DNA from: a virus | Direction: 5' to 3' (one strand) | Length of the DNA: 51,537 nt | Virus record (IMG/VR): IMGVR_UViG_3300045988_148326 | Location: 1 to 51,537 of that record | Shown: piece by piece, positions 1 to 51,537 of the stretch | Layout: each line of letters starts with the position of its first letter | Numbering within the stretch: the first letter of the stretch is position 1 | Position numbers and translations under genes: made by a program | The notes under the pieces: model-generated | What the model was told of the DNA's origin: nothing | The model's database searches: none | The model's input: only the letters and a program-made list of their open reading frames with translations

Positions 1-119
1 ATTTTTTTTTCTTTCGAGAATAGTTTGTATATTTGCATATCGAAAATAAGATAATAAAATTCACCAAAATATGGAACAATTTAATATAGGTAATGTAATT
101 GAGCACTACAAGCTAAATA
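1..119. repeat. Left copy of window-terminal direct duplication (1..119 = 51419..51537). Indicates circular/permuted assembly overlap or a short direct terminal repeat; unit genome 51,418 bp
   Basis: Both ends read A-T9-CTTTCGAGAATAGTTTGTATATTTGCATATCGAAAATAAGATAATAAAATTCACCAAAATATGGAACAATTT...AGCTAAATA, identical by eye. Confidence 0.9.
27..60 (+). promoter_or_regulatory. Early promoter/leader box with Bacteroidota-type -7 element TATATTTG (28..35)
   Basis: GTATATTTGCATATCGAAAATAAGATAATAAAAT. The same 34-nt box recurs with 3 mismatches at 10368..10401, and related boxes lie on the minus strand at 20015..20037, 21867..21887 and 21968..21988. Confidence 0.55.
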
Positions 120-484
120 CGGAAGATTTAGCAAAGGTGTTATTTCCTACTGTTAAATATCCGAAACAGGCATTTGACCGTGTGTTAAAGGGTGAAGCCA
201 ATTTGGATGTTATACAGTTAGAGCGATTGGCCAATCATATTGGCGTGTTAGTAACTGATTTGTTTTCAGCAAATACTTGGAAAGGTTCATCTGAAGATGG
301 ATGCCTAACAATGCTGAAAGGCGAGTATAAAGTCAAGCTGAATTATAAAGGCGTATTTGTATCTATATATAAGAATAATAATCTTATAGAGCAGAAAATT
401 TCAAATGTGCTTGATATGACAACGCACGAGTTTATTAACTATTTAGATAATTTCATTAAAACTTACGAAAATGGAAGCAATTAA
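71..484 (+). CDS. Putative helix-turn-helix (Cro/CI/XRE-like) DNA-binding protein; first gene of the rightward early operon
   Basis: 137-aa ORF directly downstream of the promoter box. The N-terminal segment LNTEDLAKVLFPTVKYPKQAFDRVLKGEANLDVIQLERLANHIGV looks like an HTH. Confidence 0.5.
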   Translation: MEQFNIGNVIEHYKLNTEDLAKVLFPTVKYPKQAFDRVLKGEANLDVIQLERLANHIGVLVTDLFSANTWKGSSEDGCLTMLKGEYKVKLNYKGVFVSIYKNNNLIEQKISNVLDMTTHEFINYLDNFIKTYENGSN

Positions 485-896
485 AATTTCCGTAGAGGTT
501 AGCGTAAACCTGTCAGAAAATACGCAGAACTTCATCAAGTCGTTGCTTGGTAATGTGGCTACTTCTGTTGCTGCTCCAGCTCAGAAACCTGCTCCTGTAG
601 CACCTATTAAACCGGCTCCTCAGCCGGCGCCCGCTCCGGCCCCAAAGCCTCAAGCTCCAGTTGCAGCACCTGCCCCGACAAAGCCCACTGCTACTCCTGC
701 TTCTGGAGCACCTGCTGCTCAGGCTGCTTCTTCTGCCTCTAAGAGCATAGAGGATGTGCGAGCATTGCTTGCAAAGAAGGTGAATGAGCACCGCGATGTA
801 ATCAAGCAGAAACTCAATGAGCTTGGCGCTCCGAGCGTAACAAAGCTTGACCCAGCCAAGTATGACGAAATGTTTAACTTCTTAGAATCACTGTAA
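471..896 (+). CDS. Hypothetical protein with a long Pro/Ala-rich low-complexity linker
   Basis: 141-aa ORF. The central APAQKPAPVAPIKPAPQPAPAPAPKPQAPVAAPAPTKPTATPASGAPAAQAASSA separates small N- and C-terminal domains. Confidence 0.6.
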   Translation: MEAIKISVEVSVNLSENTQNFIKSLLGNVATSVAAPAQKPAPVAPIKPAPQPAPAPAPKPQAPVAAPAPTKPTATPASGAPAAQAASSASKSIEDVRALLAKKVNEHRDVIKQKLNELGAPSVTKLDPAKYDEMFNFLESL

Positions 897-1075
897 TGGC
901 AAATCAAAAGAAGCTGCAACAGGCAGCAATCAAGTTCCGTAAACAAAATCCTGCATTGCATGCAACATGCTCAGTTCTACTTTCAGCTATGACTAGATTT
1001 ATCACAAAGTCCGGAGCAGCTGAGGTAACAGTAGGAATTAAAAATGGAGAGTATTACGAGTATGCAAACAACTAG
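896..1075 (+). CDS. Small hypothetical protein (59 aa, below the ORF-track cutoff)
   Basis: Its ATG overlaps the upstream TAA (TAATG at 894..898). Translation read by hand: MANQKKLQQAAIKFRKQNPALHATCSVLLSAMTRFITKSGAAEVTVGIKNGEYYEYANN. Confidence 0.35.
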   Translation: MANQKKLQQAAIKFRKQNPALHATCSVLLSAMTRFITKSGAAEVTVGIKNGEYYEYANN

Positions 1076-2276
1076 TACTAAGTTACAGAAACATAGCCAG
1101 AGGAGCCATGCACTCCTCTCGGCTTCTGGAGCTGGAAGATGGCTTAATTGCACTCCATCTGCAAAGCTTGAAGATGAATACGGAGAAAAGAAAAGCTCTG
1201 TATATGCGCAAGAAGGTACGTTGGCACATGAGCTCTCAGAGCTTTATATTAGACGTGATACTCTGCTTGATATTAGCGAGCAAGACTTTGACCAGCGTCT
1301 TGAAGAGATAATGGCGAATGAACTGTTTAATGAGGAAATGCTTGACGTAGTTCCGACTTATACAGACTATTGCGCAGCTCAATTAGCAGAGGCCAAGACA
1401 GCTAATCCTTTAGCTGTAATGGAAATTGAGCAGAAACTCGATTTGACGGACTTTATACCAGAGAGCTTTGGAACAGCTGACTGTGTTATTATCAATGACA
1501 ACCTCATGGAAGTTATTGACTTGAAGTACGGAAAAGGCGTTCCAGTATATGCTGAATGGAATAAGCAACTCATGCTTTATGGTCTTGGAGCATTGCAGAA
1601 ATATGATACAATGTACGATATAACGGAAGTGCGATTGACCATTATACAGCCTCGCATTAATAACATATCAAGTTGGCAAATATTTGTTGAAGAACTCCGC
1701 AGATGGGCAGAAGAGGAGCTTAGACCAAGAGCTGAACTTGCTTTTGAAGGTAAAGGAGAACTCAATGCTGGAGATTGGTGTAGATTTTGTGCTGTGCGTA
1801 ATCAGTGTCGTAAGCTTTATGAGCAACAACTCGAAATTGCACAACACGAATTCGCAGACCCAGAGTTGTTAACCGATGATGAGATTGCTGATATAGTTAA
1901 GCGCGTGCCTAAGCTTATAGAATGGGCTAATTCAATAGCAGAATATGCACAAACTAAAGCGGTTAATGAGAATAAGCAATGGCCGGGGCTTAAATTAGTT
2001 GAAGGAATTAGTCGACGCAAATGGGTTGACGAAGACCAAGCTTCTAATGCAATTTTTGCGCGTTGCCCTGAGTTATCAGAAGATGAGATTTTCAACATGA
2101 AGCTTAAGCCAATTACTTCAATTGAAAAGATAGTAGGCAAAAAGCGCTTTGAAGAAATTCTATCTGATGTGGTTGTAAAACCTCAAGGCAAACCTACTCT
2201 TGTACCGCTTGAAGACAAGAGACCAGCAATGGGCTATAATCAAGCACAATTAGATTTTGCAGATAATGGAGAATAA
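1044..2276 (+). CDS. PD-(D/E)XK (RecB/Cas4-like, DUF2800-type) nuclease; true start may be the ATG at 1062
   Basis: SHALLSASGAGRWLNCTPS N-terminal signature, GTADCVII...VIDLKYGKG nuclease core and C-terminal Cys cluster CRFCAVRNQC. Classic position upstream of the SSB/PolA module. Confidence 0.8.
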   Translation: MESITSMQTTSTKLQKHSQRSHALLSASGAGRWLNCTPSAKLEDEYGEKKSSVYAQEGTLAHELSELYIRRDTLLDISEQDFDQRLEEIMANELFNEEMLDVVPTYTDYCAAQLAEAKTANPLAVMEIEQKLDLTDFIPESFGTADCVIINDNLMEVIDLKYGKGVPVYAEWNKQLMLYGLGALQKYDTMYDITEVRLTIIQPRINNISSWQIFVEELRRWAEEELRPRAELAFEGKGELNAGDWCRFCAVRNQCRKLYEQQLEIAQHEFADPELLTDDEIADIVKRVPKLIEWANSIAEYAQTKAVNENKQWPGLKLVEGISRRKWVDEDQASNAIFARCPELSEDEIFNMKLKPITSIEKIVGKKRFEEILSDVVVKPQGKPTLVPLEDKRPAMGYNQAQLDFADNGE

Positions 2277-2337
2277 TGACTATTTGCCTGATTGGGCAAT
2301 TATTGAAAAAGTAATAACAACTAAAAATTAAAATAAA

Positions 2338-2886
2338 ATGGAAAATTCAACAAAAGTTGTAACTGGCGAAGTAAGATTTTGCTATGTGAATGTGTTCGAG
2401 CCTACGGCTATGAATGAGGGTGATACTCCTAAGTACAATATCTGTATTCTTATTCCTAAGACAGATACTAAGACTTTGGAAAAGATTAATAAGGCTATCG
2501 AGGCAGCTAAGCAGGCAGGCAAAGCCAAGCTTGCAGACAAAAACGGCAAGATACCTTCAAACCTCAAGTTGCCTCTGCGTGACGGCGATGATGAGCGTGG
2601 CGACGACCCAGCATTCGAAGGCATGTACTTCATCAATGCCAATAGCCAGCGCAAGCCAAGCATCGTGGATAAGGAGCTCAATCCTATCATGAACAAAGAA
2701 GAGTTCTACAGCGGTTGCTACGGCCGTGCATCAATCAACTTCTATGCCTTCAATGTCTCGTCCAAAGGCATCGCAGCCGGATTGAACAATCTTCAGAAGC
2801 TTGAAGACGGTGAGATGTTGGCCGGTGGTTCTACCGCTGAAGAAGACTTCGGAGGTGAGAACGAATGGAATGATGAGCTGATGTAA
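2338..2886 (+). CDS. Phage ssDNA-binding protein (DUF2815-like)
   Basis: 182 aa with VVTGEVRFCYVNVFEP start and acidic SSB-like tail EDFGGENEWNDELM. Lies between the DUF2800-like nuclease and the DNA polymerase. Higher GC than its neighbours. Confidence 0.7.
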   Translation: MENSTKVVTGEVRFCYVNVFEPTAMNEGDTPKYNICILIPKTDTKTLEKINKAIEAAKQAGKAKLADKNGKIPSNLKLPLRDGDDERGDDPAFEGMYFINANSQRKPSIVDKELNPIMNKEEFYSGCYGRASINFYAFNVSSKGIAAGLNNLQKLEDGEMLAGGSTAEEDFGGENEWNDELM

Positions 2887-2914
2887 TTTCCTCTCTGCAT
2901 CAAAATTTCCCTAA

Positions 2915-2995
2915 AGTATAGTAGTTTAATGGTAAAACTACAGAGCGCCATTGGTTTGTGTGCCTGTTATGCGGGTTCGAGTCCCGCCTATACTC
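2915..2995 (+). tRNA. tRNA-like gene with canonical acceptor, D and T arms but a non-canonical, over-long anticodon arm; isotype undetermined
   Basis: - Acceptor AGTATAG (2915..2921) pairs perfectly with CTATACT (2988..2994).
- D arm GTTT-AATGGTA-AAAC.
- T arm GCGGG-TTCGAGT-CCCGC.
- The 28 nt at 2940..2967 fold only as ACAG(A)GCGC / GTGCCTGT with an 11-nt loop CATTGGTTTGT.
- No encoded CCA. Confidence 0.6.
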
Positions 2996-3024
2996 CTAAT
3001 TTTATAATATCAAATTAAGAAATA

Positions 3025-4998
3025 ATGGCGAAATATCTTTTCATAGACGTCGAAACATTTTCCTCAGTAGATATTAAAGACTCTGGTGCCTATAAATATA
3101 TAGAGTCACCAGATTTTGAGATACTGATTATAGGATATGCATTAGATGACGGACCAGTTATCATTGTCGATTTAGCTCAAGGCGAAGAAATGCCTGAAGA
3201 GTTTGAAGAAGCATTACTTGACCCAGAGTGTATGAAAGTCGCTCACAATGCAGTATTTGAGCGGCTTAGCTTTAAGCGAATAGGATATAATATCCCAGCA
3301 GAACAGTGGTATTGTACTTCTGTAAAAGCTGCATATTGTGGCTTACCACTTTCATTGGATGGAGTATCAAAGGCTCTTAATCTTACAGATAAGAAGCTTG
3401 ATACAGGTAAAGCACTTATTAAGTACTTTTCATGCCCATGTAAAGCAACTCGAGTTAATGGAATGCGTACACGCAATTATCCAGAACATGCTCCTGAAAA
3501 ATGGGAAATGTATAAGGAATATAATAAATATGATGTATTAGCTGAGCGTGAGATATTTCATAGATTAGAGTCTTACATCATTCCAAAGATTGAGCGAGAA
3601 ATGTACGTGCTTGACCAGAATATCAATGATAGAGGTATTTTGGTGGATATGGAGTTAGCAGAGTCTGCTATTGCAGTAGATAATACTTATACTTCTATAT
3701 TAACTCAGCATGCTCAGCAATTAACAGGTCTTGAAAATCCAAATTCGCCTGTACAAATTCGGCAATGGATAGAAAAGAAAACAGGTAATGCTGTATTGTC
3801 ACTTTCAAAAGAAACAATGCCTGACTTGCTTAAAGAGTTTGTAGACTATCCAGATGTAATTGAGTTGCTCAATATACGCAAAAAGCTATCAAAAACTTCA
3901 ATTAAGAAGTATTATGCTATGCTTAATTGTGCTATGAAAGACCATAGAGTTAGAGGTACATTCCAATTTTATGGTGCAAATAGAACTGGCAGATGGGCAG
4001 GTAGGCTATTGCAGTTGCAGAACTTATCAAAAAACTATATATCGCATATCGAAGTACCGCGTGAGTTAATCAGAGCCCGTGATTGGGAAACAGTTGAGAT
4101 GATGTATGATGATGTTGCAGATATTCTTTCACAACTTGTAAGAACAGCACTTATACCACCACAAGGTATGAAATATGCAGTTGCTGACTTTTCAGCTATC
4201 GAAGCAAGAGTTATATCTTGGCTCGCCGATGAAAAGTGGCGATTAGATGTATTTCACGGCGACGGTAAGATTTATGAAGCAACTGGAGAAAAGATGTTTG
4301 GAGTACCAAAGTCTGAAATTAAAAAAGGCTCGGTGCTTCGCGACAAGTCAAAAATATCCGAATTAGCATTAGGCTATGAAGGAGGTCTTGGCGCATTAAA
4401 GCGCATGGGCGGTGATAAAATGGGTCTTTCAGACACAGAAATGATGAGCCTGGTACGTAAATGGCGCATGGCTAATCCTAATATAGTTGATATGTGGAAA
4501 GAGATTGATGAGGCTTCTAAAGAAGCGGTAAGATACCACAGAGCCGTTAAGTGCACTAGTAAAAATGTTATATTTGATTGTGACGGTGAATTTATGACAA
4601 TAGAATTGCCTGTAGGCAGAAAACTATTTTATTATAAGCCTGAATTCAAAGATAAGAAAATAGGCCGTTCTACAGTTCCAATTCGAAGTTTGTGCTATAG
4701 AGGCATCGACCAGACAACAAAACAATGGATAAGCATGGACACCTATGGCGGCAAACTAACAGAAAATATAGTTCAAGCTGTATCAAGAGATTTGTTAGGT
4801 GATGCTATGCTTAGAATGGAAAAAGCTGGATATGGAATTGTGGGTTCAATACATGATGAAGTTATAACAGAGGTTCCAGAAGAGAATGCTCAGCTATGGT
4901 ATGATAATTTGGTAAAAATCATGTCAACTCCACCTTTGTGGGCACAAGACCTTCCACTTAATGCAGATGGAGGAGTTATGGATTTTTACCAAAAATGA
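3025..4998 (+). CDS. Family A DNA polymerase with 3'-5' exonuclease domain
   Basis: FIDVETFS (Exo I), HNAVFE (Exo II), YNKYDV (Exo III), VADFSAIEARV (motif A), RDKSKISELALGYEGG (motif B), SIHDEV (motif C). Confidence 0.93.
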   Translation: MAKYLFIDVETFSSVDIKDSGAYKYIESPDFEILIIGYALDDGPVIIVDLAQGEEMPEEFEEALLDPECMKVAHNAVFERLSFKRIGYNIPAEQWYCTSVKAAYCGLPLSLDGVSKALNLTDKKLDTGKALIKYFSCPCKATRVNGMRTRNYPEHAPEKWEMYKEYNKYDVLAEREIFHRLESYIIPKIEREMYVLDQNINDRGILVDMELAESAIAVDNTYTSILTQHAQQLTGLENPNSPVQIRQWIEKKTGNAVLSLSKETMPDLLKEFVDYPDVIELLNIRKKLSKTSIKKYYAMLNCAMKDHRVRGTFQFYGANRTGRWAGRLLQLQNLSKNYISHIEVPRELIRARDWETVEMMYDDVADILSQLVRTALIPPQGMKYAVADFSAIEARVISWLADEKWRLDVFHGDGKIYEATGEKMFGVPKSEIKKGSVLRDKSKISELALGYEGGLGALKRMGGDKMGLSDTEMMSLVRKWRMANPNIVDMWKEIDEASKEAVRYHRAVKCTSKNVIFDCDGEFMTIELPVGRKLFYYKPEFKDKKIGRSTVPIRSLCYRGIDQTTKQWISMDTYGGKLTENIVQAVSRDLLGDAMLRMEKAGYGIVGSIHDEVITEVPEENAQLWYDNLVKIMSTPPLWAQDLPLNADGGVMDFYQK

Positions 4999-5007
4999 TT
5001 AGCATTT

Positions 5008-7410
5008 ATGCAAGTAGATAAATTGAAATATGATGAAAATTTGAGCATAGCAGTTGGACTAAATGTTTCAAGTAAAGTATGGAAAAATACCAAAACTACT
5101 TGGAGCAATTTAGTTCAAAAGCTAGCTACTCCTGTAGTAACCGCTGAAACATATAAGCGGTTTATGAGTGCTACAAAAGAAGAGCAAAGTAAGATAAAAG
5201 ATGTAGGCGGATTTGTAGGCGGATTTCTTACAAATGGTAGGCGTGATAAAACAAATGTACTTTACCGCCAGTTAATTACATTGGATATTGACTTTTCTCA
5301 TGAGAACTTTTGGTGGGACTTTACAATGCTATTTGATTGTGCTGCGGTTATTCATTCAACCCATAAGTCATGCCCTGAAAAGCCACGACACAGATTGATA
5401 ATTCCACTTGATAGAGAAGTATCGCAAGAAGAATATCAAGCTATTGCTCGAAAAGTCGCTGGAGACCTAAACATTGATTTGTTTGACCAGTCAACTTTTG
5501 ATGTAAATAGACTTATGTTCTGGCCGTCTGTATCATCAGATATGGAGTACTACTTTGAATTTCAAGACGGACCTTTCCTTGAAGCTGATTATATCCTTGG
5601 GCTATATGATGATTGGCATGATACGAGCGAATGGCCAACTGCTACAGATAGCACAGATGTAATAATGCAAGCTATCAAAAAGCAAGAAGACCCAGAAGAT
5701 AAAAAAGGCATAATTGGTGTTTTCTGTCGTACTTATACTATACAAGAAGCTATTGAGACTTTTCTTTCAGATGTATATACACCAGCTGGAGAAGGGCGAT
5801 ATACGTATATAAATGGCTCTACAGCTGCGGGCTTAATAGTCTATGATGATAAATTTGCATATTCTCATCATGGAACAGACCCTGCTGGAGGTAGACTATG
5901 TAATGCATTTGACTTAGTTCGCATACATAAATTTGGCCATTTAGATACAGGCAAAGAAAAAGAAGACAAAGATAAAAAGAGCTTTAAGGCAATGGAAGAA
6001 TTTGCCTCTAAGGACTCTACAACAAAAAAGCATATTGCTGAAGAAAAGTTTGCTGAAGCTAAATTCGAGTTTGCAGAAGAAGCAAAAGCAGAAGTTCCTG
6101 AAGAATATGATACTTCATGGACAGAAGAGCTTGACGCTAATACAAAAGGCGAATATGATAATTCTGCCAATAACTTGAATATAATAATTCAGCATGACCA
6201 ATTCTTAAAAGATGTATTTAAGCTAAACATTTTTGATAATAAAAGATATGTTACACGTTCGTTACCATGGCGTAAAGTCGATACTGTGGAGCCTCTTCGT
6301 GATGTTGACTATTCTGGTGTTCGTAATTACATTGAGTGTGTTTATGGCATTGTGTCAAGTCAAAAAGTGGACGACGCGCTTGCGCTTGAATTTGAAAAGA
6401 AAAAGTTCCATCCGATAAGAGAGTATATATGTGCTCAAAAGTGGGATGGCATACCGAGAGTTAATACATTATTGATTGATTATTTTGGAGCAGAAGATAA
6501 CGCTTATACTAGAGCCGTCATTAGGAAAACGTTGGTGGCGGCTGTTGCGAGGGTATTCGAGCCAGGTATTAAGTTCGACACAGCGCTTATACTTGTCGGA
6601 GAACAAGGAACATATAAAAGTACTTTCGTTAAAAAGCTCGGCATGGAATGGTTCTCAGATACATTCACGACTGTGCAGGGCAAGGAGTCATTTGAACAGA
6701 TACAAGGGGCGTGGCTGATTGAAATGGCAGAGCTTTCAGGCCTTAAGAAAGCAGAAGTAGAGTCAATAAAGCACTACATATCAAAAAGAGAAGATATGTT
6801 CAGGCCGGCGTATGGTAGAACAGTAGAAACATATAAGCGCCAATGCGTATTTTTTGGTACTACTAACAACAAAGATTTCTTACGTGACCCGACAGGAAAT
6901 AGACGATTTATGCCTATAGACGTAAGGCCAGAATATGCTACAAAGTCTGTAAATGATGACCTTACACAAGATGAAATAAATCAAATATGGGCTGAAGCAT
7001 ATCAACTATATTTGGCAAAAGAGCCTTTATACCTCGTTGGTGATGAAGATATAATTGCTAAGATTGAGCAACATAAACACTCAGAAGCAGATGAGCGAAA
7101 AGGTATTATTGAAGAATATCTTAATACTAAATTTCCAGATGACTGGGATGAAATGGACCTGTACGACAGAAGACGTTGGCTTGAAGACCCATTGTCTAAA
7201 AACGGTACAGTGCAAAAAGACTTTGTCTGCATTGCTGAAGTATGGTGTGAGTGCCTTGGCAAAGATAAGACAGAAATGTCAAGATATAATACCAGGGAGG
7301 TTAATGAAATTCTTAGGTCATTGCCTGAATGGGAAGCTATAGCATCCACTAAGAACTTTCCTTTATATGGTAAACAGAAATACTATAAACGTAAAGATAG
7401 CTTATTATGA
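5008..7410 (+). CDS. Bifunctional primase-helicase (AEP prim-pol N-terminus + VirE/D5-type SF3 P-loop helicase)
   Basis: LITLDIDF, IHSTHKS and RHRLIIPL in the N-terminal half. Walker A VGEQGTYKSTF, WLIEMAEL and FFGTTNN in the C-terminal half. 800 aa. Confidence 0.88.
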   Translation: MQVDKLKYDENLSIAVGLNVSSKVWKNTKTTWSNLVQKLATPVVTAETYKRFMSATKEEQSKIKDVGGFVGGFLTNGRRDKTNVLYRQLITLDIDFSHENFWWDFTMLFDCAAVIHSTHKSCPEKPRHRLIIPLDREVSQEEYQAIARKVAGDLNIDLFDQSTFDVNRLMFWPSVSSDMEYYFEFQDGPFLEADYILGLYDDWHDTSEWPTATDSTDVIMQAIKKQEDPEDKKGIIGVFCRTYTIQEAIETFLSDVYTPAGEGRYTYINGSTAAGLIVYDDKFAYSHHGTDPAGGRLCNAFDLVRIHKFGHLDTGKEKEDKDKKSFKAMEEFASKDSTTKKHIAEEKFAEAKFEFAEEAKAEVPEEYDTSWTEELDANTKGEYDNSANNLNIIIQHDQFLKDVFKLNIFDNKRYVTRSLPWRKVDTVEPLRDVDYSGVRNYIECVYGIVSSQKVDDALALEFEKKKFHPIREYICAQKWDGIPRVNTLLIDYFGAEDNAYTRAVIRKTLVAAVARVFEPGIKFDTALILVGEQGTYKSTFVKKLGMEWFSDTFTTVQGKESFEQIQGAWLIEMAELSGLKKAEVESIKHYISKREDMFRPAYGRTVETYKRQCVFFGTTNNKDFLRDPTGNRRFMPIDVRPEYATKSVNDDLTQDEINQIWAEAYQLYLAKEPLYLVGDEDIIAKIEQHKHSEADERKGIIEEYLNTKFPDDWDEMDLYDRRRWLEDPLSKNGTVQKDFVCIAEVWCECLGKDKTEMSRYNTREVNEILRSLPEWEAIASTKNFPLYGKQKYYKRKDSLL

Positions 7411-7595
7411 TAGCAAATTTTTATAAAATGCAATACGGAAATTACCGTAATTCTGTGCTTCTTGTAACAAGAAATATAGAACATATTCCATCTGTCAAAA
7501 CGGTTGTTATATACAATGGCCAAAAGTTTTGTGTTGACAGACTGGAATTTAATTTGGATAAGTGTGAGTATAACATTTATATGGCCAGGTTATGA
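7407..7595 (+). CDS. Hypothetical small protein
   Basis: 62-aa ORF with ATGA overlap to the primase stop. Confidence 0.5.
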   Translation: MIANFYKMQYGNYRNSVLLVTRNIEHIPSVKTVVIYNGQKFCVDRLEFNLDKCEYNIYMARL

Positions 7596-7810
7596 AATAT
7601 GTAATACTAAGAGTTGTATGCAAATTCTCCGATGGTTCTTTAAGAACAATAGAATATGATGAAAACCATGTAACAGAAGAGAATGCTTGCAATGATGTAG
7701 CCCAATTCAAGAAAAATCTTAAAGATAAGCTTAACCGGTCATTGCAAATACTTGGAGTAACTGTAAGTTCAATAAATTTAACTTATGAAGAAAGAGACGG
7801 TAGACAGTGA
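7592..7810 (+). CDS. Hypothetical small protein
   Basis: 72-aa ORF with ATGA overlap to the upstream ORF. Confidence 0.5.
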   Translation: MKYVILRVVCKFSDGSLRTIEYDENHVTEENACNDVAQFKKNLKDKLNRSLQILGVTVSSINLTYEERDGRQ

Positions 7811-8087
7811 AAAAGTTGTAGAGCACAAATTGGTTGAGCTTGTTAAGATAAATGGTGGCATGTGTATAAAACTGCTGTGTGACCAACTTATAGGCTTACC
7901 AGATAGAATGTGCTTATTTCCAGGCCATAAAATAGTTTTTGTGGAATTAAAAACAACTGGACGAAAGCCTAAACGCATACAGGCATATATGCACAATAAG
8001 CTTAGAGCTTTGGGTTTTAGAGTTGAAGTAATAGATACGATAAAAGGCGTTGAACAATTTATAGATAGTATAATTTATGATAAGTAA
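7785..8087 (+). CDS. VRR-NUC domain nuclease
   Basis: KLVELVKINGGMCIKLL...GLPDRMCLFPGHKIVFVELKTTGRKPKRIQ...LRALGFRVEVI matches the VRR-NUC pattern (PD...ExK). Usual partner of an SNF2 helicase in this replication module. Confidence 0.8.
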   Translation: MKKETVDSEKVVEHKLVELVKINGGMCIKLLCDQLIGLPDRMCLFPGHKIVFVELKTTGRKPKRIQAYMHNKLRALGFRVEVIDTIKGVEQFIDSIIYDK

Positions 8088-8160
8088 CATAGTTGCATTT
8101 ATAATAGGTGCTTTGTTTGGTTTAGTTTGTTTAGCTGTATTTAACAGTAACAAAAGATGA
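8077..8160 (+). CDS. Possible 27-aa hydrophobic micro-ORF
   Basis: Hand translation MISNIVAFIIGALFGLVCLAVFNSNKR. Its TGA overlaps the helicase ATG (ATGA at 8157..8160). Confidence 0.25.
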   Translation: MISNIVAFIIGALFGLVCLAVFNSNKR

Positions 8161-9596
8161 AAGAAACAGATTTACATAAATACCAATTAGCTTGCGTGCA
8201 GCATATAATCGAGCATCCATTTTGCGGTGTATTTGTAGATATGGGCCTTGGCAAAACCATATCAACTCTTACTGCTATAAATTATTTGATGTTTGATTAT
8301 TGTGAAGTTAATTCTGTATTAGTTATAGCTCCAAAACGAGTGGCTGAGTCAGTTTGGCAAGAAGAAGCAGAGAAATGGGAACATACAAAGCATTTGCGCT
8401 TTTCTAAGATTATAGGTACTGCTAAACAGCGAATAGCAGCTGTTATGGAAACAAAAGCTGATATTTATATCATATCAAGAGATAATGTTGCATGGCTTTG
8501 TGCTTTATATGGCGGAGGCAAATTACCTTTTGATATGGTAGTAGTCGATGAGCTTAGCAGTTTTAAGTCTTATAAATCAGAGCGTTTTAAGGCATTACGC
8601 GGCGCAAGACCTTATCTTAAAAGGTTAGTAGGACTAACTGGTACACCCGCTCCAAATGGACTTATTGATTTGTGGCCTCAAATATATCTTATGGATAGAG
8701 GCGAGCGCCTTGAAAAGACAATATCCAGATATAGAGAAAGGTATTTTCGGCCAGGTCAAACGAATGGTCATGTCGTATATTCATACGATTTGATGAGTGA
8801 CTCAGAATATTTAATACATAAGAAAATAGAGGATATTTGCATAAGCATGAAAGCCGATGATTATCTTGAAATGCCGTTTAGGACAGATAACTATATAAAG
8901 CTTAGAATGCCTGAAGCTCTAAAGAAGCAATATGATGACTTTGAAAAGAATAAAGTACTTGACTTAATAAGCGCTACTGAAACGGTTGAGCAAGAAGACG
9001 AAAATGGCAATTCAGTATTTGTTGAAAAGCCTGTGGAAGTAAACGTAGTCAATGCCGCTGCCCTTTCAAATAAATTACTTCAATTTGCTAATGGAGCTAT
9101 ATATGATGAAGAAAGAAATGTGTTTCCAATTCATTATATTAAGCTTGAAGCTCTTAAGGAGATAATTGAAGATGCAAATGGCCAATCTGTGCTTGTAGCA
9201 TGGACCTATCAATTCGATAGGGATAGAATCGTGGAATATCTTAAAAAATATAAGCCAAGAGAGCTTAAAAACAATAAAGATATTGAAGACTGGAATGCTG
9301 GTAAAATACAAGTTATGTTGGCACATCCAGCATCAGCAGGTCATGGGCTTAATCTTCAAGCAGGAGGTAGCATAATAGTTTGGTTTGGGCAAACATGGAG
9401 TCTTGAATTATATCAGCAGTTTAATGCTCGATTATATCGCCAGGGACAGCAAAATCATGTTGTTATAAACCATTTAATTTTGCAGGGCACTCATGATGAA
9501 GATGTAATCAGAGCACTTAAAGCAAAAGATAAAAAGCAAAATGCCTTAATGGATAGTATAAAAGCAAAAATCGACAAATATAAAAAATATATGTAA
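8157..9596 (+). CDS. SNF2/DEAD-like superfamily 2 helicase
   Basis: DMGLGKT (motif I), VVVDELSSFKS (motif II), LTGTPAPNG (motif III), HPASAGHGLNLQ and RLYRQGQ (motifs V/VI). Confidence 0.9.
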   Translation: MKETDLHKYQLACVQHIIEHPFCGVFVDMGLGKTISTLTAINYLMFDYCEVNSVLVIAPKRVAESVWQEEAEKWEHTKHLRFSKIIGTAKQRIAAVMETKADIYIISRDNVAWLCALYGGGKLPFDMVVVDELSSFKSYKSERFKALRGARPYLKRLVGLTGTPAPNGLIDLWPQIYLMDRGERLEKTISRYRERYFRPGQTNGHVVYSYDLMSDSEYLIHKKIEDICISMKADDYLEMPFRTDNYIKLRMPEALKKQYDDFEKNKVLDLISATETVEQEDENGNSVFVEKPVEVNVVNAAALSNKLLQFANGAIYDEERNVFPIHYIKLEALKEIIEDANGQSVLVAWTYQFDRDRIVEYLKKYKPRELKNNKDIEDWNAGKIQVMLAHPASAGHGLNLQAGGSIIVWFGQTWSLELYQQFNARLYRQGQQNHVVINHLILQGTHDEDVIRALKAKDKKQNALMDSIKAKIDKYKKYM

Positions 9597-9597
9597 T

Positions 9598-9918
9598 ATG
9601 GGAAGAAATGGTAAAAAAGCTCCAGTATTTCTGGAAATGGTAAAATTTGTTAACGATAATGTTGGCAAAGTAGTAAGTTCAAAAGAAATTTTGCTTGGTA
9701 AAGAGCCAGGTAGAAACTCAGAAACCGCGTATCTTTATAAGCTTGTAAAACTTGGATATATAGAGCCTGTAGACGATAATAGCTTTGTGAAAGATAAAAC
9801 AGCAAGCTTTAAGGTGATAAAAGAATTTCCTAAACATTACAATTCTGTTATGTTTATGGATGAACTGAGAGTGGCAAATGGGTATATACCAGATAATCAT
9901 AAACGTAAAGTATATTGA
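9598..9918 (+). CDS. Hypothetical protein (possible winged-helix)
   Basis: 106-aa ORF abutting the helicase stop. No diagnostic motif. Confidence 0.5.
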   Translation: MGRNGKKAPVFLEMVKFVNDNVGKVVSSKEILLGKEPGRNSETAYLYKLVKLGYIEPVDDNSFVKDKTASFKVIKEFPKHYNSVMFMDELRVANGYIPDNHKRKVY

Positions 9919-9919
9919 T

Positions 9920-10294
9920 ATGAAAGCAATAGAAAGTCAAGTAGGCGGAAGCCATTACAAGGATATGGCTTTTCAGCCAATAGAGCTAATAGCTGCTCTT
10001 AGATGTTCTTTTATCCAAGGCTGTATAATAAAATATATCAGTAGATATAAGAATAAAAATGGCGCTCAGGATATAAAGAAATGCATCCACTATGCGCAAT
10101 TAGCTATTGAGCTGGATGACAAAAGAAGATGTAATGACAAGGCTTTATCTATGAATATAAACAAGTATATTCTTAAGAATAAGCTCACTATACTTCAACG
10201 GAGAATAATAACTCAAGCAGTATATAATAATTATATTCAGGTTATTCAATACTGCAAAGAACTGCTGCAGTTGGAATACCCAGAAAATGTATAA
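9920..10294 (+). CDS. DUF3310-like phage protein (track ORF 9878..10294, trimmed to the ATG at 9920)
   Basis: MKAIESQVGGSHYK...QPIELI...IKYISRYKNKNGAQDIKKCIHY matches the GGSHY / IKYI.R signature of DUF3310. The ATG at 9920 follows the upstream stop at 9916..9918. Confidence 0.7.
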   Translation: MKAIESQVGGSHYKDMAFQPIELIAALRCSFIQGCIIKYISRYKNKNGAQDIKKCIHYAQLAIELDDKRRCNDKALSMNINKYILKNKLTILQRRIITQAVYNNYIQVIQYCKELLQLEYPENV

Positions 10295-10367
10295 TGCGCG
10301 GCCAAGTTAAGAAGTGTTAAATATGTAATTTTTATGAGGAAAAATTTTCTATTCTCGGAGAAAATTA

Positions 10368-10401
10368 GTATATTTGCATATCTAAATAAAGATAATAAAA
10401 T
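10368..10401 (+). promoter_or_regulatory. Second copy of the early promoter/leader box (-7 element TATATTTG at 10369..10376)
   Basis: GTATATTTGCATATCTAAATAAAGATAATAAAAT, 31/34 identical to 27..60. It ends in the ATG at 10400. Confidence 0.55.
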
Positions 10402-10642
10402 GGACAAGAAAAGAACCTTTCAGCAAATAGCCAAAGATATAAAGTCAACATGGCTTAATGTATATTTTGGCGCAGTGCCTTATTTAGAAGCAATGCTAAC
10501 ACTTGATACTTCAGATTCGAATGCTATGTATTTTTATGATACTGCAGGAGATATTGTTAGATACTTCTTAGCTAATGCTCAAACATTTAGAGGAGCGGAT
10601 GCAAGAAGATTAAAAGAAGAACTTAAAAATTTAGTAGTGTAA
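10400..10642 (+). CDS. Hypothetical protein (track ORF 10334..10642, trimmed to the ATG at 10400 because the promoter box lies inside the longer ORF)
   Basis: MDKKRTFQQIAKDIKSTWLNVYFGAVPYLEAML...; the start sits at the end of the duplicated leader. Confidence 0.55.
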   Translation: MDKKRTFQQIAKDIKSTWLNVYFGAVPYLEAMLTLDTSDSNAMYFYDTAGDIVRYFLANAQTFRGADARRLKEELKNLVV

Positions 10643-10890
10643 TGAAGAAAATAATTATCGGACTATGTGTTATCATAGTAATACAAGCTTTATGTATTGT
10701 CTATATGAATAGTGCTATAGGCCAAAATACTAAGCATATAGAAGCTTTAGAACAATATACAAAAGCTCAAATATATAAGAAAGATGCACAGCTTTATCTT
10801 ATGAATTCTCAATGGAACAACCCAGAAGTTCATAAGCTATTGGCCGACTCTTGTAAAATGGATTGTATTAACTATAAAAACGGTAAATAA
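10642..10890 (+). CDS. Small membrane-anchored protein
   Basis: N-terminal hydrophobic segment MKKIIIGLCVIIVIQALCIVYM. TAATG overlap with the upstream stop. Confidence 0.55.
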   Translation: MKKIIIGLCVIIVIQALCIVYMNSAIGQNTKHIEALEQYTKAQIYKKDAQLYLMNSQWNNPEVHKLLADSCKMDCINYKNGK

Positions 10891-10892
10891 TC

Positions 10893-11186
10893 ATGGCTAA
10901 CATCTTAGAACAAGCAAATAAAATCGTAAATGAGCGCTCAGAAGAAAAAGAGCGTCAATACGGACCGTTTCAAGCATCAATGGAAAGAGCTGCTGCTCTT
11001 TATAATCTGATGTCACCCAAAGACCAACAAATAACAACTGCTGGTATGTATAGAGCTATGATAGCTCTTAAGTTATCGCGTGAGGCTTATGCACACAAAG
11101 AGGATAATCTTCTTGATGCAGTAGCTTACATGGGCTCTATGAATGACTATCTGGAAGAGCATAAAGATATTTTTAATGACAAATAA
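10893..11186 (+). CDS. Small all-alpha phage protein of the kind often labelled DUF6378; function unknown
   Basis: ANKIVNERSEEKERQYGPFQASMERAAALYN...MIALKLSREAYAHKEDNLLDAVAY resembles that family from memory only. Confidence 0.4.
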   Translation: MANILEQANKIVNERSEEKERQYGPFQASMERAAALYNLMSPKDQQITTAGMYRAMIALKLSREAYAHKEDNLLDAVAYMGSMNDYLEEHKDIFNDK

Positions 11187-11188
11187 TT

Positions 11189-11389
11189 ATGAAGCAGTTT
11201 ATTAAAAATTTTTTAATAGGTTTATGCCTTGCACCTATAGCAATAGTGATAGCATGTGTAATGATTTCGCCTATATTTATTATGATGTATGTGCATAGCG
11301 AATGTATACAAGGGCTACTACTGTTAGTATATATGGCTTTATTATTTGCCGCCATTGTATCGACTATTAACAAACTATCAAAAAAATAA
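11189..11389 (+). CDS. Small two-TM membrane protein
   Basis: FLIGLCLAPIAIVIACVMISPIFIMMY and LLLLVYMALLFAAIVSTI hydrophobic segments. Confidence 0.5.
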   Translation: MKQFIKNFLIGLCLAPIAIVIACVMISPIFIMMYVHSECIQGLLLLVYMALLFAAIVSTINKLSKK

Positions 11390-11421
11390 TAAAGAACTTA
11401 GAGATAAAATTAAAAATAATT

Positions 11422-12243
11422 ATGGCAAAAGTTTATAACACAACAGACCTCAGACCAGACCAGGCATTTGAGCGTCATGTATTCCACAGAGACCAGTTTG
11501 CGCATTATCTGCGATGGACTCATATCTTGAAAGAAGCCAAAATTGGTGAGTCTATTGTTGATTTTGGCTGTGGAGCTGCTAACTTGCTTGAGGTATTATA
11601 CAGAAACAAGTTTAAGCAAAAAGAATATATCGGTATCGATATTCGCGAAAAAACAATTCAAGAAGCAGCTGAGAAGTATGCCAATGTACCTTGGGCTCAT
11701 TTCTATGTTGCTGACCTTGTTAAAAACTACATGGATTTCAGCAAGTTTAATGCTGACAAAGTCTGCGCTTTTGAAGTGCTTGAGCACGTTGGCAAACAGA
11801 ATGCAGATGCATTTTTGGAGAACTTTAAGGCTTGTGGCAATAATAACGCTACTTATTACCTTTCAACTCCAAACTATGACCCATCTGTAGGAGCAGCTGG
11901 TAATCATACTTATGACTCAGGTGATGGTCGCGGAGTTGATGTGCAAGAGTTTGACCATTGGGAACTCGAAGGCATATTGTTGAAGCATTTCAACATAGTA
12001 AAGAAGTTCGGTACATTTGCTTCAGCTAAAGACTATAAGCCACTGATGAACGATTGGCAACAGAAAATGTTTGATGCTCTTAAAGAGTATTATGACTCAA
12101 ACCTCATTGCCAATATCATGGCTCCTATGTTCCCAGATGCTTCACGTAATACTCTTTGGGTATTAAAGCGTAAGCCGGGAGATGTAAAAGTTGCTCCTAA
12201 AGCCACTGAGCAACCAAGTTTATTCGATGACGATTTAATGTAA
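11422..12243 (+). CDS. Class I SAM-dependent methyltransferase (small-molecule/UbiG-like appearance; substrate unknown)
   Basis: Motif I IVDFGCGAANLL, acidic motif II YIGIDI and AFEVLEHV. No (D/N/S)PP(Y/F) or PC-type DNA methyltransferase motif seen. Confidence 0.75.
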   Translation: MAKVYNTTDLRPDQAFERHVFHRDQFAHYLRWTHILKEAKIGESIVDFGCGAANLLEVLYRNKFKQKEYIGIDIREKTIQEAAEKYANVPWAHFYVADLVKNYMDFSKFNADKVCAFEVLEHVGKQNADAFLENFKACGNNNATYYLSTPNYDPSVGAAGNHTYDSGDGRGVDVQEFDHWELEGILLKHFNIVKKFGTFASAKDYKPLMNDWQQKMFDALKEYYDSNLIANIMAPMFPDASRNTLWVLKRKPGDVKVAPKATEQPSLFDDDLM

Positions 12244-12280
12244 CAGATATGTTGAACTTAATTGCTAATTTGGCATCATT

Positions 12281-12655
12281 ATGAAAAGTTTAATTTCAGT
12301 AACTCCAAGAGAGTTTAAACGTAACTTCAATGAAGTAATGGAAATGTGCACAGATATGTGCATGACAACCAATCAGGAGATTATTATCACTGTTCCTACG
12401 AGCAGAAAGTCAAATACTCATGCAGAAATAGCCAAGCTTATTCCTGTAGAAGGAGGTATTAAGTATGAGTACAATAAAGAACTTATGGATAAGCATGGCA
12501 TTAACGCTTCTAATCCTAAGCTTTCAAAAATTGGAGCTATCATGGCTGATGCTTTTGAAAAAGAAGGAGTTTACAGCCTTATAAGTCCAGAAGTTGAACA
12601 TAGACTTGCTAGAGCTGTAGAAACAGCAGCTAAGGAACTTGTTAAAATGATGTAG
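12281..12655 (+). CDS. Hypothetical protein
   Basis: 124-aa ORF with no recognisable motif. Confidence 0.5.
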   Translation: MKSLISVTPREFKRNFNEVMEMCTDMCMTTNQEIIITVPTSRKSNTHAEIAKLIPVEGGIKYEYNKELMDKHGINASNPKLSKIGAIMADAFEKEGVYSLISPEVEHRLARAVETAAKELVKMM

Positions 12656-12657
12656 TC

Positions 12658-13152
12658 ATGAAATTTGCAAAAATAAGAAATGTAAAGTCCCCTGTTCGTG
12701 GGACTGGTAAAGCAGCAGGAATTGATTTTTTCGTTCCTAACTTTGGCAGTAACAAAGGCTTTATTGTAAATCCAGGAACTGATGTTTTGATACCATCAGG
12801 TATTAAGATGGAAATTCCAGAAGGATATATGCTTATGGCAGCTGATAAATCAGGAGTTGTAACTTCTAAATGGGCTTGCCTTGGAGCTGGTAGAACACCA
12901 AAAGCAGAAGCATTTGAAAGCATCGTTATCCTCGGAGCTAAGATTGTAGATGAAGATTACCAAGGTGAAATTCATATACATGTTGTTAATGTCGGCAAAG
13001 CCAAGGTCCACATTAAGCCAGGTATGAAAATAGCACAATTTATTCTTGTGCCTGTATCGTATGAAGGTCTTGAAGAAGTTTCTGAGTCAGAGCTTTTCAG
13101 CCGTTCATCTGAGCGTGGTGATGGAGCACTCGGGTCTACTGGGTCATACTAA
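12658..13152 (+). CDS. Trimeric dUTPase-fold dNTP pyrophosphatase (dUTPase; dCTPase activity cannot be excluded)
   Basis: All five dUTPase motifs are present: AAGIDFF, ADKSGV (K in place of the usual R), IVDEDYQGEI, GMKIAQFIL and RGDGALGSTG. Confidence 0.85.
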   Translation: MKFAKIRNVKSPVRGTGKAAGIDFFVPNFGSNKGFIVNPGTDVLIPSGIKMEIPEGYMLMAADKSGVVTSKWACLGAGRTPKAEAFESIVILGAKIVDEDYQGEIHIHVVNVGKAKVHIKPGMKIAQFILVPVSYEGLEEVSESELFSRSSERGDGALGSTGSY

Positions 13153-13173
13153 AAATAATTAAATTTTAAAATT

Positions 13174-13629
13174 ATGGCTAAATTTATTGGAGTTAAAATG
13201 ATTGAAGCTACTCCTATGAGAGCTTCTATGGCTTTAAGTGCAGGTTATAAAATTGGTAATGCTCATCCAGATGATATGGGTTATGAAGTAACTTATCCTG
13301 ATGGATATAAATCTTGGAGTCCTGCTAAAGAGTTTGAGAAAGCTTATTATAAACTTGAAGACCCTACTGGAGATACTCTTAAAGTAAATGATATTAAGAG
13401 ATTTATTAGTAATATTGAAAATGTAAAAGTTGGTACTAAAACAACTAATACTACTCTTACTTGTCTTACTGGATTTGAGGTTCATGGTCAAGCAGCTTGT
13501 GTAAAACCTGAAAACTTTGATTTAAATGTTGGTTCTAATTATGCTCGAATTAAAGCTGAAGATAAAATTTGGGAAGGTCTTGGATTTGTTCTTCAGTGGG
13601 CAAAATATGGACTAACATTCAATGAATAA
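13174..13629 (+). CDS. Conserved-looking hypothetical phage protein
   Basis: N-terminus FIGVKMIEATPM...GYEVTYPDGYKSWSPAKEFEKAYY resembles a widespread small phage domain of unknown function. Confidence 0.55.
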   Translation: MAKFIGVKMIEATPMRASMALSAGYKIGNAHPDDMGYEVTYPDGYKSWSPAKEFEKAYYKLEDPTGDTLKVNDIKRFISNIENVKVGTKTTNTTLTCLTGFEVHGQAACVKPENFDLNVGSNYARIKAEDKIWEGLGFVLQWAKYGLTFNE

Positions 13630-13642
13630 TCAATTTATTCAC

Positions 13643-13729
13643 TATTCTCGCGCGCGATATTGCACTTTAAGTATGAAGCAAAAGATTTATATTCAGAAAA
13701 ACAGGTGGGCTCTAAGACGCGCGAGAATA
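13643..13729. promoter_or_regulatory. 12-bp perfect inverted repeat TATTCTCGCGCG / CGCGCGAGAATA with a 63-nt spacer, in the intergenic gap
   Basis: 13643..13654 and 13718..13729 are exact reverse complements. Both arms contain the ATTCTCGC/GCGAGAAT motif. Confidence 0.6.
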
Positions 13730-13743
13730 TAACTTTAAAGATT

Positions 13744-14187
13744 ATGGCAGAAATTCCTCAAATAATTAATACAAGCCAGTTTCTTAGGTTCGCAGCTGTA
13801 TATGCTAACAAGTTCAAAGCGAATAAAGGATATGGCAGATGGCTTGCAGAGTACGAGCACATGGATAAAGCCGGTATGTTTAAACCAGAAAATATAAGAG
13901 AACAGTATATAAAAATACTCAATGGCACGAGCCGGTTATCTTATATATACTGGGATGCGGTACACTATATTTGTATACAAGCTCTTGATGCCGCTAAGGC
14001 TTTTGCTTCTGCAAACTCATTTGATGTTAGAGTTATAACTGGCGAAATTGCAGTAAATGATAACGACGAAGAACTTACATGCTTATCTATGGAAGAAGCA
14101 ATAAGTATTTGCAATGCCATGAATGAGGAAGCTGAAGAATTGTTGTTTAGAGTTTATAACAGTAACACTAATAAAATAGTTAAATGA
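13744..14187 (+). CDS. Hypothetical protein (track ORF starts at TTG 13660; first in-frame ATG at 13744 preferred)
   Basis: The TTG-started extension would run through the inverted-repeat element. MAEIPQIINTSQFLRF... starts right after it. Confidence 0.5.
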   Translation: MAEIPQIINTSQFLRFAAVYANKFKANKGYGRWLAEYEHMDKAGMFKPENIREQYIKILNGTSRLSYIYWDAVHYICIQALDAAKAFASANSFDVRVITGEIAVNDNDEELTCLSMEEAISICNAMNEEAEELLFRVYNSNTNKIVK

Positions 14188-14188
14188 T

Positions 14189-14365
14189 ATGGCAAAGTAT
14201 ATAGAAGATAAAGTTCACATTGAAAGTCCGATGGATTTAGAAGCTGAATTATGTAAATATAATTGCAAAACTGAAAAAGAACTTGATGAGCTTCTTTGGT
14301 ATGATTATGGAGTTGCACTTATATTAGATTATAAATATAAAGATAAAGAAGAGAATAACGTATGA
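14189..14365 (+). CDS. Small hypothetical protein (58 aa, below the ORF-track cutoff)
   Basis: Hand translation MAKYIEDKVHIESPMDLEAELCKYNCKTEKELDELLWYDYGVALILDYKYKDKEENNV. Its stop overlaps the next start (ATGA at 14362..14365). Confidence 0.45.
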   Translation: MAKYIEDKVHIESPMDLEAELCKYNCKTEKELDELLWYDYGVALILDYKYKDKEENNV

Positions 14366-15042
14366 ACATAGCTTATAAAAATGCTACTGAGGCTTTTGAA
14401 GACCTATATGCTTTTATTATGGGCCAAGGAGTAAATACTAATGTTGGAACAAAAGCTGTTTACAATGTTGGTTTTTATTTACTTAATCCTCAGCAACGTG
14501 TCATAACAACAGAATGGCGTAAATTTAGCGAACGATATGCAGAGCGCGAATATGCCTGGTATATGTCTGGAGATAGGAGTGTAGCTGAAATTAAAAAGCA
14601 TGCTCCTATGTGGGATAAAATGCATGGTGGAGATAACATTGTCAATTCTAATTATGGATGGCAGTGGACTCGCAATCACCAATTGGCAAAGTGCATTAAA
14701 CAGCTTAAAGAGAATAAAGATACTCGTCAAGCTTGGTTTACTATATTTGATGGTAAAGAAAAAGATGACTATGAATATGATACACCTTGTACACTGTCAG
14801 TCGGATTTGATATTAAGCCTCAAATAGGAACTCTTGATATGTGTGTAACTATGCGAAGCAACGATTTGGTTTATGGTTTTTGCAATGACCAATATTGCTG
14901 GACAAAACTTCAACAATTAGTCGCAGATGAGCTCGGTGTGCCAATAGGCACTTATTACCATTTTGCTCATGATTTGCATATATATAAGAGACATTTCGAT
15001 ATGCAAGAAAAGTATTATAAACAACAACTTAAAAACTTATAA
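14362..15042 (+). CDS. Thymidylate-synthase-fold deoxypyrimidine 5-hydroxymethyltransferase, T4 gp42 (dCMP hydroxymethylase)-like
   Basis: - REYAWYMS matches T4 RELEWYKS.
- VNSNYGW matches INSNYGW.
- DTPCTLS contains the catalytic Cys.
- MRSNDLVYGFCNDQYCW matches MRSNDVVFGFRNDYAWQ, including the specificity Asp.
- LHIYKRHF matches LHVYSRHF.
- The comparison is from memory of the T4 sequence. Confidence 0.8.
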   Translation: MNIAYKNATEAFEDLYAFIMGQGVNTNVGTKAVYNVGFYLLNPQQRVITTEWRKFSERYAEREYAWYMSGDRSVAEIKKHAPMWDKMHGGDNIVNSNYGWQWTRNHQLAKCIKQLKENKDTRQAWFTIFDGKEKDDYEYDTPCTLSVGFDIKPQIGTLDMCVTMRSNDLVYGFCNDQYCWTKLQQLVADELGVPIGTYYHFAHDLHIYKRHFDMQEKYYKQQLKNL

Positions 15043-15044
15043 AA

Positions 15045-15428
15045 ATGAAGCTGGAAGATTTGAAAGTTATTGATATTATTCAAATGCCTGCTTTTGAAGG
15101 TCACGTAAAATTCCTTATGGAAGATTTACGTAAAACAAGAAAAGACCTTGAGTTAAAAGGTGCTCAATTCAAAAGAGGACCAATTGAAAGACTTCAAGAA
15201 AAAAGAGTGTATAATCCTAAAGCCTTAGCTGCTCTTTATGCTAAAGTGCTAGATAAGGATATAGATACAACTGAATATCCTTCTACTCTAAGAACTTTCA
15301 TAAAAGGAATATGCGATGAAGCTTTTCATAGAACTGTTCAGCAGATTAAAGCTGAAGAAGAAACTAAGCAAACAATTCTTATTAAAAAATTGGAAGATGA
15401 ACGAAGAGGAAATACGAAATCTGATTAA
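15045..15428 (+). CDS. Hypothetical protein
   Basis: 127-aa ORF, charged/helical. Confidence 0.5.
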   Translation: MKLEDLKVIDIIQMPAFEGHVKFLMEDLRKTRKDLELKGAQFKRGPIERLQEKRVYNPKALAALYAKVLDKDIDTTEYPSTLRTFIKGICDEAFHRTVQQIKAEEETKQTILIKKLEDERRGNTKSD

Positions 15429-15615
15429 GAGCAAGCTGCAAAATATGAGCAAAGAACAGCTCATAGATATGTTCACCGATATTTGCATGGAAAGTACAGT
15501 AATTAGAAAAATAAATGCTGTAAGTAGCATGCAACGTGTAAATATGCGTATAAATACACAATTTGCTCCACTAAATCAAACATTAAATGAATTATATTAT
15601 GAAAAAGGTTTTTAA
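15397..15615 (+). CDS. Hypothetical small protein (track ORF 15316..15615, trimmed to the ATG at 15397)
   Basis: MNEEEIRNLIKSKLQNMSKEQLIDMF... The longer version would overlap the upstream gene by more than 100 nt. Confidence 0.4.
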   Translation: MNEEEIRNLIKSKLQNMSKEQLIDMFTDICMESTVIRKINAVSSMQRVNMRINTQFAPLNQTLNELYYEKGF

Positions 15616-15796
15616 TAAAATCGCCAAAATCACTTGGCAAATACTGGGAGTAATTTACTTTCCAGCTTATGTAGCATTTTGGTTGCTGCATAAAATAGCA
15701 AGACTCACACTTGCAATCGCATACTTTGGATTGCTTAACAAGCAAGCTGGAAAAGATATAATCAAGTCATTATTTAAGTGGCATGGAAGATATTAA
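15587..15796 (+). CDS. Small membrane protein (alternative start at 15599)
   Basis: Hydrophobic WQILGVIYFPAYVAFWLL and LTLAIAYFGLL segments. Confidence 0.45.
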   Translation: MNYIMKKVFNKIAKITWQILGVIYFPAYVAFWLLHKIARLTLAIAYFGLLNKQAGKDIIKSLFKWHGRY

Positions 15797-16637
15797 GCAA
15801 TATGGAGACTTAACAGAAAAAGAGCTACTCGAATTCATTGCAGAGATTAAAGGTGATGATGAGGATATTGAAGAAGCTCAAGAAGAGGCAAGCGAAAAGA
15901 TTGCCTTAGAAGAAGAGCATACGCAATTATCTGAGTTGCCAGAAAATGCTGAAATCGAAGAATATTATGGAAATGATGCTTGGCGTAAGTTAACAAAAGA
16001 CACTACTTTTCTACATGGTGACGAAGGACAGCGCAAAGCAAGTTTGGCATTAGCAAAAGCTAATAGACAAAAAGCTCAGAGACTTAAGCAAGATAGAATA
16101 CGTATTCAAAGACAGGCATTCAACCAAGAATATATAAGGTTGAGTGACCCTATTGGAAACGAGAATATTAAGCTATTAGTCTCTTTGCTTGTCGAGGAGC
16201 ATACAAGAATGATTGATAAGTATTCTGCTCTTATAAACAAGAGATTAGCCATGCTGCTCAATCCATTCATACCAAGAAGGTTAAGATTATGCAAAATGCT
16301 ATATCCGGACTCAATCCGTATATGTCCTGGCTTTTTATATAGAGCTAGTAAAGAATATGGCAATAATCTTACTTTTTGGGCTATGCCTAACATTCCATAT
16401 TATTTTGCTCAAAATACAGAGCAGAAAATTCTTATGGAACGCAAGCCGGAATTTTTGGTTTCTATTGACAAGTTTATAACCTTTTACCATGAGCATAAAG
16501 ACAAAAGAACTAAAAAGGAACTTAAATATGCTTCACTTATAATACAAAAAGGTGTATATACTTATTTCGATTTGCTGAGATTAAATCCATTCTGGTTTGA
16601 AATATTGTATAACAGTATAATAGAAAAGCTGAAATGA
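15783..16637 (+). CDS. Hypothetical protein with acidic N-terminus, translationally coupled to the response-regulator gene
   Basis: 284 aa. ATGA overlap at 16634..16637 with the downstream gene. Confidence 0.55.
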   Translation: MEDIKQYGDLTEKELLEFIAEIKGDDEDIEEAQEEASEKIALEEEHTQLSELPENAEIEEYYGNDAWRKLTKDTTFLHGDEGQRKASLALAKANRQKAQRLKQDRIRIQRQAFNQEYIRLSDPIGNENIKLLVSLLVEEHTRMIDKYSALINKRLAMLLNPFIPRRLRLCKMLYPDSIRICPGFLYRASKEYGNNLTFWAMPNIPYYFAQNTEQKILMERKPEFLVSIDKFITFYHEHKDKRTKKELKYASLIIQKGVYTYFDLLRLNPFWFEILYNSIIEKLK

Positions 16638-17332
16638 ATAAGCAAATAGGTTTACCAAGAATTTTGGTCTATCAGGACGAAGATTGTAGCGTAATGACAG
16701 ACTATTTACAGTTTTACGGCTTTGAAGTAATTACGTCTACTGAAGCAGATATACTTCACAAAATAAAAGAAGAGAATTATGATTTGTGTATACTCGGACA
16801 CTATAAAACTAGCTTACCTGGTGATTTGAGGTTATTAAAAACTTTGCGTAAAACAGACCGTAGAACACCTGTTATAATGGTATCAGACCAATCTAGATAC
16901 GAGTTTATAATAGATGCTTTTGACGCAGAAGCAGATGATTATATAATCAGGCCATATAACCTCGAAGAGCTAATAAGACGAATAAAGGCAATATTAAGAA
17001 GATGTGGTGTTAAAGTGCGAGCCATTGAGCTATCTTACAAAATTGGTAATTATACATTTGACACAGAGAAAAATACTCTATCAATAAATGGAGTAGAAAC
17101 AAAGCTTACAAATAAAGAAAGCAAAACTCTATCTTTATTGTGTGCCTATAAAAATGAGATACTACCAAAAAAGATACTTATGCAACAAGTATGGACTGAT
17201 GATAATTATTTCAATAAGCGTAGTTTAGACGTCCACATGTGCCTTTTACGTAATTGTCTTAAAATGGATAAACGAATTGTTATTGAAACAAAAAGAGGTA
17301 TCGGTTATTCTCTTGTTGTTAACGAGGAATAA
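16634..17332 (+). CDS. OmpR/PhoB-family response regulator homologue with a degenerate (pseudo-)receiver domain
   Basis: - Receiver: RILVYQDED...YDLCILGHY...VIMVSDQS...ADDYIIRPY.
- Winged helix: LTNKESKTLSLL...QQVW...RSLDVHMCLLRNCL...ETKRGIGYSL.
- The phospho-acceptor Asp position is Gly55 and the conserved Lys is Arg. Confidence 0.85.
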   Translation: MNKQIGLPRILVYQDEDCSVMTDYLQFYGFEVITSTEADILHKIKEENYDLCILGHYKTSLPGDLRLLKTLRKTDRRTPVIMVSDQSRYEFIIDAFDAEADDYIIRPYNLEELIRRIKAILRRCGVKVRAIELSYKIGNYTFDTEKNTLSINGVETKLTNKESKTLSLLCAYKNEILPKKILMQQVWTDDNYFNKRSLDVHMCLLRNCLKMDKRIVIETKRGIGYSLVVNEE

Positions 17333-17337
17333 AAAAT

Positions 17338-17380
17338 AGCGGGAAAATATTTATTTGGTATTCTCCCGCTATATTTTTCT
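17338..17380. terminator. Bidirectional intrinsic terminator between convergent operons
   Basis: AGCGGGAAAATA (17338..17349) pairs with TATTCTCCCGCT (17359..17370), 11 of 12 bp. An A6 run lies on the left and a T5 run on the right. Confidence 0.75.
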
Positions 17381-17390
17381 TGTTAGTAAG

Positions 17391-17864
17391 TTAACAGCCT
17401 TTCTTTTTGAAATGCTTTAAGAAATATAGGCTCATTTTTCCTGATACAAAGTCCTTATCTTGTTCTCCTGTATGGAAACACCTATTGCCATATTTGTCTG
17501 TGTAAACCTTAAAATCACCTTGCAATTCTCTTGCTCCAGTTTGCTCGTAAAACCACCAAGCTCTAATAATGTTAGTATCAAGCCATTTAATTTGAAGTTG
17601 AATGTATTTTGTGAGGTTTTCGTATTCATCAAAGTCCATATCGTCTTTTACGTAAGGCACAAATGTACATTCTATAAGGTCTGTGTCATCTACATTTTCC
17701 CAGTTATCTTCTATGACAAAACCATTAGGAAACATATCGGCAATCTCTTGTGCCTCTTCCATGTTTTCATCATCCAATGGCTCTTCTCCATAATACAAGT
17801 AGTAAAAAGCATCATTAGATATTTGCATGACTTGCTTTTTACTGTAGTCCATTCTGAAATTCAT
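17391..17864 (-). CDS. Hypothetical, strongly acidic protein
   Basis: 157 aa. The N-terminal two thirds are rich in D/E (EEPLDDENMEEAQEIADM...EDNWENVDDTDLIE...KDDMDFDEYE). Confidence 0.55.
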   Translation of the reverse strand: MNFRMDYSKKQVMQISNDAFYYLYYGEEPLDDENMEEAQEIADMFPNGFVIEDNWENVDDTDLIECTFVPYVKDDMDFDEYENLTKYIQLQIKWLDTNIIRAWWFYEQTGARELQGDFKVYTDKYGNRCFHTGEQDKDFVSGKMSLYFLKHFKKKGC

Positions 17865-18043
17865 CTGTTCATTTTTTCTACTGTTTCACGATATTGTTTT
17901 TCAATTTCCGCAATTTCATCAAGTGCTTCTTTAGGTTGAACTAATTGAGCAACTCTTGGCGGTTGAGATAATTCTTCTATTTCACTAGACAGAGTATTCT
18001 CCTGTTGTACCTCTTGGGTATTCTCCTGTTCAAATGTTCCCAT
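17861..18043 (-). CDS. Hypothetical small acidic/helical protein
   Basis: 60-aa ORF overlapping the downstream start by 4 nt. Confidence 0.45.
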   Translation of the reverse strand: MGTFEQENTQEVQQENTLSSEIEELSQPPRVAQLVQPKEALDEIAEIEKQYRETVEKMNR

Positions 18044-18054
18044 AATTTTCTGTA

Positions 18055-18252
18055 TTAATAGTTTGACAATTCTCCCGTTGGGGCTTTAGTATTCTCTTGT
18101 TCAATTCTCTTGCTTAAAGCTACACCGGAAATCTTGTGCGGACATCTATCACATAGGCCACTATGAGATTGGCCTATACAACCGGTGCATTCAGGCATAA
18201 ACGGCCTAACTATAACTAGTTTACGGCTTTTACCAGATTTAGTGTGTAACAT
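18055..18252 (-). CDS. Small Cys-rich (zinc-ribbon-like) protein
   Basis: CTGC-x9-CDRC pattern in PECTGCIGQSHSGLCDRCPHK. Confidence 0.45.
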   Translation of the reverse strand: MLHTKSGKSRKLVIVRPFMPECTGCIGQSHSGLCDRCPHKISGVALSKRIEQENTKAPTGELSNY

Positions 18253-18466
18253 ATTTTAACATTTTTACAATTGTTCTTTTATATGCTAAAGTACCAAAAT
18301 ACCTTTAAATAGAATACTGTTTTAATAATTTTAACATAAAAATTTTTCACGGGCTTATTGCCGCTTTGGCTTGAAACGTATGAGCCTTGGATTATAAAAA
18401 ATATATGAAATTTCATCATTCTTTCGCGTTCTCTCATCATTTCTCTTTATAAATGTAGATTTATAT

Positions 18467-18508
18467 ATCTAATATATGAAAGTGTCCTAGAACGCGCGAA
18501 AATGAGTC
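18467..18508 (+). repeat. 42-bp direct repeat, copy 1
   Basis: ATCTAATATATGAAAGTGTCCTAGAACGCGCGAAAATGAGTC, 41/42 identical to 18675..18716. Followed by T5. Confidence 0.85.
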
Positions 18509-18674
18509 GACTTTTTAATTAAAACTTTTAATAACTGTGAGTAATGCTGCTTGGATATAAATGTGAAGCTGAGGCACTTCAAATCTTATATATGGAGGCC
18601 ATGGAAAAATACATTGATAGGTATACTTCTTTTTCCCTTTATCATGTTATTTTTATGAATTAATATAGAGCTAC

Positions 18675-18716
18675 ATCTAATATATGAAAGTGTCCTAGAA
18701 CGCACGAAAATGAGTC
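18675..18716 (+). repeat. 42-bp direct repeat, copy 2
   Basis: ATCTAATATATGAAAGTGTCCTAGAACGCACGAAAATGAGTC, followed by T5. Lies 208 bp from copy 1. Confidence 0.85.
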
Positions 18717-18778
18717 CTTTTTATACTATAAAAGCTGCATAGCTTAAAATAAAGCTGTGCAGCTTCTGTGGTACAGAT

Positions 18779-18811
18779 AAAAAAAATAACCGCCTCTTCA
18801 CAGAGACGGTT
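18779..18811 (-). terminator. Intrinsic terminator of the 380-aa gene
   Basis: AACCGCCTC (18788..18796) pairs with GAGACGGTT (18803..18811), 8 of 9 bp. On the minus strand the hairpin is followed by A-T8. Confidence 0.7.
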
Positions 18812-18832
18812 ACTAACCCTAAACAGATTTGC

Positions 18833-19975
18833 TTATGCAAGTGGCTCTTCGGCAGGAGCTTCAGCCGGTGCTTCAGCAGGAGCTTCAGAGGCACCTTGCT
18901 GAGCGGCAAGGTATTCATCCAGTTCTTTCTTTGCTTCTTCAAGCTGTTTCTTCTTGGCTTCCAGCTCTTCCTGAGCTTTCTGCAATTTCTCTTCAGCTTT
19001 TTTCAAGTTCTCTTCGCAACGGAGAACGCGGTCCTGAGGAGTAAGTGGTGTGCGAGTAGCTGCAGCTTCGCGGCGTTCGCAATATTTCTTATTAAGTTCT
19101 TCGCCTTCGGCATCGAATGTTTCAGCAATCTTAAGTCCCTCAGCTTTCACAACTTTATGCATGATTTTTGCAGCGAGTGGATTGCCTTCAACCGGAGTAG
19201 GAACTGAGATACGGTACAACAAGCGCTGAGCGCGTTTATCAGGAACGATTGCCACGATACGACCAACAGTAACTTCAACTTTTTCTTCACCAGTTTCTGG
19301 GTCTGTAGTACGGTATTTTTCAATTTCCACTGTTTTACCGACATTGCCGATAACTTCGTTAACTTCATCAGCAATTGCTTCCGGAGTCCATTCAACTTTT
19401 TCAGAAGCATCTTTTGGCTTGCGGCCTGCGCGTGTTTTCTTTTCCGGTTCAATAGTTTCGTCCAAAATACGAACAAGGTTACTGTCGTGTACCTTAACGA
19501 TACGGCGGCCATCGTCAGTTTTGATTGCCAAAAGTACTTTGTTGCTTCGTTTTTCCTCAATAACTCCAGCGATATAACCGTCTACCCATTCTGCAGTATT
19601 GAAAGGAACTGCCTGGCAACGATGGTTAACAACTTCAGCTTTCAGTTTTTCAGCTAAAGCATGACGTTCTTCATCTGAAGCTTTTGGCTTTCTTTCTGCA
19701 GTGCGACCTGTGTACATAGGATTGACACCGCAATTTTCTTCAGCAGCTTTAAGAGCAGCTTCTTCTTCCGGAGTAAGCGGAGTTTCTTCTTCGAAAGCAG
19801 GAGTTTCAGCTGGTGCCTCAGCAGGAGTTTCAACAGGAGCTTCAGCTACAGCAGCTTTAGCTTTTTCGCGTTCAGCAAGAACTGCTTCAATAGCTACTTT
19901 ATCTTCTTCACTTGCTGTTTCTAACAATGCTTTCAGCGATTTTGTTCTCATTTGTGCAAATTTCTTTGTTGCCAT
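18833..19975 (-). CDS. Hypothetical 380-aa protein with PAEA-type terminal repeats, two beta-rich central domains and a K/E coiled coil; GC-rich relative to neighbours
   Basis: AEAPVETPAEAPAETPA near the N-terminus and SEAPAEAPAEAPAEEP at the C-terminus. Has its own promoter box (20015..20037) and terminator. Confidence 0.75.
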   Translation of the reverse strand: MATKKFAQMRTKSLKALLETASEEDKVAIEAVLAEREKAKAAVAEAPVETPAEAPAETPAFEEETPLTPEEEAALKAAEENCGVNPMYTGRTAERKPKASDEERHALAEKLKAEVVNHRCQAVPFNTAEWVDGYIAGVIEEKRSNKVLLAIKTDDGRRIVKVHDSNLVRILDETIEPEKKTRAGRKPKDASEKVEWTPEAIADEVNEVIGNVGKTVEIEKYRTTDPETGEEKVEVTVGRIVAIVPDKRAQRLLYRISVPTPVEGNPLAAKIMHKVVKAEGLKIAETFDAEGEELNKKYCERREAAATRTPLTPQDRVLRCEENLKKAEEKLQKAQEELEAKKKQLEEAKKELDEYLAAQQGASEAPAEAPAEAPAEEPLA

Positions 19976-20014
19976 AGTCGTAATTTTTAAGTTGTTATTA
20001 ATAATGTTTATATG

Positions 20015-20037
20015 TTTTTTCGATAGTGCAAATATAA
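20015..20037 (-). promoter_or_regulatory. Leftward promoter box for the 380-aa gene (-7 element TATATTTG = complement of 20029..20036)
   Basis: The minus strand reads TATATTTGCACTATCGAAAAAA, the same family as 27..47. Confidence 0.5.
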
Positions 20038-20100
20038 TATGATTATTTATATTAGAAAACCGTTTTGAGAAATTTTTTCAAAATTCTTTGTTAAAAGGTG

Positions 20101-20367
20101 TTAACGGCATTTCTTGAATGGTCCGAGCATCCCGAGAGTACTTATAGTATATCCCTCTTTGCCAAAAAATCTAATTGCCACATTGCACAATTGGGTTGTG
20201 TTCAGCATATCAGATGCTACTGTAATAATAAACACATCCGGCATAGTATAAAGCGTTACAGAAATATCTGCGATTGCTTCCATGAAGTTTTCTACGTTAT
20301 CCAGATTTTCTCGAGTTGCTTTAATCTCGAGTCTGTAAGTTGTAACATATATCTGATTTGCAGCCAT
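20101..20367 (-). CDS. Hypothetical protein (track ORF 20101..20406, trimmed to the ATG at 20367)
   Basis: The start lies 1 nt after the upstream gene stop (TAAtATG on the minus strand). MAANQIYVTTYRLEIKATREN... Confidence 0.5.
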   Translation of the reverse strand: MAANQIYVTTYRLEIKATRENLDNVENFMEAIADISVTLYTMPDVFIITVASDMLNTTQLCNVAIRFFGKEGYTISTLGMLGPFKKCR

Positions 20368-20368
20368 A

Positions 20369-20614
20369 TTACTTAATATTTTTGTGAATATCTGTAAGAA
20401 TTGCATTTGACAACACTAACATTACCGCAGCTACTGCTAATACGAACATATAAAAATTCTGCCAATCGCTGATAGAAGCCAGGCCAGTCAATCCAATTAT
20501 AACTAACACCATTCCAGTGTTTCCTAACAGCTTTGCTTTTTTAATTGCTTTTTCCATTGTTGTAAATTTTAAAATTATGAATTGTGCCGCTGTGGGTATC
20601 GCTCCCTTTATCAT
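20369..20614 (-). CDS. Small two-TM membrane protein
   Basis: MVLVIIGLTGLASI and FYMFVLAVAAVMLVLSNAIL hydrophobic segments. Confidence 0.5.
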   Translation of the reverse strand: MIKGAIPTAAQFIILKFTTMEKAIKKAKLLGNTGMVLVIIGLTGLASISDWQNFYMFVLAVAAVMLVLSNAILTDIHKNIK

Positions 20615-20635
20615 TTCCTTGCAGCGGCTAAGGCA

Positions 20636-21004
20636 TTACTTATGCGAAACTCTGAAGCTTTCAGTAATTAATTTTGCGGCTTCAAACGCAGTGCTAAAGT
20701 CCATAGGCATGCTCATTTGATTTTTCAGCATCATAGCTATACTGAACAATTCACTTGGTATTTCATCTATTCCTAATAGACCTGCTGTTTCTTCATTAAC
20801 TGATATTCTCCATTCTGGGCCGTTGCCTCTTTCATGGGAGTAAGTAATTTCTGCAATCTGCCTTATATCCGCATAATTGCCATTTCTTACGAGTATAATT
20901 ATATCATCGCAATCTTCAATCACAGTAGCTATGCAGTTAATAAAATCGTGTTTTACATCTTCTTCAGAAAAAATAACTGCATACTCATAATTTGTCTTTG
21001 TCAT
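20636..21004 (-). CDS. Hypothetical protein
   Basis: 122-aa ORF. Its 5' leader AATTTTTAAGTTGTTATTAATA is shared with the 380-aa gene (plus-strand 21011.. and 19981..). Confidence 0.5.
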   Translation of the reverse strand: MTKTNYEYAVIFSEEDVKHDFINCIATVIEDCDDIIILVRNGNYADIRQIAEITYSHERGNGPEWRISVNEETAGLLGIDEIPSELFSIAMMLKNQMSMPMDFSTAFEAAKLITESFRVSHK

Positions 21005-21062
21005 AACTGTAAATTTTTAAGTTGTTATTAATATACTTTATTTATATAAATATCCGTGAGAC

Positions 21063-21359
21063 TCAAATATTGTTCTGTTTGTTTCCATTGTTCTCTTGTA
21101 TTACTTCTTGAATAACTGCTGCAAATCTTACTCCAAAGGTGAAATAAACGTCTTCGCTGTAAACTTTTACCTTGCTTGTTTCTGGCCAGTCACGCTTGAC
21201 GTTATTCAGCTTCATTCTTTCGAGCTCTTTGTCTGTAAGGAGCTCACCTTCTGGGCAAACATCGGTTGCTTTCAGGACCATGTTATAAATTCTCTTGGTG
21301 ACTTCACATTCTCTCGATGTTTCACAAGAAATCACAACATTTCCAATTGTCTTTTTCAT
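21063..21359 (-). CDS. Hypothetical protein
   Basis: 98-aa ORF. Confidence 0.5.
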   Translation of the reverse strand: MKKTIGNVVISCETSRECEVTKRIYNMVLKATDVCPEGELLTDKELERMKLNNVKRDWPETSKVKVYSEDVYFTFGVRFAAVIQEVIQENNGNKQNNI

Positions 21360-21383
21360 ATTTCTACGGTTTTAATAATTCTC

Positions 21384-21399
21384 TTGACACTATTGTCAA
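21384..21399. promoter_or_regulatory. Palindrome TTGACActatTGTCAA (candidate operator)
   Basis: Perfect 6-bp arms with a 4-bp spacer in the 116-bp gap between two leftward genes. Confidence 0.4.
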
Positions 21400-21475
21400 T
21401 TGTGTCCAGTAGTGGAGTCGAACCACCACTGCCAACACTCCTGTGTGACACTCCCGGTCTGGACTTCTCCCGGCA

Positions 21476-21832
21476 TCAACGGATGTTGATACCGTTTTCA
21501 TCCACTGTTATCACTTCAACCAACATCGCCTCTGTAGGAAGTTCTTTTGTCACAGTGATTTTCTCGTTACCCTCCTGTCTTGTCTCTGTCACTGTTTTCA
21601 CTTTTGTTTCTTTGTAGATACAATACGTGTGATTGTAATATTCTCCAAGTGCGTCGCGTTTCTCCGCCTCCTTCACTGCGGAAATAATTTCCTTTTCACA
21701 GTAATAATGACACTCTGACTCGAACATGAATTCTCCTGTACGACTTTCCTGTTCAATTGTCAATGACTCGTTTTCCAACAATGAATTGTCAACTACTGTT
21801 AACACAAATCGATAATTTCTGTTTACTTTCAT
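21476..21832 (-). CDS. Hypothetical protein; first gene of the leftward operon
   Basis: 118-aa ORF, about 35 nt downstream of the leftward promoter box. Confidence 0.55.
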   Translation of the reverse strand: MKVNRNYRFVLTVVDNSLLENESLTIEQESRTGEFMFESECHYYCEKEIISAVKEAEKRDALGEYYNHTYCIYKETKVKTVTETRQEGNEKITVTKELPTEAMLVEVITVDENGINIR

Positions 21833-21866
21833 AGTTTAACTGTTTTTTATGTTTATAACTTTGTTG

Positions 21867-21887
21867 TTTTTCGATATACAAATATAC
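21867..21887 (-). promoter_or_regulatory. Leftward promoter box (-7 TATATTTG = complement of 21879..21886)
   Basis: The minus strand reads GTATATTTGTATATCGAAAAA, nearly identical to the box at 27..47. Confidence 0.55.
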
Positions 21888-21967
21888 AATTTTTATTTTA
21901 ATCTGAAAAATTTCTGAGATATTTTTTGTGTTAAATTTTGTTGTTCAATCATTGAATATCTCCGTTG

Positions 21968-21988
21968 TTTTTCGATATGTAAATATAC
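21968..21988 (-). promoter_or_regulatory. Second, tandem leftward promoter-like box (variant -7 TATATTTA)
   Basis: The minus strand reads GTATATTTACATATCGAAAAA. About 27 nt are shared with the box 101 bp downstream. Confidence 0.4.
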
Positions 21989-23153
21989 AAATAATATTTG
22001 AAATATAAAAATATCTGAATAAAATTTTTATGGTAGGTAAAACTTTTTTATTATGGAAATTTTCTCAGATGTTTTTTAACATGGTGTATAATTATTATCA
22101 TAGGAAAATATTCAAGTTAAATATATGTTAAGTATTCTGGTTGTTTATATTAAAAAATATTAATGGATAGACTGGTGTAGTACCTGTATATTCTTTGAAC
22201 CTGTAAAATATTCTATATTAAGAAGTGTTAAGCAATTGTTAAATTTTAATGACGGATTGCCTGTATGCCTGTAATTGGATTGATACCTGAAAATAAATCA
22301 TGTTAAAAAGTGTTAAGGCATTCAGGCAAGTATCCACATTTAACATGACTTAACGGTATTTCATTCCCTTAACCAATGAGGCACATAGCCTTATAGATTT
22401 TTAACATAAAATATTTCGCAGATTGGAAAATTTTGCGCATTGGGAAATTAGGCCCCTGGCGCGGTGCCGGCGTGCCCCTATATATAGTATATAGAGCCAT
22501 GTCCATAGGCAGAAAAATTTTTTGGCTTCAAATCATTCTCGCAAATTGGGATTCAAATCATATATAAGTATGAGCAGGGCCCAGAGGCTCATAAATTCTC
22601 ATTCTTGCATACATTCTCGCAAATATCTATCTAGGCCCTTAGACTTAATAGGGAATTGACAAAATGACATTCTCGCAATAAAGAAGCGAACGCCCAGAAA
22701 TAATTTTCAAAGAAACAAAATAAACATGCAAAATCAAAGGGAAGTTTCTCAATAACTGATTGATTTTCAATAAATTAGACTTTAATAAACAATATAAACA
22801 ATAAATATGTAGGAGAGATAAAATAGATTTGAAATAGTGATATGTGAATAGATAGGCTTATCATATATCACATATAACAGTATAAGACTTCATAGAAGAG
22901 TTAAAGATGATTGTTTCTATGCCCTTTAATTTCTATTCACTAATTAAATTTAATAAACTATTGATTTTCAATTAGTTTTATTTTGTGAAGTAGAAACATG
23001 AAAAACAAAAGCCTAATTTTCTATTCACTGATTAAGATACATGCCTAAATACTTGTGAAGTATGATATTAATATGTTAATTATTCACTAATATAAAAAAT
23101 GTTAATTTTTAATTTTTAGTCTGCGAGAATTTTTACTTATCAGCCTTTATGAC

Positions 23154-23161
23154 TATATTTG
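23154..23161 (+). promoter_or_regulatory. Rightward (late-operon) -7 element TATATTTG
   Basis: GACTATATTTGCAAAAACATT lies 17 nt upstream of the ATG at 23178. A GCGAGAAT motif lies at 23123..23130. Confidence 0.5.
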
Positions 23162-23177
23162 CAAAAACATTAAAAAT

Positions 23178-24014
23178 ATGCACATGATACGAATAGGTAA
23201 ATACAAGTACTTGGTAGACTTACAAGAAGGTTCTAATATTGAATCTGTAAGTGCTTATTTTATACTAGAATTTGAATATGATAACAAGTTCTATGTTGGC
23301 TGGACAGGAGAAACTAATGCCGTTTCTGTAAAGAATAAAATAGATAGGCTTATATACAACGCGTTTCACAACGTCTCATGGTTATGCAAAAATAATCCGG
23401 ACCTTGTAAAAGCCATAGTAGAAAGCAAATACATAACAGTGACAACAGAAGAAATTCCTTTTAATGCTTTATCGCTACCAAATGACTTGTTAAACGTATA
23501 TTCAAGAATGTATGAGTTGATAGATGAGTATAGTGCCTATGCACCATACGGGCATAATATAATAAATAGTCTAAATAAATGTGTGGCAGAAAAAGCAATT
23601 ATACCAGGATACGCTGCAAAATGGGAAATACCAGACACAATACGTAAATCAGGAACAGACACTATACGTAGTTATCCACATAGGGCTGTGTATCAGTATA
23701 CTAAGATAGCAGAAAATACATATAAATTCTATAAAAAGTGGGATTCTATAAGAGAATATGTAAATTCAGTATCTACAAAAATCAATCCGAGCGCTATATA
23801 TATGTGCTGTAATGGCCAGCGAAGAATAGCATACGGCTCTGTATGGAGATTTAATAATACAGATGATATAATAACAATAGAACCAGACCTTAGAAAAGCG
23901 ACCGAATATAGGCAGTTGCAAAACCAAATAAAAAAAGATGTAATACTAGAAGAAAAAAGTAAAACTATATTAGATAAACAACAAAAGTATAATAATCAAT
24001 ATGAAAACAGATAA
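23178..24014 (+). CDS. GIY-YIG-type homing-endonuclease-like protein with a C-terminal NUMOD/IENR-like DNA-binding module
   Basis: AYFILEFEYDNKFYVGWTGE (GIY-x9-YVG spacing), KIDRLIY (Arg), YELIDEY...YGHNIINS (Glu / GxN). C-terminal VYQYTK...WDSIREY...IYMCCNGQRRIAYGSVWRF is typical of free-standing phage endonucleases. Confidence 0.6.
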   Translation: MHMIRIGKYKYLVDLQEGSNIESVSAYFILEFEYDNKFYVGWTGETNAVSVKNKIDRLIYNAFHNVSWLCKNNPDLVKAIVESKYITVTTEEIPFNALSLPNDLLNVYSRMYELIDEYSAYAPYGHNIINSLNKCVAEKAIIPGYAAKWEIPDTIRKSGTDTIRSYPHRAVYQYTKIAENTYKFYKKWDSIREYVNSVSTKINPSAIYMCCNGQRRIAYGSVWRFNNTDDIITIEPDLRKATEYRQLQNQIKKDVILEEKSKTILDKQQKYNNQYENR

Positions 24015-24789
24015 AATAGCACAGAAATTAGCAGATATACTGCCATCACGCCCAGTAGTTCCTGGAATGTCTAATCCGGACACATCCAAGCTTGTAGAAC
24101 AAGAGGCCACGCGCATCAAATCAAAACAAGATGCAAAGGAATTGGCTCGTATTAAGTATCTTGAAAAGCAGAAGCTTAAAAATCTTCAAGCCAAACAAGA
24201 AAAACGCCAATCGTTAGCAGAAGAGCTTGGTGTGGAAGAAATACCAGATGGCCAAACTGAACTTCAAGCCAAACGCATCGTAGAGCAGCAAAAACGAGTT
24301 GAGGCTATTGAGGCACTTGAGGCTCAGACTGTAGAGCCGCTTAAAGCAACTGAGTTAGCAGAACGCCATGACTCGGGCAAAGGCTCATATTCATCATCTA
24401 TACGCTCAGCACTTCAGTTACAAGGAGCATCAAGGCCTGAAATAACAAAGCTTCTTACTAGCCTTAATATCAATTTAAGTGTTCAGCTTACAAAGCAGGA
24501 CACGGCCAATTTATTGGCTTGTTTGTTAACGTGCAATGAAAGCCAGCTTAACGCACTTCTTTCAAACAAGAAGATACCAGTTGTAATAAAAACTGTTATC
24601 AAGCGCTTAATAGAAGATATGAAACTTGGCAATATAGAAACAGTTGAGAAACTTTGGGACCGTATATTCGGTAAAGGAGCAATGCAGCTTAACCTTCCAG
24701 AGCAAGCGCAGCTGCAAACAGGCATTCTTCCAAATGTGCCTATTTCCCGTGAAGCATACGTGATAATTCGCGAAAGTCTAATGAAGTAA
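24001..24789 (+). CDS. Putative small terminase subunit
   Basis: Lies upstream of TerL (interrupted by the HNH gene). The C-terminal GNIETVEKLWDRIFGKGAMQ resembles the conserved TerS ...DR.fGKp motif. Confidence 0.45.
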   Translation: MKTDKIAQKLADILPSRPVVPGMSNPDTSKLVEQEATRIKSKQDAKELARIKYLEKQKLKNLQAKQEKRQSLAEELGVEEIPDGQTELQAKRIVEQQKRVEAIEALEAQTVEPLKATELAERHDSGKGSYSSSIRSALQLQGASRPEITKLLTSLNINLSVQLTKQDTANLLACLLTCNESQLNALLSNKKIPVVIKTVIKRLIEDMKLGNIETVEKLWDRIFGKGAMQLNLPEQAQLQTGILPNVPISREAYVIIRESLMK

Positions 24790-24804
24790 AATTATAATAG
24801 TATT

Positions 24805-25374
24805 ATGATAATAGAAGAAAACAAAAAGCGCTTAGAGGCAAAAGAACAAGCCTTATCACATGAGCATTTATTATCAATTCTTGACTATAATCCAAAAACT
24901 GGTATATTCAGATGGAAATACGCTCAACCACTACGTAAAAAATCTCCTAACGCTGGAGATATAGCAGGCACTACAATAGACCATAAGGGCTATCTAAATA
25001 TAGTAATAGGTAAATATACATACAAAGCTCATAGATTAGCCTGGTTTTATTATTACAAAGAGTGGCCATGTCATGATAGCGACATAGACCACATAGATGG
25101 CAATCCAAAAAATAACAGTATAAATAATCTAAGGCTAGTAACTGGAATGCAAAATAGCCGCAATCGCAAAAAGCATGTTAATAATTCGTCAGGCACAACA
25201 GGAGTATATTGGCATAAACACAATAAAAAATGGGTTGCTGCTATAGGTAATGGTCTGCGCCGTAATGGGAGAGCACTCTATGACTGTCTTGGTTATTTTG
25301 ACAATTATGAAGATGCTGTAGCAGCAAGAAAAGAAGCAGAGATTAGATATGAATATACACAACCTAAAAAATAA
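24805..25374 (+). CDS. HNH homing endonuclease with AP2 DNA-binding domain
   Basis: YKAHRLAWFYY...DIDHIDGNPKNNSINNLRLVTGMQN (HNH_3) followed by SGTTGVYWHKHNKKWVAAIG...LGYFDNYEDAVAARKEAE (AP2). Confidence 0.88.
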   Translation: MIIEENKKRLEAKEQALSHEHLLSILDYNPKTGIFRWKYAQPLRKKSPNAGDIAGTTIDHKGYLNIVIGKYTYKAHRLAWFYYYKEWPCHDSDIDHIDGNPKNNSINNLRLVTGMQNSRNRKKHVNNSSGTTGVYWHKHNKKWVAAIGNGLRRNGRALYDCLGYFDNYEDAVAARKEAEIRYEYTQPKK

Positions 25375-25381
25375 TAATAGT

Positions 25382-26962
25382 ATGGCTCAACGGATAAAAT
25401 CTATAAAGGAAATGCAATCTACTGCTCTTGATATATCAAATCCGAGTTTAATACAGAATCCAAAAGAGTTATTGCAAATAGAAGTGCTTTCATCATTTGA
25501 AAAATTTACAAAAGTATTTTTTAAGGCTCAATATGGCTCTTCATATATAACTGCAGACCATCATTTAAAAATTATAAAGGCATTGCAAGATGTAGTTGAT
25601 GGCAAGATAACAAGGCTTATAATAAACATTGCTCCTAGATATGGTAAAACACAGCTGGTTGTAAAGTCATTTATATCTTGGTGCTTTGCCTTAAATCCTA
25701 AATGTAGGTTTCTTCATTTGTCATATTCAGACATGCTGGTATATGACAATTCTGAAAATATACGCGATATTATGACTCTTGATTTATACAAAGACTTATT
25801 TCCGCGTTCTGCTTTAGCGTCTGAAAAAGGTTCAGCAAAAAGATGGAAAACAAAAGCCGGTGGAGAATTATATGCTGTATCAACACAAGGTCAGGTAACA
25901 GGATTTGGTAGTGGGCGAATGGACTCAGAGCTTGAACAAATGGACGGCGGTAATGACATTTTTTCATTTGATGACCATACAAATGAGGTATTACAGATGA
26001 TAGGAGCTACTACAAATATATTTCAAGGCGCAATTATGATTGACGACCCTATAAAACCAGAAGATGCAGCTTCAGACCTTGTACGCGAACGCATCAACCA
26101 ACGGTTTGAGAATACTATACGTAATCGTGTCAATTCACGTAAAACACCAATCATCATCATAATGCAGAGGCTTCATGAGCATGACCTTTGTGGCTATTTA
26201 CAAGAAGTAGAGCCAGAAACATGGACAGTCTTATCACTCCCTGTAATTCAAGTAAATCCTGAAACTGGTGAAGAATATGCGCTTTGGTCTATGAAGCATA
26301 GTCTTCAAGAGCTTTATAAGTTACGTGAGATTAACCCAGTGGTGTTTGAGACACAGTATATGCAAAATCCTATGCCAACTGAAGGTCTTATGTATCATGA
26401 GTTTAAGACGTATTCAGTTCAGGAATTGCCATCAGGCAATGCAGCACAGCAAAGATGGTGCTATGTTGACACCGCTGATACTGGCTCAGACTATCTGTGC
26501 GCAATATGCTTCATAAACACCCCAGAAACAGTCTACGTGACTGATATTCTATATACACAAGACCCAATGGAGAAAACAGAAGTGTTATTAGCCAAAATGC
26601 TGACAGAAAATTGCACAAATGAATGCTTAATTGAGTCGAATAACGGAGGTAGGCAGTTTGCTAGAAATGTAAAGACAAAAGTAAGAGTGAATATGCGGAA
26701 CTTCAAAACAGTAATTCATACATTTACTCAAACTAAGAATAAAGCAGCTCGTATCTATTCGAATTCAGCTCTTGTAAATTCTGACGTGGCATTTCCTGAG
26801 TCTTGGGATAAGAAATGGCGTGATTTTTACAACGCTATTACTACATATAGAAAAGATAACAAGCGAAAATCTGTGCACGATGATGCCCCAGATGCGCTCA
26901 CAGGCGTAATCGAAATGCACTCAAGAAAAGCTATAAAAAGAGGAATACGCGCGCGCAATTAA
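25382..26962 (+). CDS. terL: Terminase large subunit (track ORF 25349..26962, trimmed to the ATG after the HNH stop)
   Basis: Walker A-like NIAPRYGKTQL, Walker B IMIDDP, nuclease acidic residues CYVDTADTGSDY and ESNNGG. 526 aa from this start. Confidence 0.88.
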   Translation: MAQRIKSIKEMQSTALDISNPSLIQNPKELLQIEVLSSFEKFTKVFFKAQYGSSYITADHHLKIIKALQDVVDGKITRLIINIAPRYGKTQLVVKSFISWCFALNPKCRFLHLSYSDMLVYDNSENIRDIMTLDLYKDLFPRSALASEKGSAKRWKTKAGGELYAVSTQGQVTGFGSGRMDSELEQMDGGNDIFSFDDHTNEVLQMIGATTNIFQGAIMIDDPIKPEDAASDLVRERINQRFENTIRNRVNSRKTPIIIIMQRLHEHDLCGYLQEVEPETWTVLSLPVIQVNPETGEEYALWSMKHSLQELYKLREINPVVFETQYMQNPMPTEGLMYHEFKTYSVQELPSGNAAQQRWCYVDTADTGSDYLCAICFINTPETVYVTDILYTQDPMEKTEVLLAKMLTENCTNECLIESNNGGRQFARNVKTKVRVNMRNFKTVIHTFTQTKNKAARIYSNSALVNSDVAFPESWDKKWRDFYNAITTYRKDNKRKSVHDDAPDALTGVIEMHSRKAIKRGIRARN

Positions 26963-27115
26963 ATAAATTCTCGCATTATTCTCGTAATTTCTAATCATTT
27001 TGAGATATTGTCCTTGAGATATTATAATCAAAATAGAAAAATCATGCGAAAATGAGACGATAAAAATACTTAGTTAAAAATTGTCAAAAAGTATACAGCT
27101 TTCAATTTTTATTAG

Positions 27116-27123
27116 TATATTTG
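27116..27123 (+). promoter_or_regulatory. -7 element TATATTTG upstream of the 27220 gene
   Basis: TTAGTATATTTGCACTGTG lies about 95 nt upstream of the ATG. The 257-bp TerL-27220 gap also holds ATTCTCGC (26967), ATTCTCGT (26978) and GCGAAAATGAG (27046). Confidence 0.5.
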
Positions 27124-27219
27124 CACTGTGAAGAAGTTTATTTCTGAACAAATACAGGTAATTCGATGCTAGTTAAGGGTAGCTGCTCGGTAGTATTAAC
27201 ATTAAAAACATAAAGAACA

Positions 27220-27870
27220 ATGGGATTAAATTGTGGATGCCCTGTTGCAGCACATCTTGCTGACCTTGAGATTAACGATTGCAAGGAAAGCATGGGGCAA
27301 ATTCAAAAAGTTGCATTCCAGCGTATCTATAAGACTGCTGGAGAGTTGAACTCTGTCGCAGACCCGACTAAGAAAGCATCGTTTGCCACTTTGTTTTCTG
27401 CAGCCAATGGTACTAAGATGACAGTGTCGCCTTATATTCAGAGTCCTGCTACAGAACCTGGAGCAGCTCGTACATTCGGTGGTGGAAACCAGACGCTTGG
27501 AGGTATTCCTATTACAATTGGTCGTGAAGCAACAAACTTTACCGGTGTAATTTATCAGGAAAACCAAAAAGTTATTGCTCAGTTGAAGCAGTATCAGTGT
27601 GAAAACATCGGTGTTTATCTTATCGACGAAAATGGCAACATTGGCTGTTTGGTAGATGACCTTGATGAGCCTACTAAGTACATGCCTATTCCTATTTACA
27701 GCTTCTTTGTAGGTGATAAGTCACTTGGCGGGTATGAAGAGCCTGATAGCAATGCTATTAGCTGGTCTTTTGTTCCTAACTGGAGTGATAAGTTCTACAT
27801 TATCAAGCGTGAAACTTTGGACTTTAATCCTCTCACTGATTGGGTTAACGTAGCTTCCGCTGGAGCTTAA
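27220..27870 (+). CDS. Probable abundant virion protein (tail tube or decoration protein is a guess)
   Basis: 216 aa with its own promoter and higher GC, like the capsid and SSB genes. Its C-terminus VASAGA resembles the capsid C-terminus VAAGA. Confidence 0.55.
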   Translation: MGLNCGCPVAAHLADLEINDCKESMGQIQKVAFQRIYKTAGELNSVADPTKKASFATLFSAANGTKMTVSPYIQSPATEPGAARTFGGGNQTLGGIPITIGREATNFTGVIYQENQKVIAQLKQYQCENIGVYLIDENGNIGCLVDDLDEPTKYMPIPIYSFFVGDKSLGGYEEPDSNAISWSFVPNWSDKFYIIKRETLDFNPLTDWVNVASAGA

Positions 27871-27881
27871 AAACTTCAATT

Positions 27882-28094
27882 ATGAGAAAGAAAAAAGAAC
27901 AAACAGTAACGCTGGTTGTGCCTAAGCATAATATCAAGCAAGAGTTCGGCCTTCAACATGCGGAGCGATTGCTTGATATGGGTACTCACGTGAACGGCGG
28001 GTGGGAATTACCGAAAGATAGTAACTATTATTACGACGAAGAAAATGGGCTTAGAGTTAAATCAGATAAAGCAAATTCTGCAAAAACCGTCTAA
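27882..28094 (+). CDS. Hypothetical small protein
   Basis: 70-aa ORF that overlaps the portal ORF start by 50 nt. Confidence 0.4.
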   Translation: MRKKKEQTVTLVVPKHNIKQEFGLQHAERLLDMGTHVNGGWELPKDSNYYYDEENGLRVKSDKANSAKTV

Positions 28095-29778
28095 ACGACA
28101 GGTTATTCAGAAAGCTGTAAATATGCAGCGTCGTCTCCGTTTTCACACTGAGACGAATATCGCTGTATCTGATATTAACCAACCAATAACTGTATTTTTA
28201 GATTGGGTAAGAAGGTTGTTGCCAAAGGATAAATATAACATCTTTTTGCAGTTGTTCAAATTTCCATTGTCCACACCTGCTGTAGTTGAGGACGTCTATA
28301 GAGAACTCGAAAGAGTTTTCTATAGCCGTAACTCATCTAGCTCATATCAATTCACGGACTCAGAACTCGCTGAAGATTGGTCTCAGTATCGTAAGAATAA
28401 TCTTAATGAGCCCGAAGTATGGAAAACTACCGCTTGGAAACGAATGCAAGTATCTCCAAACAGTATACTTGTTGTTGACCTTCCGCTAGTACAAATTTCC
28501 GTTCGGCCCGAGCCATATTTTTATTGGCTTGAAATTGACTCTGTAATTGATTATGAGCTTTCTAAGCAAGATGAGAATTTGTTTAACTGGCTTATTTTTA
28601 ATCAGCCAGAGCATAGAATAGCAGTATTTGATGATACTAGCATTAGGATTTATCAGCTTAATGAAAAGAATGAAATTCAATCATTAGTTTCTGAGGCTCA
28701 GCATGATTTAGGATATTGTCCCGCAAGATTTTTTTGGTCAACGCAGTTAAACGAGAAAAATAAAGACCTTAAAAAGAATCCAATTACAAAAGAGCTTTCC
28801 AATTTGGACTGGTATTTGTTTTTTGCTCTGTCTAAACAGCATCTTGACCTTTATGCGCCATATCCTATTTATAGTGCTTATGAGGCTGACTGTAATTTTG
28901 AGAATAGCGAAACTGGTGATTACTGTGACGGAGGCTTTTTGCGCAATACTAAAGGAGAGTATAAGATACTTAACGATGGCACCGTGGAGAAATGCCCTTG
29001 TTGCAGTGAAAAAAGAATAGCTGGACCTGGTTCATTCTTAGAGGTACCTATACCTAATCAAACTGAGGGAGTCGCTGATATGCGTAACCCTGTTCAGATT
29101 ACTACTATAGATAAAGACTCGCTTGATTATAATGTCAACGAGTGTGCAAGACTTAAAAATGAGATTGTTATTTCTGTAGTTGGTTCTGGAGGTACTGTAA
29201 GTGAAAAAGAAGCCATAAACGAAACGCAAGTAACTGCTAATTTTGAAAGTAAGACTTCAGTGCTAAACGCTCTCAAGACTAATTTTGAGTTAGCGCAGAA
29301 GTTCATTGAAGATACTGTTTGCAAACTCAGATATGGAAATGCTTTTATATCATCTTCTGTAAACTGGGGCACAGAGTTTTACGTTTTTACTGTAACAGAG
29401 CTTTATTCTAAGTACAAACAAGCAAAGGAAAATGGAGCATCCAACTCAGAACTAGATGCAATATCACAACAAATTCTTGAAGTTGAGTATCGCAACAATC
29501 CTTTGGTACTTCAGAGAATGCTGATTTTGAAACAGTTAGAGCCTTATCCGCATAAAACCTTGGATGAAGTGTTAAAACTGTATGAAAAAAAGTTAATAGA
29601 TGAAAAATTGGTAAAACTTAAAATAAATTTTAGTACTTTAGTCGACAAATTTGAGCGTGAAAACATTAACATAATTGAGTTTGCTTCAAATAAGCCGTTA
29701 AGAGAAAAAATTGATATAATAACAAATAAACTTTTAGAGTATGTTACAGAAAATGACACTACAGGAACTGCAGAATAG
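28045..29778 (+). CDS. Probable portal protein (alternative start at 28123)
   Basis: 577 aa. It is the first large ORF after TerL and lies upstream of the scaffold and capsid genes. Assigned by size and synteny only. Confidence 0.55.
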   Translation: MGLELNQIKQILQKPSKRQVIQKAVNMQRRLRFHTETNIAVSDINQPITVFLDWVRRLLPKDKYNIFLQLFKFPLSTPAVVEDVYRELERVFYSRNSSSSYQFTDSELAEDWSQYRKNNLNEPEVWKTTAWKRMQVSPNSILVVDLPLVQISVRPEPYFYWLEIDSVIDYELSKQDENLFNWLIFNQPEHRIAVFDDTSIRIYQLNEKNEIQSLVSEAQHDLGYCPARFFWSTQLNEKNKDLKKNPITKELSNLDWYLFFALSKQHLDLYAPYPIYSAYEADCNFENSETGDYCDGGFLRNTKGEYKILNDGTVEKCPCCSEKRIAGPGSFLEVPIPNQTEGVADMRNPVQITTIDKDSLDYNVNECARLKNEIVISVVGSGGTVSEKEAINETQVTANFESKTSVLNALKTNFELAQKFIEDTVCKLRYGNAFISSSVNWGTEFYVFTVTELYSKYKQAKENGASNSELDAISQQILEVEYRNNPLVLQRMLILKQLEPYPHKTLDEVLKLYEKKLIDEKLVKLKINFSTLVDKFERENINIIEFASNKPLREKIDIITNKLLEYVTENDTTGTAE

Positions 29779-30196
29779 TACTGTTGACGCACTTAAGCAG
29801 GCTCATATTGCAGCTAAAGCTCATCAAGCTGACCTCCAGAAGCTTAAATCAAGCAAAGATAAGAGGTGGACAGAAGCAATGCAAGAAGACCTTGATGCTA
29901 CAGCTCTTTATATTGTAGACATTGAGGATGTTCTCGAAGAAAAAACTTCATCTACTAGCAATGGTGAATATGAGCCAAAAGCTGGTACTGAAAAGCTTGT
30001 ACATCTGTCGATTGTAAAAGGTCGCCGCTTTAATCCTATGACAGGAAAAGAAGAAAGCAAGCCGTGTACTCAGTTATTTACATTTGCTGAGTGGCAACTT
30101 TTCAAAAAGAATTTCAAAGGTCTCGGCTATTCTATAATGAAAGTATTGCATGACCCGTACGGAGAGGCAAAAGATTTTGTTGCAAAAGAAAATTAA
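29741..30196 (+). CDS. Hypothetical head-module protein
   Basis: 151-aa ORF between the portal and scaffold genes. Confidence 0.5.
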   Translation: MLQKMTLQELQNSTVDALKQAHIAAKAHQADLQKLKSSKDKRWTEAMQEDLDATALYIVDIEDVLEEKTSSTSNGEYEPKAGTEKLVHLSIVKGRRFNPMTGKEESKPCTQLFTFAEWQLFKKNFKGLGYSIMKVLHDPYGEAKDFVAKEN

Positions 30197-30216
30197 AAAC
30201 TTAAAATATCAAAGCT

Positions 30217-31161
30217 ATGTTAACAATTGAGATGCTACGACAAAATTCAGCATTAGCTGGTCTCTCTGATGCTCAGCTTACAGCAATCGCTGAAATGTCA
30301 AGAAATGATGAAAATACGGTAATTGGTACTAAAATTGGTGCTTTGCATGGACAATATGATACCGATATTTTCAATGTTACTGGAGTAAAAAAAAGAGATG
30401 GTGAAAAGAGCTATGATTACGCTAAGCGCGTACTCGGCGAATATAAAACAAAAGCTGAGTCTGTAAAAACAGTACAAGCAGAGCTCGATGCAGCTAATGC
30501 TAAAGTAACTGAGTTGCAGACAAAGCTCGAGAAAAATGCAGGAAATGAGGAGCTTACTCAGCAGCTTAAAGATGCTAAGGCTCAAGTTACTCAGCTTCAA
30601 TCTAAGCTTAAAACTGAGCAAGATAACTACAAAACAAAAGAAGCTGAATTTAACAAGCAACTGAAAGATGTACACGTAGATTATGCTTTTCAAGCTGCTA
30701 CTACAGGTCTTAAGTTCAAAGCTGGTATTACTGAGCCTATTCAGAAAACGCTGCTTAATGCAGCAAAAGCTGAAATTTTGGCAAAAGGTACACCTGATTT
30801 TGTAGAAGATGGTCAAGGAGGTAAGAAACTTGTTATTCGAGGAGCTGATGGAAATATCCTTAACAACCCGAAAAACAATCTTAATCCTTATACTATTTCT
30901 GAGCTTGTTATGGAAACATCTTTGAAAGATGTAATTGATGCAGGTCGCAAACAAACAGGTGGCGGTACAGGAGGTTTTCAGGGACGAGGCGGTCAAGGAG
31001 GAACACTTGATTTGACTGGAGTAAGAACTCAGCTTGAAGCAGACAAAGTAATTGAAGCTCATCTTCTTGCAAACGGCTTAACCCGTGACTCTTCAGAGTT
31101 TGGAGAAAAGCTTACAGAAATAAGAAATGAAAACAACGTGGCAACTTTGCCAATAAGATAA
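30217..31161 (+). CDS. Probable scaffolding protein
   Basis: Highly helical A/K/E/Q-rich coiled coil (VTELQTKLEKNAGNEELTQQLKDAKAQVTQLQSKLKTEQ) with a Gly-rich stretch. Lies immediately upstream of the capsid gene. Confidence 0.55.
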   Translation: MLTIEMLRQNSALAGLSDAQLTAIAEMSRNDENTVIGTKIGALHGQYDTDIFNVTGVKKRDGEKSYDYAKRVLGEYKTKAESVKTVQAELDAANAKVTELQTKLEKNAGNEELTQQLKDAKAQVTQLQSKLKTEQDNYKTKEAEFNKQLKDVHVDYAFQAATTGLKFKAGITEPIQKTLLNAAKAEILAKGTPDFVEDGQGGKKLVIRGADGNILNNPKNNLNPYTISELVMETSLKDVIDAGRKQTGGGTGGFQGRGGQGGTLDLTGVRTQLEADKVIEAHLLANGLTRDSSEFGEKLTEIRNENNVATLPIR

Positions 31162-31263
31162 AAAGGCACGTCCTAAAAAGAAGAGAAATTAAAAAATGCT
31201 ATTAGGCGTAAAAGGGTAATGCACCATATAGCAAAATGTTTAACAAATTAAAAACTAAAAATT

Positions 31264-32355
31264 ATGAGCTTAGTATTAACTCGTATTCAGAACACTCTTG
31301 CTAATTCCAGATTGGATAAGTATGAGTATCGTGCAAGTAGGTACGGCGCGCTCGATGCTTTTATGGTGCAGTCGAATGACCCTACAGGTATTTTAACCCC
31401 TGAGTTGAAAGAGAAGGCCCGTACTTCTATCGGTACAACTCTTCAAACTCCAGTAATTGACTATGATGCGGATGTTACTATTGGTAATACTCGCTCTTTG
31501 ACAATTGCTGATAGCGAAAACACTTCTCGATTTGTTGACATCACGTTTGCTACCTATTCATGGGGCTTTACTATTGCTCCGGCAATGTACATGAACAACG
31601 AAATTGGTATTCAGCGCGACTTTGACACTAAGTTGATGAAGTATGCATACGCTGTCGCAAAGAAACTCGATGAAGCTGCTTTGGCTATTTTGGCTGCAGA
31701 TAAAACTCAGGTTCTTAAGAACAAGCTGTTGTATGATTTTTCAACTAATGCGTTGAATGCAAAGTGGACAGAGCGTGAGAACGTATTTGGCGACCTTGAG
31801 GTGCTTATGGGAGCAAATGATTTCTATGGCCAGTTGCATATCATTGGTGACCCTGGAGTTGAGAGTATCATGCGCAAGTTGCAGCAACATGGTTTGTACA
31901 ACGACGTAAACAAGCAAAATGAGTTTGGCAACAAGATTATTCACTTGACGAACAACATTGCAGCAGCTGGTGGTAAATATGCACAAGGCTATGCCGTGAA
32001 TGCAGGTTCACTTGGAATGCTGTTGCGCTATGAGCGTGATTGCTTGCTCGGAACTATTTCAGGTGACGGCCATGAGTGGGATATTGCTACTTATCCTGTT
32101 ATTAACATGCCTGTTGGTACATACTTCTACGACTCTGTAGGAGACTATAGCACTATTGCAGGAGCTGCTACTGCAGATATGACCCGCACCCGCAAGGAAC
32201 ATTACGGATTTGCAGTTGATGTAGCGTTTATCACCGCTTATAACAGTGATAGAGCTACTTTGCCTAGTCCTATTCTTGCATTTAACGTTTCTAGCGAAGA
32301 TGCAGTTTATGCAACGCCTGTTGATGTTGTTAAAACAGTAGCAGCCGGTGCCTGA
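31264..32355 (+). CDS. Probable major capsid protein
   Basis: 363 aa, follows the scaffold gene, elevated GC, and is followed by a strong terminator. Confidence 0.65.
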   Translation: MSLVLTRIQNTLANSRLDKYEYRASRYGALDAFMVQSNDPTGILTPELKEKARTSIGTTLQTPVIDYDADVTIGNTRSLTIADSENTSRFVDITFATYSWGFTIAPAMYMNNEIGIQRDFDTKLMKYAYAVAKKLDEAALAILAADKTQVLKNKLLYDFSTNALNAKWTERENVFGDLEVLMGANDFYGQLHIIGDPGVESIMRKLQQHGLYNDVNKQNEFGNKIIHLTNNIAAAGGKYAQGYAVNAGSLGMLLRYERDCLLGTISGDGHEWDIATYPVINMPVGTYFYDSVGDYSTIAGAATADMTRTRKEHYGFAVDVAFITAYNSDRATLPSPILAFNVSSEDAVYATPVDVVKTVAAGA

Positions 32356-32432
32356 AGGTCATTCAATAGTGATTTCAGCAATGATTTCGCTATTGGGTAA
32401 ATAGCAAATCTTTGAGTTGTTATTAGCTTTGG

Positions 32433-32475
32433 CAGGAGGCACTGAGGAAAATACCTTAGTGACCTCCTGTTTTTC
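32433..32475 (+). terminator. Intrinsic terminator after the capsid gene
   Basis: CAGGAGG (32433..32439) pairs with CCTCCTG (32463..32469), plus CAC/GTG, followed by T5. Confidence 0.7.
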
Positions 32476-32494
32476 ATTAAAACATATAAAAATT

Positions 32495-33799
32495 ATGGTT
32501 AGAGCTATAGATATACAAGAAAAATTACTCCATTTGATAGGATGGGAGCAAAATTATGACACATCAGACTTAAAAATATCTGATGCTTTAACTGTGAGCG
32601 AAAGTGGTTTATATTTTCAGCAAATTCACCCGCTGCTGACCTTGCAGAATATGTCTTGTATCGCTCCGGATTTTAAGAACATGACTTTTGAGGAATATAG
32701 CGCGGAAAAAGCATATTCTAAAGGTAATATAGTAAAATACAATGAGCTATTGTATAAAGCTCTACAAAATTCAGTTGGAAAACAGCCTGATATTGAGTCT
32801 GAGTATTGGGTTGAAACCAATCCATTTTCTGAATGGCTTGAAAGCAAAACAAAAGCTAGTATTCAAAAAGCCATTTCACGATATTGCAATGAAAAAATCG
32901 CACAAGGCACATATAAGACTTTATGCGAAAATAGAACACTATTTGATGGAACTGGCCGTTTAGTAGATGTTGTAAAGAATAAGAAAAATCTAGTTGGCTT
33001 TGAAATTATACCAATAAGAGCAAAAGGCGTAACTACTAAAATCAATAAGATAGGTTTACAGTTTACAGAACCTGGCGAATATACTTTATATCTTATGCAT
33101 TCTAGCATGGATGCACCAGTCAAGATAATAAAGCTTAATAAGATACGTAAAAACAGCATAGAGTGGTTTTCACTTAACGATATATATCTACCATACCAAG
33201 GTGATAATAATGATGCAGGTGGTAGCTGGTATTTGTACTATTTTCAATCTGAATTACCAGAAGGTAGTCAAGCTATAAGAAAAAATAAAGATTGGTCTAA
33301 AGAGCCGTGTGGCTCATGTTCACGTAAAGAGTTATTAGCTTGGCAAGCTTGGTCTAAGTATATAGAAGTACACCCGTTTTTTGTTAATGAGGAATTGGTT
33401 GAGATAGAAGAAGAGCCACATCTGTGGGATGTTGAAAACAATCAATATACCTATGATAATAACTACGGATTAAATCTTGAGATAACCGTGGCCTGTGATA
33501 TTACTGACTTTATAATAGAGCAGCGATTGTTATTCCAAGATATTATAGCAAAACAAGTAGCAGTAGATATGCTACGTGAGTTTGCTTATAATGCTAATGT
33601 ACGTACAAACAGGCATTCAATAAATGCATCTAGGCTTGATATTCTTTATGAAGTTGATGGCGACTCTTCATCTATGAAAAAATCTGGCCTTAGCTATCAA
33701 CTTGATATGGCATTTAAGGCAATAAATATCAGTACTCAAGGAATAGACAGAGTTTGCCTTCCTTGTAAAAACAATGGTATAAAATATAGAACTGTATAG
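32495..33799 (+). CDS. Hypothetical structural protein (track ORF starts at TTG 32417 inside the terminator; ATG at 32495 preferred)
   Basis: 434 aa from MVRAIDIQEKLLH... Confidence 0.55.
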   Translation: MVRAIDIQEKLLHLIGWEQNYDTSDLKISDALTVSESGLYFQQIHPLLTLQNMSCIAPDFKNMTFEEYSAEKAYSKGNIVKYNELLYKALQNSVGKQPDIESEYWVETNPFSEWLESKTKASIQKAISRYCNEKIAQGTYKTLCENRTLFDGTGRLVDVVKNKKNLVGFEIIPIRAKGVTTKINKIGLQFTEPGEYTLYLMHSSMDAPVKIIKLNKIRKNSIEWFSLNDIYLPYQGDNNDAGGSWYLYYFQSELPEGSQAIRKNKDWSKEPCGSCSRKELLAWQAWSKYIEVHPFFVNEELVEIEEEPHLWDVENNQYTYDNNYGLNLEITVACDITDFIIEQRLLFQDIIAKQVAVDMLREFAYNANVRTNRHSINASRLDILYEVDGDSSSMKKSGLSYQLDMAFKAINISTQGIDRVCLPCKNNGIKYRTV

Positions 33800-33800
33800 T

Positions 33801-34268
33801 ATGGCTGTAAAAAGATATAACGCGACACTTCGTAACCTTGAATACCGATTAAGAGCATTTAAGGATAATTTACCTATGTATCTTGAAGATATTATTCGCG
33901 ATAAAGAAGACGTTATAGTATCTGCAATAGCAGATGACCAGCTATATCGTAGAGGTATTAACGGCCGCGGTGAAAAGATAATGGATTATATGCCATATAA
34001 GCCTAAAACCATACAAATAAAAAAGAAAAAAGGTCAGCCTACTACAAGGGTCACATTGCGAGACACAGGTGCTTTTCATGAGTCTATGTTTGTAGTATTT
34101 GACTCAGAAGGTTTTTATGTGACCGCAAGTGATGAAAAAACACCTGAGCTTATTGAGAAATATGGTGAAGAGATTTTTCGCTTAACGGATAAAAACTTTA
34201 CCAGAATAGTTCGTTCTCATATAAGAAAAGAATTAGTTAAACGATTAAAACAGGCAATAAGGAAATGA
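33801..34268 (+). CDS. Possible head-tail adaptor/neck protein
   Basis: 155 aa. TRVTLRDTGAFHESMFV resembles the L.dTG.L..S motif of HK97 gp10 / Mu G-like head-completion proteins (weak). Confidence 0.4.
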   Translation: MAVKRYNATLRNLEYRLRAFKDNLPMYLEDIIRDKEDVIVSAIADDQLYRRGINGRGEKIMDYMPYKPKTIQIKKKKGQPTTRVTLRDTGAFHESMFVVFDSEGFYVTASDEKTPELIEKYGEEIFRLTDKNFTRIVRSHIRKELVKRLKQAIRK

Positions 34269-34900
34269 AGGAAAACTCAGTACAAATAAGATTTAAGGAA
34301 GACCCTGTATTGCTTGATAAGATATTACAGGATATGCAAAAGTCACTTATGAACAGACTTAAGTGGCTTAATTATGCATTTGGTAGAGCATATAAGCTCG
34401 TAGAACACAGGCCAGACGGTAATAAGTTTATATACCCTGCAATGTATAATGGCAACGGAGAATATGTGTCGCTTTTACCAAATGATAACTTTGGCAATTT
34501 TTCATGGTTTGATATTTATGACCCACAAAAGATTACTGAAGTAGTTCAATCATTGCCACAATACACTTTCAGCGGGGCCATTATATTCTGGTATGACCTT
34601 AGTAGCATTTATGAAGATGAAACTGTTATGCATACAGAAGAAGTAAAAGATGAAATTATGCGAGTATTAACTACTCCGGGTCTTATTACTACGACTGGTA
34701 AGCTTGTTATAAATGATATATATGAGCGCTTTGAAAATATATACAAAGGCTATTCAATAGAGAAAATCTATAATAACTATACTTATAAAGGAGAAGGTAT
34801 ACAAGATATTGATAAACAATTCTTTATGTACCCTTATGCAGGAATACGAATTGAATTTACTTTAACAACTAGAGAATTATGTCAACGGTATATTTTATAA
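34265..34900 (+). CDS. Hypothetical neck/tail protein
   Basis: 211-aa ORF with ATGA coupling to the upstream gene. Confidence 0.5.
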   Translation: MKENSVQIRFKEDPVLLDKILQDMQKSLMNRLKWLNYAFGRAYKLVEHRPDGNKFIYPAMYNGNGEYVSLLPNDNFGNFSWFDIYDPQKITEVVQSLPQYTFSGAIIFWYDLSSIYEDETVMHTEEVKDEIMRVLTTPGLITTTGKLVINDIYERFENIYKGYSIEKIYNNYTYKGEGIQDIDKQFFMYPYAGIRIEFTLTTRELCQRYIL

Positions 34901-35151
34901 CAATGCTTTCGGCTTTAATATATATAGCCTTAGCAGCAGCATTTGCTATTTTGCTAATTGGAAAACTCGGTGTGCGCGATGAGATAATCACCAGAGCTCC
35001 TAAGCTTATTTCTCAATTATTTGATTGTGACTTTTGCTTAAGCTTTTGGACGTCGCTTATTCTCGCTATCATTCTCGCTATTTTCTTTAACGAGATGAGT
35101 ATTATATTTATTCCTATCATATCAACCCCTATAACGCGAATTTTAATATGA
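34879..35151 (+). CDS. Small three-TM membrane protein embedded in the tail-morphogenesis module
   Basis: FITMLSALIYIALAAAFAILLIG, CLSFWTSLILAIILAIFF and IIFIPIISTPI hydrophobic segments. Confidence 0.5.
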   Translation: MSTVYFITMLSALIYIALAAAFAILLIGKLGVRDEIITRAPKLISQLFDCDFCLSFWTSLILAIILAIFFNEMSIIFIPIISTPITRILI

Positions 35152-35921
35152 AAAACCTGATAGTAAATAAAAAAGTCGTACGGGTATATGACAGCATAGA
35201 TGAAATGCCCATTGTAAATTTCCAGAAGTACAATAAGTATTTGCTTATAGACTCTGGAATTGGCTCAGACGCAGATGATATTGATGCTCATATAACTCGT
35301 GTTGCCAAATTCATTAAAAGTAATAATGCCAAAAAAGCTTTGCAAGAACTGCAAAACATGAGGCAAAATATGTATATGGTGAACAATGAAATTTCACCGA
35401 GGTACTTAGCTTTTGCAGCTCTTATCCACAGCATAGACGGTGAAGAAGTTAATGATTTGTCAGACGATGGACTTAAAAACATATTGGCCAGGCTTAAAGA
35501 AATAAAGCATTCAAAGGTTATAGACTTTTTGACTTGGCTTAAAAAAAAAGTAACCACTGAACTTGAAATGTACTTTCCAGGAGATTTTGTAAATCCAAAG
35601 GAAAAAGATGCATACGATAAGTTAAAGCAAAGAACACTTCTTGTGTTGGACTCTATGATAAATGACACAGATAACTCTGAACAGATAGAAACCATAGATA
35701 TGATAATGCTTAATATGCATTCTCCAAAATCATACATAGGAAGTGAGTCTGTTGAAATAAAATATGATAAGCAGTTTGAAAGTACTTGCCTTTTGATAGC
35801 TCAAAAAACAAGTATGGATGCTAAAAATATGACAGTACTTCAATTCTATAATGCTGTTGATAATATAAAACAGCAATTAGAAGCAGAAAGCAAGAGTGTT
35901 AAACGGCATAAAAGGAAATAA
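35148..35921 (+). CDS. Hypothetical protein immediately upstream of the tape measure (tail assembly chaperone position)
   Basis: 257 aa. Assigned by synteny only; no slippery site identified. Confidence 0.45.
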   Translation: MKNLIVNKKVVRVYDSIDEMPIVNFQKYNKYLLIDSGIGSDADDIDAHITRVAKFIKSNNAKKALQELQNMRQNMYMVNNEISPRYLAFAALIHSIDGEEVNDLSDDGLKNILARLKEIKHSKVIDFLTWLKKKVTTELEMYFPGDFVNPKEKDAYDKLKQRTLLVLDSMINDTDNSEQIETIDMIMLNMHSPKSYIGSESVEIKYDKQFESTCLLIAQKTSMDAKNMTVLQFYNAVDNIKQQLEAESKSVKRHKRK

Positions 35922-35923
35922 TT

Positions 35924-38900
35924 ATGGCTGGAGACGATAAGATAAAATATAGCGATATAATTGAGCCGGATGACTCGATTGAAAAGCTTGTCAAACAACT
36001 TGGCGAGCTCAATCAGTCATACGAGACAATGGTAAATGCTATCAGGGCAGGTGCAGATAGGATTGTGCATTCTCTTAAATCTGCTAGTGGAGCTACAAGT
36101 GAAGGGCGTAAAGCTATTGATGAAGCAACAGCATCTACGTCAAGACTTGAAAGAGCTCAGAATGAGCTTAAATTAGCTTTATCTGATACAGGTAAACAGA
36201 TTGCTTGGCTTAAAGCACAAACTTCAGATGCTAATAGAGCAACTGTAGAGCAGCAGCGTTATATCCAGCAAGCTATATCTTCTTATGACCGTCTTAAGTC
36301 TGACCTAAAGCAAACAGTTGAGCTATATAAGTCTTTAACTGCGGCTGAAAGAGCAGATAGCGAAATGGGGCAACAGCTACTCAATAATATTCTTAATTTG
36401 AAAAATCAGATTAAGGCCCTTGATGACCAAATGAAGCCTCATATCCAAACTCTGTCTGAAGTAGAAAAGGCGGAGCAAAGATTAGCTTATTTACAGTCAG
36501 ATGAAGGTAAAAGATTACTTGAGTTAAAAGCTAAGATTGCTGAGCTTACTTCTGCTAGAAAACAGCAGAAAGCTACAGTAGACCCATTAGCTCAGGCTCA
36601 AGAGAAACTTGCGTATGCTCAGTCAGAAGAAAATCAGCAGCTTAAACTCTATTCAACTCAAATACGAGAAGCAAATCAGATTGCTCAATTACAAGCTACA
36701 ATTGCTAATTCTGCAGAAGGTTCTTATAATAGACTTTCAGCTCAATATGCATTAAATAAAATACGACTTAATCAGATGTCTGCAGCTGAGAGAGAAGCTG
36801 CTGACTCTGGTAAAAAGCTTGAAGCTGAAACAAATGCAATTTATCAGCAAATGATAAAATTGCAAGAAGCAACAGGTAATTATAGATTGTCTGTAGGCCA
36901 TTACCAAAAAACATGGGATGGCTTAGGTATTTCTATTTCTCAAGTAGTACGAGAATTACCTGCTGCAGCTGTATCGCTTAATACATTCTTCTTAGGTATA
37001 TCGAATAATATACCTATGGTAGTCGATGAAATTAACAGATTACGCGCTCAGAATAAACTTTTACAAGCAGAAGGTAAAGCAACTGTAAACGTAACAAGCT
37101 CAATAGTTAAAGCTTTGTTTAGCTGGAATACTGTGCTTGTTATATTACTTACTGTATTTTCCATGTTTGGCAAACAGATTATAACGTGGGTTGGTAATCT
37201 TTTCAAAGCAAAAAATGCTGTTATATCTACAACTGAGGCTCTTGATAATATAGCTAAAGAACTTGAAGATACTAATAATAGCTACGGTAATAACATTGTA
37301 AAACTAAAACAGCTACAACAGGAATGGAAAAATCTTGAAACTACTGCTAAAAAAGACCAGTGGATTAAAGATAACAAATCTAATTTTGACCAGCTTGGAG
37401 TATCTGTTAATAATGTAACAGATGCTGAAAATGTATTTGTAGATAATACTGAAGCTGTAATCAATGCTCTTAAATTAAGAGCTAAAGCCGCCGCTGCTCA
37501 AAAGTTAGCCGCAGATGAATATGAAAAAGCTTTAATCGCTAGAAATAAGGCAGAAACAGAAGCAGGTAAAGGCCCATCAGGTTGGGATAAATTCAAAAAC
37601 TGGTGGGTGCAAACAAGTTTACGAGCCACCGATGAATATGGCATGAGCCCATCTGCAGCTAATTTACAAGTAGCTGACCAAGTATCTGCAGAAGATTTTA
37701 GGCAACAAAGAATTAAAGACCTTAACGATGAAGCAGATGCTGCAGAGAAAACAGGAGATGCATACTTTGACTTAGCAGCTGGATATGAAAAAGCTGCTAA
37801 AGCTCAACTTGAAGCTGCTGGCATAGAAGGAAAGCATAAAACTACAAAAACGCCGCGTGATTTAACTCGTACTATAAACCAGAATGATATAAAAATACAA
37901 AGAGAGTACGAGGAAAGCGTAACTGAATTACTTAAAGATGAATATGCTAAAAGGCGTAAAGCTGCAGCTGACCAGGTTCAGGATGAAAATAATAAGCTTC
38001 GTGAGATGTATCGTCTTAATGAAGAATATGTTAAAAATGTAGATGGAAAATATAAAAAACTTACTGAGGACCAAAAGAAACAAATTGATAGGCAGCAAGA
38101 GCTTATAACTAAGACTATTGCTAATAATTTACGAGCATTAGACCTTCAGTTACAACAAATTCAGAATGAGCAAAAAGTTGCTTCTTTGCAGACGCAGCGT
38201 AATACTATAAATCCTACTGATACTAGCGCAGCAACTGAAGCAGCTCAAAATCAAGAGTCTACTGTAACTACCAATGTAGTAGTTACGCGCGATGCTTCTC
38301 AAATGGAAGCCTCATTAGTAGAAGAGCGCAAACTCATGGAAGAAAATCTTGATTTGGAATATGCTTTGATACTTGATACTAATAAGAGATTATTAGAAGC
38401 AGGAGATAACCAAGCTCGTTCTGAAGAAGAAATACTTATTGAGCTCAACAAGAAAAAACTTGAGCTGTGGAGTGAGTATGACCAGAAAATCTTAGATGCA
38501 AGAGAGCGTGATATTGAAAATCAGCTTGAACTTGTTAAAAAAGGCAGTGAAGATGAACTTAATCTGCTACTTCAGCAAAATGAAGTACGTAGACAATTAG
38601 CTTTAGCACAAAATGCTGCTAAACCTGCAGAACAGCAAGTAAGTACCTCTGTAATAAATGCACAGTTTGATAAGTCTGCAGCTCAAACTAAAGGGTCATT
38701 CCAAATGACCAGCTTTGATGAACAACAAGCTCTTGACGAGGCTGTATTTAATGAAGTTAAACGCAGTGAAACTGAGATAACTCGATTTAAGCTTGAACAA
38801 GAAAAAGCCAGATGGCAAGAACAGATAAGACTTGCTGAGTCTGGTGGACTTGATTGGAGTCAAGCCCAAATAGATGCTGCTAAATCTACCGTAAAAGGAA

Positions 38901-39847
38901 TAGACCGTGAATTATCTGAGCTTGATAACTTCATAATGAATATTGGCAAAAAAGGTTTAGGCGGTACTTTGCTTGAGAAACTTGGCTTTGATGACGACCA
39001 GATTGATGCTCTAAAAGATGCTGTAAATATAGTAATAGAACAGCTTCAATCCATTATGGATGCTGAAGTTGAATTGGCTGAACAAGCTGTAGAAGCAGCT
39101 GAAGCTCGAGTAGAGGCTGCACAAAAAGCTTACGATGCAGAAGTAGAAGCAAGAAATAATGGATATGCTAACAATGTAGCAACAGCTAAAAAAGAACTTG
39201 AACAAGAAAAGAAAAACCAGCAAGAAAAACAGAAAATGCTTGCTGCTGCCCAAAAGCGTCAAGAAAATCTTAATACTGTAATTCAAGCATCTTCACTTAT
39301 TACTGCTTCTGCTAATTTATGGAGCTCATTCTCTTCAATACCTATCGTCGGCCCAGCCCTTGCATTGGCTGCTATTGCTACGATGTGGACCTCATTTGCT
39401 GTTGCGAAAGTTAAAGCTAAGCAGGTAACCGCAAGTCAATCAGAAGAATATGGTGAAGGTGGTCTTGAGTTCTTGGAAGGAGGTTCTCACGCATCAGGTA
39501 ATGACATCGATTTGGGTGTAGAGAATAAAAAGAAGCGTCGTATGAAAGCTGAAGGTGGTGAGGCTCTTGCTATCATTAATAAGCAAAGAACAAGAAAATA
39601 TCGTAAGATACTACCAGATGTAATAGATAGCTTCAACAAAGGAACATTCGAAGATAAGTACTTAAATGCATTTGGTAATTCTGATAGGCTAAATATTTCT
39701 CTCAATTCTAATAATAGTATTGACCTCTCTAAAATTGAGGATGATGTGCGAAGCATTAGAAAGCAGAATGAAACAAGGTATTATACTATGCCAGATGGAA
39801 CTGTTATAATGCAACATAGGAATGTTAAACGTATAATTAAAAACTAA
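35924..39847 (+). CDS. Tape measure protein
   Basis: 1307 aa, long coiled coils, internal hydrophobic segments (NTVLVILLTVFSMFG; IPIVGPALALAAIATMWTSFAVA). Lies upstream of the distal tail genes. Confidence 0.85.
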   Translation: MAGDDKIKYSDIIEPDDSIEKLVKQLGELNQSYETMVNAIRAGADRIVHSLKSASGATSEGRKAIDEATASTSRLERAQNELKLALSDTGKQIAWLKAQTSDANRATVEQQRYIQQAISSYDRLKSDLKQTVELYKSLTAAERADSEMGQQLLNNILNLKNQIKALDDQMKPHIQTLSEVEKAEQRLAYLQSDEGKRLLELKAKIAELTSARKQQKATVDPLAQAQEKLAYAQSEENQQLKLYSTQIREANQIAQLQATIANSAEGSYNRLSAQYALNKIRLNQMSAAEREAADSGKKLEAETNAIYQQMIKLQEATGNYRLSVGHYQKTWDGLGISISQVVRELPAAAVSLNTFFLGISNNIPMVVDEINRLRAQNKLLQAEGKATVNVTSSIVKALFSWNTVLVILLTVFSMFGKQIITWVGNLFKAKNAVISTTEALDNIAKELEDTNNSYGNNIVKLKQLQQEWKNLETTAKKDQWIKDNKSNFDQLGVSVNNVTDAENVFVDNTEAVINALKLRAKAAAAQKLAADEYEKALIARNKAETEAGKGPSGWDKFKNWWVQTSLRATDEYGMSPSAANLQVADQVSAEDFRQQRIKDLNDEADAAEKTGDAYFDLAAGYEKAAKAQLEAAGIEGKHKTTKTPRDLTRTINQNDIKIQREYEESVTELLKDEYAKRRKAAADQVQDENNKLREMYRLNEEYVKNVDGKYKKLTEDQKKQIDRQQELITKTIANNLRALDLQLQQIQNEQKVASLQTQRNTINPTDTSAATEAAQNQESTVTTNVVVTRDASQMEASLVEERKLMEENLDLEYALILDTNKRLLEAGDNQARSEEEILIELNKKKLELWSEYDQKILDARERDIENQLELVKKGSEDELNLLLQQNEVRRQLALAQNAAKPAEQQVSTSVINAQFDKSAAQTKGSFQMTSFDEQQALDEAVFNEVKRSETEITRFKLEQEKARWQEQIRLAESGGLDWSQAQIDAAKSTVKGIDRELSELDNFIMNIGKKGLGGTLLEKLGFDDDQIDALKDAVNIVIEQLQSIMDAEVELAEQAVEAAEARVEAAQKAYDAEVEARNNGYANNVATAKKELEQEKKNQQEKQKMLAAAQKRQENLNTVIQASSLITASANLWSSFSSIPIVGPALALAAIATMWTSFAVAKVKAKQVTASQSEEYGEGGLEFLEGGSHASGNDIDLGVENKKKRRMKAEGGEALAIINKQRTRKYRKILPDVIDSFNKGTFEDKYLNAFGNSDRLNISLNSNNSIDLSKIEDDVRSIRKQNETRYYTMPDGTVIMQHRNVKRIIKN

Positions 39848-39852
39848 AAGAT

Positions 39853-42090
39853 ATGATACCTCCAAAATATAAATTCTACATATCAAAGAATGATGGTGAT
39901 AAAGTAGAAGTAAGACCTCATTACAAAGAGCTTAATAAGAAATATGCAAAAGAAAGTGGCCAAGAATTTTTCCGCATTTCGTTAGATGGAAAAATAAACT
40001 TATTTGGTAGTGATTATGAAATAATAAGCCAATCAAACATAGAAGACCAACTTATTTTTATAGTAGATAAATATAATAATACTTCCAAAAAATGGGTTGA
40101 ATATTACAGAGGCGAATTTAGTAAGACTGATTGTAAATTTGACCATGATAAGAAGAAATGTGAACTTAAAACTACAGCTGTAGATGGATATACTGAGGTT
40201 ATGAACAAGTATGAAAATACTTATGACCTTATAAAGCTTGCTCCTGAAATATCAAAAATAAACTTGCATAAACGCTCACTCATGCAAGTTTATGTCCGTG
40301 GTGCCAATTCTATAACTAATTTCTTCGGTGGTACCTATTGGGAAGATGATGTGAATGAAAGTATAGATGACAATGCTGCGCTTATAAATAACTTCTATTT
40401 TTCCTATATAAAATCTGGTAATGAATTTTACATAGAAAATTCTAACGAAGCAGGTGTTAATGGCGTATATGCCGGAACTAATGGTTATTATAGCAACTGG
40501 AATGGCTATACTTGCTATTTAGAGAAAAATCCTGATGCTCAACCACCATTTACAGATGTAAGCTACTTTATTATGATAAAAAGAAATTCAGATAATAAAG
40601 TACTATATAAATCTGAAACAGCTGTTAATATCGATGATGAAACGCTGTTTTCAGAAGACCGAGATTACACTAATGATAAACACTTAAGATATACCTCTAA
40701 ACTAATAGATGTGGAAAATGCTAAAAACTCATGTACTATAAGTAATTTGTTTACATATAGAATATATAGGCGCTTACTTTGTGATGTAGATACTGTAGAA
40801 GACTCAGAAGGTGTTAAAAATACCTATAATTTACCATCAGATGATTTTGTCACTGATAATAGAAACTATAAAAAATGTATTGGCTTAAAAGGAGGTTTAT
40901 TCTTTTGTACTTCTAGAGCAGTAGATGAGCCAACAAAATATGGTCTAAATGATTACGGACAGTATTTTACTAACCAGTTTATTCCTAGTAGTACAGGTTT
41001 AGGAAGACCTTTACCTATTAGCAAAAATTCATGGGCAAATGCTTCACTGTGGTATATATATGATAGTTTTTATGAATATTTTGAAGAAAAATTAAGAAAA
41101 CAGTATGTATTAAAAGATAGTTATTCTATTGGCGCGGCCATAAAGGCTATTCTCAAGAAAATAGACCCTACATTATCACATGAGCCAACACCTGAATACA
41201 GCCAATTCTTATACGGAAGTTCTAATCCATTAGGAATGAAAAGATTTTATGTATATATAACACAAAAAACCAATATATTAAAAGGCAATTATGACCAGCC
41301 CGCTCAGAAAGCTGAAACTTCACTCGAAGAGCTTATGAAAATGTTGCGTGATTGCTTTAGATGTTATTGGTATATTGAAGACAATAAATTCAAAATAGAG
41401 CACGTATACTTCTTTATGAATGGTGGAAGCTATTCTAGTAGGTCAAGCTATCAGCTTGATTTTACTAAACTTACAGACCAATTTAATAAGAAGCTATCAT
41501 CATATTTTCAATCAGAAGTAGAATATGATAAAACAGACCTAAATCAGCGATACGAATTTGGTTGGATGGACGATGTAACCGATTTGTTTGGTGGTGTAAC
41601 CATTGATGTGAAATCTAATTATATACAAAAAGATAAAACAGAAGAAATAAACATTGGACAGTTTTCATCTGATGTGGATTATATGTTATTTAATCCAACA
41701 AACTTTTCAGAAGACGGTTTTGCACTTTTATGTCCTGTAAAAAATGGTTCACTACTTGAATTACCAATTCTTACTATAAATGGTCTTATTGATGAAAATG
41801 GCGATAGTTATAAAGCTATAGCACAAAACTGGTATGCATCGTGGATATATTTACAAAATATGTATATGTGGGATATGCCAGCATCAAATTTAGAGTCTAA
41901 TGTAATTGGAAATATATACGCAAGAGATATTAAAAAATGCATGAAACACACTATAGAATTTCCTACAGAAGAAGACCCAGACGAACTAGAGCTTATTAAA
42001 ACAACGTTTGGAAACGGCAAAATAGATGAAATATCTATTAGTTTAGATACAAGAATCGCTAAAGTAAATCTGCTTTACAGGCCGGAGTGA
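39853..42090 (+). CDS. Distal tail / baseplate protein
   Basis: 745-aa ORF directly after the tape measure. Confidence 0.55.
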   Translation: MIPPKYKFYISKNDGDKVEVRPHYKELNKKYAKESGQEFFRISLDGKINLFGSDYEIISQSNIEDQLIFIVDKYNNTSKKWVEYYRGEFSKTDCKFDHDKKKCELKTTAVDGYTEVMNKYENTYDLIKLAPEISKINLHKRSLMQVYVRGANSITNFFGGTYWEDDVNESIDDNAALINNFYFSYIKSGNEFYIENSNEAGVNGVYAGTNGYYSNWNGYTCYLEKNPDAQPPFTDVSYFIMIKRNSDNKVLYKSETAVNIDDETLFSEDRDYTNDKHLRYTSKLIDVENAKNSCTISNLFTYRIYRRLLCDVDTVEDSEGVKNTYNLPSDDFVTDNRNYKKCIGLKGGLFFCTSRAVDEPTKYGLNDYGQYFTNQFIPSSTGLGRPLPISKNSWANASLWYIYDSFYEYFEEKLRKQYVLKDSYSIGAAIKAILKKIDPTLSHEPTPEYSQFLYGSSNPLGMKRFYVYITQKTNILKGNYDQPAQKAETSLEELMKMLRDCFRCYWYIEDNKFKIEHVYFFMNGGSYSSRSSYQLDFTKLTDQFNKKLSSYFQSEVEYDKTDLNQRYEFGWMDDVTDLFGGVTIDVKSNYIQKDKTEEINIGQFSSDVDYMLFNPTNFSEDGFALLCPVKNGSLLELPILTINGLIDENGDSYKAIAQNWYASWIYLQNMYMWDMPASNLESNVIGNIYARDIKKCMKHTIEFPTEEDPDELELIKTTFGNGKIDEISISLDTRIAKVNLLYRPE

Positions 42091-42151
42091 TGCTTATGTT
42101 AAATACGTTAGAAAATTTTTATATATTATTTATAATCACTAAATTTACAGC

Positions 42152-43006
42152 ATGAAGTTAGTAAATAATAACATATCGCCACTACCTTTTTATGATAATA
42201 TTGCTCTGCAAAATCATCGTAAAGATTATGCGTATGGTCAGGTTTATCCGCTTATAACCTATAAGAATATGCTATTACCATTTCAAGTAGTTTTAGCTAG
42301 TGGAACATCAGTGAATTGGGTTAGACTATATGACTTTAATACTGGTAAATACACTTATATAACTACCAGTATGAAAGAAAATGGTCTAACTATTAAGTCA
42401 TTCACAGGTTTTAAGCTGTTAAAATACCCAGGTACTTTACCTATAGTTGAAATAAAGCATGAAGGCTTATATTACTTAGCTATTAATATAAGTGGCTTAG
42501 GTATTATATATTCAGATTTATTTACAGTAACTAATAGAGTATCAGATTATTTGCTTATTGAATATAGCAACTCATATAATTTTGAGCTCAAAAATGGCAT
42601 TGTAGATTTTTCTGACAATTTTGCTTTTAAGTGTTATCTTAATACGCAAGTAGGCAAGCCGGAATATGACTTTGAAGAAGAGGCCACTGAGCGAATGGGC
42701 TATACTTTCATTGAAAGTCAAGTAAGCAAAAAGATATATAAATTTGTATTCTTAGCACCTGAATATCTATGTGATGCTCTTAGGATTGTAAGGCTGTGCA
42801 ATAATAAGCAAATTACTAGCAGGTTGCAGACCTATGATTTAACTACATTTAATATGGAGCCCGAATGGGAAGACCAAGGAGATTTAGCTTCAGTTGAGTG
42901 TGAATTTGAAACGGACACTGTCATAGCTAATATAGGAGGTTATACTCCAGAATTAGCTGGCGGAGATTTTAATAGTGATTTTAACAATGACTTTAATAAC
43001 GAATAA
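42152..43006 (+). CDS. Tail/baseplate protein ending in tandem DFNx tetrapeptides
   Basis: 284 aa. The C-terminus is GGDFNSDFNNDFNNE (42965..43003). Confidence 0.5.
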   Translation: MKLVNNNISPLPFYDNIALQNHRKDYAYGQVYPLITYKNMLLPFQVVLASGTSVNWVRLYDFNTGKYTYITTSMKENGLTIKSFTGFKLLKYPGTLPIVEIKHEGLYYLAINISGLGIIYSDLFTVTNRVSDYLLIEYSNSYNFELKNGIVDFSDNFAFKCYLNTQVGKPEYDFEEEATERMGYTFIESQVSKKIYKFVFLAPEYLCDALRIVRLCNNKQITSRLQTYDLTTFNMEPEWEDQGDLASVECEFETDTVIANIGGYTPELAGGDFNSDFNNDFNNE

Positions 43007-43008
43007 TT

Positions 43009-46000
43009 ATGGCAAATTGGAGCAACTTAAAAGCTGCGGTTGCTGAAGTTATAAAGACTAATAGCAATCAAGAAATAACGGGAGCAGTTTTACAAAATGT
43101 CCTTAATAATATTATTAGCAATGTGGGGGAAAACGCATCTTTTGCGGGTGTAGCAACCCCCAGCACAAACCCTGGCACACCTGATGGTAATGTATTTTAT
43201 TTTGCCATACAGCCAGGGATATATTCAAATTTTGGCAGTGTTACGTTAACTGAAGGATTAAATATATTATTATGGAATGGCTCAATATGGTCAGCTGATA
43301 ATTTAACTAAATCATTATTAAATAATATAAATAGTAACACGGGTGTGGACGATTACCCGGTTTTCAGCACGTCGGAGGCTTATTCCAAAGGCAAAGTCGT
43401 AAACTATAACGGGAAACTATATAAATTCACGGCTGACCACGCCGCAGGAGCGTGGATAGGAACGGATGTAGAACCATATAATTTGAAAAAGGATATAGAA
43501 GAAAGATATGGTACATACACAGACAGTCCCGAATTTATCCGTGTCTACACCGATGCTGAAGGCAAATTCCTTTGGGGAATAAGGGTTGACGGTTCTATTG
43601 AGTGGGCGAAAGGTGTGCCGACACCGATACAGAATGCACTGAAAGAGCTTGCCGACAAGATAAAAGACGCGATAGACGTTATCAACGCTTCGCTGAAAAC
43701 GCTGACCGACACGTTCAGCTACCAGGACAATCCCGAATTTGTCAATGTTGTCACCGACGCTGAGGGGAAAGTTTTGTTCGGTATAAAAGAAGATGGCAAG
43801 CCGTATTTCCCTAAGAACACAATGTACAGCGTTGAAAGCAACCAAGAGTTCTTGGCGGCATGGCTTGACGCAGCAGGGCACGTTCTGTTCGGACTGCGGA
43901 CGGATGGCAGCACATACGTTGCAAAGGCGGACTTCATCGAGAAAATTGAGAAGATACAACAACTCCTGAAAGACAATGGTATAGGTGACTTCAATAACAC
44001 GTTCAGTATCATCAGTAATGATGAATGGCTTCATGCAGTTGTGGATTCTGAAAATAAATTGTTATTTGGAATCAGAGCAAAAGATGGTAAGGTAGTAATG
44101 CCTAAGCAAGACACATATAATATCATCAGTAATGATGAGTGGCTTGCTGCATGGGTTGATAAGTCAGACAAACTTTTGTTTGGTGTTAAAGCAGACGGTA
44201 CATTTTGGGCTGCAAAATCAAACTTTGCCGGAGGCGGAAACTATGATGAGCAGATAGCCCAACTAAACGAGAAAATTCAGCAGCTTAAAGACCAAATCCA
44301 AGCCACTGCAAGTGATGTATTCTTTGTAATTGACGATGCAGAAGAAAGGCTTGCAGTTACAACTGATAAAGACGAAAGAATTATTTCTTACAGAGATAAG
44401 GACGGTGTGCTGCATGAGAAGAAAGGTGTTGACACCTCAAAATACTATCTGAACGGTGAGGAAAAGGACTTCACGGACAGAAGCGAGATTGCAGGCGAAG
44501 TAACAAAAGCCGCAGAGAATGGTGCCGTAAAGCTGGAAAATGTGGAGGGCGTAAGTAATCATAATACACCTAACTTGCTTATTGCTTCTGAAATGGAAAA
44601 GACATTTAATGATGGAACTAATAGTTTTACTCCACCGAATGAAGGTTACGAAATGTCTAATCCTATTGAATGTCAGGCCGGGGATTGGTTTACAAGAACA
44701 GGTATTGCTACTGGTATGGTTGTTGTTACTGATGCAGAGGATAAGAATGGTACAAGACTTTTCAATGCTGATGGTACTACTTTGGGTAATACATTCCAGA
44801 TACCTAAAGATATGACTTGGGTAAGGTATATTCGTATGGCTGCGCAAGTAAGTGCAGCAGAAGACGGTTCTGTTGTTATTTGTAAAGGAAAGTATGCTTA
44901 TATAGGTAATGATAAAGGTGATTTCTTAACTGCGTCTAAATTAAGAATAGAAAGAAGAAATTTATCTAATGATGTTGCGTATATTAAGTCAGAAGATGGC
45001 ACAAAATTTTATAAATTGTATGTAGATGCTTCTGGAACTCTTAAAACAAAAGAAATTGACCCAGATGTAATTCCTGAAAATGAATATCCTACTAATTGGC
45101 TTCCCGTAACATTTAGCGGTAGTTTTGAAGATTATTGTGATAGGATTCCTATTTGCACAAAAAATTATCTGATGGATATTAAAGCTACTGGCCCTGTGAA
45201 AATATATACATTCGATAATCAATTAACCGATATGTATAATAATTTCGAGCATTTTTATAATTCAACGGGTGAAGGAAGATATGGAATAATTCTATTCCAA
45301 GTACCCACAGGGTATAAGTCAGGATTCTTTTTGTTTGATGAAGATTTCAACATATTGGAAAACATACGTAGTGTTGGAGATATGCACGATTTTGTCTATA
45401 TAGATGACGACCATTTAATATTCTTCACAAATTATCTTACTACGGTTAATGGTGGAGGTGTTGAGAATGCTAAAATTTATGTTGTTCATGTTACAGAAAT
45501 GAAAAAGATAAATGGAGAATGGAAGACTATCGGCACCTTTAACCAAGAAGATTATCCAAAACTTTGTACCGATTGCTACGGTGATTTAGGTGGAACAGAA
45601 GGAGGACATATTAATACTATCGGACTTGACTATGATGGAAACTTAATTATAAATCAAAGGAACTGGGATACATTCTTTAAAATAAAAAGAACCGAAAATC
45701 CTGACGGGACAGTAACAATAGGAAGTAAAACTCTTGATTATGATGAAGCTATTATAGGTAGGGTTGGAGGCAGACATAATTCTGCTTATCTTGACAGTAA
45801 AAGAGTTCTTAACGAAGGATTCTCATTTACAGATGTTCCTTCTTCACTCAGTGATGTTTCTTCTGACGATTGGGAAGAATGGCAGTGGTTCCATTGCCAT
45901 GATGTCAAGTATTGGGGTAAGAAGAATATTGATGGAGTTGATTATCCTACTTACACTTTGTTCGATAATAATTATTGGACTGGAGCTACTCATGTTTCAG

Positions 46001-46404
46001 GTGGGTATAATGCTACTAATAAAAATAATAATTATACTATAAATCCTAATGGAGATGGCGGTAGCTATTCGCAATCTAAAGATTCAGATAGCAATTATGC
46101 TAAATACACTCATTCTCGTGTAATACAGATTACTATTGACTGGGAGAACCATAAAGTAAAAGATTATAGAGTATATGTTATTCCTAAACTATACGGCAGG
46201 GAAACATGTGGAGCTGTAATGTTTGACGAAGGAGTTATATGTATTGCTTATGGTCCTCAAGGTATATTTGGAATTTGGGATTTTACTACCGAAGAAACTG
46301 ATGTCCAAGGACATATTTATACTGGTGCAAAAGAGGTATTTAAAGCTAAGTATGATACTTATAGAGAGTGTTATAGAGCAAATGCTTATAAATTAAAAAA
46401 TTAA
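43009..46404 (+). CDS. Tail fibre / receptor-binding protein
   Basis: 1131 aa, six tandem peptide repeats, position in the distal tail module. Confidence 0.7.
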   Translation: MANWSNLKAAVAEVIKTNSNQEITGAVLQNVLNNIISNVGENASFAGVATPSTNPGTPDGNVFYFAIQPGIYSNFGSVTLTEGLNILLWNGSIWSADNLTKSLLNNINSNTGVDDYPVFSTSEAYSKGKVVNYNGKLYKFTADHAAGAWIGTDVEPYNLKKDIEERYGTYTDSPEFIRVYTDAEGKFLWGIRVDGSIEWAKGVPTPIQNALKELADKIKDAIDVINASLKTLTDTFSYQDNPEFVNVVTDAEGKVLFGIKEDGKPYFPKNTMYSVESNQEFLAAWLDAAGHVLFGLRTDGSTYVAKADFIEKIEKIQQLLKDNGIGDFNNTFSIISNDEWLHAVVDSENKLLFGIRAKDGKVVMPKQDTYNIISNDEWLAAWVDKSDKLLFGVKADGTFWAAKSNFAGGGNYDEQIAQLNEKIQQLKDQIQATASDVFFVIDDAEERLAVTTDKDERIISYRDKDGVLHEKKGVDTSKYYLNGEEKDFTDRSEIAGEVTKAAENGAVKLENVEGVSNHNTPNLLIASEMEKTFNDGTNSFTPPNEGYEMSNPIECQAGDWFTRTGIATGMVVVTDAEDKNGTRLFNADGTTLGNTFQIPKDMTWVRYIRMAAQVSAAEDGSVVICKGKYAYIGNDKGDFLTASKLRIERRNLSNDVAYIKSEDGTKFYKLYVDASGTLKTKEIDPDVIPENEYPTNWLPVTFSGSFEDYCDRIPICTKNYLMDIKATGPVKIYTFDNQLTDMYNNFEHFYNSTGEGRYGIILFQVPTGYKSGFFLFDEDFNILENIRSVGDMHDFVYIDDDHLIFFTNYLTTVNGGGVENAKIYVVHVTEMKKINGEWKTIGTFNQEDYPKLCTDCYGDLGGTEGGHINTIGLDYDGNLIINQRNWDTFFKIKRTENPDGTVTIGSKTLDYDEAIIGRVGGRHNSAYLDSKRVLNEGFSFTDVPSSLSDVSSDDWEEWQWFHCHDVKYWGKKNIDGVDYPTYTLFDNNYWTGATHVSGGYNATNKNNNYTINPNGDGGSYSQSKDSDSNYAKYTHSRVIQITIDWENHKVKDYRVYVIPKLYGRETCGAVMFDEGVICIAYGPQGIFGIWDFTTEETDVQGHIYTGAKEVFKAKYDTYRECYRANAYKLKN
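43522..44427 (+). repeat. Six tandem copies of a ~30-aa peptide motif inside the fibre gene
   Basis: The six copies are:
- DSPEFIRVYTDAEGKFLWGIRVDG
- DNPEFVNVVTDAEGKVLFGIKEDG
- SNQEFLAAWLDAAGHVLFGLRTDG
- SNDEWLHAVVDSENKLLFGIRAKDG
- SNDEWLAAWVDKSDKLLFGVKADG
- DDAEERLAVTTDKDERIISYRDKDG. Confidence 0.8.
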
Positions 46405-46425
46405 TAACTATTAAAAAAAGAAATT

Positions 46426-47406
46426 ATGGATTGTTTAGTAACAAAATTAAAAGGTACGGTGAATGATGATTCATTGTTACCATTGGGAGGGATGTTCTTC
46501 AAAGCTGTTTCAAATCCGTCAGAAACACCAGCACGTAGACAGCTTATTCTGATTTCTTCTAAAAATCAGGTGGTTACCGTTGTAGGTGGCGATAATAATT
46601 TCACTAAAGATTCAAGTATGAGTAGTAATTTTATCAATAGTATGAATCTTACAGCTAATATAAGTAATAACGTTTATTGTAAAGATGGAAATTATAACAT
46701 TTTAGTCCCAGATAAATACTCATTAGTACAAATTGGTTCATGGACCAATCCTCTTGTTACTATTGGATTTAATCTTGAATCTATAAAATTTTCCAATGAA
46801 CTTAAAGCGATTAGTGCTTCTGCAACACGTGGAAATGTTGAAGGGGATTTGTCTAATTTAGCAGGGTTAAATCTAAGATATATTTCAATCGGAAAAAATG
46901 TTTATGGTGATATTAAGGTTATTGACGAAATTAATTGGAGCACTGAAACCAATATAGGTGGAGATATGCCAGCCGCTTTCATTGTTTATTCAAGAGATAA
47001 AAAGATAACTGGTAATATTGCATCACTTATTGGTTCAAGTGTACTAACTCAACTTGGCTTCAATGGGCAAACAGGAATCTCTGGTACTTTGGCTCAGATT
47101 GCAGCGAAATTCCCCAAACTTACTTATCTTGATATACCACATACCAACATCACAGGTAATATAAAAGATATTACTTGCCCGCTTACTAGAATGGGAGTGT
47201 ATAATTGTGCTGGTATTAATGGAAGCCTTGAAGAGTTTGTCGCCACTCAAAGAAGTCATGGAAGAACAACAGGAACATGTAGTAATGGTGGTTATTGGAC
47301 TGGGAATATAACACTGAATGGGTTGGCACTCAATAACTCCAACGAGAACGACTTTTCTTGGACTGCTTCACAGATTACTTGTGGGGATATTACGGTGGAT
47401 GCTTAA
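46426..47406 (+). CDS. Leucine-rich-repeat-like tail accessory protein
   Basis: Repeating L..L.L....ItGnI units, e.g. GNIASLIGSSVLTQLGFNGQTGISGTLAQIAAKFPKLTYLDIPHTNITGNIKDI. Confidence 0.5.
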   Translation: MDCLVTKLKGTVNDDSLLPLGGMFFKAVSNPSETPARRQLILISSKNQVVTVVGGDNNFTKDSSMSSNFINSMNLTANISNNVYCKDGNYNILVPDKYSLVQIGSWTNPLVTIGFNLESIKFSNELKAISASATRGNVEGDLSNLAGLNLRYISIGKNVYGDIKVIDEINWSTETNIGGDMPAAFIVYSRDKKITGNIASLIGSSVLTQLGFNGQTGISGTLAQIAAKFPKLTYLDIPHTNITGNIKDITCPLTRMGVYNCAGINGSLEEFVATQRSHGRTTGTCSNGGYWTGNITLNGLALNNSNENDFSWTASQITCGDITVDA

Positions 47407-47650
47407 AAGATAATCGGCAGCAGGCTTGTAACCCCTTGTTTGCTGCCATTATAAACGAATATTTATGCGAGATACGATAGAGAACATATATATGATAGCC
47501 ACAACTTGCCTAAGCTACACCTTTGGTTGGCTCACGCCCACGAAAGGCTTTGTGCTGGCGTTGAGGCTTATAAAATAGAAAAAATGCTTCGTCCGGAAGA
47601 AGCACTTATATAATTAATTTAATGTTTAACAATCAAAAACTTTAAAAATC

Positions 47651-47818
47651 ATGGGAAATTTTGATGTCGAAAAGACAATCATAGTTCCGGACAGCGGAGG
47701 TAATGGGAATAACTTCCTAGCAGGTATGCTTGCATCCGCTTGTCAGTCTAAAGGCCTTGATGTCAATGCAGTAATGGCTTTGTGTGGAAACAGAAATGGC
47801 TCATTTGGAAATGGCTGA
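47651..47818 (+). CDS. 55-aa Gly/Asn-rich ORF ending in a TGA that is in frame with the next ORF
   Basis: Hand translation MGNFDVEKTIIVPDSGGNGNNFLAGMLASACQSKGLDVNAVMALCGNRNGSFGNG-TGA. Same frame as 47876..48319. Confidence 0.4.
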   Translation: MGNFDVEKTIIVPDSGGNGNNFLAGMLASACQSKGLDVNAVMALCGNRNGSFGNG

Positions 47819-47875
47819 GATGGTATTATTGCTCTTATTGTCATCGCCGCAATCTTCGGAGGAAATGGCAATGGT

Positions 47876-48319
47876 TTGTTTGGTAATAACAATAATAGCA
47901 CAGAGCGCCAGATGCTTATGGACGCAATTCAGCGCAATGGCGTTGATATTAGCCAGCTGGCAAGCACTTTGAATTGCTCTGTTGGTCAGGTACAGGCTGC
48001 TATCCAGCAAGTTGCTAGTCAGGTATGCAATGTAGGTAATCAGGTCGGTATGACTGGTCAGCAGATTATCAACTCAATTCAGCAAGGCAATATGGCTCTT
48101 ACTCAGCAAATCTGCAACTGCTGCTGCGATATCAAAACAGGTATCAAGGACCAGACTATTGCATTGCAAGGAGAGCTTAATAGCGTTAACCGTAGTGTTG
48201 AACGTGGTTTTGCTGATGTTGGCTATGCAACTCGCGACCAGACTTGCAACATTGAAAAGGCTATTCAGGCATCTACTGAGTCAATTCTTGCTGGTCAGCG
48301 TGCCGCTGAGATGCTGTAA
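47876..48319 (+). CDS. Gln/Cys-rich hypothetical protein (TTG start in the track; first in-frame ATG at 47911; the frame is open back to the TGA at 47816)
   Basis: QLASTLNCSVGQVQAAIQQVASQVCNVGNQVGMTGQQIINSIQQGNMALTQQICNCCCDIK... Confidence 0.55.
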   Translation: MFGNNNNSTERQMLMDAIQRNGVDISQLASTLNCSVGQVQAAIQQVASQVCNVGNQVGMTGQQIINSIQQGNMALTQQICNCCCDIKTGIKDQTIALQGELNSVNRSVERGFADVGYATRDQTCNIEKAIQASTESILAGQRAAEML

Positions 48320-48339
48320 ATGCAGAAGTAGCAGCATAC

Positions 48340-48579
48340 ATGCATAGTAGCGAAGTTGCTATCGCAGATGAGGTTATCAATGCTCATAGGCAGATTATCG
48401 AAAGTTGCAAGAACATAATGGTTGTGCTAAATCCTGAAATAGCAGAAAGGCAAAGACTTGAAAAGGAAAACAGTGAGTTAAAAACACAGCTGAAAGAACT
48501 TTACAAGTCGCAATCCGAAATGAAAGGTATGATGGCCTCTTTGTTAGAGCAATTGGGAAGCCCCATAAAGAAAAGTTAA
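48340..48579 (+). CDS. Small coiled-coil protein
   Basis: 79 aa, ERQRLEKENSELKTQLKELYKSQSEMKGMM. Confidence 0.5.
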   Translation: MHSSEVAIADEVINAHRQIIESCKNIMVVLNPEIAERQRLEKENSELKTQLKELYKSQSEMKGMMASLLEQLGSPIKKS

Positions 48580-48600
48580 ACGTGTAATTTTGTAGAAAAT

Positions 48601-48882
48601 ATGCCTACGATAATTAAAATCAAAGAGCGCCAGGCTGATAAGCTTTATGAATGCGCAGAAAAAGTGCATAGAGGCGCAAAGAAGCTCATGGAATTTATCG
48701 AAGATGAAATTCTTGAGTCAGAAGAGTTTGATGAGCGCTACGGTGGTGGCAGTAATGGCGGTGGCACAGGTGGTTACCGCGATGAAGACGATGACGATGA
48801 TGAGGACTACAATGAGCGCCGAGGTGTACCTGGTACTGGTAGATATGGTCGTCGTAGATACGGTCGAGGACGCCGCTATTAA
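48601..48882 (+). CDS. Small protein with poly-Asp and an Arg/Gly/Tyr-rich tail
   Basis: ...GGGSNGGGTGGYRDEDDDDDEDYNERRGVPGTGRYGRRRYGRGRRY. Confidence 0.5.
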   Translation: MPTIIKIKERQADKLYECAEKVHRGAKKLMEFIEDEILESEEFDERYGGGSNGGGTGGYRDEDDDDDEDYNERRGVPGTGRYGRRRYGRGRRY

Positions 48883-48897
48883 TAACTAATTTCAACT

Positions 48898-48928
48898 GAG
48901 GCCGTGCTTGTTGAGTACGGCCTCTTTT
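48898..48928 (+). terminator. Intrinsic terminator
   Basis: GAGGCCGT (48898..48905) pairs with ACGGCCTC (48917..48924), extendable by G-U and C-G pairs, followed by TTTT. Confidence 0.75.
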
Positions 48929-48948
48929 ACTTAAAAAACTTTAATAAT

Positions 48949-49380
48949 ATGGCAACAAGAAAAAGATTACCACTTGATATGTATGATGACATACCAACGG
49001 AAATGAGAAAATACCTTCGATTTCATGGATGGCATTTTAACAAAAAGGCATGTGATTTTGCAGTAAGTCTAATGCGCAAAAAGAATGCTTCTACTGGTAA
49101 GACAGAGAAGATAGAGCCTCTTACAAAAGACCAAGTCGACTCTATGCTTGCAAAATACGGTGTGACTCTAGAAAATAATGTAGACTATGACTATGTGTAT
49201 GTTGCTAATATGGGAAAAGCTGATTTGCTTAAAAGCAGTATTACCGATGAGCAGCATTTAGCTTTGTATGTAAAAGATGTAGTCGACGACGTAGATGCAG
49301 GCGATGGAGAAATAATGCGTGAATGGGATGCTAAAATGACATCCAGAGGTATAGCTGTAGATTGGGAAGAAATTCTATGA
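48949..49380 (+). CDS. Hypothetical protein (track ORF starts at GTG 48904 inside the terminator; ATG at 48949 preferred)
   Basis: MATRKRLPLDMYDDIPTEMRKYLRFHGWHF... Confidence 0.55.
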   Translation: MATRKRLPLDMYDDIPTEMRKYLRFHGWHFNKKACDFAVSLMRKKNASTGKTEKIEPLTKDQVDSMLAKYGVTLENNVDYDYVYVANMGKADLLKSSITDEQHLALYVKDVVDDVDAGDGEIMREWDAKMTSRGIAVDWEEIL

Positions 49381-49775
49381 TAGCAGGAAAATTCTATCTT
49401 GAAAACTATGCTAATTGGCACATATCATACTTCATAATGACAGACGCCAATGATGCAGAAGAAATAATAGATGAGTTGTATAGCTTAAGATGTAGTAAAC
49501 GATTTTTGAATAGGGCTAAAGAAATTTTATACTCAAATAGGCGTAATATAGGAATAGCTTATAGCAATCCTAAATATAAACGCAGTGCAATAGTAGTATC
49601 AAAAACTACTGATATTTGGGAATTTTTCAATAGCTTTGCTCATGAAGTAGACCACATTGAAAAGCATATTGCTAAAACGTTGAATTTCAGTCCTTATAGC
49701 GAAAGTGCTAGTTATCTAGTTGGTGAAATTATAAGAAACATGTTTTATAACATAACAAAGAAAATGCTATGCTAG
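49377..49775 (+). CDS. Putative HExxH metallopeptidase-like protein (track ORF 49362; ATGA-coupled ATG at 49377 preferred)
   Basis: FNSFAHEVDHIEKHI contains HExxH. Lies immediately upstream of the holin. Confidence 0.4.
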   Translation: MIAGKFYLENYANWHISYFIMTDANDAEEIIDELYSLRCSKRFLNRAKEILYSNRRNIGIAYSNPKYKRSAIVVSKTTDIWEFFNSFAHEVDHIEKHIAKTLNFSPYSESASYLVGEIIRNMFYNITKKMLC

Positions 49776-50242
49776 AACTCATTGAAGCAAAAGACCTAGA
49801 AGCTCTTATGTTTTTTATAACTGTTAGAGTAGTAATAATAGTTATATGCTGGATTTTCTCTACTATAGCGTGTATCGTTGATTTTTGGAGTGGTACATTA
49901 ACAGCAAAGATTTTAGGCGAAAAGCTTATGTCTCATGGCTTTAGGCGTACTGTTGTAAAAATAGGCGATTATGCTAGAGTTCTCATGTTTGCATTTATGG
50001 TAGATGTTTTAGGAAGCTTGCTATCGTTTTATATACTGCCATTTGCAACTATGCTTTGTGCTTTAGCAATACTTTGTATAGAAGGCAAATCTGTATTAGA
50101 AAATAGCAAAAGAAGAAAAGCGCATGCCGGAGATGTTCCAGATATGATTAAGCAGATTATTCAAGCAGCTACTACTGAACAAGGCAACGAAGTCTTTAAT
50201 AAAATAGTAAAACAAGTATCTCTTAACAATAAAGAAAAATGA
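49769..50242 (+). CDS. Holin
   Basis: Three hydrophobic helices (VVIIVICWIFSTIACIVDFW; ARVLMFAFMVDVLGSLLSF; LPFATMLCALAILCI), then the EGKSVLEN motif seen in one phage holin family and a charged tail. ATGA-coupled to the endolysin. Confidence 0.7.
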   Translation: MLELIEAKDLEALMFFITVRVVIIVICWIFSTIACIVDFWSGTLTAKILGEKLMSHGFRRTVVKIGDYARVLMFAFMVDVLGSLLSFYILPFATMLCALAILCIEGKSVLENSKRRKAHAGDVPDMIKQIIQAATTEQGNEVFNKIVKQVSLNNKEK

Positions 50243-50652
50243 GAAAAGTTAATAAGCTTATAGTGCATTGCTCAGCAACGCCTGAAGGTAAAGACATCAA
50301 AACCGAAACTATCAGGGATTGGCATGTTAATGGTAATCACTGGAAGGATATTGGTTACCACTATGTAATTGAGCTTGATGGCTCTATTCATAAAGGTAGA
50401 GATGAAAGCGTGGTTGGAGCTCATTGTTCAGGCCAAAATGCCAATTCAATTGGTATTTGCTATGTTGGTGGAGTGGCCAAAGATGGTAAAACACCAAAAG
50501 ATACGCGCACTGAGGCTCAAAAGCAGTCTTTACTCGAGTTGCTGAAAAGCTTAAAGGTAAAATACCCAAATGCTACTATTCATGGACACAGAGAATTTGC
50601 AGCTAAGGCATGCCCTAGCTTTGATGCTAAGTACGAGTATAAAGACCTCTGA
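50239..50652 (+). CDS. Endolysin: N-acetylmuramoyl-L-alanine amidase (T7 lysozyme / PGRP fold)
   Basis: IVHCSATPEG, DIGYHYVI, GAHCSGQN, SIGICYVGG, HGHREFAAKACPSFD. Confidence 0.93.
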   Translation: MRKVNKLIVHCSATPEGKDIKTETIRDWHVNGNHWKDIGYHYVIELDGSIHKGRDESVVGAHCSGQNANSIGICYVGGVAKDGKTPKDTRTEAQKQSLLELLKSLKVKYPNATIHGHREFAAKACPSFDAKYEYKDL

Positions 50653-50664
50653 AGCACATAAAAG

Positions 50665-50704
50665 CCATTCTCGCAATAATTTCTTATGTGCGAGAATGGT
50701 TTTT
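50665..50704 (+). terminator. Intrinsic terminator after the endolysin, with its stem built from the ATTCTCGC motif
   Basis: CCATTCTCGCA (50665..50675) pairs with TGCGAGAATGG (50689..50699), followed by T5. An alternative 8-bp pairing GCACATAA (50654..50661) / TTATGTGC (50684..50691) competes with it. Confidence 0.7.
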
Positions 50705-50743
50705 ATATTAAATATGAATAATAACAAATAAAACTCAAAGATT

Positions 50744-51136
50744 ATGCGAGAATTAGCGAGAATAATTACACTTATATTTTTAGCCACTATATTATATAGC
50801 TGTAAGTCAATTCAATATGTGCCAGTGGAAACAACGAAAAGAGATACTACTTACTTATCTCAGACCAAAATTGATAGTATATATCATAGAGATTCAATCT
50901 ATGTAGAGCGCAAAGGCGATACCGTGTATCTCAGTAAATATAAATACTTGTATAAATACATAGAAAAGCATGATACTCTCTGGCGAGAAAAAGTTGATAC
51001 AATTCAAGTTGCATACCCTGTAGAAGCTCAGCTATCAAAGTGGCAAAAGATAAAAATTAATATTGGTGAATACCTGATAACCGCCATAGCCTTAGTAATT
51101 ATATGGCTGTGTGCAAAATACTTCATAAAGCGGTAA
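50744..51136 (+). CDS. Lipoprotein with C-terminal transmembrane helix (unimolecular-spanin-like)
   Basis: Signal peptide plus lipobox IFLATILYS-C, and C-terminal TM YLITAIALVIIWLCAKYFI. Last gene of the lysis cassette. Confidence 0.5.
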   Translation: MRELARIITLIFLATILYSCKSIQYVPVETTKRDTTYLSQTKIDSIYHRDSIYVERKGDTVYLSKYKYLYKYIEKHDTLWREKVDTIQVAYPVEAQLSKWQKIKINIGEYLITAIALVIIWLCAKYFIKR

Positions 51137-51203
51137 ACAATAGAAACAATATAAACAAGTCATTGTTTATGCCTAAAGTGCTCAAAATCAATTACTTATA
51201 TAT

Positions 51204-51348
51204 GCTGTAAACAAAGAAACAATAATTTCATTAAATCTTTTCGTATTAAAAGCTGATATTTCTTATTAACCTTAATGTTAATCGGAAATTAAGAAATTAA
51301 GTTTGAAATATATAGAGGCATTGTTTTTATTGTTTCTTTGTTTACAGC
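51204..51348. repeat. 22-bp perfect inverted repeat with a 101-nt spacer
   Basis: GCTGTAAACAAAGAAACAATAA (51204..51225) is the exact reverse complement of TTATTGTTTCTTTGTTTACAGC (51327..51348). Confidence 0.85.
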
Positions 51349-51392
51349 AATTTCAAAGCCGCACTAAAATTGCTGTTTAATTATTTTTAACA
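51344..51392 (+). terminator. Terminator-like hairpin at the end of the lysis operon
   Basis: ACAGCAATTT (51344..51353) pairs with AAATTGCTGT (51367..51376), followed by T-rich TTAATTATTTTT. Overlaps the right arm of the 22-bp inverted repeat. Confidence 0.5.
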
Positions 51393-51418
51393 AATAAATT
51401 CTCAAAAAATAATGGAAA

Positions 51419-51537
51419 ATTTTTTTTTCTTTCGAGAATAGTTTGTATATTTGCATATCGAAAATAAGATAATAAAATTCACCAAAATATGGAACAATTT
51501 AATATAGGTAATGTAATTGAGCACTACAAGCTAAATA
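51419..51537. repeat. Right copy of the window-terminal duplication (= 1..119), including the early promoter box and the first 49 nt of the 71..484 gene
   Basis: Identical by eye to 1..119. Confidence 0.9.

Follow-up and report, generated by a model that had tools for sequence, protein, structure and literature searches.

A candidate cytosine-hypermodification module combining a T4-type hydroxymethylase with a Hen1-like methyltransferase in a Bacteroides-type gut siphophage

The T-even hydroxymethylcytosine (hmC) pathway comprises the dCMP hydroxymethylase gp42, the dCTPase/dUTPase gp56, the dNMP kinase gp1, the dCMP deaminase cd and the alpha/beta-glucosyltransferases. The Bacteroides fragilis phages BF486P2 and BF503P1 carry the MetaGPA 5hmC carbamoyltransferase system, a type of enzyme for which carbamoylation of the 5hmC hydroxyl has been demonstrated (PMC8670742). 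The 5-hydroxy-dCMP synthases RB69 gp48 and DLP3 gp80 are likewise ThyA-fold enzymes of dCMP, with Asp at N177 and an acidic residue at L143, and are marked by D169N and flavin (PMC13326640). Stenotrophomonas phage AXL3 encodes, in gp27-gp31, a distant homologue (26% identity) of the methyltransferase described below, next to an NTP pyrophosphohydrolase, a kinase, a ThyA with the hydroxymethylase signature and a dCMP deaminase. Unlike the locus described here, that cluster is MazG-type and has a Xanthomonadales host, and its authors read it as a thymidylate pathway (PMC7504290). AXL3 DNA resisted 35 of 37 enzymes, including all those tested with G/C in their sites, and was cut only by recognizers of AATT and TTAA (PMC7504290).

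The DNA analysed here (the window) consists of 51,537 nt, positions 1 to 51,537 of IMGVR_UViG_3300045988_148326, read on one strand 5' to 3'; the source is a Bacteroides-type phage that is very common in the human gut. With moderate confidence, the segment from ~10.9 to 15.0 kb is interpreted as a cytosine-hypermodification module built on T-even logic, to which a new tailoring step is added, the most likely product being 5-methoxymethylcytosine. The three ORFs on which the original prediction was built, 11422-12243, 12658-13152 and 14362-15042, are all present on the + strand. The phage DNA probably carries a so far undescribed methylated hydroxymethyl-cytosine, because a T4-like hydroxymethylase is encoded together with a methyltransferase that co-occurs with the hydroxymethylase in hundreds of unrelated phages.

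The module shares with the T-even phages a dCMP hydroxymethylase of the ThyA fold that has the same signature in its active site, a dNTP pyrophosphatase alongside it and a dedicated enzyme for decorating the product; the commoner 'flavour A' relatives also share a kinase and a dCMP deaminase within the operon, both of which are missing from the window. In contrast to the T-even system, the ThyA homologue is only ~27% identical to gp42, the pyrophosphatase is of the dUTPase fold rather than MazG and the decorator is a SAM methyltransferase instead of a glycosyltransferase. The window comes from a siphophage of Bacteroidota that has a genome of 51 kb and encodes a family-A polymerase. Its closest cultured lineage is that of BF486P2, with the same gene order and identities of 60% for ThyA (there annotated deoxycytidylate 5-hydroxymethyltransferase), 56% for dUTPase and 75% for the SNF2 helicase. 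Both place a candidate enzyme for tailoring the hmC hydroxyl upstream of the dUTPase-ThyA pair. In BF486P2 the tailoring slot is filled by a carbamoyltransferase of TobZ type together with a P-loop protein and a second paralogue of ThyA, and in the window by DUF6378 plus the methyltransferase. The products are accordingly predicted to differ, carbamoyloxymethyl in the former and a methylated derivative in the latter. The suggestion that hmC-type DNA would be unusual in a gut Bacteroidota siphovirus needs qualification, as there is precedent in cultured relatives with an annotated dCMP hydroxymethylase, one of them with the published 5hmC carbamoyltransferase type.

The ThyA-fold protein (14362..15042, +, 226 aa) matched Pfam Thymidylat_synt (PF00303) at 1.1e-24. 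Its best PDB relatives were T4 dCMP hydroxymethylase (1b49, 9.8e-17) and the CMP hydroxymethylase MilA (1.6e-16), with the top thymidylate synthase among solved structures below both (1.7e-11), and all NCBIfam thymidylate-synthase models fell far under their cut-offs. The motif pairs with T4 that had been noted earlier were all reproduced by HMMER and MAFFT alignment: REYAWYMS/RELEWYKS, VNSNYGW/INSNYGW, PCT/MCT, LHIYKRHF/LHVYSRHF and, for the block containing the specificity Asp, MRSNDLVYGFCND/MRSNDVVFGFRND (window/T4 in each case). The signature residues are E58, W80, Y94, R126, R166, S167, D169, D177, H207 and Y209. At the position of E. coli N177 the alignment gave Asp, not Asn; Asn177 and Leu143 of thymidylate synthase are both replaced by Asp, the sequence 'DTPC' places an Asp three residues ahead of the catalytic Cys (Cys-3), Asp169 is retained and the C-terminal folate tail is lacking. 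The diagnostic meaning of N177, Cys-3 and Asp169 follows PMC13326640. All available sequence tests thus agreed with the proposal of a T4-type hydroxymethylase acting on cytosine, and they support assignment of the product as a putative dCMP hydroxymethylase. A 5-hydroxy-dCMP synthase was ruled out by Asp169, which is kept (no D169N) in the window protein and in all its relatives.

Automated JGI and PHROGs annotation names this ORF 'thymidylate synthase', and phage dUTPases are common; both would suit ordinary nucleotide salvage, in which a phage with canonical virion DNA would encode a thymidylate synthase and a housekeeping dUTPase, the methyltransferase being unrelated to them. The Asp residues at N177 and L143, the missing folate-tail region and the HMM scores, in which T4 and MilA hydroxymethylases rank above all thymidylate synthases, rule out a thymidylate synthase. 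The genome also does not show the avoidance of G/C sites found in control Bacteroides phages (see below), and salvage is considered highly improbable.

The ORF at 12658..13152 (+, 164 aa) encodes a dUTPase-fold dNTP pyrophosphatase of a module-specific 'K-S-G' subfamily (PF00692, 1.7e-16; PHROG 135, 1.9e-29; PDB dUTPases at 2e-14). The five motifs of trimeric dUTPases are present, in line with the complete fold described earlier, and motif 2 reads DKSG in place of RS(G/S). All module-linked lineages have (D/N/E)KS(G/S) at this motif. In other lineages the slot is taken by MazG-type NTP-PPases, the two types being mutually exclusive (MazG in 61 and the dUTPase fold in 17 of 80 loci). The shared slot and the common K-S-G motif bear out the idea of a specialised module member. 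A role as dCTP/dUTP pyrophosphatase, supplying dCMP and depleting the canonical dNTP, is proposed for the K-S-G enzyme, which could alternatively be an ordinary dUTPase.

The proposed tailoring enzyme (11422..12243, +, 273 aa) is a Hen1-like class I SAM-dependent methyltransferase. Matches to Pfam Methyltransf_23/25/12/11 and the lack of a DPPY or PCQ DNA-methyltransferase motif in the ORF confirm its description as a class I enzyme without DNA-methyltransferase motifs. Homologues ~73% identical were found in marine, freshwater and rumen sources and in a 193-kb phage contig, and clustering at 50% identity splits the family into 136 or more groups. The top matches of the family profile were HEN1/Hen1/HENMT1 (9e-12 to 5e-5). 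The family invariants, a DFGCG-type loop, E-V-x-E-H and N-H-x-x-E, correspond to the SAM loop and metal ligands of HEN1 (PMC10781085), the fourth metal ligand being equated by motif similarity rather than by a confident alignment. In common with Hen1/HEN1/HENMT1 the enzyme has the DFGCG-type SAM loop, an E-V-I-E-H metal motif, an S/T-T-P-N strand and a downstream (D/N)-H-x-x-E. Unlike them it has only about 15-20% identity across the catalytic core, its own N-terminal H-R-D..A-H..R-W and C-terminal A-P..P..R-N motifs, no RNA-binding or Pnkp-interaction domains, and deoxynucleotide rather than RNA-repair enzymes as partners. From its sequence, the nearest characterised family is that of the Hen1 O-methyltransferases, and the enzyme is probably metal-dependent.

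In Bacteroidota-type phage contigs from gut, rumen, marine and freshwater sources, members of the methyltransferase family adjoin a ThyA homologue of hydroxymethylase type, and the order DUF6378-methyltransferase-[dUTPase or MazG]-ThyA recurs in 10 Bacteroidota-phage lineages. In marine contigs methyltransferase, dUTPase and ThyA form a tight operon, with genes abutting or overlapping by a single nucleotide. In a distant methyltransferase subfamily, a ThyA homologue was present at 62 of the 64 loci with sufficient flanking sequence, and 71 of 72 neighbouring ThyA genes carried the hydroxymethylase/cytosine signature. Every module contained a dNTP pyrophosphatase, either MazG-type or KSG dUTPase-fold, and all five methyltransferase-matching records in a phage collection showed methyltransferase, NTP-PPase, (kinase), pyrimidine hydroxymethylase and dCMP deaminase. 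No ThyA gene was found within 10 kb of the methyltransferase in one lineage, the 193-kb phage contig, where it is flanked by SAH hydrolase and SAM synthetase genes, implying heavy use of SAM. This neighbourhood, conserved in unrelated phages, and the exchange for a carbamoyltransferase in BF486P2 strongly support membership of the methyltransferase in the hydroxymethylase pathway, as had been guessed originally.

The same data bear on a reading in which the phage has plain 5-hydroxymethylcytosine DNA, in part or in full, and the methyltransferase is a bystander in an early nucleotide cluster, acting as a Hen1-type RNA 3'-end 2'-O-methyltransferase or another non-DNA enzyme. The best characterised relatives are indeed small-RNA 2'-O-methyltransferases, DNA-methyltransferase motifs are lacking and unrelated genes are often packed together in phage early regions. 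The near-obligate pairing with hydroxymethylase-type ThyA, the abutting marine genes, the carbamoyltransferase in the same place in the sister phage, the SAM-cycle genes of the large phage and the absence of a Pnkp/RNA-repair partner and a Hen1 RNA-binding domain all argue against it, and it is judged unlikely.

The acceptor is most likely the hydroxyl of 5-hydroxymethylcytosine, which the enzyme would O-methylate, and 5-methoxymethylcytosine is probably the end product. The neighbourhood ties the methyltransferase to the pathway and is silent on the acceptor atom, so that another atom or intermediate may be modified, such as N4 or N3 of (hydroxymethyl)cytosine or a group added after activation of the hydroxymethyl, giving a different final base. 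Foldseek neighbours of the model, whose substrate loop is at low confidence, were generic small-molecule methyltransferases (TM about 0.55) that include N- and C-methyltransferases; in a related rumen lineage, a gene of the 5-hmdU-DNA-kinase family and one resembling SAM synthetase are inserted between methyltransferase and dUTPase, the former suggesting substitution chemistry at the hydroxymethyl carbon. Against this, enzymes able to install another group (a kinase, a pyrophosphorylase or an amino-acid transferase) are missing from the window, a Hen1-type E-x-x-E-H/His metal site, conserved here, typically goes with methylation of hydroxyls, and the analogous sister-phage enzyme works on the hydroxyl. 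A different acceptor is thus regarded as rather unlikely. Hen1 itself methylates a ribose diol, not a base.

In the favoured O-methylation pathway, the K-S-G enzyme would cleave dCTP and/or dUTP, feeding dCMP onward and lowering the canonical pool. The ThyA-fold enzyme, judging from its signature, would convert dCMP to 5-hydroxymethyl-dCMP with methylene-tetrahydrofolate and water. A search of the whole window found neither a dNMP kinase nor a glycosyltransferase, as first noted, and the dUTPase-fold flavour of the module lacks both dCMP deaminase and dNMP kinase; flux to the triphosphate would therefore rely on host or other enzymes, and host kinases are invoked because a phage kinase was not found. 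The family-A DNA polymerase of the phage would then incorporate the product. The Hen1-like, probably metal-dependent methyltransferase, perhaps aided by the DUF6378 protein, would methylate the modified base on the nucleotide or DNA, most likely at the 5-CH2OH oxygen to give 5-methoxymethylcytosine.

Virion DNA modified in this way would be protected from most restriction enzymes with C in their site, and the capped hydroxyl would plausibly also shield it from hmC-dependent nucleases. GGCC, CGCG, CTGCAG, CAGCTG and ATGCAT were not avoided in either the window or BF486P2, whereas all were strongly avoided in B40-8, a control with canonical ThyA that shares its host species with BF486P2, and in crAss001; the comparison is limited to a small number of genomes, not all from the same host. 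The window avoided the 6-mers TTTAAA, CATATG, GATATC, AATATT and ATTAAT, whose cognate enzymes cut 5hmC or glucosyl-hmC DNA in vitro. GAATTC and GATC were also avoided and do not follow that rule, as EcoRI leaves T4gt DNA uncut and GATC is confounded by Dam in T4. Protection would not be universal, because GATC and some one-C sites are still strongly avoided in the window.

The 97-aa DUF6378 protein (10893..11186, +; PF19905, 2.2e-11) appears to be an accessory companion of the module. Its gene lies immediately upstream of the methyltransferase in seven Bacteroidota-phage lineages (58-65% identity) and is missing from BF486P2, which lacks the methyltransferase. In the distant subfamily it is flanked by the ThyA homologue and the dUTPase-fold gene at 17 of 17 dUTPase-type loci, and only one MazG-type locus has it. 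The AF2 model (pLDDT 88) has four helices; it matched no PDB fold, and no profile similarity to MazG was detected. Further upstream, a 138-aa protein (9878..10294, +) contains DUF3310 only (PF11753, 5.1e-9). A role as the missing nucleotide kinase is not supported, since its PHROG 'nucleotide kinase' matches span only the DUF3310 part; T7 gp1.7 has DUF3310 at its C-terminus and no pairwise similarity to this protein.

The methyltransferase and ThyA genes are separated by four ORFs besides the pyrophosphatase gene, not by the five of unknown function counted originally, and one of the four belongs to a known family. The 124-aa ORF at 12281..12655 (+) had no Pfam, PHROG or NCBIfam match; it is gut-lineage-specific, as 75 of 80 close relatives carry it and it was not recognised in other lineages. 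The 175-aa ORF at 13660..14187 (+), whose true start is probably the ATG at 13744, is conserved next to the ThyA gene, on its upstream side, across the gut, rumen and BF486P2 lineages, with homologues (41-45% identity) at the same position in L151, L155, L165 and BF486P2 and a weak PHROG match as its sole hit. The last 4 nt of a 58-aa ORF (14189..14365, +) overlap the start of the ThyA gene; 46 of the 80 sister contigs have this ORF. The gene at 13174..13629 (+) belongs to the N4 gp49/Sf6 gp66 family (PF13876, 1.1e-14) and is probably a mobile cassette outside the pathway; it was detected in just 13 of the 80 sister contigs, with a median identity of ~55%, and is 91-96% nucleotide-identical to crAssphage genomes.

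The 51.5-kb window is an essentially complete siphophage genome. Its products include a primase-helicase, an SNF2 helicase, a DNA polymerase of family A, an SSB resembling gp2.5 and a PD-(D/E)XK exonuclease, together with the large terminase, portal and capsid proteins and a tape measure of 1307 aa. The cultured phages most closely related to it are BF486P2, BF494P1 and BF503P1-P4 of Bacteroides fragilis. Contigs of ~51 kb that are near-identical to the window are extremely frequent in human-gut assemblies, and the clusters to which the methyltransferase (MTase) and thymidylate synthase (ThyA) homologue belong hold thousands of member sequences. The ORFs named in the original prediction of a base-hypermodification module were all found when the ORF calls were checked, interleaved with four other ORFs rather than the five claimed.

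The ThyA homologue (14362-15042, plus strand, 226 aa) has the Thymidylat_synt fold (PF00303, 1.1e-24), and among solved structures it is most similar to T4 dCMP hydroxymethylase and the CMP hydroxymethylase MilA, with every thymidylate synthase ranking lower. All of the motif pairs with T4 gp42 given in the original prediction were seen again in the alignments. The catalytic and nucleotide-binding residues C143, R165, S166, H206, Y208, Y98 and the E62-equivalent correspond in the alignments to E. coli C146, R166, S167, H207, Y209, Y94 and E58 respectively, and W80 and R126 (E. coli numbering) are also retained. Asp is found at the position of E. coli Asn177 (GFCND, vs GFRND in T4 and GLPFN in E. 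coli), a change by which dCMP is chosen instead of dUMP (PMC13326640). A further Asp occupies the -3 position relative to the catalytic Cys ('DTPC', vs 'DFMC' in T4 and 'DVAC' in MilA) and is invariant across all lineages; because the clade has a deletion of four residues just before the Cys, this Asp is equated with E. coli L143 by register and not from a solved structure. Change of L143 to D or E is associated with hydroxymethyl products in place of methyl ones, as an acidic residue at this position lets water in (PMC13326640). The diagnostic signature was identical in every related lineage compared.

Two other assignments were rejected. In a canonical ThyA, residues 177 and 143 would be Asn and Leu, and both are Asp here; the folate-closing tail of the ~264-aa ThyA is missing, the protein stopping ~18 residues past the HIY motif, and NCBIfam models of canonical thymidylate synthase scored no more than 77 bits against cut-offs above 100. 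Change of D169 to N is the mark of the new flavin-dependent 5-hydroxy-dCMP synthases (PMC13326640, 2026), and Asp169 is kept in the window (MRSND; RB69 gp48 has MRSQN). Asp177, the Asp at Cys-3 and the retained Asp169 and active-site residues argue that the ORF is, on every sequence criterion, very probably a dCMP hydroxymethylase of the T4 type. This hydroxymethylase part adds a member to a familiar kind and is annotated already in cultured relatives.

The dUTPase-fold enzyme (12658-13152, plus strand, 164 aa; PF00692) is complete, as claimed, with all five motifs present (AAGIDF, DKSG, VDEDYQGE, KIAQFIL and RGDGALGSTG); an additional 20 aa lie between motifs 2 and 3. The replacement of Arg by Lys in motif 2 is clade-wide, while the replacement of the Phe lid by Leu in motif 5 is limited to the lineage of the window. 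Every dUTPase-fold gene linked to the module, which combines the MTase, a dNTP pyrophosphatase and the hydroxymethylase-type ThyA, with a DUF6378 gene in the arrangement of the window, carries NKSG or DKSG in motif 2; therefore, the oddity picked out by the original prediction is the hallmark of a module-specific subfamily. Genes for dUTPase-fold and MazG-type NTP-PPases interchange in one slot of the module, from which we infer a shared role, and both would hydrolyse canonical pyrimidine dNTPs. T4 gp56, the dCTPase/dUTPase of the hydroxymethylcytosine (hmC) pathway, is itself MazG-like (Table 1 of PMC13326640). The DUF6378 protein (10893-11186, plus strand, 97 aa) was modelled by AF2 as four helices (pLDDT 88). 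Its assignment as a MazG-like dCTPase was rejected: Foldseek of the model gave no PDB match with E <1, a PDB profile search was empty and hhalign against the MazG family of the module gave a probability of 0.1.

The MTase (11422-12243, plus strand, 273 aa) proved to be a class I SAM MTase lacking DNA-MTase motifs, again as originally described. Assignment as a DNA methyltransferase (N6A/N4C or C5), for which a target-recognition domain and either motif IV (D/N/S)PP(Y/F/W) or the catalytic Cys of PCQ would be expected, was rejected, as strand 4 reads FEVLEH and no N6_N4_Mtase or DNA_methylase Pfam match was obtained. The best PDB matches of a diverse profile of the family were Arabidopsis HEN1 (9e-12, aligned over HEN1 residues 711-838), bacterial Hen1 (7.5e-11 and 1e-8) and human HENMT1 (5e-5). 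VDFGCG and FEVLEH were invariant in 14 diverse members, and the motifs invariant in the phage family are D-x-G-C-G, E-V-x-E-H and a downstream N-H-x-x-E; H-R-D..A-H..R-W and A-P..P..R-N are specific to the family. HEN1 has a DFGCG SAM loop and the Mg2+/Mn2+ ligands E796, E799, H800 and H860, and its metal binds the hydroxyls destined for methylation (PMC10781085). The VDFGCG and FEVLEH of the phage family match this loop and the E-x-x-E-H ligands. The N-H-x-x-E motif is located downstream of S-T-P-N and was not confidently aligned by HMMER to D-H-x-F-E-W of HEN1 (His860), the spacing being different. This conservation favours metal-assisted O-methylation by the phage enzyme.

Membership of the Hen1 family itself was rejected. 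The MTase is single-domain with deoxynucleotide-enzyme neighbours and there is no Pnkp within the window; as it has neither RNA-binding domains nor a Pnkp partner, it is described as Hen1-like in mechanism. Assignment of the substrate from structure was also rejected, since the Foldseek PDB neighbours of the AF2 model (pLDDT 78) were generic class I small-molecule MTases and the substrate loop was a low-confidence prediction. A search of BFVD with the model returned only an uncharacterised family member.

The distribution of the MTase was assessed across phage and metagenome sequences. Homologues with ~73% identity were found far beyond gut phages, and in marine 42-kb contigs the MTase, dUTPase and ThyA genes are contiguous, neighbours abutting or sharing one nucleotide. 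Ten lineages of Bacteroidota phages have the common order DUF6378, MTase, dUTPase or MazG, and ThyA, with ThyA only 50-65% identical to that of the window. In the phage collection the MTase was matched by only five records at 26-32% identity, representing four distinct phages: a freshwater podovirus, a freshwater siphovirus, Pseudoxanthomonas phage PW916 and Stenotrophomonas phage AXL3 (two records). All five carry the gene set MTase, NTP pyrophosphatase, (kinase), pyrimidine hydroxymethylase and dCMP deaminase. An exhaustive profile search (E <=1e-30) gave 136 clusters of the family at 50% identity.

The scan of MTase loci in metagenomes was overrun by near-identical human-gut contigs, and diversity was obtained using a profile headed by a distant member, which gave a sample of 80 loci of a distant MTase subfamily. 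The count of ThyA homologues was limited to the 64 loci having 3.5 kb or more of downstream sequence, and 62 of these contained one; 71/72 such ThyA genes had the D/C/D/D signature. Two mutually exclusive arrangements were found among the 80 loci. The first, with MTase, MazG, kinase, hydroxymethylase and dCMP deaminase, was complete in 44 loci, with partial sets in addition; the second, found in 16-17 loci and also in the window, has the hydroxymethylase, DUF6378 and dUTPase-fold genes with the MTase a few kb off and no kinase, deaminase or MazG. On a 192.8-kb large phage-like contig (ENA ERZ28594376 scaffold_17, 8557-12021), an MTase 73% identical to that of the window is situated between genes for S-adenosylhomocysteine hydrolase (AdoHcyase) and S-adenosylmethionine synthetase (MetK). 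The arrangement has the look of a SAM cycle, encoded by the phage and built around the MTase, and suggests that SAM is consumed stoichiometrically.

The genes at the tailoring position differ between related phages. The cultured sister phage BF486P2 resembles the window in gene order and in sequence (ThyA 60%, dUTPase 56% and SNF2 helicase 75% identical) but is without the MTase and DUF6378. In their place, upstream of dut (OP172667, 2653-5929), are genes for an unannotated 611-aa TobZ-type carbamoyltransferase (PF16861, 1.3e-34), a P-loop protein of the AAA_28 type and a divergent ThyA paralogue, the second ThyA of this phage, in which Asp177 is present and E58 and W80 are missing. The carbamoyltransferase gene was absent from the window and 80 sister contigs. 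Carbamoyltransferase of this type, encoded beside ThyA homologues in sewage viromes, has been demonstrated to convert 5hmC to 5-carbamoyloxymethylcytosine, with activity on DNA and on 5hmdCTP (PMC8670742). From this cassette, the DNA of BF486P2, a cultured Bacteroides phage, is predicted to contain 5-carbamoyloxymethylcytosine.

A rumen lineage from IMG/VR (contigs L151, 10846-13378, and L155) has an MTase 81-85% and a ThyA 66% identical to those of the window, and has three genes inserted between MTase and dUTPase, encoding a protein of the 5-hmdU-DNA-kinase family (PF18723, 8.7e-52), a 161-aa unknown protein and a 272-aa SAM-synthetase N-terminal-domain protein. Because the adjoining ThyA has the cytosine signature, the first of these genes may encode a DNA kinase with 5hmC as its substrate. 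Among the genomes compared, a 5-hydroxymethylpyrimidine DNA kinase gene (the 5-HMUDK route) was present only in this lineage and not in the window, and neither a glycosyltransferase nor further tailoring genes were found anywhere in the window. A Walker-A scan for P-loop kinases in all six frames of the window gave a single chance-like match, in a late gene. Assignment of the DUF3310 ORF (9878-10294) as a T7 gp1.7-type kinase was not supported, the two having only the DUF3310 domain in common and no pairwise similarity.

Together, the conservation of the module, the tailoring swaps and the SAM-cycle neighbours place the MTase as the tailoring enzyme for hydroxymethyl-cytosine made by the ThyA homologue, and it is likely that it acts in this pathway. 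The observation on which the original prediction was based is real and its interpretation is supported.

Observed and expected counts of restriction sites, the latter from a maximal-order Markov model, were compared in a few genomes (50 kb for crAss001). Sites rich in G and C were not avoided in the window or BF486P2: observed/expected counts were respectively 71/69 and 45/45 for GGCC, 55/38 and 23/30 for CGCG, 19/16 and 20/14 for CTGCAG, 23/22.5 and 25/20 for CAGCTG, and 19/21.5 and 30/29 for ATGCAT. Strong avoidance of these sites was seen in B40-8, which has a canonical ThyA (L143, N177) and the same host species as BF486P2, and in crAss001, which has ThyX instead; the counts were respectively 4/53 and 0/26, 6/67 and 0/0, 0/10 and 0/21, 2/3.5 and 0/13.5, and 0/4.6 and 0/19, in the same order of sites. 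For 6-mer palindromes containing four G/C, z averaged -0.22 in the window, +0.07 in BF486P2, -1.84 in B40-8 and -3.65 in crAss001. Depleted sites in the window were TTTAAA (11/40), CATATG (0/18.6), GATATC (1/18.5), AATATT (31/55), ATTAAT (19/36) and GAATTC (6/16), and GATC was completely absent (0/~103, z = -11.9). GATC is also avoided by BF486P2 (7/115) and crAss001 (1/158) but not by B40-8 (126/146), which encodes its own Dam methylase; CTAG is depleted by no more than half in the window (54/105) and almost missing from the other three Bacteroides phages.

DraI, EcoRV, AseI and NdeI cut 5hmC or glucosyl-hmC DNA completely in vitro, and SspI and AseI cut T4 DNA partially (PMC7653180, Supplementary Table S1). 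For the few genomes compared, the footprint, GAATTC and GATC apart, fits selection only against sites left unprotected by a C5 modification. The DNA of AXL3 resisted 35 of 37 enzymes and was cut only by those recognizing AATT and TTAA (PMC7504290); AXL3 also has ThyX, and its ThyA homologue is therefore redundant for dTMP synthesis. The cytosines of the virion are probably C5-modified.

As the 5-CH2OH group is the only new hydroxyl in the pathway, we tentatively propose, as a possibility short of an even chance, that the virion DNA contains 5-methoxymethylcytosine and that the Hen1-like MTase is a metal-dependent 5-hydroxymethylcytosine O-methyltransferase. The established C5 decorations of phage cytosine are three, namely hmC glycosylation, 5-hydroxycytosine glycosylation and hmC carbamoylation; SAM-dependent capping would add another, cheaper chemistry to these and would probably also be a new entry among natural DNA modifications. 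The searchable literature yielded no description of methoxymethyl-cytosine, this MTase family or the function of DUF6378, and the literature searched no characterization of an hmC O-methyltransferase in phages or of the BF486P2 phages; one paper merely lists O-methyltransferase domains co-occurring with phage TET/JBP-like dioxygenases. The conserved coupling of the Hen1-like MTase with DUF6378 and the K-S-G dUTPase-fold enzyme, of which no description was found in the searchable literature, is a new form of hmC-based hypermodification.

Should the proposal be correct, a hitherto undescribed natural DNA base, 5-methoxymethylcytosine, would occur in one of the most frequently assembled human-gut phage lineages. 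The same MTase family, with at least 136 clusters at 50% identity, would also install it in phages of marine, freshwater, soil and rumen origin, among them the cultured AXL3, for whose unexplained restriction resistance the module is a candidate explanation. Since the carrier lineage is very common, and the MTase and ThyA clusters run to thousands of sequences, such a modification would introduce bias into the sequencing of viromes and into nanopore base-calling, alter the outcomes of restriction, CRISPR and type IV defence in Bacteroides and be relevant to gut-phage engineering. A 5hmC-specific methylating enzyme would serve as a reagent for epigenetic mapping. The large MTase family and its DUF6378 partner are now defined, each with a clear, testable functional context.

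Several other features of the window were recorded. The N4 gp49/Sf6 gp66-family gene at 13174-13629 has 91-96% nucleotide identity to crAssphage (Carjivirus communis gp41 region), while of 80 sister contigs, near-identical in other respects, just 13 gave a detectable homologue, with a median identity of only ~55%, which points to a recent exchange between siphophage and crAss-like phages. A scan for promoters and terminators, which does not cover Bacteroides promoters and gave total counts near shuffle expectation, found within 9.5-17.5 kb one plus-strand terminator-like match only, inside ORF 15783-16637 downstream of the module. The early-gene block ends with a complete OmpR-type response regulator (16634-17332; PHROG 731), made up of a receiver domain and a DNA-binding Trans_reg_C domain; no cognate kinase lies nearby. 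In a tRNA gene at 2915-2996 (Rfam tRNA, 47 bits) the acceptor, D and T arms are normal, but there are ~20 nt around the anticodon loop instead of the expected 9; ARAGORN left the isotype undetermined with a 4-base anticodon 'ccat', and the tRNA may contain an intron or have an expanded loop. The usual HNH-terminase packaging arrangement is also seen: an HNH endonuclease gene (24805-25374) directly precedes the gene for the large terminase (25349-26962) and overlaps it.

Follow-up and report, generated by a model that had tools for sequence, protein, structure and literature searches.

Orphan and Aspartate-Less Response Regulators

Some response regulators of the OmpR/PhoB type act without phosphorylation. 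HP1043 (HsrA) of Helicobacter pylori, which has the OmpR/PhoB architecture, a degenerate receiver, and no cognate kinase, needs no phosphorylation to dimerise and bind a pair of half-sites that a single turn of the helix separates (PMC8345958). ChxR of Chlamydia trachomatis, an atypical OmpR/PhoB regulator, can likewise dimerise and bind direct repeats while unphosphorylated (PMC3960148). Proteins that domain models recognise as receivers but that are missing the catalytic Asp are defined as aspartate-less or pseudo-receivers (PMC4395418, PMC12632262), a class that includes RitR, GlnR, CmrT, and NblR. Retained Thr/Ser and Tyr switch residues are typical of them (PMC4395418, PMC12632262), Glu is the commonest residue at their acceptor position, and their switching between active and inactive states is still to be explained (PMC12632262). 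RprY of the Bacteroidota is an orphan without RprX in P. gingivalis (PMC6032018), where it is controlled by acetylation and by UbK1 tyrosine phosphorylation (PMC6032018, PMC13241743), and rprX/rprY were scored as essential in B. fragilis 638R in one transposon study (PMC4072883). A literature search for an RprY binding motif found none.

Phages and viruses are nowhere mentioned in the reviews PMC4395418 and PMC12632262, and a literature search for phage-encoded response regulators found nothing relevant. OmpR-type regulators do occur in phage or prophage records (phrog_731; Bacillus phage proCM3), but those retrieved are at most 31% identical to the protein described here, and the annotated ones (proCM3, cusRS-like pairs) have a gene for a sensor kinase next to them.

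Here we describe a regulator encoded in a 51,537-nucleotide virus record (IMG/VR IMGVR_UViG_3300045988_148326; its full length is the window referred to below). The protein is like HP1043 in its OmpR/PhoB architecture, degenerate receiver, and lack of a cognate kinase, and is matched by it in sequence (2hqr, E 2.6e-12) and in fold (22% identity in the fold alignment). However, HP1043 is encoded by an essential cellular gene and is distant in sequence, and dimerisation and DNA binding of the phage protein are predicted only; ChxR, too, differs in being a cellular gene, that of an intracellular bacterium. With the pseudo-receiver class the protein shares a receiver recognised by models, a missing phospho-Asp, and the Thr/Ser and Tyr switch, but all members of its clade whose contigs could be inspected are on phage-like ones, and they differ in the acceptor residue, which is Gly or Ser where Glu is commonest among aspartate-less receivers. 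Compared with RprY, the protein is missing the acid pair, the acceptor Asp, and the conserved Lys, and has no adjacent rprX. The reading that we favour, tentatively and at somewhat less than an even chance, is a phosphorylation-independent pseudo-receiver transcription factor of RprY ancestry that would act on a clade-specific element of the phage genome. With its phosphorylation site gone, the regulator is probably an always-on transcription switch that requires no sensor kinase.

The Regulator Gene and Its Predicted Fold

An earlier note on this DNA had proposed a full receiver plus winged-helix architecture for the gene and a check against two Pfam models, both of which match: Response_reg (PF00072) at residues 19-118 (E 3.6e-11, 43.7 bits against a cutoff of 30.2) and Trans_reg_C (PF00486) at residues 155-227 (E 2.5e-17, 63.2 bits against 26.2), as expected of the OmpR/PhoB type. 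Alignments to solved regulators and an AlphaFold model concur with the proposed architecture. Among PHROGs, phrog_731 matches at 1.3e-39, and HMMER aligns the protein to the solved structures of PrrA (1ys6, E 1.3e-24), DrrD (1kgs), and RegX3 (2oqr). The AlphaFold model (pLDDT 85.5) retrieves KdpE, RpaA, PrrA, and CosR with Foldseek at E ~1e-14, and HMMER and Foldseek together match the full length to the solved OmpR-family members KdpE, PrrA, CosR, and PmrA. Secondary structure in the model runs from β1 (residues 9-13) through α5 (residues 110-123), and receiver-only PDB structures match it with TM 0.82-0.90 and rmsd ~2.2 Å. Conservation is highest at W187-R206 (WTDDNYFNKRSLDVHMCLLR) in the winged helix, and on the dimer face D101, D102, Y103, E111, E112, R116, and R123 are conserved. 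As modelled, the protein is an OmpR/PhoB-type regulator with a pseudo-receiver, its fold and both domains intact. Coordinates are collected in Table 1.

Table 1. Features of the regulator locus and sites of the repeat element in the window.
Feature	Position	Strand	Basis
One-mismatch copy TATTCTCGAAA, 6 bp upstream of -7 box TATATTTG at 28	13..21	-	
Inverted pair ATTCTCGCGCG / CGCGCGAGAAT, spacing 77 bp	13644..13728	.	
Upstream 284-aa gene, acidic N-terminus, conserved helical C-terminal part	15783..16637	+	Homologs, AlphaFold
ATGA start/stop overlap of 284-aa gene and regulator	16634..16637	+	Sequence
232-aa RprY-like pseudo-response regulator gene	16634..17332 (stop codon counted)	+	ORF list, Pfam, phrog_731, AlphaFold, Foldseek
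Receiver (pseudo-receiver) domain, residues 9-123, (beta-alpha)5 fold	16658..17002	+	Secondary structure, PDB matches
Gln14-Asp15-Glu16-Asp17 codons; canonical acid pair aligns to Gln14-Asp15	16673..16684	+	Alignments
Gly55 codon GGA, phospho-acceptor position	16796..16798	+	Alignments, model
Ser84 codon, retained Thr/Ser switch residue	16883..16885	+	Alignments, model
Arg106 codon AGG, conserved-Lys position	16949..16951	+	Alignments, model
Winged-helix DNA-binding domain, residues 134-229	17033..17320	+	Pfam Trans_reg_C, conservation in alignment A6
Hairpin between convergent gene blocks, likely two-way terminator	17336..17372	.	Inverted repeat I2, RNA fold
ATTCTCGCA cluster: 22535, 22601 (one mismatch), 22613, 22669	22535..22677	+	
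ATTCTCGCA copy 23 bp upstream of -7 box TATATTTG (23154); operon starts 23178	23122..23130	-	
Tandem pair 26967/26978 (+, 11 bp apart) and inverted degenerate copy 27045 (-)	26967..27053	.	
Tandem element pair with 12-bp spacing, shortly upstream of gene 35148	35059..35079	+	
Four element copies: 50667(+)/50689(-) and 50745/50755 (-)	50667..50763	.	

The Receiver Active Site

Three of the five catalytic residues of a receiver are replaced (Glu/Asp by Gln14, Asp by Gly55, and Lys by Arg106). Gly55 lies opposite the phospho-Asp and Arg106 opposite the conserved Lys in the HMMER alignments and in the model, as the earlier note had claimed, and domain matches, alignments, and model also uphold its view that canonical phosphorylation is impossible. 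In the AlphaFold model Gly55, Arg106, and Ser84 stand at the ends of strands β3, β5, and β4, matching canonical receivers, and the first two are invariant in 118 close relatives. A shifted register concealing an acceptor Asp was ruled out, three independent alignments and the AlphaFold model being in agreement. The acidic pocket and the Ser/Thr had both been thought to be kept; this holds for Ser84, which with Tyr103 supplies the switch pair (Thr/Ser at the end of β4, Tyr/Phe in β5), but only partly for the pocket, as the acid pair that holds Mg2+ after β1 is incomplete in the regulator and its positions are unconserved across the wider family. A receiver by domain models with the catalytic Asp missing, the protein falls within the pseudo-receiver definition.

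Among 86 distinct IMG/VR sequences, the acceptor position is occupied by Ser in 78, Gly in seven (including the window's own), and Asp in one, and the pattern is alike in 120 further proteins. The Gly- and Ser-acceptor clades are alike apart from this residue; the YQDEDC stretch is conserved in both, and His56 is likewise nearly invariant. Such strict conservation hints that the old active site may still bind something, and a ligand there would argue against a purely always-on protein. Activity could depend on a non-canonical input, which might be a ligand or metal held by YQDEDC and His56, phosphorylation or acetylation by the host on Ser, Thr, or Tyr, or a partner such as the product of the upstream 284-aa gene acting as an anti-activator. 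We consider this unlikely, though worth keeping in view: the loop and His56 have stayed nearly invariant despite loss of the acceptor, Ser occupies the acceptor position in the commonest clade, RprY of P. gingivalis is controlled in comparable ways, and ligand- or anti-activator-controlled pseudo-receivers are known, e.g., MirA acting on Rem (PMC12632262), but Gly55 is unmodifiable in this phage while the clades with Gly and with Ser otherwise do not differ.

Genomic Context and the Upstream Gene

The regulator, which the earlier note had taken for the last gene of the early operon, is the last + strand gene before a strong hairpin (RNA fold -18.6 kcal/mol, z -5.4) with a U-run behind it and a convergent block. 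Its neighbours are the 284-aa gene, of unassigned function, and a convergent 157-aa ORF; rprX was absent from the flanking genes examined, and the large non-coding gaps of the window matched none of the RNA families in Rfam. The reported lack of a histidine kinase also stands, in that Pfam found no HisKA or HATPase_c domain in the window ORFs scanned; for the large replication and packaging genes, PHROGs was the sole scan, and these genes have other clear functions. This absence concerns phage ORFs only, and a host kinase may still serve the regulator.

The ATGA overlap that had been described between the two genes is there in the sequence, and 82 of 85 distinct related loci retain it. The upstream gene and the regulator stay neighbours down to 40% regulator identity, which would suit a partner. 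However, four-base overlaps of the ATGA type occur at eight junctions in the gene list of the window, and the upstream gene is not the ORFan it had been called: it has 368 homologs, is conserved across this phage group, and closes the same module in the cultured Bacteroides phage BF503P2, where its homolog (33% identity, E 4e-43) has no regulator behind it. The gene thus has a function of its own. The proposed two-protein unit is therefore unsupported, and a dedicated module of these two genes was rejected on the same grounds. The 284-aa protein has no match in Pfam, PHROG, NCBIfam, or PADLOC, and PADLOC and NCBIfam found nothing among its neighbours; its all-helical AlphaFold model is of low confidence (pLDDT 66.8) and Foldseek found no PDB fold with E below 0.1, which likewise weighs against its being the partner.

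Distribution and Selection

A host in the Bacteroidota, as had been suggested, is supported by the portal protein, which is 74% identical to those of B. fragilis phages. The regulator clade is so far found only on phage-like contigs, as far as the contigs could be inspected, and is very abundant in human-gut metagenomes, where individual 90% clusters exceed 2,300 and 2,800 sequences. Cultured phages gave no match in a DNA search with the 15-18 kb region, and tblastn of the regulator against them retrieved distant regulators only (at most 31% identity), several of them from contaminated or prophage-like records, a result that is uninformative on this clade.

The gene might be a decaying passenger, the relic of a captured two-component regulator heading for loss. 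The lost catalytic residues and the missing kinase would fit this, as would the absence of the gene from BF503P2, a related and syntenic phage. However, dN/dS is 0.10-0.15 overall and 0.10-0.17 for the receiver, with both domains alike at ~0.1, which indicates purifying selection and contradicts decay. Hundreds of variants have an unbroken reading frame, the fold is confidently predicted, and all assessable close relatives carry the gene (161 of 161 loci anchored on the response regulator, and 20 of 20 close-relative loci anchored on TerL with enough upstream DNA). We therefore regard a passenger in decay as highly improbable. Pseudogene status was rejected on the dN/dS values.

RprY Ancestry

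The best NCBIfam model for the regulator is RprY (179 bits, with the next family at 115), as it is for other clade members, although the score lies far below the RprY equivalog cutoff of 370 bits (NF051850). P0258, which at 38-41% identity is the nearest canonical relative, scores 442.5 bits against that cutoff and is thus itself a true RprY; it came from an exhaustive representative search together with NCBIfam. A single-peptide-pattern scan of 185,579 species genomes gave, among the matches listed, generic regulators only (27-35% identity) and missed RprY, so it is not taken as evidence that cellular relatives are absent.

The stretches DDNYFNxRSxDV and, on the dimer face, ADDYIxxPxxxEEL are common to the regulator and RprY. 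At the recognition-helix positions that usually read bases, the regulator has H201, M202, C203, L204, and N207 versus Y, I, T, K, and K in RprY. Helix α1 is the usual kinase-docking surface of receivers; it is remodelled in the regulator, where the β1-α1 loop is two residues shorter and the β3-α3 loop altered.

The earlier note had proposed that the protein could hijack host OmpR-family regulons, an idea for which kinship with RprY is one lead. These comparisons bear on whether the phage protein targets the host and not the phage by mimicking RprY, be it by occupying RprY-type promoter sites, by forming inactive dimers with host RprY through the α4-β5-α5 face that both have, or by acting as an unphosphorylatable decoy for RprX, with an envelope or stress regulon rewired as a result. 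The wide margin of the family assignment, the true RprY as nearest canonical relative, the shared DNA-binding and dimer-face stretches, and the essentiality scored for rprX/rprY would all suit mimicry. Against it, the base-reading residues are unlike those of RprY, the kinase-docking helix and the loop before it are remodelled, identity is only ~40% so that any capture must be ancient, and the phage genome carries a clade-specific element of its own, which speaks for targets on the phage. Taken together, we find such mimicry improbable, though not far-fetched. A narrower version, in which the degenerate copy is a weapon against host RprXY, is a long shot: a copy that cannot be phosphorylated would poison RprY dimers or block RprX, and as RprXY was scored essential (in one study), the infected host would lose its envelope and stress control to such a decoy. 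Were this so, the protein would be the first virus-encoded pseudo-response regulator serving as an anti-signalling decoy. RprY ancestry in any case suggests a connection, open to experiment, with a host regulator reported as essential by one study.

A Clade-Specific Repeat Element as Candidate Operator

The earlier note had suggested that the regulator might read direct repeats in the intergenic regions. A clade-specific element, ATTCTCGC(A), is enriched ten-fold in the window: exact ATTCTCGC copies number 13 against 1.3 expected, a count that 0 of 100 shuffles reach, and tandem pairs at 10-12 bp number four against 0.08 in simulations. Element copies adjoin three of the four intergenic TAnnTTTGCA boxes, and their positions are kept in relatives with the regulator. 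BF503P2, which is syntenic and without the regulator, shows no ATTCTCGC enrichment (two copies against 1.2 expected), and the more distant L313 has zero copies. A scan of viral contigs for the tandem element returned this clade and what are probably chance matches, the latter with no related regulator in the stretches fetched. Among the Pfam-scanned ORFs, the regulator was the only protein recognisable as a sequence-specific DNA binder.

Several sites stand at promoters or gene starts (Table 1). The cluster that begins at 22535 sits in the non-coding gap of 1.35 kb that precedes the late operon, in a position conserved in regulator-carrying relatives. The copies around 26967 lie upstream of a -7 box at 27116 and a gene at 27220, and the minus-strand copy at 27045 keeps a fixed distance to the -7 box in relatives. 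The pair at 35059 is also conserved, ~8.1 kb downstream of the TerL gene; 50745/50755 is a tandem pair with 10-bp spacing where gene 50744 starts; and the copy at 13 precedes the first + strand gene and is repeated at 51431. Other sites are arranged differently. The inverted pair at 13644 keeps its spacing (77-79 bp) in all regulator-carrying clades including L235, and 50667(+)/50689(-) make up a terminator-like hairpin with a U-run behind it (RNA fold -25.8 kcal/mol, z -8.6).

The enrichment, the tandem pairs, the conservation alongside the regulator, and the absence from BF503P2 make a circumstantial case that the regulator reads these repeats, the link between the two being a co-occurrence that is confounded with phylogeny. 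The element is thus a plausible but unproven candidate operator. One of the ~30 other small ORFs that also differ between this phage and BF503P2, many of them without a recognisable fold, could read it instead.

For a phosphorylation-independent factor, the favoured reading, the receiver would be mainly a dimerisation module working through the α4-β5-α5 face, where the ADDY...R...R residues are retained, and activity would then be set by the timing and amount of protein made. As its gene closes the + strand replication block, the regulator would accumulate in early or middle infection. It may then bind ATTCTCGC(A), which is found in head-to-tail pairs 10-12 bp apart and also beside -7 boxes of the Bacteroides type. 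Bound between -33 and -7, at the copy at 13-21, it would shut the first + strand promoter; bound across the -33 region or farther upstream, it would help the promoters of packaging and structural genes at 23154 and 27116, early and late being assigned to these promoters from gene content alone.

Little is known to us of transcription timing in Bacteroides phages. If the regulator is a temporal switch, the promoter-side repeats would be explained and a handle for engineering these phages gained. Given the open question of pseudo-receiver switching, the phage protein also offers a small, self-contained test system, with an output that could be read on a 51-kb genome, a candidate operator, and natural Gly, Ser, and Asp variants at the acceptor position.

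Judged by their layout, the inverted 77-79 bp pairs, the terminator-like hairpin, and arrays of the element at 24-25 bp spacing do not fit a head-to-tail dimer. These arrays occur at contig ends in some relatives, where they could belong to a packaging site or an origin of replication.

Structure and Active Site of the Regulator

The RprY-like pseudo-response regulator matches Response_reg and Trans_reg_C, both above the Pfam cutoffs, which bears out the domain architecture proposed in the earlier note, and it aligns with solved regulators over its full length (PrrA, E 1.3e-24). In these alignments Gly55 lies opposite the phospho-accepting Asp, Arg106 opposite the conserved Lys, and Ser84 opposite Thr/Ser, as had been read by eye. 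MAFFT alignment with 150 family representatives gives the identical register, as does the AlphaFold model (38 sequences, pLDDT 85.5), which has five canonical strand-helix units and places Gly55, Ser84 and Arg106 at the C-terminal ends of b3, b4 and b5. Foldseek matches include KdpE, RpaA, PrrA, CosR and PmrA, and receiver-only structures superpose at ~2.2 A. The acidic pocket, earlier described as kept ('QDED'), matches the canonical form only by half: opposite the acid pair stand Gln14, a departure, and Asp15, which is retained, and the pocket loop falls two residues short of that in the nearest canonical relatives. HisKA and HATPase_c are absent from all Pfam-scanned ORFs, in agreement with the reported lack of a histidine kinase; the large replication and packaging genes were assigned by PHROGs only and have other clear functions. 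Phosphorylation of the regulator at the canonical site is very improbable.

Features of the window discussed in the text
Feature	Position	Description
Window ends	1-119, 51419-51537	identical
Element copy	13-21	6 bp upstream of -7 box ahead of first + strand gene
tRNA gene	2915-2996 (+)	between ssDNA-binding protein and DNA polymerase genes
Nucleotide-metabolism cluster	11422-15042 (+)	methyltransferase, dUTPase/dCTP-deaminase-like, thymidylate-synthase-family genes
Inverted element pair	13644/13720	77-79 bp
Upstream gene	15783..16637 (+)	284 aa
ATGA overlap	16634-16637	upstream gene/regulator gene
Regulator gene	16634..17332 (+)	232 residues
Strong hairpin	17336-17372	between regulator gene and convergent minus-strand gene block
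Non-coding gap	18253-18832	580 bp, within minus-strand block
45-nt repeats	18464-18508, 18672-18716	near-identical
Non-coding gap	21833-23177	1.35 kb, between divergent gene blocks
Repeats in 1.35-kb gap	21855/21956, 22105/22205, 22751/22952	~every 100 bp
G+C-rich island in 1.35-kb gap	22450-22480	short
Element head-to-tail pairs	22601/22613, 26967/26978, 35059/35071, 50745/50755	10-12 bp apart, <=1 mismatch to 9-mer
Element copy		23 bp upstream of -7 box, operon starting at 23178
HNH endonuclease gene	24805-25374 (+)	PF13392, 1.7e-13; overlaps large terminase gene start
Element copy		62 bp upstream of -7 box, gene 27220
Element hairpin with U-run	50667/50689	-25.8 kcal/mol

The Phage Genome and Its Host Group

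The window covers all or nearly all of a tailed-phage genome, and its identical ends imply that the assembly is circular or terminally redundant, one unit being ~51.4 kb long. PHROG and Pfam matches cover replication (exonuclease, Enc34-type ssDNA-binding protein, DNA polymerase, primase-helicase, SNF2 helicase), nucleotide metabolism and a nuclease (dUTPase, thymidylate synthase, HNH endonuclease), and packaging, structure and lysis (large terminase, portal, scaffold, amidase, holin). Several intergenic regions carry TAnnTTTG followed by CA, which matches the -7 box known from promoters of Bacteroides (Bayley, Rocha and Smith, 2000). The guess that this is a phage of Bacteroidota proved right, because these boxes are joined by a portal that shares 74% identity with the portals of six Bacteroides fragilis phages in culture (BF503P2, BF486P2 and others) and by synteny of most core genes with BF503P2 (identity 40-79%).

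ARAGORN gives the tRNA gene an odd four-base anticodon, 'ccat', with no amino-acid assignment, and Rfam scores it as tRNA at 47 bits. The HNH endonuclease gene is absent from BF503P2; close relatives show a terminase identity that is patchy and lower than expected. In the nucleotide-metabolism cluster, the BF503P2 homolog of the thymidylate-synthase-family gene is annotated as dCMP hydroxymethylase, and one small ORF matches nucleotide/dNMP-kinase PHROGs; the cluster hints at modified bases in the phage DNA. The 1.35-kb gap may contain an origin of replication or a promoter array.

Distribution, Maintenance and Ancestry of the Regulator

Among ~5.8 billion proteins searched, the best 120 matches were >94% identical and lay on ~50-kb contigs, and an exhaustive search of 1.84 billion cluster representatives gave 65 with E < 1e-30. 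Most of the closest representatives end b1 in 'YQ', vs a hydrophobic residue plus Glu/Asp in canonical regulators; in the 'YQ' representatives the next position, part of the acid pair, is not conserved, and Arg, Lys, Ile or Ala stands at the Lys position. Asp is still present at the acceptor position in most of the closest representatives. In the close phage group (86 distinct IMG/VR sequences), the acceptor is Ser in 78, Gly in 7, including the window's own, and Asp in one, which has a different loop, YQVAD; 120 further proteins are split in the same way. The loss of Asp is therefore not private to the window genome: the catalytic site of this receiver is degenerate throughout the clade, and absence of the Asp is one of its states. 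The YQDEDC loop and His56 are nearly invariant in all sequences with a Gly or Ser acceptor. One main rival to constitutive activity is that a non-canonical input controls the regulator, acting at this conserved pocket or via the upstream protein.

In pairwise comparisons with four sister clades, dN/dS was 0.10-0.15 overall, with similar values for the receiver (0.10-0.17) and the DNA-binding domain (0.09-0.23). The regulator and upstream gene are both present in 161/161 loci fetched around regulator relatives, and the regulator in all 20 terminase-anchored loci of close relatives that reach far enough upstream to be assessed. Conserved residues include D101, D102, Y103, E111, E112, R116 and R123 on the a4-b5-a5 face, and W187-R206, spanning the loop and recognition helix of the winged helix. 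Judged from sequence comparison, these phages maintain the gene as a working part, and its product is likely a functional DNA-binding regulator. The OmpR-type fold is intact, its receiver is catalytically degenerate, no kinase was found in the window ORFs scanned, and the gene is under purifying selection and present in all assessable members of the clade.

In NCBIfam, RprY, the regulator of the Bacteroidota RprXY system, is the best model for the phage protein (179 bits, next family 115), at a score far short of the RprY cutoff of 370 bits; other members of the phage clade are likewise closest to RprY. The nearest canonical representative, P0258 (38-41% identity), has a normal acid pair, Asp, Thr and Lys, and is a true RprY (442 bits). 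A genome scan that gave, among the matches listed for one search pattern, only 27-35% matches was disregarded for ancestry. Non-canonical control of RprY has precedents: in P. gingivalis, which lacks RprX, RprY is modulated by acetylation and tyrosine phosphorylation (PMC6032018, PMC13241743), and in B. fragilis 638R rprX/rprY were scored essential (PMC4072883). The other main rival is that the regulator acts on host RprY targets or partners: the two proteins have in common DDNYFNxRSxDV in the DNA-binding domain and dimer-face signatures, whereas their recognition helices differ (H-M-C-L...N in the phage, Y-I-T-K...K in RprY).

Aspartate-less or pseudo-receivers with OmpR-type outputs are a known class, reviewed in 2025 (PMC12632262), and OmpR-type aspartate-less receivers make up ~2% of receiver-OmpR proteins (PMC4395418). 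Neither review mentions phages or viruses, full-text literature searches turned up no account of such a regulator encoded by a phage, and public sources leave the protein unnamed or give it a routine name ('DNA-binding response regulator rprY'). This is therefore a known class of regulator in a new setting, an abundant clade of gut phages in which the gene is fixed.

The Upstream Gene

The upstream gene, which has no match in Pfam, PHROGs, NCBIfam or PADLOC, was earlier called an ORFan, but 368 homologs of it (68-98% identity) occur on similar contigs. Its four-base overlap with the regulator gene is real and is kept in 82/85 distinct loci, and the two genes also stand side by side on a more distant phage-like contig, where regulator identity is down to 40%. 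The overlap had been taken to suggest a two-protein unit. This did not hold up: the window gene list contains 8 ATGA junctions, so the overlap alone says little, and the BF503P2 homolog (33% identity, E 4e-43) is last in the same module, followed directly by the convergent block with no regulator, which indicates that the upstream gene has its own role. The AlphaFold model is helical, with a modest pLDDT of 66.8 and no meaningful PDB match. Regulation of the regulator by contact with this protein, e.g., as an anti-activator, as MirA is of Rem (PMC12632262), is possible but unsupported.

A Candidate Operator Element

Word counts over 4.4 kb of non-coding DNA brought up ATTCTCGCA, and ATTCTCGC has 13 copies over both strands vs 1.3 expected, a count reached in 0/100 shuffles. 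Four head-to-tail pairs occur, vs 0.08 on average in Markov simulations; OmpR/PhoB dimers classically target half-sites in head-to-tail order, spaced by one helical turn (PMC8345958). Regulator-carrying phages have the element at equal relative places around the terminase, and the copy upstream of gene 27220 stays at a constant spacing from the -7 box even where its flanks have diverged. The element is essentially absent from relatives with terminase identity of 64-66%, among them L313, a terminase-flank locus with 10 kb of upstream DNA and no regulator; BF503P2 has two copies vs 1.2 expected. No other recognisable sequence-specific DNA-binding protein was found in Pfam-scanned ORFs.

That the regulator reads the element on the phage is nonetheless a tentative proposal, somewhat doubtful on balance. 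Co-occurrence of element and regulator is confounded with relatedness, and about thirty small ORFs also separate the window phage from BF503P2. The element also forms inverted pairs at a fixed 77-79 bp in every regulator-carrying clade, a tight, terminator-like hairpin with a U-run, and, in some relatives, contig-end arrays at 24-25 bp spacing that could mark a packaging or replication site. When other viral lineages were searched for the tandem element, only the regulator's clade and probable chance matches came back. In the proposed mechanism, the receiver would serve as a constitutive dimerisation module, as in HP1043 of Helicobacter pylori and ChxR of Chlamydia trachomatis, and activity would follow production of the protein, whose gene closes the replication block; the dimer would recognise ATTCTCGCA pairs, repressing the first + strand promoter and assisting packaging and structural-gene promoters.

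In L273, L285 and L299, terminase-flank loci of relatives, five or six ATTCTCGC copies at 24-25 bp spacing lie right where the contig starts, which suggests either the end of a genome or a repeat array at which the assembly broke. The 580-bp gap, with no Rfam family match, contains an inverted repeat, TCATTCTTTCGCGTTCT / AGAACGCGCGAAAATGA, resembling the ATTCTCGC element. A second word, TTTAACAT, has 5/5 of its copies in non-coding DNA of the window and lies upstream of a -7 box in the distant relatives L305, L311 and L317, which lack the ATTCTCGC element, in stretches that carry no regulator gene; another, older regulator may use this word as its site. At 13630-13745, the ORF listed from TTG 13660 more likely begins at ATG 13745, which would make the conserved inverted repeat with a 13-bp stem at 13644/13720 intergenic.

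Follow-up and report, generated by a model that had tools for sequence, protein, structure and literature searches.

The coat gene of Q-beta, an ssRNA coliphage, ends in a leaky UGA-A stop, and a minority of its coat subunits carries an extension and is built into the virion. The A1 extension made in this way is about 200 aa long and essential, and the stop is conserved. Minor capsid forms are also made by T7 and T3 (10A/10B), by the Listeria phage PSA (+1), and by A118 and A500 (-1), in these cases by programmed frameshifting. There, recoding at the extreme 3' end of the gene gives a fraction of the subunits a different or longer surface-exposed C-terminus. To our knowledge, frameshifting is the only form of recoding by which minor capsid forms are made in tailed phages. 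Additions of another kind were reportedly described by Fraser et al. (2006, in J Mol Biol), who are said to have found accessory Ig-like domains appended C-terminally to structural proteins of phages, in many cases through a frameshift.

The viral DNA analyzed here, a stretch of 51,537 nucleotides that we call the window, has a capsid gene with a UGA-A stop and an in-frame extension behind it, as in Q-beta. Unlike in Q-beta, the predicted extension has 14 aa instead of about 200, it belongs to a tailed dsDNA phage, the stop is polymorphic with sense codons, and the extension is dispensable in most relatives. The locus also differs from those of T7/T3, PSA, and A118/A500, which use slippery sites and a change of frame, whereas the extension in the window lies in the zero frame behind a stop; we found no -1 or +1 extension reached via a slippery site at the capsid gene of the window. 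The peptide encoded by the extension, which carries what we call the DFN motif, resembles the accessory Ig-like domains in being an optional, portable module of capsid, tail, or neck proteins. However, it is a disordered linear motif of 9-14 residues and not a folded domain, and its partner would be, judging from gene neighborhood, a phage fibre and not the host glycans proposed for Ig-like domains.

The capsid gene and its in-frame extension

The region around the end of the capsid gene contains the following features:

31264..32355, + strand: major capsid protein gene, 363 aa, HK97 fold, with TGA as its stop
32353..32355, + strand: junction codon TGA, next base A (UGA-A), a polymorphic stop/sense site
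32356..32400, + strand: DFN cassette, 14 in-frame codons RSFNSDFSNDFAIG (32356..32397) and a closing TAA (32398..32400), in the zero frame after the capsid TGA
32361..32398, + strand: RNA hairpin with a 12-bp stem and a 3-bp apical stem, covering cassette codons 3-14 and starting 5 nt after the TGA
32401..32431, + strand: conserved non-coding element ATAGCAAATCTTTGAGTTGTTATTAGCTTTG, which separates the cassette from the terminator
~32432..32475, + strand: capsid-operon terminator, a 15-bp GC-rich hairpin and T5, from minimum-free-energy fold and sequence
32495..33799, + strand: head-to-tail adaptor protein, 434 aa (PDB 9wwa_I 'adaptor protein', E 2e-123; phrog_8189)

The capsid protein is an HK97-fold major capsid protein of Bacteroidota siphophages, with a match in sequence and in fold across the part that forms the shell. 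It matches phrog_7231 (E 4.5e-117) and, over residues 1-345, PDB 9ww9_F 'Capsid protein' of Parabacteroides phage PD491P1 (E 2e-96), and the top Foldseek matches of its AF2 model (pLDDT 83.6) are HK97-fold capsids. The last ~35 residues are predicted to be disordered, and one member of the family carries Big_2 Ig domains at its C-terminus. The C-terminus of this protein is thus one that tolerates and displays additions. Virion structures of PD491P1 (PDB 9ww9, 9wwa, and 9wwc) are attributed to Cai et al. (Structure 2026), as cited in PMC13576161. PD491P1 has homologs of the capsid, adaptor, tube, tail protein, and distal tail protein; unlike in the window, its capsid gene lacks the DFN cassette and ends ...AGGGGAGA-TAA.

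An earlier sequence-only reading of this DNA had noted that the capsid ORF ends ...VKTVAAGA-TGA and continues in frame as RSFNSDFSNDFAIG-TAA, and its coordinates were exact. It had also placed the extension upstream of the terminator and hence in the mRNA, and we reach the same view: the terminator hairpin and its T5 lie 3' of the cassette, which places the extension within the capsid transcript. If ribosomes read through the TGA, the product would have 378 aa, with FNSDFSNDF placed 3 residues from the TAA. This product would give a junction peptide TVAAGA-x-R and a C-terminal tryptic peptide SFNSDFSNDFAIG (or SFNSDFNNDFAIG). The other frames at the capsid junction of the window do not encode the DFN motif.

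The same reading had remarked on the similar ends of the capsid and of the protein encoded at 27220, and they are indeed alike. ORF 27220..27870 encodes the tail tube protein, which ends in NVASAGA (the capsid in VAAGA), with TAA as its stop and no extension.

The DFN motif in tail and neck proteins

The second occurrence of the motif in the window is in the tail genes:

42152..43006, + strand: distal tail protein (Dit), 284 aa, with the C-terminal tail GGDFNSDFNNDFNNE at 42959..43003
43009..46404, + strand: tail fibre, 1131 aa, with the N-terminus MANWSNLKAAVAEVIKTNSNQEITG, directly after Dit

The resemblance between the capsid extension and the C-terminus of a tail protein, first proposed by eye, holds at the peptide level: the ORF at 42152..43006 ends in GGDFNSDFNNDFNNE, and searching the six-frame translation of the whole 51.5-kb genome for F[NSD][NSD]DF and DFxxDF returned only the capsid extension and the Dit end. 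The accompanying DNA match had been put at about 24 of 30 nucleotides and is in fact 22/27 between the core of the cassette and that of Dit in the same genome. Of the five differences, four are synonymous transitions at third positions and one is an S/N change, and we rejected the idea that the cassette was copied recently from the Dit end of the same genome, given this 22/27 match and its mostly synonymous differences. In 200 simulated genomes there was no 27-mer within 5 mismatches. As an argument for kinship, the DNA similarity is weak, because F, N, and D have two codons each, so that the DNA likeness is largely a by-product and the peptide likeness is the primary fact.

In Dit, which matches PDB 9wwc_S 'distal tail protein' of PD491P1 (E 3.5e-72; this protein ends in GDYNSDFNNDFNNQ), the motif is under strong constraint. 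Residues G271, F273, N274, D276, F277, N278, D280, and F281 are invariant in 57 homologs, and the pair G271 and D272 is invariant or nearly so, in a tail that is predicted to be disordered (pLDDT <50). In more than 100 contigs of Bacteroidota phages, Dit ends in an invariant GDFNNDFNNDF. We drew a pattern for the family of DFN tails, F-N-[NS]-D-F-[NS]-[ND]-D-F at no more than ~20 residues from the C-terminus, from a set of over 100 loci, and the capsid extension fits it, provided the frame is read through. In the capsid copies the first F is preceded by R/K/D-S in place of the G-D of the DFN tails. Together with S at motif positions 4 and 8, the S before the first F and the lack of GD make up a capsid-side signature that Dit tails do not have.

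The gene that follows gives an indication of what the motif may bind. Among DFN-ended ORFs in other contigs, 82/100 stand directly before an ORF with an NGNxEITG-type N-terminus (motif ..LKxAIxxVIKxNGNxEITG..), as against ~6/746 of other ORFs. The fibre at 43009..46404 has the only N-terminus of this type in the window and directly follows Dit, in line with this rule; the capsid gene of the window departs from it, as its next gene encodes the adaptor. A search for PDB homologs of the fibre N-terminus found none. The motif also occurs in neck proteins of other phages: in an alignment of adaptor homologs, three of them (L114, L138, and L330) have DFN inserts, in two different loops, and another insert is found in a head-closure protein. 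Given the invariant yet disordered Dit tail, the neighboring fibre, and the inserts in the neck, DFN behaves as a docking motif. On Dit, we infer from gene neighborhood that it docks the N-terminal anchor of the fibre. The earlier suggestion that these repeats are an interaction peptide common to head and tail parts is, in general terms, strongly supported by the invariance in Dit and the adjacency of the fibre. Searching the literature for FNNDF or DFNNDF returned nothing relevant, and GD-FNNDFNNDF appears to be an undescribed short linear motif. Whether or not readthrough occurs at the capsid gene, a motif so closely linked to the N-terminus of the fibre encoded next provides a testable hypothesis for fibre attachment. 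Knowing it would help to engineer the host range of laboratory Bacteroides phages and to annotate tail genes now labeled 'hypothetical'.

Junction codon and conservation of the cassette

The TGA of the window is one allele of a stop/sense polymorphism, with CGA, CAA, and TTA at the same position in close relatives. In the 25 records with an in-frame cassette the junction codon is TGA (19), CGA (3), TAA (1, in L006), CAA (1), or TTA (1), which makes it, with five alleles, the most variable site of the region. The base after the codon is A in 19/19 TGA alleles, including that of the window. Cassette and capsid gene are fused in one uninterrupted ORF, through TTA, CAA, or CGA, in P0001, P0002, P0019, P0048, and L075. 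Most relatives have no cassette; their capsid stop is TAA-T or a tandem TGA-TAA, and it is the TAA of the cassette that aligns with it. The TTA of L204 is one step away from TGA or TAA and two from CGA, so that a stopped cassette seems to have been re-opened there, with an identical peptide. In four records of three lineages (L074, L219/L220, and L221) the cassette lies in the +1 frame, and we could recognize no slippery site at these copies, so cassettes can sit intact and apparently untranslated.

The capsid tag is confined to few lineages, since none of 150 capsid representatives (50% clustering) has a fused DFN end; a metagenome scan for further capsid cassettes recovered 5 loci only. The 3' ends of the capsid genes reassort by recombination, and because this uncouples the C-terminal type from the capsid body, the order of events that led to the TGA allele cannot be read reliably.

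Comparison of relatives had been proposed as a check on two points, the conservation of the stop and selection on the frame of the extension, and these gave opposite outcomes. The stop is not conserved, with 20/25 stops and 5/25 sense codons. The frame of the cassette, on the other hand, appears from these alignments to be under purifying selection as a peptide, although part of the divergence may date from fused ancestors. There are no indels or internal stops inside any of the 25 in-frame copies, 20 of which bear a stop. Between cassettes of types A and B there are 6 synonymous and 2 S/N changes, and L074 has an identical SFNSDFSNDF with 11/30 nucleotides different, all of them synonymous and including two switches of Ser codon family. 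The TGA allele spans lineages whose capsid genes are 80% identical in DNA, with a divergence at fourfold sites of 48-56%, and across these lineages the TGA and the cassette differ at 4/45 nucleotides. The probability of so few differences is at most ~1e-7 if sites change at the fourfold rate and 0.006-0.04 if they change at the overall rate. Local identity peaks at the cassette (0.88-0.92, vs 0.73-0.75 to the left and 0.58 to the right).

Two other processes could produce part of this pattern. A recent short recombination patch could mimic conservation of the cassette, and nucleotide-level constraint on the hairpin and the downstream element could explain the conservation of type A without translation. 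The downstream element is found in nearly all relatives, cassette-bearing or not, and matches at 33/34 positions in the divergent L200 lineage, while the terminator diverges among lineages (58% identity in that interval). The 42 nucleotides are in any case a genuine and portable coding cassette, with a conserved peptide, a conserved RNA, and a polymorphic junction codon.

A possible capsid tag made by readthrough

We tentatively propose, with a rough probability of 0.45, that the capsid cassette is an optional tag, that the junction codon acts on it as a dimmer at the level of the population, and that readthrough at UGA-A and the hairpin tags a few subunits. The cassette would be an optional appendage at the flexible C-terminal end of the capsid protein, and the same module as the invariant disordered end of Dit, a module that other Bacteroidota siphophages also carry on their neck proteins. 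A sense codon (CGA, CAA, or TTA) would tag every subunit, TGA would tag few, and a frameshift or the absence of the cassette would leave all subunits without it. With the UGA-A and hairpin of the window, most ribosomes would stop and release the 363-aa capsid protein. A small fraction may misread the UGA by means of the near-cognate tRNA-Trp and produce a 378-aa subunit ending in RSFNSDFSNDFAIG, so that each head would carry a handful of copies of a peptide that, on Dit, probably docks the N-terminal anchor of the fibre. Two parts of this scheme are our inference, namely a useful rate of readthrough and the binding partner of the peptide.

A UGA with A as its next base is readily misread by tRNA-Trp, a rule established in E. 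coli and not in Bacteroides (PMC5289835), and by this E. coli-derived rule the stop of the window is a leaky codon in a leaky context. The UGA-A, the hairpin 5 nt downstream, and the conservation beyond that of neutral sites fit low-level readthrough. The sequence-only reading had offered two interpretations, readthrough or a relic of a longer capsid gene truncated by a nonsense mutation. The former is a candidate with this circumstantial backing, and the apparently untranslated +1-frame copies elsewhere weigh against it. The latter is right in that uninterrupted longer capsid genes (CGA, CAA, TTA) exist in close relatives. The term relic fits poorly, as TGA is the commonest allele (19/25), occurs on capsids that are only 80% identical, and precedes a cassette conserved beyond neutral sites. 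A broader scheme, in which DFN is a universal 'plug' for a 'socket' at the fibre N-terminus in Bacteroidota siphophages, its placement on Dit, on neck proteins, or on the capsid sets the site of the fibre, and the UGA-A/hairpin dimmer sets the dose on the capsid, seems to us unlikely.

Were this broader scheme true, it would be the first example, in any tailed dsDNA phage of the gut, of a structural gene with programmed or selected stop-codon readthrough. If our proposal holds, a capsid form made by readthrough would mean a new decoding route, in a very common group of phages of human-gut Bacteroides, and a natural, tunable means of displaying peptides on the head. The stop, sense, and frameshift variants at a single codon would then be a natural experiment on the costs and benefits of a tag on the virion surface.

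The tag may instead work only when fused through a sense codon, with TGA as a knock-out and readthrough both negligible and unselected. The intact cassette would then reflect young alleles, refreshment by recombination, or constraint at the RNA level. We find this explanation possible, although somewhat doubtful. Sense alleles do exist, CGA becomes TGA by a single C-to-T transition, and the junction codon has the five alleles described above, one of them a TAA, which is a poor readthrough codon. Other lineages have switched the cassette off independently by frameshift, its absence from most relatives makes it dispensable, and C-terminal variants reassort freely. Yet TGA is the majority allele, and it is shared across ~50% divergence at neutral sites with 4/45 differences in the cassette. 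In addition, the 20 stop-bearing copies show no decay, and the reversion to TTA retained an identical peptide. Finally, UGA-A is intrinsically leaky (PMC5289835), and with what are probably hundreds of subunits per head, tagged subunits would be hard to avoid.

RNA structure and other explanations

The hairpin has a free energy of -17.8 kcal/mol (z -3.5) and is fully paired in 9/9 distinct type-A variants. All of its 7 variable columns are structure-neutral: 2 pairs have a one-sided change that keeps a wobble, and the other 5 columns are unpaired. This raises the question of whether selection acts on the hairpin and the downstream element as a structure at the 3' end of an abundant capsid mRNA, with a role in stability, processing, or as an aid to termination, and with a coding look inherited from the coding sequence it came from. 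It would explain why synonymous sites of type A are conserved too (2/14 third positions changed, vs ~40% in the flanking genes) and why the neighboring non-coding element is conserved equally. However, type B and L074 lack the hairpin and kept the peptide through many synonymous changes, none of the nine type-A variants has a double compensatory change, and the search against Rfam gave no family match. A role of the RNA alone is improbable, and it is not exclusive of readthrough, because a 3' hairpin is also expected of a readthrough signal.

We give even less credit to the idea that the cassette is a scar, i.e. the 3' fragment of a DFN-ended gene (e.g. Dit) brought in by illegitimate recombination and never functional at the capsid. 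The motif is common at gene ends in related phages, the cassette of L074 resembles a 35-nt insert after the stop, and the gap between capsid and adaptor is a hot spot for insertions, where PD491P1 has a gene for an I-HmuI-type endonuclease. A scar of this kind agrees poorly with the signature specific to capsid cassettes and absent from Dit tails, with the 25/25 copies of the window's lineage that are in frame and end at the aligned TAA, and with the 5/27 nucleotides that separate the cassette from its own Dit core and tell against a recent copy.

That the TGA is not a stop at all, through reassignment (as in phages with codes 4, 15, or 25), a suppressor tRNA, or selenocysteine, is hardly credible and close to refuted: stop-codon recoding is known in other gut phages (e.g. 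PMC9523058), and at 47816 another in-frame TGA stands in place of a conserved TGG, but TGA terminates 17/63 predicted genes, of which several have a tandem stop, the late genes are not dotted with in-frame TGAs, and searches found neither a tRNA with a TCA anticodon nor a SECIS-type Rfam match. A single tRNA-like gene is present (2915..2995). Its anticodon loop is interrupted by a 20-nt insert and it has no TCA, and we rejected it as a source of suppression or code change. The TGA at 4996, between two large ORFs in the same frame, is an ordinary stop, and isolates annotate DNA polymerase I and the next gene at this place.

The capsid stop codon and its in-frame extension

The window is a complete phage contig of 51,537 bp whose closest cultured relatives are the Bacteroides fragilis siphophages BF486P2 and BF503P1 and their kin (~67% nucleotide identity in the capsid region). 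The genes around the capsid stop were named by sequence matches to PDB entries 9ww9, 9wwa and 9wwc (structure paper: Cai et al. 2026, as cited in PMC13576161). We assign these entries to Parabacteroides phage PD491P1, whose 372-aa capsid begins with the same sequence.

Features of the window
27220..27870, tail tube protein (PDB 9wwa_N, E 1e-63)
31264..32355, major capsid protein, 363 aa, HK97 fold (phrog_7231 match; PDB 9ww9_F 'Capsid protein', E 2e-96)
32353..32355, capsid stop TGA (junction codon)
32356..32400, cassette, 14 in-frame codons and TAA
32495..33799, head-to-tail adaptor (match to solved PD491P1 structure)
39853..42090, 'tail protein' (match to solved PD491P1 structure)
42152..43006, distal tail protein, Dit (match to solved PD491P1 structure)

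The capsid ORF ends in ...VKTVAAGA-TGA, and its frame continues as AGG TCA TTC AAT AGT GAT TTC AGC AAT GAT TTC GCT ATT GGG TAA, which encodes RSFNSDFSNDFAIG and a stop. The sequence-only reading likened this extension to the end of a tail protein. This is borne out: that protein, Dit, ends in GGDFNSDFNNDFNNE, and across all six frames the motif (DFN) occurs at these two places only. The likeness claimed at the DNA level is real, with 22 of 27 core nucleotides identical, four of the five differences being synonymous third-position transitions, and no comparable core match in 200 simulated genomes, but it is mostly explained by the fact that only two codons exist for each of F, N and D. Since the solved PD491P1 Dit ends in GDYNSDFNNDFNNQ, the motif is a conserved Dit feature.

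The capsid gene of BF486P2 ends in ...KTVA TAA, and the window has 54 extra in-frame nt ahead of the aligned stop. The capsid C-terminus (32332..32352 and relatives) is a hypervariable run of Gly, Ala and Ser that shifts in length by whole codons (AAGA, AAAGA, AASAGA, TASA, AAGAGA, EASAGVGG and others), and one capsid (L038) continues to ...GAGDDKPIANL. The similarity noted earlier between the ends of the capsid and tail tube proteins holds (VAAGA and NVASAGA), and no extension follows the tube gene, which stops at TAA. This gene is flanked by those for the large terminase and the portal, apart from the other tail genes.

An optional appendage with a toggling junction codon

In some close metagenomic relatives the capsid reads unbroken through the extension (...AAGARRSFNSDFSNDFAVG, ...AASAQRSFNSDFSDDFAIG, ...GAGALRSFNSDFSNDFAIG, ...AAGARRSFNNDFNNDFG). 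Among the 25 DNA records with an in-frame cassette, window included, the junction codon reads TGA in 19, TAA in one, CGA in three, CAA in one and TTA in one. There are two cassette types, A (RSFNSDF[SN]NDFAIG, as in the window) and B (RSFNNDFNNDFG), and both are found with TGA and with CGA junctions. The cassette is absent from 71 of 91 relatives; the capsid stop of cassette-less relatives is TAA-T or a tandem TGA-TAA. Since TTA (L204) can be reached in one step from TGA or TAA but needs two from CGA, this allele represents a stopped cassette that was re-opened with its peptide unchanged. The C-terminal type does not track the capsid-body tree, which means that recombination reshuffles the capsid 3' ends. 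There is no doubt that the cassette is genuine coding material; it is an optional addition to the capsid protein, and its junction codon switches between states in nature.

In three separate lineages a DFN cassette adjoins the capsid stop in the +1 frame, overlapping it by two bases.

+1-frame cassettes (slash marks the start of the cassette frame)
L074 (~4115..4185), GGA T/GAT AGC TTT...
L219 and L220 (= L106/L194), CAG T/AGA GTT ATC GGA TTC AAT AGC...
L221, CAG T/AAC TCG TTT GGT GAC GAG GAC TAC AAT AGT GAT TTC

No slippery site was found at any of them; a single change separates L219 from L220, and in the cassette frame it is synonymous. These +1 cassettes look like switch-offs, caused by gain of one nucleotide or loss of two, or like insertions into the 3' UTR, and they show that a cassette can be intact without having to be translated. 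PD491P1 has a gene between capsid and adaptor (L333 2994..3518) whose annotation is DNA endonuclease I-HmuI, which marks this gap as a hot spot for insertions.

Selection on the cassette

Types A and B differ over eleven codons by six synonymous and two S/N changes. The L074 decapeptide SFNSDFSNDF is identical to that of the window, with 11 of 30 nt differing, all synonymously, including two serine codon-family switches. What is kept across types is the peptide rather than the DNA; within type A the DNA is conserved too. No indel or internal stop was found in the 20 stop-bearing copies. One TGA-allele lineage (L200, L201, L334-L337) has a capsid gene 80% identical to that of the window, and its divergence at fourfold-degenerate sites is 48% for the capsid and 56% for the adaptor gene. 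Only 4 of 45 positions differ in TGA plus cassette (R to K, S to N by 2 nt, one synonymous); the probability of this is ~1e-7 or lower if the fourfold rate is applied and 0.006-0.04 with the overall rate. Sliding identity is highest over 32335..32424 (0.88-0.92), falling to 0.73-0.75 immediately upstream and to 0.58 across the terminator. The conserved cassette could also reflect a short patch spread recently by recombination.

Readings of the window TGA allele

We tentatively favour, with a probability of about 0.45, the UGA-A allele as a 'dim' setting that would give a small, selected fraction of DFN-tagged capsid subunits. The comparison of relatives proposed from the sequence gave a divided answer: the extension is conserved as a peptide (L074; type A against type B), but the stop is not kept as a stop, being sense in 5 of 25 records and TAA in one. 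This and the absence of the cassette from most relatives argue against a simple reading as programmed readthrough. A silent OFF allele is a possibility to be taken seriously, as the +1-frame cassettes of three other lineages are intact yet apparently untranslated.

The base after TGA is A in every TGA allele, a context in which tRNA-Trp is prone to misread UGA according to PMC5289835; the paper adds that highly expressed genes favour UAA. Cassette codons 3-14 form a hairpin (32361..32398; 12-bp stem plus 3-bp apical stem; -17.8 kcal/mol, z -3.5) 5 nt after TGA, and known ribosome geometry would put its stem at the mRNA entry channel with UGA in the A site. All pairs are kept in nine distinct type-A variants: in two of them a one-sided change leaves a wobble pair, the other five variable columns are unpaired, and no double compensatory change occurs among these variants. 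As a readthrough signal the hairpin is suggestive only. An element 3' of the capsid stop (ATAGCAAATCTTTGAGTTGTTATTAGCTTTG, 32401..32431), non-coding and folding as a small hairpin, is kept in almost every relative, the isolates at 67% identity among them. That the cassette hairpin and this 3' element are themselves the selected feature is unlikely: RNA-level constraint could account for type-A conservation, but the peptide, not the DNA, is kept across types, and neither type B nor L074 has the cassette hairpin. We consider a mere recombination scar quite improbable. Recoding of TGA can be set aside almost entirely: in this genome TGA serves as an ordinary stop, terminating 17 of the 63 predicted genes, and no suppressor tRNA was found.

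A tRNA-like gene at 2915..2995 (47 bits against Rfam tRNA) has an anticodon arm of 20 nt where 9 are expected; ARAGORN gives it a 4-base 'ccat' anticodon, and its anticodon holds no TCA. An in-frame TGA at 47816..47818 interrupts a conserved gene of 222 codons (47651..48319) that encodes a membrane-like segment. The matching codon is TGG in all ~20 relatives and L, I or F in more distant ones; the change from TGG to TGA is private to the window genome. If tRNA-Trp misread this UGA, the normal product would be regained, and hence this is either a tolerated leaky stop or a defective or mis-called variant. The large replication ORFs 3025..4998 (DNA polymerase I-like) and 5008..7410 (primase/helicase-like) share a frame, with one TGA and 9 nt between them; isolates annotate two genes, and we took the shared frame as coincidence.

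The DFN peptide and its fibre neighbour

A degenerate coding-pattern scan of viral contigs returned at least 115 loci. In almost all matches listed, 10-21 residues separate the motif (mostly GD-FNNDFNNDF) from the protein C-terminus; the carriers listed are mostly Dit homologues of ~276-290 aa, plus a ~200-aa family, a ~740-840-aa family and several small proteins. G271, F273, N274, D276, F277, N278, D280 and F281 are invariant in 57 Dit homologues (37-89% identity), making the motif the best-conserved stretch of Dit. AlphaFold predicts residues 262-284 to be disordered (pLDDT below 50), and a tail that is invariant yet predicted to be disordered is what short linear docking motifs usually look like.

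Among the matches listed, 82 of 100 DFN-ended ORFs have, only a few bases downstream, an ORF with the N-terminus ..LKxAIxxVIKxNGNxEITG.., found in ~6 of 746 other ORFs, a count in which many loci are interrelated and independence is overstated. The pairing persists across several different upstream families. In the window the fibre gene (43009..46404), starting MANWSNLKAAVAEVIKTNSNQEITG, is the only such ORF. This gene neighbourhood suggests that DFN may bind the fibre N-terminal domain.

DFN also forms a clean 9-14-residue insert in two different adaptor-homologue loops (L114:4300-5631; L138:2767-4122 and L330:10051-11388) and lies within a head-closure protein, Hc3 (L168:3421-4893, phrog_578). 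With its presence in Dit, adaptor, head-closure and capsid proteins, DFN is a portable peptide borne by those parts of the virion that could serve as fibre attachment sites (tail tip, neck, head). Ig-like domains of the Big_2 kind are known from the exterior of capsids. The last ~35 residues of one fused capsid (P0019) are predicted to be unstructured and another family member (P0124) bears two C-terminal Big_2 Ig-like domains; therefore, a C-terminal DFN tag on the capsid would likely be exposed.

Sub-threshold Pfam matches mark a CBM_5_12-like stretch, AYSKGxxVxYNxxLYK, common to adaptor residues 68-88 (32696..32758) and fibre residues 119-139 (43363..43425), with a pairwise E of 0.001.
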